Source of the DNA: Candidatus Krumholzibacteriia bacterium
GTDB taxonomy: Bacteria > Krumholzibacteriota > Krumholzibacteriia > G020349025
Assembly: GCA_046757105.1 (NCBI GenBank)
Contig: JBHHXQ010000051.1
Location: 1 to 12,796, forward strand
DNA length: 12,796 bases
Direction of reading: 5' to 3'
In this document: positions 1 through 12,796 of the stretch, piece after piece
Position numbering within the stretch: the first letter of the stretch is position 1
Layout: each line of letters opens with the position of its first letter
The notes under the pieces: model-generated
The model's input: the letters and a program-made list of their open reading frames with translations, nothing else
The model's database searches: none
What the model was told of the DNA's origin: nothing
Translations under genes and position numbers: made by a program

Positions 1-1405
1 ACAGCTCGGTGTCCAGGAGGAGACCCGTCACGCCGATGACCGCATTCGCCGGGGTGCGGATCTCGTGGCTCATGGCAGTGAGGACCTCGGGCTTGGCACG
101 GCTGTGGGCGGGCACGGCCTCCTGGGCGTCCGGGTGCGCCGCCGCGGCCTTCTTCTGTTCGGTGATGTCCGTCATGTAGATGCGAAGTTTCCGACCGGCG
201 GGGCTGACGTGGATCTTCTGGACGAAGACGTGTTCCCCGCAAGCGACTTCCCGGCTGATCGGGTTCGAACCCTCTGCGAGCTGCTGCTGCGCCAAGGGCC
301 AAGCGTCCTGCAGCACCGGGTGCTCCGCCCCGAGTCGCTCGAGATCCGGCAGCGCCACGGTGGCCGCGGGGTTCACGTAGGACAGCTCCCCCGACTGGTC
401 CATCTCGACGATCGGGTTGGGATCCTGCTTCGGGAACGATGCCAGCCGCGCCAGCTCGGCCTCGGCCTCCTTCCGATTCGTGATGTCGCGGGCCACCGCA
501 TGGATCCGCTGCTCCGAGGCAGCGGACACTGCCTTCCACTCCAGCCACCTGTACGACCCGTCCTGGCAGCGGAAGCGGTTCTCGAAGTCCGTCTCCTCGC
601 CCGACTCGAGCCTCAGCAGCGCACCCTGCGTACGTTCCAGATCCTGCTCGTGTACGTACTCCGTGAAAGGCCTTGCGAGCAGCTCCTCTTCGCGGTAGCC
701 CAAGACGCGTTCGAAGGCCGGATTGATGCGCTCGAACAACCCGCCGAAGTCGACGACGCACACCATGTCCACCGATGGCCAGAAGAGCCGGTCACGTTCT
801 GCATGCGCCCGCACCCGCTCGGTGACGTCGAAGAACACGAGGACGGACCCGCGGAGCTTGCCGTCCTCGACCATCGCGTTCAATCCGAACGAGACCGGGA
901 TCGTCGTGCCGTCCCGCCTGCGGAACTCGGCCGACTCGCTGCGGACCATCGTCCCCGCTTCCAGCACTTCGCGAAGCGAATCGCGGTCCGCGAGGCTGTC
1001 GTGTGACGCAGCGGGGTTCACCACTCGTGCGATGAAATCCTGCCCGCCGAGCTCCTTTTCGCGCCGGCCCAGAATGCGTTCGGCCTCCGGATTCATCGAA
1101 ACGAGCCCACCGTTCTCGTCCAGAGTGCACAGGCCGGCTCCCAGCGAGCTGATGACGGAACGAAGCTGGTTGCGTTCCAGCGTGATGCGGGCCTCCGAGG
1201 ATTGGCGCAGATTCTCGCAGAGCTCCTGCATCTCGCGCGAGGAGACCGTCAGGGAGCGCTCCAGCACATGGCGCTCTTGCGAGCCATCGGCGTAGGCGCG
1301 GCTGACGCACTGCAGGAACTGCTGCCACGTCGCAGCATCCGGAGGAAGATTCCGCTCCTCGAGACCCAGCCTCTTCAGCTGGTGCTGCAGCAACCGGTGG
1401 AACAC
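1..1405 (-). CDS. Multi-PAS sensor histidine kinase, partial: C-terminal kinase core continues beyond the window start
   Basis: Reverse-strand translation in the frame of codon 71-73 gives the HisKA H-box '...VLTAMSHEIRTPANAVIGVTGLLLDTEL' at the window start. Upstream in the same frame are three PAS-like blocks: 'ERNQLRSVISSLGAGLCTLDENGGLVSMNPEAERILG...FRRRDGTTIPVSFGLNAMVEDGKLRGSVLVFFDVTERVRAHAERDRLF', 'VCVVDFGGLFERINPAFERVLGYREEEL...FRCQDGSYRWLEWKAVSAASEQRIHAVARDITNRKEAE' and a PAS_4-like 'NPIVEMDQSGELSYVNPAA...RIYMTDITEQKKA'. An in-frame TAG lies at 1409-1411. GTG at 1405 (minus) is preceded by a GCGAGG Shine-Dalgarno-like sequence; the first in-frame ATG is at 1231. Not in the ORF track because the reading frame runs off the window edge. 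Confidence 0.85.
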   Translation of the reverse strand, partial: MFHRLLQHQLKRLGLEERNLPPDAATWQQFLQCVSRAYADGSQERHVLERSLTVSSREMQELCENLRQSSEARITLERNQLRSVISSLGAGLCTLDENGGLVSMNPEAERILGRREKELGGQDFIARVVNPAASHDSLADRDSLREVLEAGTMVRSESAEFRRRDGTTIPVSFGLNAMVEDGKLRGSVLVFFDVTERVRAHAERDRLFWPSVDMVCVVDFGGLFERINPAFERVLGYREEELLARPFTEYVHEQDLERTQGALLRLESGEETDFENRFRCQDGSYRWLEWKAVSAASEQRIHAVARDITNRKEAEAELARLASFPKQDPNPIVEMDQSGELSYVNPAATVALPDLERLGAEHPVLQDAWPLAQQQLAEGSNPISREVACGEHVFVQKIHVSPAGRKLRIYMTDITEQKKAAAAHPDAQEAVPAHSRAKPEVLTAMSHEIRTPANAVIGVTGLLLDTEL

Positions 1406-1940
1406 GTCCTATGCCTCGCTGATCGTCGCCGAATCGTCACGTTGTCGTGGGGTCCGCAGCAACCCTCCTTCGCGATCGCCACGCCGGCGTCGAACGGCTC
1501 TGCCGCCGCGGAGACGGGCGCCGAAGCATGCAGGACCGGAGTACGACGAGTGGATGACAGAACCATGCGGATGGGGAGCGCAGGACCGTTTGGGGAGACG
1601 CGACCCTGCCCAGGGGGGGACCGGAAGCAACGCAGGCCTGCGTGGGCCGGTGGCGTGGGTTGCATGGACATTCCTTGTCGCGTCTTTGCACCCCAATCAT
1701 ATCATGATACCTCACCCCGCACGCAGCGCCAAGCCGACCACGGTCGAGACGAGGTTCCCGGCCACCCTTACGTCAAGAATTCCGGAATGCCTGGCGGGCG
1801 GTTCGGCTTTCCGCAACCTCGGGGGAACCCCCACCCCGACCCTGCTTCCGTCCCGGCGACCGCGCCACCGGGAAGGCCGGCGCGGGCAGGGCGCCATCCA
1901 CGCCGGCGCCGCCGTGCACGACGTTCCGGGGACCCCCATG

Positions 1941-2580
1941 TCATCCCGGGACGTCGTTCAGCAGTTCGACGAAATCGAGCGCCGGCTTCGGGGCGCAGCC
2001 CTCGTGCTTGAAGAAGACGAAGACGTCTTCCCACGGATGCGCTCGACCCAGGCGCGGAGATCGTCCGTGCCGTACTCGTCCCGCCGCATGCGCAGATAGC
2101 CGAACCGCGCGGTCGGGACCAGCGGCACCTCGTCCTTGCTGTCGTCGTCCACGATGCAAAGCGCCACACCGTTCGCTCGCAGCGTCTCGTAGACCTCGTC
2201 ATGCTGCCAGGACGGCTCGCGGAACTCGAGCACGGGCCGGCACCGCGGCGGCAGCTGGAAGAGGACCGGTCCGAGCCGGTCACCGAGCACCAGAAGGTTG
2301 CCGAAAAGGTACTCGAGCTCGCCACCCACGTCCCTCAGCCGCTTGAGTGCGTGATCCGCCGCGATGCCTTCACGACGAAACGGAAGTCCTCGGGGACGTC
2401 TGCTGCCCAGCTCGCCAATACCTTCTTCGACGGCATGCGATAGAACGTATTGTTGCTTTCGACCGTATGGAGCCTCTGCGCGTAGAAACGCAGCCACCCG
2501 GAGGCGGCGAGCTCTCGCGGATAGAACCCGGGGCTCCACTGCCTGTAGGAGTAGCCGCTCATTCCGGCATGGATGCGCAT
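1941..2580 (-). pseudogene. DUF72 (UPF0759, YecE-like) family gene disrupted by two frameshifts, or carrying two indel errors
   Basis: The N-terminal piece (2580->2335) reads 'MRIHAGMSGYSYRQWSPGFYPRELAASGWLRFYAQRLHTVESNNTFYRMPSKKVLASWAADVPEDFRFVVKASRRITH', matching the DUF72 N-terminal signature. The middle piece lies in a second frame (inside ORF 1958..2623): '...ALKRLRDVGGELEYLFGNLLVLGDRLGPVLFQLPP...EFREPSWQHDEVYETLRANGVALCIVDDD...FGYLRMRRDEYGTDDLRAWVERIR'. The C-terminal piece lies in a third frame (ORF 1941..2159): 'WEDVFVFFKHEGCAPKPALDFVELLNDVPG*'. The frame changes fall near 2340-2350 and near 2040-2050. The second fits a single-G loss in a G-run ('cgtggg|aagac'). Confidence 0.6.
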
Positions 2581-2697
2581 GCTCAGCCCAGTGCGGTGCG
2601 CGGTGGATCGTCCTGTGGATCACCGCCCTGCATCATAACACCGGCCGGGCACAGGCCGCCCGCCCCGACAGCGCCAAACGCCAGCACCGAGTCCGTC

Positions 2698-3696
2698 CTA
2701 CGCCGTCGCGCACTCCGGGAGCAGATGCTTCACACCGATGCCGCGCAGCATCCGGTAGGTTGCGCGTAGCTCATCCTGACGCATGAGCTGCGGGTGGTCC
2801 GGGATGCTCCCGGCTTCGACCCAGCGAGGCGGGAAGAAAGCGACCCCCTGGATCAGAGGATAAGGCTCCAGGCCGAGGCTCCGGAAGAACGGGTTCATGA
2901 TGCGCAGGATCTCGTTGCGGCCGCCGTTCAGGAACCGGATGATGTCCACGGCTTGCGGCTTGGCCCACTTCCCGAGGACGTACGTCCGCTGCGGATCCGG
3001 CGCCGCATTGTTGGGCTCGTAGAAGAGCTCGAACACGTCCTGAAGCATGTGGCTGACCTCGGAGGCCCAGTCCAGCCTGCAGCGGATCTGCGTACCCAGG
3101 AACCTCTTGGGAACTCCATCCACATCCTTCAACGGAATCCCGTTGTCGGTGGTGGGCACTCCGGTCGCCAGCGCGAAGCGGTAGCGGTCCTGAGCATCCT
3201 TGAAGCCTTTGGCTTCGATGTAGCCGATCCGCGTGAGCCACGCCGGGCGGTCGAACAGTGGATAGATCGCGCGAACGGCGCGCTCATCCATCTCGCTCAG
3301 CTGACATGGGACGCGGATGAAGCGGTACGGCGCCCGGGTCACCGTCATGACCAGGCCCTCCTCGTCCGACGGCAGGCTGGCGAGACGGGCCCGGAGCTCG
3401 TGGACGCGGGTCTGGACGTCCTCGGTCAGCGCCTTCTTCAGGAGGTCGGCCAACCCCACCGCGTGCGACCTCTTGAGCTGCACCCCGTTCTCGGGCGAAC
3501 GATCGATCTTCTGCACGAGCACGAGGAGCGCCATGCCGCGACGCCCGCTCTCCTCGAGATCTGCGGCGACCCGTCGCAGCTGATCCGCGGTCTTCGGCTG
3601 CAACACCTCCCTGATTCTCGGTGCGCGCCGGAGCAGCGCTTGGATGCGCGCCAGAATCCGGGCGTCCTCGGGGAACAGCTCCTTCGCCAGAGTCAT
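2698..3696 (-). CDS. Hypothetical protein, ~332 aa if started at 3696, extensible to ATG 3870 (~390 aa); no domain recognised
   Basis: This is the C-terminal, protein-like part of the 1015-aa minus-strand ORF 2698..5745; the rest of that ORF is antisense to the + strand operon. From 'MTLAKELFPEDARILARIQALLRRAPRIREV...' onward third-codon positions are G/C-rich like the neighbouring genes. GGTGGGG lies 7-8 nt upstream of ATG 3696. The upstream in-frame stretch 3697-3870 ('MNPYIDASASCVLVTNRSNW...') uses many A/T-ending codons and has no Shine-Dalgarno sequence, so it may be non-coding. Stop TAG at 2698-2700. Confidence 0.5.
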   Translation of the reverse strand: MTLAKELFPEDARILARIQALLRRAPRIREVLQPKTADQLRRVAADLEESGRRGMALLVLVQKIDRSPENGVQLKRSHAVGLADLLKKALTEDVQTRVHELRARLASLPSDEEGLVMTVTRAPYRFIRVPCQLSEMDERAVRAIYPLFDRPAWLTRIGYIEAKGFKDAQDRYRFALATGVPTTDNGIPLKDVDGVPKRFLGTQIRCRLDWASEVSHMLQDVFELFYEPNNAAPDPQRTYVLGKWAKPQAVDIIRFLNGGRNEILRIMNPFFRSLGLEPYPLIQGVAFFPPRWVEAGSIPDHPQLMRQDELRATYRMLRGIGVKHLLPECATA

Positions 3697-4214
3697 CGGT
3701 GTCACCCCACCGGGATTCTCACTTGAAAGAAAGAGCAGCTTCTTGCACGTAGTACTGATCCTGTCACCGAGTTGAGACAAGAAATCCACGGGTTCCACCC
3801 CCCCGAGGCGCCAGTTCGACCTGTTGGTCACGAGAACGCACGAGGCAGAAGCATCGATGTAGGGATTCATGCGCGGGCCACGCAGTTCTTTGTAGCACCA
3901 GCTCGTCTCTGGTGGAAAGCGATTTTTCTCCGTGTCCAGCGCGACCCTGCGACACGCAGAAGCTCCTTGCGAGCCACGAGCACGCCACGCCGCGACAACC
4001 GCAAGCACCCGGCGCGAACTCCCGACAAACCGCGCAGTGTTTCCTCGGACACGTACCAGTCTGAGACACCGCCCCCCTCGGATCCCCGGTTCCTGCGGCG
4101 TTCTGAATCCAAAATGAAATCGCCGCCGACATGCGTCCCGCGTGCGACGATTCCGGCGCACGAACGAGCTGCGGCAACCGCAGACGAATCCAACCGCAAG
4201 CGAGGAGGTGTCCG

Positions 4215-4442
4215 ATGTCGGAAACCCAGGTGAAGACAGCGCGCGTCTCGGTTCTCTCCGAAGGCGAGTACGAAGTTCCCGTGCCGTCCGGGAGACCGAT
4301 GAAGCTGTCCGCGCTGCTGGACGAGCTGGGGCTCGCGAACAGGGGCGGCCAGCTCTACATGGACGGAGCCCCGGTATCTGGCAACGCCACGGTGAAGCCG
4401 GGAAGCGAAACCGTGGTGCTCCCGCACATCCGCGGGGGCTAG
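4215..4442 (+). CDS. ThiS/MoaD-like beta-grasp (ubiquitin-like) small protein with C-terminal Gly-Gly
   Basis: ATG 4215 is preceded by AGGAGG at 4204-4209 (5-nt spacer). The 75-aa product is 'MSETQVKTARVSVLSEGEYEVPVPSGRPMKLSALLDELGLANRGGQLYMDGAPVSGNATVKPGSETVVLPHIRGG*'. This follows the ThiS/MoaD pattern (xLSALLDELGL...DGAPV...PGSETVVLP..GG) with GG immediately before the stop. It is the first gene of an operon that ends with an E1-like enzyme. Confidence 0.75.
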   Translation: MSETQVKTARVSVLSEGEYEVPVPSGRPMKLSALLDELGLANRGGQLYMDGAPVSGNATVKPGSETVVLPHIRGG

Positions 4443-4455
4443 CCGATCCACGACG

Positions 4456-4488
4456 GTGCGGGGGCCGCGCGCCGCGGCTGCCCGCACC
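4456..4488 (+). promoter_or_regulatory. Stable intra-operon hairpin immediately after the Ubl gene (possible attenuator/partial terminator or processing site)
   Basis: 'ggtgcggg' (4456-4463) pairs with 'cccgcacc' (4481-4488). The intervening 'ggccgcgcgccgcggctg' is itself near-palindromic. It begins 14 nt after the Ubl stop codon, within the 112-bp gap before gene 2. Confidence 0.3.
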
Positions 4489-4554
4489 GGTCTCGAGATG
4501 CCAGCTGCGCCCGTTCTTCCGGGTGCCGCGCACCTGCTTCCAGGGGGAAAGCCC

Positions 4555-5127
4555 ATGTTCGACCTCGTCGTGAGCCAGAGCGCCCCGCCGGCGCACGTGC
4601 GGCATCGGGCCGTCGCGCTCCTGGCCGGTGTGCTGGCGACACAGGCGGCGCTGGCCTACGCGGACGTACGGCGCCGCCGAGACTATCTCCTCTCGGAGAT
4701 CGCAAGCGGTTCTCAGAACCACCTCAGGATCCTGGACGTCGATCTGCAACGGGCCGAGTCGCTTCTCGATGCGCTCGAGCACATCGCCCACCACCCCGAA
4801 TCGGAGGCGTCGGCCCGGCTGCGACCCCTCCTGCAGCTGGTGGGTGGCCCGGTGCAGACGATCGAGCTCGCCACCGACCGGCTCGGCGCGCGCGTGACAC
4901 CCAGCCATGCCCGCGACCGCAACCTCCGCATCCTGCTTCTTCCCGAGGGGGCGCGCCGCCGGCGCGTGCAGATCCAGGACCTGGACCGGGTCGACCCGCA
5001 AACGCTGCGCAATGCCGCGCCGCGCTGCTATGGCGAGCTCGGCCACTCGTACATCGCCTGGGCGCTCAACCGTTTGGACATGCGCTCGCTCGTCCTCATC
5101 GCGTTGGCGTACCTGAGGGTCAACTGA
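4555..5127 (+). CDS. Hypothetical protein (~190 aa), second gene of the Ubl-E1 operon; function unknown
   Basis: ORF 4456..5127 frame. ATG 4555 follows GGGGGAAAG (Shine-Dalgarno-like, 3-nt spacer). The product begins 'MFDLVVSQSAPPAHVRHRAVALLAGVLATQAALAYADVRRRRDYLLSEI...'. Same strand as the Ubl gene, 112 bp downstream of it. No recognisable catalytic motif. The start could be further upstream (GTG 4456, ATG 4498) but that would overlap a strong hairpin. Confidence 0.5.
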   Translation: MFDLVVSQSAPPAHVRHRAVALLAGVLATQAALAYADVRRRRDYLLSEIASGSQNHLRILDVDLQRAESLLDALEHIAHHPESEASARLRPLLQLVGGPVQTIELATDRLGARVTPSHARDRNLRILLLPEGARRRRVQIQDLDRVDPQTLRNAAPRCYGELGHSYIAWALNRLDMRSLVLIALAYLRVN

Positions 5128-5239
5128 GAAACCGGGGGCACGCCACCGCGGACGCCGGCGGCGCTCGCAACGACGAGCTGCGACACCCGCCTCGCCCCGC
5201 AGGACGCGCGTCATCCCCCAGTCCCGTGGAGGTCGCCTC

Positions 5240-6085
5240 ATGCTGCGGCGCTGGAACGAGTTCCTCCGGACACTGAACATCCGGGGACATCTCTTCGACC
5301 AGGACGGCCCGTACTCGATCATGCTCGGGAGCCGGCTCCTCAACCGCTCCATCTTCGCCCTGCGGACGGCCATATTCGGCGCCTGCATGGCGGCTCGCGA
5401 GACGTTGCGCAGCGCCGGCGACGTCCGCGAGCCAATGCTCATCGCCGATCCCGGCGCGGCGCGGCGCGCCTTCGAGAATGTGCAACGGGAGGGCGACCTG
5501 CTGCTGCTCGAGGATCTCCTGGAGGTCTTCCTCCCCACCGCGCTCCTGTACGAGACGGGATCCCCGCACGGCGAGACCGTGACGGTCGGGTTCCGCGACG
5601 AGGCCGCTCCCAACAAGATCCTGAAGGGACTGACCGCCGCCGGAGAGGTCGAGGATCCGCACAGGTACCGGGCGATGGGCGACGTCTTGCTCGTCCCTCC
5701 GGCCGTTCGCGGCGAAGGCCGCAAGCGCGGCCACTGGATCCGCACCTGCCAGCTCGACCCACCGCTGTGGAGCGAGCACGGCGGCCCCTACTGGCGGCTC
5801 GGCCAGTGGAACCTCTGGCGGCTCGACGTGCTCGGTTGGCACGAGCGTCTGGCGCTGGCCGCGCTGGTCGGGACGTCCGCCGAGGCCGCCGTCGTTCTCG
5901 GGCCGCCGAACCTGTTCCCGCACATCGGCTTCGTCGCCGAGGTCGCCCGCGAGATGGGACGCACGCTGATCGGTGTGCCGTTCGAGGCATGCCCGCCGGA
6001 GCTCCGGCTGGATCTGGAAGAGGCACGCCGGCGCAGTCTGTCGAGCGTGCAGCGCATGTTCAGGTTGTTCGAGGGGGTCATCTGA
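5240..6085 (+). CDS. Hypothetical protein (281 aa), third gene of the Ubl-E1 operon; tentative UBC/E2-like active-site motif around Cys170
   Basis: ATG 5240 is preceded by GGAGG at 5227-5231 (8-nt spacer). Stop TGA at 6083-6085. The segment 'DVLLVPPAVRGEGRKRGHWIRTCQLDPPLWSEHGG' loosely resembles the E2 'PP...HPN...G.ICLDIL...WSP' active-site region. This is pattern-level resemblance only. Confidence 0.6.
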   Translation: MLRRWNEFLRTLNIRGHLFDQDGPYSIMLGSRLLNRSIFALRTAIFGACMAARETLRSAGDVREPMLIADPGAARRAFENVQREGDLLLLEDLLEVFLPTALLYETGSPHGETVTVGFRDEAAPNKILKGLTAAGEVEDPHRYRAMGDVLLVPPAVRGEGRKRGHWIRTCQLDPPLWSEHGGPYWRLGQWNLWRLDVLGWHERLALAALVGTSAEAAVVLGPPNLFPHIGFVAEVAREMGRTLIGVPFEACPPELRLDLEEARRRSLSSVQRMFRLFEGVI

Positions 6086-6152
6086 TGCAACGCCCTGGCA
6101 GCCACGAAGCCATCCCCGGTCCCGGCGGTGATGCCGCCTTCCCGGGCTTCGG

Positions 6153-6812
6153 GTGGATGGAATCGAGAGCGACGTGCTGCGGCTCGAGGATGTCGAAGTG
6201 ACGCTGGTGGGCGCCGGGCGCGCCGGGAGCCAGATCGCACTCGTGCTCGCTCAGCTCGGCGTGCGGCAGCGCATCTACGACGGCGACCGCCTCGGGCCGG
6301 AGAACCAGGGACTGCAGCTCTACCGCAAGGAGGACGTGACGGCCGGGAAGCAGAAGGTCGAAGCGCTCCGGGAGCACATCGGCTCCATCGTGCCCGAGAG
6401 CTGCATCGAAGTGCACGCAGAGGCCTTCGAGGCGCGCGAGGACCAGCGACGCTCACCGGTCGTGGTGATTGCGGTCGACACGATGGAGACGCGGCGTCGC
6501 CTCTGGGAGCGCCTCAAGAACGCCAAGGGCATCCTGCGGCTCCTGGACGTGCGGCTCGGCCGCGCCCTCGTGCGCCTGCACGAGGTGCGGCCGTCGCACC
6601 CGCAGGACGTCGCCGACTACGAGGCTTCGTTGCACGACGACGCGGTGGCTGCGGCGGCCGACTGTGCCGATGAAGCCACGACGCACGCGGCGGCCGCGGC
6701 TGCGGCTCTCGTCGGAGGCGCTCTGCGGGGCCTCGTCGACGACCTGCCGCGGCCGCGCTGGATCGCGCTCGACCTCGACCGGGCGATCTGGGCGAGCGGC
6801 AAGACGACGTAG
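6153..6812 (+). CDS. Minimal ThiF/MoeB/E1-like adenylyltransferase (219 aa)
   Basis: The product begins 'MDGIESDVLRLEDVEVTLVGAGRAGSQIALVLAQLGVRQRIYDGDRLGPENQGLQLYRKEDVTAGKQKVEALREHIGSIVPESCIEVHAEAF...VVVIAVDTMETRRRLWERL'. This is a Rossmann GxGxxG, followed by the acidic D.D, the N.Q/R/K ATP-phosphate region, and the 'AVDT' Mg-site Asp in E1-family order and spacing. No CxxC zinc pairs and no rhodanese domain are present. A single late Cys sits in 'AADCADEA'. GTG 6153 is the first start after in-frame TGA at 6129; the Shine-Dalgarno sequence is weak. Stop TAG at 6810-6812. Confidence 0.8.
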   Translation: MDGIESDVLRLEDVEVTLVGAGRAGSQIALVLAQLGVRQRIYDGDRLGPENQGLQLYRKEDVTAGKQKVEALREHIGSIVPESCIEVHAEAFEAREDQRRSPVVVIAVDTMETRRRLWERLKNAKGILRLLDVRLGRALVRLHEVRPSHPQDVADYEASLHDDAVAAAADCADEATTHAAAAAAALVGGALRGLVDDLPRPRWIALDLDRAIWASGKTT

Positions 6813-6822
6813 TCGGAGCCCG

Positions 6823-6860
6823 CCGCACGTGCGCGCAGCGCATCCCCAGGCGTTGCGCGC
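6823..6860. terminator. GC-rich hairpin(s) between convergent genes (E1-like + strand, peptidase - strand): candidate bidirectional terminator
   Basis: 10-bp perfect palindrome 'cgcacgtgcg' at 6823-6832. Then stem 'gcgcgcagcgc' (6831-6841), loop 'atccccag', stem 'gcgttgcgcgc' (6850-6860) gives 11 bp with one G.U. It lies in the 59-bp gap between stop codons at 6812 and 6872. No U-tract is present, which is common in high-GC genomes. Confidence 0.35.
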
Positions 6861-6871
6861 CCCGAGCCGCT

Positions 6872-8887
6872 CTACTGGAGCAACAGCATCTTCTTCGTGA
6901 AGCTCTGCGAATCCGTCTCGAGCCGGTAGAAGTACAGGCCTGAAGCGACCCGCTCACCGCGCTGGTCGACGCCGGTCCAGATGATCTCGTGTGTCCCGGC
7001 CACACGGCGCGTGTCCAGAAGAGTTCGAACCAGGGACCCCCTTGCATCGTAGATCTGCACGAGGACTTCGGACGGCCGCGCGAGGCCGAACCGTATGCGT
7101 GTGAGCGGATTGAACGGATTCGGACGGTTCTGCTCCAGGTAGGTGATCCAGGGTATGCTCTCGGTTCCGGTCGCGTACTCCGTGACGTCGCAGAGAATCC
7201 AGTGGCCGGGATCGAACTCGACACCCGTGACCGGATCGTCCAGCTCGACGAGAAACGCCTCGGTACGATCACCGACCCACAAGAGCGTGTCGATCTGCTG
7301 AACCGTAGTCGTGATCCGGAAGTCCACCGGCATCGTGTAGAGCTCCGCCTGCAGCTGGTCGATCACCAGACTCAAGTTCGTCTTGCCTTGCCAGGGATAG
7401 GAGTGCCAGGTCCATCTGTACTGCAGGCGATCCTCTCGGGTGAGCCATTCGTCGAAGAACCAGTCCAGTGGCGCGCCGTAGACGTCCTCGCAGACCCCCT
7501 CGAAGTCGTCGGTGCCGGCCATGCCGAAACGGAAGCGGGGATCGGCCACGTAGCTCTGCAAGATCTGGACGAACGAGCCGTCGCCGACGATGTGGCGGAG
7601 CATGTGCAGGACCCAGGCCGCCTTGTTGTAGACGACGTTGTCGAAGTAGTACCAGCGATCGGTCGCGTCCGGGTCCCGGAGGATCGGCCCCTGCCATTGG
7701 CCGGGCCGGTCTTTGCCCTCCATGTACGACCTGAGCTTCCCGGCGCCCTCCAGGTGCTCGAACCACAGCGCCTCGGCGTAGCTCGCGAATCCTTCATTCA
7801 GCCAGATGTGCGTCCAATCCTTGCAGGTGATGAGATCGCCGAACCACATGTGGGCCAGCTCGTGGGCGAAGACCCAGTCATAGGAATGGTTTCCGGTGAC
7901 GAGGGCAGAGCCATAGCTCGTGAGGGTCTGGTGCTCCATGCCGCCGCCGAGGTTGCAGAGGGCCACACCATACTTCTCGTCGACGAAAGGGTAGGACCCG
8001 AACGTCGTAGAGAAGAAGTCGAGCATCGGCACGGTGACGTTGAAATCCTCCTCGGCCGCAGCGACCAGGTCGGGATAGACGTAGTGAGTCACGGCCATGG
8101 TTTCCCCTGGGGCGTGAACGAAGGAGTCGTCCAACCGCACGTATTCCGAGGCGGCGATCGACGCCAGGTACGTCGCCATGGGGTAGTTCTCCCGCCAGTG
8201 GAATCGCCTGTAGGGGACTCCCCAGCGCGTCACATCCTCAGATCCGAGATGATCCCCGTTCGAAGCGGCAAAGAGGACGGCGGGAACGGCGAGATACAGA
8301 TCGAAGGTGGCCTTGTCGTCCGGATAGTCCTTGCACGGCCACCACGACCTGGCGCTCCAAGGCTCGCTCAACGAGAAGATCACCGGCGTCCCTTGATGGG
8401 TTGCGAAGAACAGCCCGGGGGCGCTGGCCGATCCCGGATTGCCGCCGAAACCGATCTCGATCGCGATCGAGTCGCCATCGGCGAGACCGGCGGGCAGGTG
8501 GATCGAGACCAGATCGGCCGGGCGACTCCACGCGAGCGTATCGCCGCCGGCCACCGTCACGGATGAAACGGTCAGGACATCGTCGGCGTCCAGATCGATC
8601 GTGTGGAGGCTGTCCACGAGGCTCATCACGGTGGCTCTGACGTAGCCCTCGACCGCCTGGTTGCCGGGGTCGAATGCCAGATCGAGTTCGTAATGCAGCG
8701 CGTCGAAGAGCAGTTGCGTGGGCGTCGGGCTCGGCGCGAGAAGAGCCTCGTGTCCCGGTCGCAGCTTCGCCCTGGCGATCTCCATCTTCCGGAGGATGTC
8801 GCCGTGGACGTCCTCGAGTGGAGCCTGGGCGAAAAGGGGAGCCGAAAATGTCGAGATGAACAGGGCTGCCAGAAGTGCAGGTCTCAC
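6872..8887 (-). CDS. Secreted M1-family aminopeptidase (aminopeptidase N-like) with a C-terminal T9SS (Por) sorting domain
   Basis: 671-aa ORF. N-terminal signal peptide 'MRPALLAALFISTFSAPLFAQA'. 'GGMEH' exopeptidase motif. Zinc site 'HELAHMWFGD...WLNEGFASY' (HEXXH-18-E). C-terminal ~85 aa 'NRPNPFNPLTRIRFGLARPSEVLVQIYDARGSLVRTLLD...GTHEIIWTGVDQRGERVASGLYFYRLE...KKMLLLQ' matches the Por secretion C-terminal sorting domain pattern. GTG start at 8887 with GAGGA upstream. Confidence 0.9.
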   Translation of the reverse strand: MRPALLAALFISTFSAPLFAQAPLEDVHGDILRKMEIARAKLRPGHEALLAPSPTPTQLLFDALHYELDLAFDPGNQAVEGYVRATVMSLVDSLHTIDLDADDVLTVSSVTVAGGDTLAWSRPADLVSIHLPAGLADGDSIAIEIGFGGNPGSASAPGLFFATHQGTPVIFSLSEPWSARSWWPCKDYPDDKATFDLYLAVPAVLFAASNGDHLGSEDVTRWGVPYRRFHWRENYPMATYLASIAASEYVRLDDSFVHAPGETMAVTHYVYPDLVAAAEEDFNVTVPMLDFFSTTFGSYPFVDEKYGVALCNLGGGMEHQTLTSYGSALVTGNHSYDWVFAHELAHMWFGDLITCKDWTHIWLNEGFASYAEALWFEHLEGAGKLRSYMEGKDRPGQWQGPILRDPDATDRWYYFDNVVYNKAAWVLHMLRHIVGDGSFVQILQSYVADPRFRFGMAGTDDFEGVCEDVYGAPLDWFFDEWLTREDRLQYRWTWHSYPWQGKTNLSLVIDQLQAELYTMPVDFRITTTVQQIDTLLWVGDRTEAFLVELDDPVTGVEFDPGHWILCDVTEYATGTESIPWITYLEQNRPNPFNPLTRIRFGLARPSEVLVQIYDARGSLVRTLLDTRRVAGTHEIIWTGVDQRGERVASGLYFYRLETDSQSFTKKMLLLQ

Positions 8888-9340
8888 GGAGTGTTTCCTC
8901 GTCGTTCACCCGGGCGACAAGCATAGCACGGAAACCCGCGCCCCGCGCCGTTCACATCTCGCGTTTCGAATGGACATCCCATCTGGCCGCGGGTGGATCG
9001 AGCCCGACAGGACGCTTGCAGGTCATGGTGCAACCTGGTTTCCAGGATGGTGCGGGCAGGTCGCCGAAATGTCTGGGGCTTCCGGGACCACACCGGGGGG
9101 CTGGTTTCGCTTCTCCCCGGCGCTGCACGGCGGCAGCCGGAGAATGCCGGACCCCGGGCTCCCCGCCGGATCGGCCCGCAGGAGTGCCGAAAGCCGATCC
9201 GTGGGGGACCGGCTGTGCGTGGCACGACGCGGAGGCGCACCTCCAGCCCCATGTGACCTACCGGGAGCGCCCGGCGACCCCCAGAACCGCTTGATTCTGT
9301 GGCCGTTCCACGATGGCGCGGGGTACGGCCGGGAGCCAGG

Positions 9341-9390
9341 TTGACATGCAGGGCAGATTGTACTATTCAACTAGAAGAGTAGTATTCTAG
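9341..9390 (+). promoter_or_regulatory. Candidate promoter (TTGACA-17-TATTCA) plus overlapping palindromic operator CTAGAA-N8-TTCTAG upstream of the GntR gene
   Basis: TTGACA at 9341-9346. TATTCA at 9364-9369 after a 17-nt spacer. Inverted repeat ctagaa (9371-9376) and ttctag (9385-9390) sits in an unusually AT-rich patch 'gtactattcaactagaagagtagtattctagagc' immediately 5' of the GntR start. The geometry is typical of an autoregulated GntR operator. Confidence 0.35.
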
Positions 9391-9413
9391 AGCAGTGAGG
9401 GTCGGTGGAAGCC

Positions 9414-9791
9414 ATGGAATACCTCATCGACACGAAGAGCGGCGTTCCCTACTACCGCCAGATCATCGAGCAGGTGAAGTTCGCCATCGCCCGGGGCGAG
9501 CTGCAGCCGGGGGACCAGCTGCCGACCGTGCGACAGCTCGCCGTCGACCTTCGCATCAATCCGAACACCGTAATCCGCGCCTACAGAGAGCTGGAGATCG
9601 GCGGCGTCCTCGACACCCAGCAGGGGGCCGGGACGTTCGTCGGCCGGCACCGCCCCGAGATCGACCAGCTCGAGAGGCAGCGGATGCTCGACCAGATCCT
9701 GACCGAATTGTTGGCTCGCGCTTCCACCTACGGCTTCTCGTTGGAGGAAGTCCTGGAGGGGCTGCGCCAACACAAGGAGGCGTCGCCATGA
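9414..9791 (+). CDS. GntR-family (YtrA-like short form) transcriptional regulator
   Basis: 'MEYLIDTKSGVPYYRQIIEQVKFAIARGELQPGDQLPTVRQLAVDLRINPNTVIRAYRELEIGGVLDTQQGAGTFV' is a classic GntR winged-HTH, followed by a short ~50-aa helical tail. ATG 9414 is preferred, with GGTGGA 4 nt upstream. GTG 9405 is an alternative start. Stop TGA at 9789-9791 overlaps the downstream ATG (ATGA). Confidence 0.85.
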   Translation: MEYLIDTKSGVPYYRQIIEQVKFAIARGELQPGDQLPTVRQLAVDLRINPNTVIRAYRELEIGGVLDTQQGAGTFVGRHRPEIDQLERQRMLDQILTELLARASTYGFSLEEVLEGLRQHKEASP

Positions 9792-10930
9792 GATCCGAGT
9801 CCAAGACCGGCGCGATGGGAAAGGCCCTCCCGGGATTCTCCCTCGAGAAGTTCGCCCTCACCATGCGCGCCGATTACCGTTTCGCGCCCGTCAACGTGCT
9901 GATGCTGGTGGCGATCTTCCTGATCGGCCTGACCGTGCACCTGAACCTGCACCCCTTCAGCGTGCAGGCGGTCGTCCTGAGCCTCGGTTCGGCGCTGGCC
10001 CTTTCGGCGCTGTTGCGATTGACCCAGGTCTGGGAGGCCATGGTCGTTCTCGGAACCGCGGATGGCTTGATCACCTACCTCGTGCTGCGGCCGGGAAGCG
10101 AGGTGCTTCTGGTGACCATCGCCGTGGCTCTGCTGGTGGCCCCGTCGATCCAGATCGCCTATCAGTGGGAGCGTGCGGTGCTGCTGCGCTTCGGCAAGTT
10201 CAGGGGGTTGCGGCAGTCCGGCCTGTTCCTGGTGGTCCCGATCATCGACAAGGTGGCACAGTTCGTCGATCAGAGGATCCGGGTCACCGACTTCAGCGCC
10301 GAGACCACGCTGACCTCGGACACGGTTCCGGTGAACGTGGACGCCATCGCCTTCTGGATGGTCTGGGACGCCCAGAAGGCCGTGCTCGAGGTGGAGCACT
10401 TCGACCAGGCGGTGATCCTCTCGGCCCAGACCGCTCTGAGAAACGCCATCGGCAAGAACGCCCTCGCGGACCTGCTTTCCGAGCGCGATCGGCTCGGCCA
10501 CGAGATCCAGAAGGTCCTCGACGAGAAGACCAGCGCCTGGGGGATCACGACCGAGGCGGTGGAGATCCGGGACATCACCATCCCGAAGGGGCTCGAGGAC
10601 GCAATGTCGCGCCAGGCCCAAGCCGAGAGAGAGCGGCAGAGTCGCATCATCCTCGGTACGGCCGAGACCGAGATCGCCGAGAAATTCGCCCGCGCGTCGG
10701 AGTACTACCAGGATAACTCGGTGGCTTTGCACCTGAGGGCGATGAACATGGTCTTCGAAGGACTGCGGCAGAAGGGGTCGATGATCATCGTTCCCTCGAC
10801 CGCCGTCGAAACGATGGGCCTGGGAGCCCTCGGCGGCTTGACCGCCTTCGGCCGTGGCTCCGGGGAGACTCCCGAGAATCCCGGTCGACCGCACCGAGAC
10901 GACGATTCTCCGTCCGATCCGGAAGATTGA
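9788..10930 (+). CDS. SPFH/band-7 (stomatin/prohibitin-like) membrane protein
   Basis: In frame with ORF 9395..10930. N-terminal hydrophobic segments ('VNVLMLVAIFLIGLTV', 'VVLSLGSALALSALL', 'VLLVTIAVALLVAPSI') are followed by the SPFH core 'YQWERAVLLRFGKFRGLRQSGLFLVVPIIDKVAQFVDQRIRVTDF...VNVDAIAFWMVWDAQKAVLEVE...' and a coiled-coil 'QAQAERERQ'. Translationally coupled to the GntR gene. Confidence 0.85.
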   Translation: MRSESKTGAMGKALPGFSLEKFALTMRADYRFAPVNVLMLVAIFLIGLTVHLNLHPFSVQAVVLSLGSALALSALLRLTQVWEAMVVLGTADGLITYLVLRPGSEVLLVTIAVALLVAPSIQIAYQWERAVLLRFGKFRGLRQSGLFLVVPIIDKVAQFVDQRIRVTDFSAETTLTSDTVPVNVDAIAFWMVWDAQKAVLEVEHFDQAVILSAQTALRNAIGKNALADLLSERDRLGHEIQKVLDEKTSAWGITTEAVEIRDITIPKGLEDAMSRQAQAERERQSRIILGTAETEIAEKFARASEYYQDNSVALHLRAMNMVFEGLRQKGSMIIVPSTAVETMGLGALGGLTAFGRGSGETPENPGRPHRDDDSPSDPED

Positions 10931-11003
10931 CTCGTCCGTTCCGGTATCGGCCCAACGCAGGAGAGCCTTCCCGATGCGGAGGACGCGAAAACCCTGATAC
11001 CGC

Positions 11004-12317
11004 CTACATCCTCTCCCGAAGGGAAGGCTGCAATACGAGGTGCAATCCGAAACCGATCTCGAGGTCTGCGAGCCCGACGGCTTCGTCATCGATGCCGACG
11101 TTCGCATCGAGCGCCACGACGGGATCGGGGAAGAATCGCAGTCCCATCGTGAACTCGAGCAGACTTTCGACGTCGACCTTCCCGGTGCTCGCGCCGAACG
11201 TGATCAGCGGTGACGAGCGAACCTCGGTCAGGAAGAACGTTTTGGGGTTGGCGGCGAAGTCCATGCCCAGCCCGAAGCTCGTGTGCACCAGCTTGTTCGG
11301 GAGCCCCGTCGCGAACTCGCCGCTGGGCGAGGAGAACCGGACCCCGTCGATCCTCATGTCGGTCGCATGCACAACCGCGTGCAGACGCGTTCGGCGCAGG
11401 GCGAGTGTCGCCGCGAGCCCTGCGGTGGTTTCGCGGTGTTCGTATGTGAGCTGATCTACCGGAATACCATCTTCACTGGTAAAGGGTCTGTTCGTGCTGA
11501 ATTGATTGTCGTCGGTCGCGGCGACATTGAACGCCACGTTCAGGCGCTCCTCGAGCTCGCGGCTCGCCCATGCGACCGGCACGCGGATGCGAAATCCGAT
11601 CAACGCCTCCGACTCTGGATCGATGATGTGCACGATCCGCGAGGAGGAAACGACAGCCTCACCGACTCCACCAAGCCCCAGGGAGACGACCCAACGTTCG
11701 TTGCGTTCGTCGTCGCTGAATCCGAATGACAGACCACCACCGGCATGCACTACAAGCGACGGAATGATGTCCCCTGTCGGCGAATCGAACAGGCGTGGTG
11801 GCAGGATCAAGGCCTTTGGACGAACCGTGAACGGTGGCTCGAAGCCAGAAGAGGACCCGGGTGCAGCCTGCTGCTGCACGCTTTCCTCCACGACAACGGG
11901 GATCACCGGAGCGACCTGGGCGGAAGCCGGGGTGAGGCTGCTTTCTGCTGTCGGCGCCGCTGCAACGCCAGCGCTGTCGAATGCGGCCACTTCGCCTGCG
12001 CGCTCCGTACTTCCCGCGCTCGCCGGGAGAGGGTGTGTACAAACCCCGGTCCCACACCTGATGCAGTAGCTCGCGTCCAGAGGGAGCAAGAGGCCACACC
12101 GCCAGCAGTACACCCCCTCCTTTGCAGCCGTCGGCTTGCCACACGCGTGGCAGTAGAATGCACCCTCCGGGTTGGTGGCGTCACAGTGCGCGCAAAGGAC
12201 TTCCGCGGCAGACGGAGCGTCGACGGACGGCGCGATCACAAACGCCAGAGCCAGCACGCAAGCGCTCGCCACGATCGATTGTCTTGTAGTGCACAGCGCG
12301 CCACGACCCGTCATCAT
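11004..12317 (-). CDS. Hypothetical exported/membrane-anchored protein with N-terminal double zinc-ribbon (2x CxxC...CxxC) and a beta-rich C-terminal domain
   Basis: ORF 11004..12323. ATG at 12317 has GGAGG 8 nt upstream; GTG 12323 is the alternative start. Hydrophobic segment 'SIVASACVLALAFVIAPSV'. First zinc ribbon 'CAHCDATNPEGAFYCHACG', second 'YCWRCGLLLPLDASYCIRCG'. An Ala/Pro/Ser-rich linker follows, then ~250 aa of alternating hydrophobic pattern. Stop TAG at 11004-11006. Confidence 0.65.
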   Translation of the reverse strand: MMTGRGALCTTRQSIVASACVLALAFVIAPSVDAPSAAEVLCAHCDATNPEGAFYCHACGKPTAAKEGVYCWRCGLLLPLDASYCIRCGTGVCTHPLPASAGSTERAGEVAAFDSAGVAAAPTAESSLTPASAQVAPVIPVVVEESVQQQAAPGSSSGFEPPFTVRPKALILPPRLFDSPTGDIIPSLVVHAGGGLSFGFSDDERNERWVVSLGLGGVGEAVVSSSRIVHIIDPESEALIGFRIRVPVAWASRELEERLNVAFNVAATDDNQFSTNRPFTSEDGIPVDQLTYEHRETTAGLAATLALRRTRLHAVVHATDMRIDGVRFSSPSGEFATGLPNKLVHTSFGLGMDFAANPKTFFLTEVRSSPLITFGASTGKVDVESLLEFTMGLRFFPDPVVALDANVGIDDEAVGLADLEIGFGLHLVLQPSLRERM

Positions 12318-12610
12318 GACCACAACCTCCTGGAAGGGTTTGATGCGCTTGAAAGTGTCGAGAGATGACGGGCCCTGTCAACCCACGGTGCACCGACAGA
12401 GCACCGACAGCCCCGGGCTCGCCGGACGCCATCCCAACGCGTTGCATGGCAACACGTTGCACCCCCAGCCCAGCCGAGGGATTCAAGGGGTCCGGTGCAC
12501 CGCGCAGGCCGTTCGGAGAACTGAAAGCCAGACCCCACCGAAGACAACGAGAGGGTTCCTCGTGACGCGGCAGGTGCGACCGGGTCCATGGCGCACCTCC
12601 TGTGCCCGCG

Positions 12611-12639
12611 TTGACACCCACTCGAGCGCCTGCTATACT
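12611..12639 (+). promoter_or_regulatory. Near-consensus sigma70 promoter: TTGACA, 17-nt spacer, TGcTATACT extended -10
   Basis: TTGACA at 12611-12616. 17-nt spacer 'cccactcgagcgcctgc'. TATACT at 12634-12639, preceded by a TGn element. It stands out in ~70% GC DNA. Oriented toward the gene starting at 12779. Confidence 0.5.
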
Positions 12640-12778
12640 GCGCGGGTCACGAGTGGCATGGCCTTTCAGTCAGGTGTGGCTGCCCTTCCGGTTGCTGCGC
12701 ACTCGGATTTCCTCTGCGTCCGCCGGTCGCGCCCTGGCCCCGAAGTTTCGCTTCAAGCACCACAGCAAGGGGTGAGGC

Positions 12779-12796
12779 ATGGGTTTCCGCAACGGC
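12779..12796 (+). CDS. Start of an unidentified CDS (MGFRNG...), truncated by the window end
   Basis: ATG 12779 is preceded by AAGGGG/GGTGAGG Shine-Dalgarno-like purines. It lies ~130 nt downstream of a consensus sigma70 promoter. An alternative ATG at 12658 (different frame, no Shine-Dalgarno sequence) cannot be excluded. Confidence 0.25.

Follow-up and report, generated by a model that had tools for sequence, protein, structure and literature searches.

The 12,796-nucleotide stretch of Candidatus Krumholzibacteriia DNA analysed here (the window) carries a minus-strand open reading frame (ORF) that stands back to back with a Ubl-E1 operon, and this arrangement raises two questions: where the gene begins, and whether its product works with the operon. 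The stop codon lies at 2698-2700, and an in-frame ATG at 3870 gives a 390-amino-acid reading within a 1015-aa antisense ORF. The features referred to below on the target side of the locus are as follows.

2698..3789, minus strand: target coding sequence as revised, 363 codons, GTG start at 3789-3787 and stop at 2700-2698
2701..3378, minus strand: C-terminal core domain of the target, a bundle of four helices to which two beta-hairpins and an extended tail are added; invariant motifs FDR, TG and RNxIxxxxN
3697..3789, minus strand: AT3-rich stretch encoding the N-terminal 31 codons that are absent from the public annotation; overall GC 0.51; homologous to the N-termini of relatives
3790..3882, minus strand: predicted 5′ leader of the target mRNA, holding a Shine-Dalgarno (SD)-like GGGGGGG at 3798-3804 and the in-frame, probably unused ATG at 3870; the transcription start position is inferred
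3870..3879, minus strand: 10-mer GGCCCGCGCA, within the near-palindrome GCGnGGCCCGCGC, a candidate operator or 5′ element whose last A is the A of the ATG at 3870
3889..3918, minus strand: predicted sigma-70-type promoter of the target, with a -35-like TTTCCA (3913-3918) and, across an 18-nt spacer, the extended -10 TGcTACAAA (3889-3897)

The target is a real gene on the minus strand. Between 2701 and about 3700 its frame has GC1/2/3 values of 0.68/0.43/0.86, in line with the G/C3-rich codon usage that the original prediction had described below 3696, and the peptides quoted there are found in the ORF. The remainder of the 1015-aa ORF (3871-5745) has a GC3 of only 0.62 and negative codon log-odds on the minus strand, and it runs antisense to plus-strand genes with homologues. 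Only the 3′ third is therefore a gene, as had been proposed, and beyond the target the long ORF is a GC-rich antisense artefact.

The alignments make the GTG at 3789 the likeliest start, giving a protein of 363 aa. A profile of 16 homologues, from which the window was left out, aligns with high posterior probability from S32 of the 390-aa reading, and every full-length homologue starts at the column of V28, which is the GTG at 3789. In all 12 loci compared (12/12) the start is preceded, at a distance of 6-8 nt, by a G-run resembling an SD site, the copy in the window being at 3798-3804. The ATG at 3870 is thus probably too long a start and the ATG at 3696, used in the NCBI annotation (P0001, 332 aa), probably too short, so that each places the upper boundary wrongly; the public annotation is 31 codons short of the revised gene. 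Three other nearby start codons fit less well: GTG 3798 sits within the G-run and has no spacer, TTG 3780 is 17 nt away from it, and GTG 3831 lacks an SD site and would add residues found in no homologue. The annotation of one homologue, P0005, errs in the other direction, being about 63 codons too long.

The region around these start codons had first attracted attention by its composition, and the anomaly is real and beyond chance. Over 3697-3870 the GC content is 0.55 and GC3 0.67, lower than in any of the 2226 windows of equal size taken from nine genes of the contig (minimum 0.72); over 3697-3789 GC3 falls to 0.58, against a minimum of 0.65 among 2469 windows of 31 codons in the same nine genes. 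The original prediction had read the whole of 3697-3870 as either a mis-called extension made of promoter DNA or a recently acquired leader, and this is right only in part, the stretch being heterogeneous. The segment 3790-3870 is most likely non-coding leader: the leaders of the close pair L001/L003 differ in length by non-multiples of 3, and residues 1-26 of the 390-aa reading are modelled with an AF2 pLDDT below 50. The segment 3697-3789, on the other hand, shares homology with the N-terminus of every relative and so is neither promoter DNA nor recently acquired; judged by this alignment, it truly encodes the N-terminus and is ancestral. Within the gene, mRNA structure is weakest in the windows at 3780-3701, and the 5′ dip in composition is also seen in relatives, but more weakly. 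The AT3-rich first 31 codons probably represent the normal low-structure 5′ end of a true coding sequence, exaggerated in this genome.

A promoter inside 3697-3870, as had been envisaged, finds no place in this arrangement, since the predicted promoter lies upstream of 3870 with its -10 hexamer at 3889-3894. An anchored alignment, inspected by eye, points to a layout of TTGAyC, 17-18 nt and TGnTAnnAn that is common to seven loci (L001, L003, L005, L006, L014, L015 and L022), from which we infer a conserved promoter at about 3889-3918. A consensus promoter scanner returned no promoter in the region, and Rfam and tRNA scans of it gave no match. The conserved TGGTA motif was also considered as a sigma-54 element, but on visual inspection its GG-to-GC spacing is wrong. 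The non-coding 10-mer GGCCCGCGCA is identical in 9 of 10 close loci, where it lies 54-67 nt ahead of the start (90 nt in the window). The intergenic region between target and operon, which holds both the promoter-like layout and this element, is conserved and spans 360-580 bp, and CTGA motifs are repeated upstream of the Ubl gene.

The genes on either side of the target are the following.

1958..2580, minus strand: DUF72 gene (Pfam DUF72), directly downstream of the target
4215..4442, plus strand: Ubl, 75 aa, putatively beta-grasp-type, ending in ...PHIRGG, with the SD sequence GAGGAGG upstream
4555..5127, plus strand: X, 190 aa, of no named family, with an invariant Cys in PRC[YF]G (alignment A3)
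5240..6085, plus strand: Y, 281 aa (about 290 aa in the family), of no named family, with invariant R163, E179, R186, E202 and T212
6153..6812, plus strand: E1, a short adenylating enzyme of the ThiF family, with one domain; conserved motif DCAD

Homologues of Ubl have 71-79 aa and all end in IRGG, the C-terminal GG being invariant, and sub-threshold SAMP2/ThiS matches were obtained for 7/7 members (best E 5e-5). E1 matches Pfam ThiF (E 6e-15), PADLOC E1-E2 and NCBIfam ThiF-type models, and its nearest PDB sequences are PaaA, UBA5, TcdA and Cap2 at E about 1e-4; across loci it has 219-257 aa and one ThiF domain. The pairing expected of ThiS/MoaD-ThiF/MoeB systems, a ThiF-family E1 beside a GG-ended beta-grasp protein, is present here, judged by the Pfam ThiF match on one side and by the GG end and weak ThiS/SAMP2 matches on the other. 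Neither X nor Y matched Pfam, NCBIfam, PADLOC or PHROGs, and sequence-profile searches of the PDB returned only designed coiled coils or noise for both. X has an invariant Cys, no invariant His and no sequence match to E2, CEHH or BilB; its place in the operon corresponds to that of E2 in Bil, and by this analogy X may be E2-like. Among 19 sequences of Y neither His nor Cys nor Ser is invariant at any position, so that no DUB is recognisable. Comparison by hhalign revealed no relationship for the pairs Y-E1, Y-target and X-target; Y is not an adenylation-domain paralogue. The DUF72 gene of this contig is split over three reading frames (tblastn with the DUF72 proteins of L005 and L014), and a literature search on DUF72 yielded nothing useful.

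The target had been put forward as a candidate partner of the Ubl-E1 operon, and its genomic context bears this out. The divergent target / Ubl-X-Y-E1 arrangement occurs in 11/11 distinct informative loci down to 24% target identity (the window, L001, L003, L005, L011, L013, L014, L015, L019, L021 and L022, each with at least about 600 nt upstream, and with X, Y and E1 scored only as far as each contig extends). L009 and L012, with too little upstream sequence, were left out of this count, and in L006 the first Ubl codons are seen at the contig end. Linkage is kept at 24-28% target identity in L011 and L013. DUF72 follows the target in closer relatives only: MatE takes its place in L013, and the L011 contig ends before that position. 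The outer flanks vary between lineages while the block stays intact. A search starting from Y recovers the target again, and a related-locus search with alignment A1 returned one genome locus (a duplicate of L001) and five metagenome loci. Widespread housekeeping homologues lacking Ubl/E1 neighbours would speak against a partnership; the family proved instead to be rare and always linked. Between the same loci, identity is 44-50% for the target, 40-53% for Y and 64-70% for E1, so that target and Y diverge faster, as is usual for specificity components.

Members of the family span Krumholzibacteriota and Latescibacterota, and the flanks are of housekeeping type, for example a nuo operon beside the block in one complete Latescibacterota genome. 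In these two related phyla the block seems to descend vertically, which sets it apart from the sporadic occurrence typical of defence islands. It corresponds to no known defence model and to no defence-island or mobile-element location, PADLOC matching E1 only, and searches of plasmids and phages gave no match.

The target protein is all-alpha and consists of an N-terminal helical domain and the C-terminal four-helix-bundle core, which is modelled with high confidence (AF2 pLDDT 94). That it belongs to no nameable family, as had been noted, is upheld by the absence of any match in Pfam, NCBIfam, PADLOC or PHROGs; a PDB sequence-profile search found only designed coiled coils or noise, and Foldseek with the full-length model found nothing in the PDB at E<=1e-3. 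The family comprises 30 matches at E<=1e-3 among 1.84 billion representatives, and a homologue search from the core alignment A6 returned only two proteins, both already found. Net charge and pI, considered as a test for nucleic-acid binding, are inconsistent across the family.

Two ideas about catalysis can be set against this model. The RGIGVKH sequence at the end of the protein had been offered as a weak hint of a HEPN motif, and the R-x5-H pattern is indeed present in the window. It is a lineage feature, however: in P0005 and P0007 a Tyr stands in place of the His, more distant members vary at this position, across 17 sequences neither the Arg nor the His is invariant, the invariant motif RNxIxxxxN contains no His, and comparison with solved HEPN domains revealed no qualifying structural similarity. 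The HEPN reading fails because R-x5-H is not conserved, and a HEPN-type RNase effector, for which R-x4-6-H is the defining motif, is accordingly very improbable. An effector role in general, also suggested earlier, is unsupported: the searches revealed in the target neither an enzymatic domain nor a group of residues that looks catalytic.

An indication of function comes from distant relatives of the core. In P0025, P0026 and P0029 an HNH domain lies ahead of it (the N-terminal part only matching the PADLOC SAVED_HNH / CBASS endonuclease effector), P0030 has an LmuA/Avs2-type N-terminus, and P0033 and P0035 carry TIR/bSEFIR domains. All of these align to the core with its invariant R, G, R, N and N, and in each the core is C-terminal, behind a TIR, SEFIR, HNH or REase domain. 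Such defence-type effector domains are found only in distant relatives of the core. The C-terminal position behind such effectors is usually that of a domain which senses a trigger or ligand. The core is an unnamed module, interchangeable behind TIR, SEFIR, HNH and REase effectors, and as such likely a sensing or regulatory domain, not yet catalogued, of bacterial conflict systems. Its small cluster of invariant Arg and Asn residues resembles a binding site more than it does a catalytic centre; R208, R318, N319 and N326 (numbered as in the 390-aa reading) are among the invariant positions. The architecture recalls the sensor-effector fusions of CBASS, Thoeris, Lamassu and bSEFIR systems (Cap5 HNH-SAVED, TIR-SAVED, LmuA, bSEFIR), which share the same N-terminal domains. 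It differs from them in that the core is neither a SAVED or STING domain nor another named sensor, and in that the target carries no enzymatic effector domain of its own and has no second-messenger synthase linked to it.

Among Ubl pathways the closest parallel is with Bil (BilABCD, formerly 6C/6D), where a small Ubl with a C-terminal Gly also accompanies a ThiF-family E1, and where the order Ubl-E2-DUB-E1 parallels Ubl-X-Y-E1 here, the second gene product having a conserved Cys. In Bil a once unrecognisable 'CEHH' protein turned out to be an E2 (PMC10557695), and type 6d likewise includes an alpha-helical protein that diverges rapidly and has charged residues conserved (Iyer et al. 2006; PMC1779556). 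Unlike Bil, the present operon has no JAB/JAMM match in any protein, its E1, about 220 aa long, has one domain and lacks the IAD-AAD-CYS architecture, an extra partner (the target) is divergently transcribed, and the surroundings are not those of a defence island. Bub (6E/DUF6527) is another Ubl/E1 pathway of bacteria that has diverged, and sequence comparison at first failed to recognise its E2 and peptidase. It is defined by a DUF6527 serine protease together with Ubl-E2 or E2/JAB-E1 fusions (PMC11601596), whereas the module described here has no DUF6527 (PF20137) match and no Ubl-E2, E2-E1 or JAB-E1 fusion, and its Ubl has a single, predicted beta-grasp domain.

On the basis of synteny and domain architecture, we propose with a probability of roughly 40% that the five genes form one module, a diverged Ubl activation and probably conjugation system in which the target serves as a sensor or adaptor without being an enzyme. 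By adenylation E1 would activate Ubl at its Gly-Gly end, X would be the likeliest thioester carrier, and the target would act as a non-enzymatic sensing or specificity subunit whose output is the Ubl machinery, engaged via the family-specific N-terminal helical domain, instead of a fused enzyme. The sensor role follows from the position of the core behind TIR, SEFIR, Cap5-like HNH and LmuA/Avs2-like nucleases, where a sensing domain normally sits. Weighing against the module are the absence of a recognisable DUB, an X that is not demonstrably an E2, the ordinary chromosomal surroundings with no plasmid or phage match, and the chance that the Ubl/E1 pair is a sulfur carrier rather than a protein modifier; as for the sensor, the shared core could merely be an oligomerisation bundle. 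A bolder version is more doubtful: DUF72 (whose membership is questionable), target and Ubl-X-Y-E1 might constitute an undescribed class of bacterial Ubl conjugation system with X as a sequence-unrecognisable E2, Y as a new accessory such as a ligase or a non-JAB peptidase, and the target bearing a new trigger-sensing four-helix bundle, conjugation being switched on by a signal such as phage infection or stress.

Divergent transcription is commoner for regulators than for structural subunits, and the target could instead control the Ubl operon and itself, transcriptionally or post-transcriptionally, through intergenic elements such as the GGCCCGCGCA copy at its own transcription start. CapW/BrxR, CapH+CapP and CapK/CapS, which lie upstream of bacterial immune operons, offer precedents; the target, too, lies upstream of an operon, here of Ubl type and divergently transcribed, with conserved motifs in the intergenic region that they share. 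The long conserved intergenic region between the genes fits this reading, as do the position of the 10-mer just past the conserved extended -10, the CTGA repeats and a three-helix 'L..LL....GVTP..LA..L' pattern at the target N-terminus that is reminiscent of an HTH; Bub and Bil operons often have upstream regulators (PMC11601596, PMC10557695). Unlike those precedents, however, the target has no detected HTH, WYL, protease or kinase domain, and no DNA-binding fold, such as a wHTH with a basic recognition helix, was recovered. Regulation is a rather unlikely role. Unlikelier still is that the target is a dedicated Ubl-modified substrate, or an accessory of ThiS/MoaD-type sulfur transfer with Ubl as the thiocarboxylate carrier. 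Archaeal SAMP/UbaA and Thermus TtuB/TtuC, with ThiS/MoaD-type modifiers, provide the model: the Ubl of the present module resembles SAMP2/ThiS and its free GG end needs no processing, its E1 is a minimal ThiF, and no canonical E2 or E3 is recognisable. SAMP and TtuB systems function with E1 alone, and the lack of a JAB or DUB and the core-genome appearance of the vertically inherited block are in keeping with this. The module nevertheless adds X, Y and the target, and its E1 has no rhodanese or CxxC zinc site. Against both versions, no invariant lysine is found among 17 full-length relatives; no rhodanese, sulfurtransferase, ThiG/MoaE, CysM, JAMM or biosynthetic enzyme occurs in the conserved block of any locus, and fusion of the core to TIR, HNH and REase elsewhere is hard to square with a metabolic accessory. 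Finally, the loci all belong to a narrow range of Krumholzibacteriota or Latescibacterota-like lineages known from uncultured bacteria, so part of the synteny reflects shared ancestry, and DUF72 is likewise conserved beside the target in closer relatives. It is nonetheless improbable that inherited synteny is the whole explanation, with a target function separate from the operon, because the link in the 11 loci outlasts both the DUF72 neighbour and the outer flanks, and because the target and operon-side families are similarly rare.

In practical terms, the start of the target needs correction in the public annotation. For bacterial Ubl pathways (CBASS type II, Bil and Bub), protein conjugation was demonstrated only recently, and each new type has brought unexpected chemistry or unrecognisable E2 or DUB folds. 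With a clear Ubl and E1 and three conserved partners that have no detectable relatives, the module described here is a compact candidate for a further type. If the conjugation-system reading is true, the target family would supply it with a new sensing domain, the same one that would gate TIR, SEFIR, HNH and REase effectors in other bacteria.

The gene transcribed divergently from the Ubl operon (the target) was originally read as the 3′ part of a 1015-aa minus-strand ORF, and the composition of the sequence bears this out. The ORF is present (2698..5745), and position-specific GC in its frame is coding-like only from 2701 to about 3700 (GC1/2/3 = 0.68/0.43/0.86). GC3 in this frame is 0.62 upstream of 3870, where codon log-odds are negative and the ORF lies antisense to four plus-strand genes, all of which show a GC3 signal of their own and have homologues. 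The window is one entire contig of 12,796 bp from a Candidatus Krumholzibacteriia MAG with a GC content of ~65%, so long spurious ORFs are frequent. The features of the contig are as follows.

2-1408: PAS-type sensor histidine kinase (H-box by eye), truncated at the contig's left end
1958-2580, minus: DUF72 gene directly downstream of the target, spread over three reading frames and ~18 aa short relative to homologues
2698-3789, minus: target gene
3870-3879: invariant 10-mer GGCCCGCGCA, inside the near-palindrome GCGnGGCCCGCGC, immediately following a conserved TGnTAnnAn that resembles an extended -10
3889-3897 and 3913-3918: predicted target promoter, TGcTACAAA and TTTCCA, respectively (by eye in an anchored alignment)
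about 4040-4130: repeated (T/C)CTGA ... CTGAGAA motifs and a TGCATGAT motif
4215-4442, plus: Ubl, 75 aa, ending ...PHIRGG, with the SD GAGGAGG upstream
4555-5127, plus: X, 190 aa
5240-6085, plus: Y, 281 aa
6153-6812, plus: E1, short ThiF-type
6872-8887, minus: M1-family aminopeptidase, convergent with E1 and carrying FlgD_ig / Por_Secre_tail at its C-terminus (a T9SS-type sorting domain)
9405-9791 and about 9800-10930: GntR-family regulator, then SPFH/Band-7 protein
11004-12323: double-zinc-ribbon protein, 439 aa

The start of the target is placed at GTG 3789-3787 (363 codons) by three concurring lines of evidence. Whether 7 or 17 full-length relatives are aligned, the first residue of every homologue falls at the V28 column (numbering of the 390-aa reading from ATG 3870), and conserved R37, T41, L45 and P58 precede the NCBI start M58. 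An HMM of 16 homologues, built with the window left out, aligns from S32 (HMM position 4) with maximal posterior probability, and 3697-3777 therefore encodes homologous protein. A G-run Shine-Dalgarno-like element precedes the proposed start by 6-8 nt in 12/12 loci (GGGGGGG at 3798-3804 in the window, 8 nt from the GTG), and the homologue at L019 also starts with GTG. Several findings speak against ATG 3870 as a start: its A is the last base of the invariant non-coding 10-mer, which has no following ATG in nine other loci, the leaders of the close pair L001 and L003 are unequal by 2 nt, and AF2 models the first 26 residues of the 390-aa reading at pLDDT <50. The family alignment contradicts the public gene calls. 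For the window protein (3696; P0001, 'hypothetical protein ACE5G2_03330', 332 aa) the NCBI call is short by 31 N-terminal codons, while the public call for the relative P0005 (420 aa) is ~63 non-conserved codons too long (L001 10001-10189), this extension also being non-coding given the unequal leaders of L001 and L003.

The compositional anomaly noticed at the 5′ end is real. Across 3697-3870 the GC is 0.55 and GC3 0.67, and across 3697-3789 GC3 is 0.58, both GC3 values falling under the minimum for same-size windows in the nine contig genes (0/2226 and 0/2469 as low, respectively). The suggestion of a recently acquired leader does not stand, as the first 31 codons are ancestral and homologous to the relatives' N-termini. 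These codons are lower in GC3 than the remainder in 8/8 homologues tested (0.65-0.84 vs 0.76-0.91), with the window the extreme case. That coding regions are selected for weak mRNA structure at their 5′ ends is well known, and the weakest-folding 60-nt windows of the whole target mRNA lie at 3780-3701 (-7.9 to -9.8 kcal/mol; mean -19.3). The simplest reading is that the AT3-rich codons reflect such selection, which would not fully cover the effect size in this genome.

Between the divergent genes, GGCCCGCGCA is found 54-67 nt upstream of the target start in nine other loci (those listed are L001, L003, L005, L006, L014, L015, L021 and L022) and could act as an operator or as a 5′ element in the RNA. 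Upstream of it, an anchored alignment read by eye displays a conserved sigma-70-like layout (TTGAyC, 17-18 nt, TGnTAnnAn) that the promoter scanner missed. Because of this promoter-like layout at 3889-3918, a target TSS is predicted near 3880-3885; the leader is about 90 nt in the window, ~30 nt longer than at other loci. The CTGA repeats and TGCATGAT are kept 100-150 nt before the start of Ubl in the window and the L001-L022 equivalents and are possibly the promoter or operator of the Ubl operon; no Rfam family matches the region upstream of the Ubl gene. The gap from the Ubl stop to the X start, in which nothing was detected, is unusually long for an operon junction (112 nt, 4443-4554; 100-190 nt at other loci).

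The target had been proposed as a partner of the Ubl/E1 operon from its position, and synteny favours such a functional link. Ubl is divergent from the target in 11/11 distinct loci, each extending at least about 600 nt upstream (window, L001, L003, L005, L011, L013, L014, L015, L019, L021 and L022), and X, Y and E1 follow where the contig extends; the L006 contig stops inside the first Ubl codons. The result is a conserved divergent five-gene unit, or six with DUF72 in closer relatives, and a search starting from Y recovers the same arrangement. It is kept at 28% (L011) and 24% (L013) identity, with MatE in place of the downstream DUF72 in L013 and the L011 contig ending before the DUF72 position. 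Outer flanks vary by lineage around an intact block, which adjoins the nuo operon in the complete Candidatus Latescibacterota chromosome CP070763.1, one of the loci recovered from Y, and the target was not found in plasmid and phage collections. In its context the block resembles a chromosomal module passed on vertically more than it does a mobile defence island.

The histidine kinase, GntR, SPFH/Band-7 and double-zinc-ribbon genes of the window are not kept beside the block in other loci. FlgD_ig-tailed proteins also border it in L012-L016. MacB-type ABC transporter genes (FtsX/MacB_PCD and ABC_tran) lie just past E1 in L001/L003 (4300-7150) and near the target in L009 (2209-3414), and are absent from the window and L014/L015. 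The window DUF72 gene has either become a pseudogene or been broken by errors in the MAG assembly, which its three frames make possible in this contig.

Within the operon, 7/7 members of the Ubl family give sub-threshold SAMP2/ThiS matches, and E1 is very divergent, its top PDB sequence matches being PaaA, UBA5, TcdA and Cap2 (E about 1e-4). X and Y have no database match, and no relationship of either to E1 or the target was found. In X, a Cys is invariant within PRC[YF]G. In Y, R, E, W, R, E and T are invariant across 19 sequences with no invariant His, Cys or Ser, and Y is therefore neither a JAB nor a classical protease.

Scans of Pfam, NCBIfam, PADLOC and PHROGs give no match to the target, and PDB sequences give none that is meaningful; of 1.84 billion representatives searched exhaustively with a profile, only 30 proteins reached E<=1e-3. 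A full-length AF2 model (7 sequences; pLDDT 74, moderate) has two helical domains, the first of them N-terminal. Remodelling residues 165-390 with 32 sequences (pLDDT 94.4, pTM 0.89) yielded a four-helix bundle that also bears two beta-hairpins, a long stretch in extended form and a helix at the C-terminus. Every relative keeps R in the FDR motif, G in the TG motif, and R plus both N residues in RNxIxxxxN.

Distant relatives P0024-P0035 align only to this C-terminal core (profile positions about 161-316), and their N-terminal domains differ. The core follows an HNH domain closest to CBASS Cap5 / SAVED-HNH effectors in P0025, P0026 and P0029, an LmuA/Avs2-type nuclease N-terminus in P0030, and TIR or bSEFIR domains in P0033 and P0035; in P0024, P0028 and P0032 it is N-terminal instead, with C-terminal extensions of no known identity. 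PADLOC matches in these proteins are limited to the N-terminal effector parts, placing the core at the usual position of a sensing or regulatory domain, and it probably binds a ligand or partner.

The module is not Bil, lacking a JAB, an IAD-AAD-CYS E1 and a recognisable E2; nor Bub, lacking DUF6527 and fusions (PMC11601596); nor CBASS type II. With SAMP/TtuB-type systems it shares the minimal Ubl and E1 pair, but adds three conserved unknown proteins. The once-unrecognisable CEHH protein of Bil turned out to be an E2 (PMC10557695), and the 6d operons of Iyer et al. 2006 include an alpha-helical protein that diverges fast and in which charged residues are conserved (PMC1779556), a conceptual parallel.

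Function is inferred throughout, from the sequence, a single domain model of high confidence, the domain architecture and synteny among a narrow set of uncultured bacteria. As the role of the target we tentatively favour (probability roughly 0.4) a non-enzymatic sensing or specificity subunit, mainly because of the core's position behind effector domains. A regulatory role exerted through the conserved intergenic elements would fit the HTH-like three-helix pattern at the N-terminus, and we consider it unlikely. Slightly less probable again is that the target is a dedicated substrate or assists a sulfur-carrier pathway, which the weak ThiS-like matches of the Ubl would fit. That the linkage is inherited synteny alone is improbable given its conservation in every locus, and a HEPN RNase, hinted at in the original prediction by a C-terminal R-x5-H, is very hard to credit, since that pattern is not conserved and the invariant RN motif has no His.

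No description of this Ubl-X-Y-E1/target module was found in the literature searched, and we rate it as a bacterial Ubl/E1 operon in which the accessory proteins are novel. Ubl would be adenylated by E1, and X may carry it as a thioester, given its invariant Cys and the place of E2 in the Bil order Ubl-E2-DUB-E1; as a sensing or specificity subunit, the target would couple a signal or substrate to this Ubl machinery.

Follow-up and report, generated by a model that had tools for sequence, protein, structure and literature searches.

What is a small protein ending in Gly-Gly doing beside an E1-like enzyme and two proteins that resemble nothing familiar? The question is raised by a run of genes in the window, by which we mean the whole 12,796-nt stretch of Candidatus Krumholzibacteriia DNA that was analysed. 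Is the arrangement real, and where does it end? Does the small protein tag other proteins, or does it carry sulfur? Is one of the partners an E2 in disguise? The cassette turned out to be larger than the four genes first noted: it comprises five to six genes, is rare and conserved among uncultivated Krumholzibacteriota, and may represent a new protein-tagging or sulfur-transfer pathway. Its features, with the neighbouring gene, are listed here.

1958-2623, minus strand: DUF72 gene, interrupted near 2335-2345 by a frameshift; module membership doubtful
2698-3870, minus strand: div, divergent orphan of ~363-390 aa, conserved fifth module member
3871-4214, no strand: div-Ubl intergenic region, presumed promoter site
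4215-4442, plus strand: Ubl (ubiquitin-like protein), 75 aa, ThiS/SAMP2-like small protein, ending in ...IRGG-stop
4555-5127, plus strand: g2, 190-aa orphan, modelled as a long helical hairpin that leads into an alpha-beta4-alpha-alpha domain with an invariant Cys158
5240-6085, plus strand: g3, 281-aa orphan, translationally coupled to E1 in relatives
6153-6812, plus strand: E1, single-domain ThiF/MoeB-type adenylyltransferase, 219 aa as assembled

The four plus-strand ORFs are present where the sequence-only reading had put them, and they are coding. All four have a strong, gene-like third-position GC periodicity (GC at codon positions 1/2/3 is 0.67/0.47/0.84 for Ubl, 0.77/0.46/0.87 for g2, 0.72/0.48/0.89 for g3 and 0.79/0.45/0.90 for E1, in a contig of 66% GC). 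Shine-Dalgarno-like motifs precede the starts of Ubl, g2 and g3, with an AGGAGG motif 7 nt 5' of the Ubl start, and a search for terminator-like sites inside the cluster found none. The intergenic gaps of 112, 112 and 67 nt had been described as tight; the figures hold in the window, but 112 nt is hardly tight and the 67-nt gap is probably an artefact. In L001, a Logan assembly from this organism with 99.8% identity, the sequence at ~6151 reads GGGG, where the window has GGG; with GGGG, E1 therefore starts at ATG 6085 and overlaps the g3 stop. All nine related loci have such a g3/E1 overlap. The gap before E1 is thus probably a one-base difference in a run of G, and ATG 6085 is probably the true start, giving 242 aa, if the run does read GGGG. 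As to the arrangement itself, it is far beyond chance: corresponding genes in unchanged order occur in at least ten distinct loci, although the E1s of these loci share only 53-75% identity; the five genes co-diverge, and their orientation is kept as well.

How far does the module extend on the other side? The divergent gene had been noted as a neighbour of unknown function. It is indeed an orphan, with no Pfam, NCBIfam or PDB match, but it is no bystander: div is found with the four genes in every case where the upstream region is covered, and homologues of 24-47% identity occupy the corresponding divergent position in L002, L003, L006, L011, L012, L013, L016 and L018. Its start is uncertain (ATG 3870, or GTG 3831, 3798 or 3789). 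The region between div and Ubl is non-coding by third-position GC, has a counterpart of 176-578 nt in relatives, and yielded no Rfam match, no sigma-70 consensus site and, in comparison with the relatives, no clearly conserved motif. Beyond div lies what had been called a decayed gene. Disrupted it is: the Pfam DUF72 profile matches with its positions 1-60 in the ORF at 2335-2580 and with positions 63-187 in the ORF at 1958-2623, that is, with a single frameshift. The frameshift could stem from an error in the assembly, as could the indel ahead of E1. An intact DUF72 gene adjoins div in L002, L003, L006 and L016 and not in L011-L013; it is a companion in closer relatives only.

What kind of protein is the Ubl? 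Its product terminates in ...HIRGG, and the Gly-Gly-stop is invariant, being found in the window and in 9/9 intact homologues (in L013 the protein is extended or frameshifted), which bears out the initial description of a 75-aa protein ending exactly in -GG. The ThiS/MoaD-like character proposed for it is also favoured, as a likeness to ThiS and SAMP2, by Pfam, by a PDB profile search and by hhalign. Among six homologues, five match SAMP2 (best E 5.2e-5) and three match ThiS, with the window protein itself below the Pfam gathering cut-offs (ThiS 15.8 bits vs 22.5; SAMP2 15.5 vs 27). The PDB search ranks SAMP2 first, end to end although weakly (E 0.1), and hhalign makes the Ubl colinear with E. 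coli ThiS up to the Gly-Gly (probability 52%, E 1.4e-4). Conservation runs over the full length, with a beta-grasp-like pattern in the alignment. Judged by its sequence, this is a ThiS/SAMP2-like protein, predicted to be produced with a free Gly-Gly end, and a substrate-like neighbour of the E1.

The last gene had been called a bona fide adenylyltransferase of the ThiF/MoeB/E1 fold, and rightly so. Pfam ThiF (PF00899) scores 55.3 bits against a gathering cut-off of 28.1 (E 6.7e-15) and is found in all but one of 40 E1-homologous clusters. The residues invariant in the family (GxGRxG, D43, N51, Q55, K68, D109, R114 and C171) include the adenylation residues, and these line up with the motifs of ThiF, MoeB and UBA3. 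At the Arg position of the 'RQ' motif, the window clade has Leu and others have K/R/H. Comparison with E. coli ThiF and MoeB by hhalign gives a probability of 93% (E 3e-7), and only the N-terminal ~110-160 residues are alignable with known E1s. The very small size remarked on earlier is genuine: this is a single-domain E1 of ThiF size, 219-270 aa across the family. It has no zinc CxxC motifs (the CYRC of ThiF aligns with YEAS, and the C-terminal CxxC is absent) and no rhodanese domain. By homology, these motifs place the protein among the ThiF-type adenylyltransferases and show its nucleotide site to be intact. The crossover-loop C171 aligns with C184 of ThiF, a cysteine with a role in sulfur transfer.

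Is the Ubl then a sulfur carrier? Such a thiocarboxylate pathway is the main rival to the reading we prefer, and we regard it as possible, though with the balance clearly against it. The Ubl would be adenylated by E1 and converted to Ubl-COSH by a persulfide relayed through E1 Cys171 and/or g2 Cys158, after which g3 and/or div would insert the sulfur into a metabolite, cofactor or RNA. ThiS and SAMP2 are the only detectable relatives of the Ubl, the best curated matches of the E1 are ThiF-type sulfur-carrier adenylyltransferases, and the position of C171 speaks the same language. The housekeeping chromosomal contexts and apparent vertical inheritance are as expected for biosynthetic genes. With ThiF-ThiS and MoeB-MoaD the cassette shares a single-domain E1 of ~220-260 aa with its adenylation motifs and a small partner ending in Gly-Gly; unlike them, it has no ThiG/ThiH/MoaE-type user enzyme, rhodanese domain or zinc CxxC, and its E1 scores far below the NCBIfam ThiF/MoeB equivalog cut-offs (52 bits vs 159). 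The initial view that no thiamin, Moco or cysteine sulfur-carrier partner and no JAB is present extends from the window to nine related loci, in none of which ThiG, ThiH, MoaE, CysM or JAB was found. Likewise, rhodanese, cysteine desulfurase, tRNA-thiolation partners, TtuA and other linked user enzymes of the thiamin, Moco, CysO, Qbs and Ttu pathways are absent from the window and from 10 loci (called genes and precomputed Pfam domains over 8-10 kb), and the cassette has no conserved companion enzyme of the PP-loop, radical-SAM, PLP or MoaE/ThiG-like kind. In the alignments of g3 and div, neither Cys nor His is conserved and a cofactor motif cannot be recognised, which also counts against the sulfur pathway. 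Thioredoxin-like genes lie near the cassette in three relatives, in line with sulfur chemistry, but are missing from the window and the distant loci.

What, then, is the function of g2? It had been said that both middle proteins are unrecognisable, and g2 and g3 are indeed orphans; it had also been said that one carries an E2-like Cys. An invariant Cys exists, but in g2: C158 is conserved in 23 sequences and is one of only four invariant residues. The confident g2 model has a helix at 81-93, four strands (100-142), the C158 loop and two helices (160-172 and 176-189), with C158 placed 16 residues past strand 4 and 2 residues ahead of helix 160-172. This order (helix, four-strand meander, Cys loop, two helices) is E2/RWD-like as a predicted topology, which is as far as the likeness goes. 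No Pfam match to the UQ_con, Prok-E2, RWD or UEV families was obtained with 16 members at E up to 10, nor any E2-type match in NCBIfam, PADLOC or a PDB hmmsearch. Alignment by hhalign to three eukaryotic E2s (approximate query sequences) gave a probability of 0.1%, and the fold search gave no significant E2, UEV or RWD structure; with Foldseek, the only tendency above noise was towards coiled-coil kinetochore chains. The HMM searches proposed at the outset thus place ThiF above its cut-off, leave g2 without a UQ_con or Prok-E2 match and return no JAB. The model makes g2 a candidate Ubl carrier, E2-like in topology alone. As for g3, the protein first favoured as the E2, that assignment is rejected: its Cys is not conserved and it does not have the UBC fold. 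Its invariant residues are R163, E179, R186, E202, T212, R237 and R241, and its confidently modelled structure resembles no solved fold.

Taken with the E1, g2 leads to the reading that we consider best, if tentatively, its likelihood approaching an even chance without reaching it: a lineage-specific relay in which the Ubl would move as a thioester from E1 to g2. The C-terminal Gly of the Ubl would be adenylated by E1, the acyl-adenylate would be captured by the crossover-loop Cys171, and the Ubl would be handed as a thioester to Cys158 of g2. In this scheme g3 may serve as a stoichiometric E1 partner or adaptor (E3-like, or a specificity subunit) and div (~390 aa) as a regulator or target; in some relatives, an M50-type membrane metalloprotease might take care of trimming, deconjugation or effector action. 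The end product would be a protein conjugate or another acyl acceptor. In favour of the relay, a Cys is kept in both E1 and g2, and no thiamin, Moco, Cys or tRNA-thiolation partner occurs at any locus. Against it, the E2 analogy amounts to a predicted secondary-structure string and one Cys, the nearest Ubl relatives are sulfur carriers or dual-function proteins, and the counterpart of C171 in ThiF would, by analogy, suggest sulfur transfer and not conjugation. Nor do the alignments of the module proteins contain a conserved Lys as a fixed acceptor, or the window a JAB or other recognised deconjugating enzyme.

Could the E1 manage without g2? Archaeal UbaA activates and conjugates SAMPs without an E2, and a JAMM partner is typical of sampylation loci. 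By a similar E2-independent modification, E1 alone would activate and conjugate the Ubl, possibly with a dual sulfur-carrier role, leaving g2, g3 and div as substrates or regulators. SAMP2 leads both the family and the PDB matches of the Ubl, the E1 is single-domain, as are UbaA and MoeB, neither system has a recognisable E2 or E3, and the cassette shows no recognisable DUB. We nevertheless find this unlikely: the cassette is bacterial, the E1 reaches 19 bits with the NCBIfam UbaA model, whose cut-off is 450, there is no JAMM protease, and three orphan partners are conserved, with the invariant g2 Cys and the strict g3-E1 coupling suggesting catalytic or stoichiometric roles.

The absence of a deubiquitinase, noted at the outset, is true of the window, but in four relatives E1 is followed by an M50-like membrane metalloprotease, with HELGH and NL(L/M)P...LDG motifs and Pfam PF02163 scores of 29.1, 27.0 and 24.2 bits (cut-off 27.2). 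The daptide intramembrane protease model gives a weak match to one of these proteins. Is the Ubl perhaps a precursor? In a RiPP-like or secreted-product pathway, its C-terminus would be activated by the ThiF-like enzyme (cf. MccB, PaaA), and modified by g2 and g3, before trimming by the M50-type protease and export through neighbouring MacB/FtsX ABC transporters. L006, L016 and L018 do have FtsX/MacB ABC genes downstream, L012 has them nearby, and PaaA is among the PDB matches of the E1. This seems very improbable to us, given that the small protein is conserved throughout, beta-grasp-like and terminated by Gly-Gly, with no leader/core layout, that protease and transporter are absent from the window and several relatives, and that the E1 (219-270 aa) has no N-terminal peptide-clamp domain of the MccB/PaaA kind.

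Returning to the thioester relay, does it resemble a known conjugation system? The composition had been said to differ from Bil and Bub, and it does; the cassette fits none of Bil, Bub, Cap2 or PRTRC. Bil (BilABCD) shares with it a Ubl, an E1 and a small Cys protein unidentifiable as an E2 by sequence; the Bil E2, too, was unrecognisable and first named 'CEHH' (PMC10557695). But Bil depends on a JAB peptidase together with an E1 of several domains, IAD-AAD-CYS (PMC11601596), whereas here the E1 is single-domain, no JAB occurs in the window or nine relatives, and the context is neither defensive nor mobile. Bub (6E/DUF6527) is likewise a diverged Ubl/E1/E2-type operon with unusual chemistry and orphan-looking parts, but its operons feature DUF6527 serine proteases, Ser/Tyr oxyester chemistry and proteins fused as Ubl-E2, E2-E1 or JAB-E1 (PMC11601596); our cassette has no DUF6527 match or fusions, and conserves Cys in E1 and g2. 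PRTRC and CBASS Cap2 share the E1 core (TIGR03736 E 1.9e-9; PADLOC E1-E2 models E 3e-10; Cap2 among the PDB matches). TIGR03736, however, reaches only 37.2 bits against a cut-off of 144.75 and no family locus has a ParB, and relative to CBASS the CD-NTase and the E1-E2 fusion are missing. L015, a PRTRC-like locus that turned up by chance at 31% identity, contains a wholly different set of genes.

The proposal of a defence-system variant, to be checked for enrichment in defence islands, found no support. The neighbours are ordinary chromosomal genes (nuo genes, fumarase, ABC transporters, peptidases and similar), g2 and g3 have no homologues in phage and plasmid collections, including an IMG/VR scan, PADLOC gave no match beyond generic E1 cores, and no sign of mobile elements was seen. 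The g2 family is very rare, with 18 representatives among 1.84 billion proteins, and the cassette family was seen only in Krumholzibacteriota/Latescibacterota-type MAGs, all named hosts belonging to one lineage. To our knowledge, bacterial Ubl/E1 conjugation operons have so far all been tied to antiphage defence (Cap2, Bil, Bub). These operons were recognised through their E2, JAB or DUF6527 domains. The present cassette retains only the Ubl-E1 pair, its other parts being proteins without family, one of them without known fold.

It is conceivable, if on the doubtful side when all parts are taken jointly, that Krumholzibacteriota possess a vertically inherited, non-defence protein-conjugation pathway of independent origin, in which the Ubl would pass from Cys171 of a zinc-less E1 to Cys158 of a novel thiol carrier, g2, and on to targets via g3, with div and, at times, the intramembrane M50 protease completing a signalling circuit. 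That would be a housekeeping bacterial 'ubiquitin system' with E2- and E3-type parts either unrelated to, or unrecognisably diverged from, the eukaryotic ones. As the Ubl ends in ...IRGG, K-GG remnant proteomics and thiocarboxylate mass spectrometry are both applicable. Should the sulfur-carrier pathway be true, it would point to a novel thio-metabolite or modification; should protein conjugation be true, ubiquitin-like signalling would have wider origins and uses than those known, and E2- or E3-type folds would gain new members.

The window is an entire contig (12,796 nt) from a Candidatus Krumholzibacteriia MAG; exact protein matches exist under NCBI locus tags ACE5G2_03340 and ACE5G2_03345. 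Spurious ORFs are common at a GC content of 66%, which is that of the contig, so coding potential was tested directly. The four plus-strand ORFs claimed by the sequence-only reading are supported as coding: their GC at third and second codon positions (GC3 0.84-0.90, GC2 0.45-0.48) follows the pattern of real genes, and ribosome-binding-like motifs stand ahead of three of the four starts. The features of the window that matter here are:

1 to ~1400, minus strand: PAS-domain sensor histidine kinase (H-box HEIRTPANAV), running off the left contig end
1958-2623, minus strand: DUF72 gene in two frames, with a break near 2335-2345 and Pfam positions 1-60 and 63-187 in separate ORFs
2698-3870, minus strand: orphan gene divergent to the cassette (div)
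4215-4442, plus strand: ubiquitin-like protein (Ubl), 75 aa
4555-5127, plus strand: second gene (g2), 190 aa
5240-6085, plus strand: third gene (g3), 281 aa
6153-6812, plus strand: ThiF-type E1, 219 aa as assembled
6872-8887, minus strand: M1 aminopeptidase with a C-terminal FlgD-Ig/T9SS-type sorting domain, convergent to E1

The 75-aa first product closes in HIRGG-stop, confirming the Gly-Gly end proposed for it, and the last gene is indeed of the ThiF family (55.3 bits for Pfam ThiF, gathering score 28.1). The intergenic gaps of 112, 112 and 67 nt given earlier hold for the sequence as assembled, but the last of them is doubtful. At about position 6151 (G-run 6148-6152) the window reads GGG, whereas L001, a Logan contig assembled independently from the same organism and 99.8% identical, reads GGGG (1414-1418). 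In the GGGG version the E1 start moves to ATG 6085, where it overlaps the stop codon of g3, and the product has 242 aa; this overlap of g3 with E1 is present in every related locus, which makes the 67-nt gap most likely a homopolymer error or a polymorphism. The extra N-terminal residues of the 242-aa form are not conserved within the family, so the whole catalytic domain is still held by the 219-aa E1. The constancy of the overlap also suggests that g3 and E1 are synthesised jointly and function as a pair. The decayed gene noted beside the cassette is a DUF72 gene broken by one frameshift; given the indel before E1, its split may be an assembly indel and not a pseudogene. It adjoins div in closer relatives only, and published work on DUF72 offered no clue to its function.

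How far does the conserved unit extend? Ten distinct loci were read (L002, L003, L006, L008, L011, L012, L013, L016, L017 and L018). The order Ubl-g2-g3-E1 is kept in all ten, L008 being cut inside g2, with Ubl and everything upstream out of view. In every locus with upstream sequence an orphan of the div type, ~340-450 aa long and 24-47% identical to window 2698-3870, lies divergent to Ubl (the L013 copy appears split). The divergent gene had been described as a neighbour of unknown function; it matches no family (nothing in Pfam up to E 10 with seven members, NCBIfam or PDB profile searches), but its homologues co-occur with the cassette, so it is a member of the unit. The conserved unit takes in more genes than the four first noted. 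Divergence runs in step across the five genes, both in L006 (identity to the window: E1 69%, g2 52%, g3 40%, div 46%, Ubl 52%) and in L012 (56%, 30%, 36%, 28% and 49%, respectively), which indicates inheritance as a unit. An N-terminal winged helix in div, an impression from reading the sequence, found no support. No terminator-like site or Rfam element lies inside the cluster, and the operon with its surroundings gave no Rfam match, promoter or terminator consensus, or conserved intergenic motif.

In four of the more distant loci a sixth gene, absent from the window, directly follows E1:

L011 8708-9397: M50-like gene
L012 8729-9478: M50-like gene
L013 8711-9463: M50-like gene
L018 4074-4856: M50-like gene

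Its product (229-260 aa) is a putative small membrane metalloprotease, M50/site-2-protease-like, with HELGH and NLxP...LDG motifs, scoring 29.1, 27.0 and 24.2 bits against Pfam Peptidase_M50 (threshold 27.2). One copy weakly matches a daptide intramembrane protease model, a match in keeping with formation of a RiPP-like product by the cassette; with the protease present in these four loci and missing from the window, we consider such a role very improbable.

What do the first and last proteins resemble? The C-terminal GG of Ubl is invariant in the window and 9/9 intact homologues (IRGG, LRGG, IHGG, VHGG, LVGG). Pfam SAMP2 is matched by 5/6 members (best E 5.2e-5) and ThiS by 3/6; SAMP2 also ranks top in a PDB profile search, with an end-to-end alignment (E 0.1), and hhalign aligns Ubl with E. 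coli ThiS colinearly to the GG (probability 52%, E 1.4e-4). These matches are weak but consistent, and from them we infer a beta-grasp fold. The folded part, aligned from 4215-4442 and its homologues, has no conserved lysine, and several homologues are lysine-free there. The tail reads ...(I/L)(R/H/V)GG, and in the R-containing copies tryptic digestion would yield a GG remnant like that of ubiquitin. The E1 family invariably keeps, among others, GxGRxG, D43, N51, Q55, K68, D109, R114 and C171. In a profile alignment with ThiF and MoeB of E. coli (probability 93%, E 3e-7, 156 columns), C171 falls on Cys184 of ThiF, the crossover-loop cysteine, and YEAS stands opposite the ThiF zinc motif CYRC, so the family has no structural zinc site; a rhodanese domain is likewise absent. 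Solved E1s (UBA3, UBA5, TcdA, UBA6, PaaA, Cap2) align with the N-terminal half only (E ~1e-6 to 1e-4), the best PDB match is 9egb, for which no paper was traced, and scores fall far below every cut-off of the NCBIfam ThiF, PRTRC ThiF, MoeB, UbaA and 6A-MBL Cap2 models. By sequence, this E1 forms a branch of its own, deep in the superfamily.

The likeness to ThiS and ThiF is what a new sulfur-carrier pathway would share, and the earlier statement that no sulfur-carrier partner is present stands: the cassette is linked to none of the known user enzymes and to no rhodanese or desulfurase. We regard the sulfur-carrier explanation as unlikely, if the strongest of the rivals. The SAMP2 matches would suit an E2-independent, SAMP-like modification, which leaves the invariant cysteine of g2 without a part and seems to us improbable.

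Could g2 be an E2? It has no match in Pfam (E up to 10, 16 members), NCBIfam, PADLOC or PDB sequences by hmmsearch, and when 1.84 billion representative proteins were scanned in full with a HMMER profile, the result was a closed family of 18 members, all ~190 aa, with no remote homologues beyond it. Among 23 sequences with identities down to 26%, only four residues never vary: A85, C158, G160 and N190. AlphaFold models g2 with confidence (pLDDT 89); along the chain come a long helical hairpin (13-79), a helix (81-93), a meander of four strands (100-142), a loop of lower confidence bearing C158, and helices 160-172 and 176-189. On our reading of this secondary-structure string, the order would be that of the E2/RWD superfold, with the Cys at the expected place. 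Against three eukaryotic E2s, hhalign found nothing, so g2 is a hypothetical E2, with the invariant Cys as its one solid support. There is precedent for an E2 invisible to sequence searches, the Bil E2 first named 'CEHH' (PMC10557695).

The E2-like Cys had been placed instead in g3 (IRTC166QLDPP), and this fails, as homologues carry A, K, Q, S, G or V there and the g3 alignment has no conserved Cys or His. Its invariant polar residues are R163, E179, R186, E202, T212, R237 and R241. Most homologues hold a variable, low-complexity Ala/Pro-rich insert of ~60-70 residues between window residues 61 and 62 (alignment columns ~77-150); it is lacking in the window and three others, hence 281 aa here against 315-350 aa in relatives. 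g2 and g3 were rejected as paralogues (hhalign probability 0.2%).

Known conjugation systems differ in composition. Bil requires a JAB peptidase and a multidomain IAD-AAD-CYS E1, and Bub, which uses oxyester chemistry, requires DUF6527 proteases and fused E1/E2/Ubl proteins (PMC11601596); the cassette has none of these, and the defining parts of PRTRC and CBASS Cap2 are missing too. L015 (3074-7405, on a 57% GC contig) was rejected as a family member: it encodes a protein of 469 aa that has a JAMM-like HSHPG...S..D motif and ends in ...ERLGG, then a 248-aa E1-like protein, which shares 31% identity with the E1 of the window, and a ParB-like protein, an unrelated gene set, PRTRC-like or mobile-element-borne in appearance.

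Is the cassette a defence system, as the sequence-only reading proposed? In the ten loci the cassette is surrounded by ordinary chromosomal genes (NADH dehydrogenase, fumarase, MacB/FtsX ABC transporters, peptidases, cupins, methyltransferases), the sole mobile gene being an ISL3 transposase after E1 in L017. PADLOC matched the generic E1 core and nothing else. Neither g2 nor g3 has a relative among 50,697 phage records or 72,556 plasmid records. Scanning IMG/VR with the E1 profile also gave nothing, although the patterns used were as poor as those of the metagenome scan with that profile, which relied on low-complexity patterns (HAAAAAAAL) and gave one short true member plus the unrelated L015. 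Homologues are rare (15 clusters for g3, 16 for g2 and 41 for E1, the E1s 53-75% identical) and come from metagenomes and MAGs only; a GTDB scan with g3 found it in 2/185,579 species, one genome each. Named sources are all Krumholzibacteriia/Krumholzibacteria, or one 'Latescibacterota' MAG. Chromosomal neighbours, absence from phages and plasmids and a single lineage fit a vertically inherited lineage trait, not defence-island cargo.

Missing from the window, L002/L003, L011 and L013, MacB/FtsX-type ABC transporter genes are present downstream of the cassette, or near it, in several relatives:

L006 12302-16630: MacB/FtsX-type ABC genes
L012 13070-15807: MacB/FtsX-type ABC genes
L016 8935-13385: MacB/FtsX-type ABC genes
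L018 4993-6217: MacB/FtsX-type ABC genes

The association may have a functional basis or may simply reflect shared synteny. The PAS histidine kinase is not conserved beside the cassette elsewhere. About 60 nt separate the stop codons of E1 and the M1 aminopeptidase, and proteins with a FlgD_ig tail are found repeatedly near the cassette in relatives, which is probably a trait of the lineage. The ~500 nt from the M1 peptidase to a GntR-family gene (8890-9400) show no clear coding signal in a GC3 scan.

The best explanation, held tentatively at somewhat short of even chances, is a thioester relay from E1 to g2. E1 would carry out adenylation, followed by transfer to its Cys171 and onward to Cys158 of g2; g3 would serve as a partner or adaptor bound to E1, div as a regulator or target, and the M50 protease as an optional sixth part. 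No paper was found tying Krumholzibacteria to ubiquitin-like systems. A role in defence is not supported. The cassette is real and represents a variant of the Ubl/E1 theme that had not been described before.
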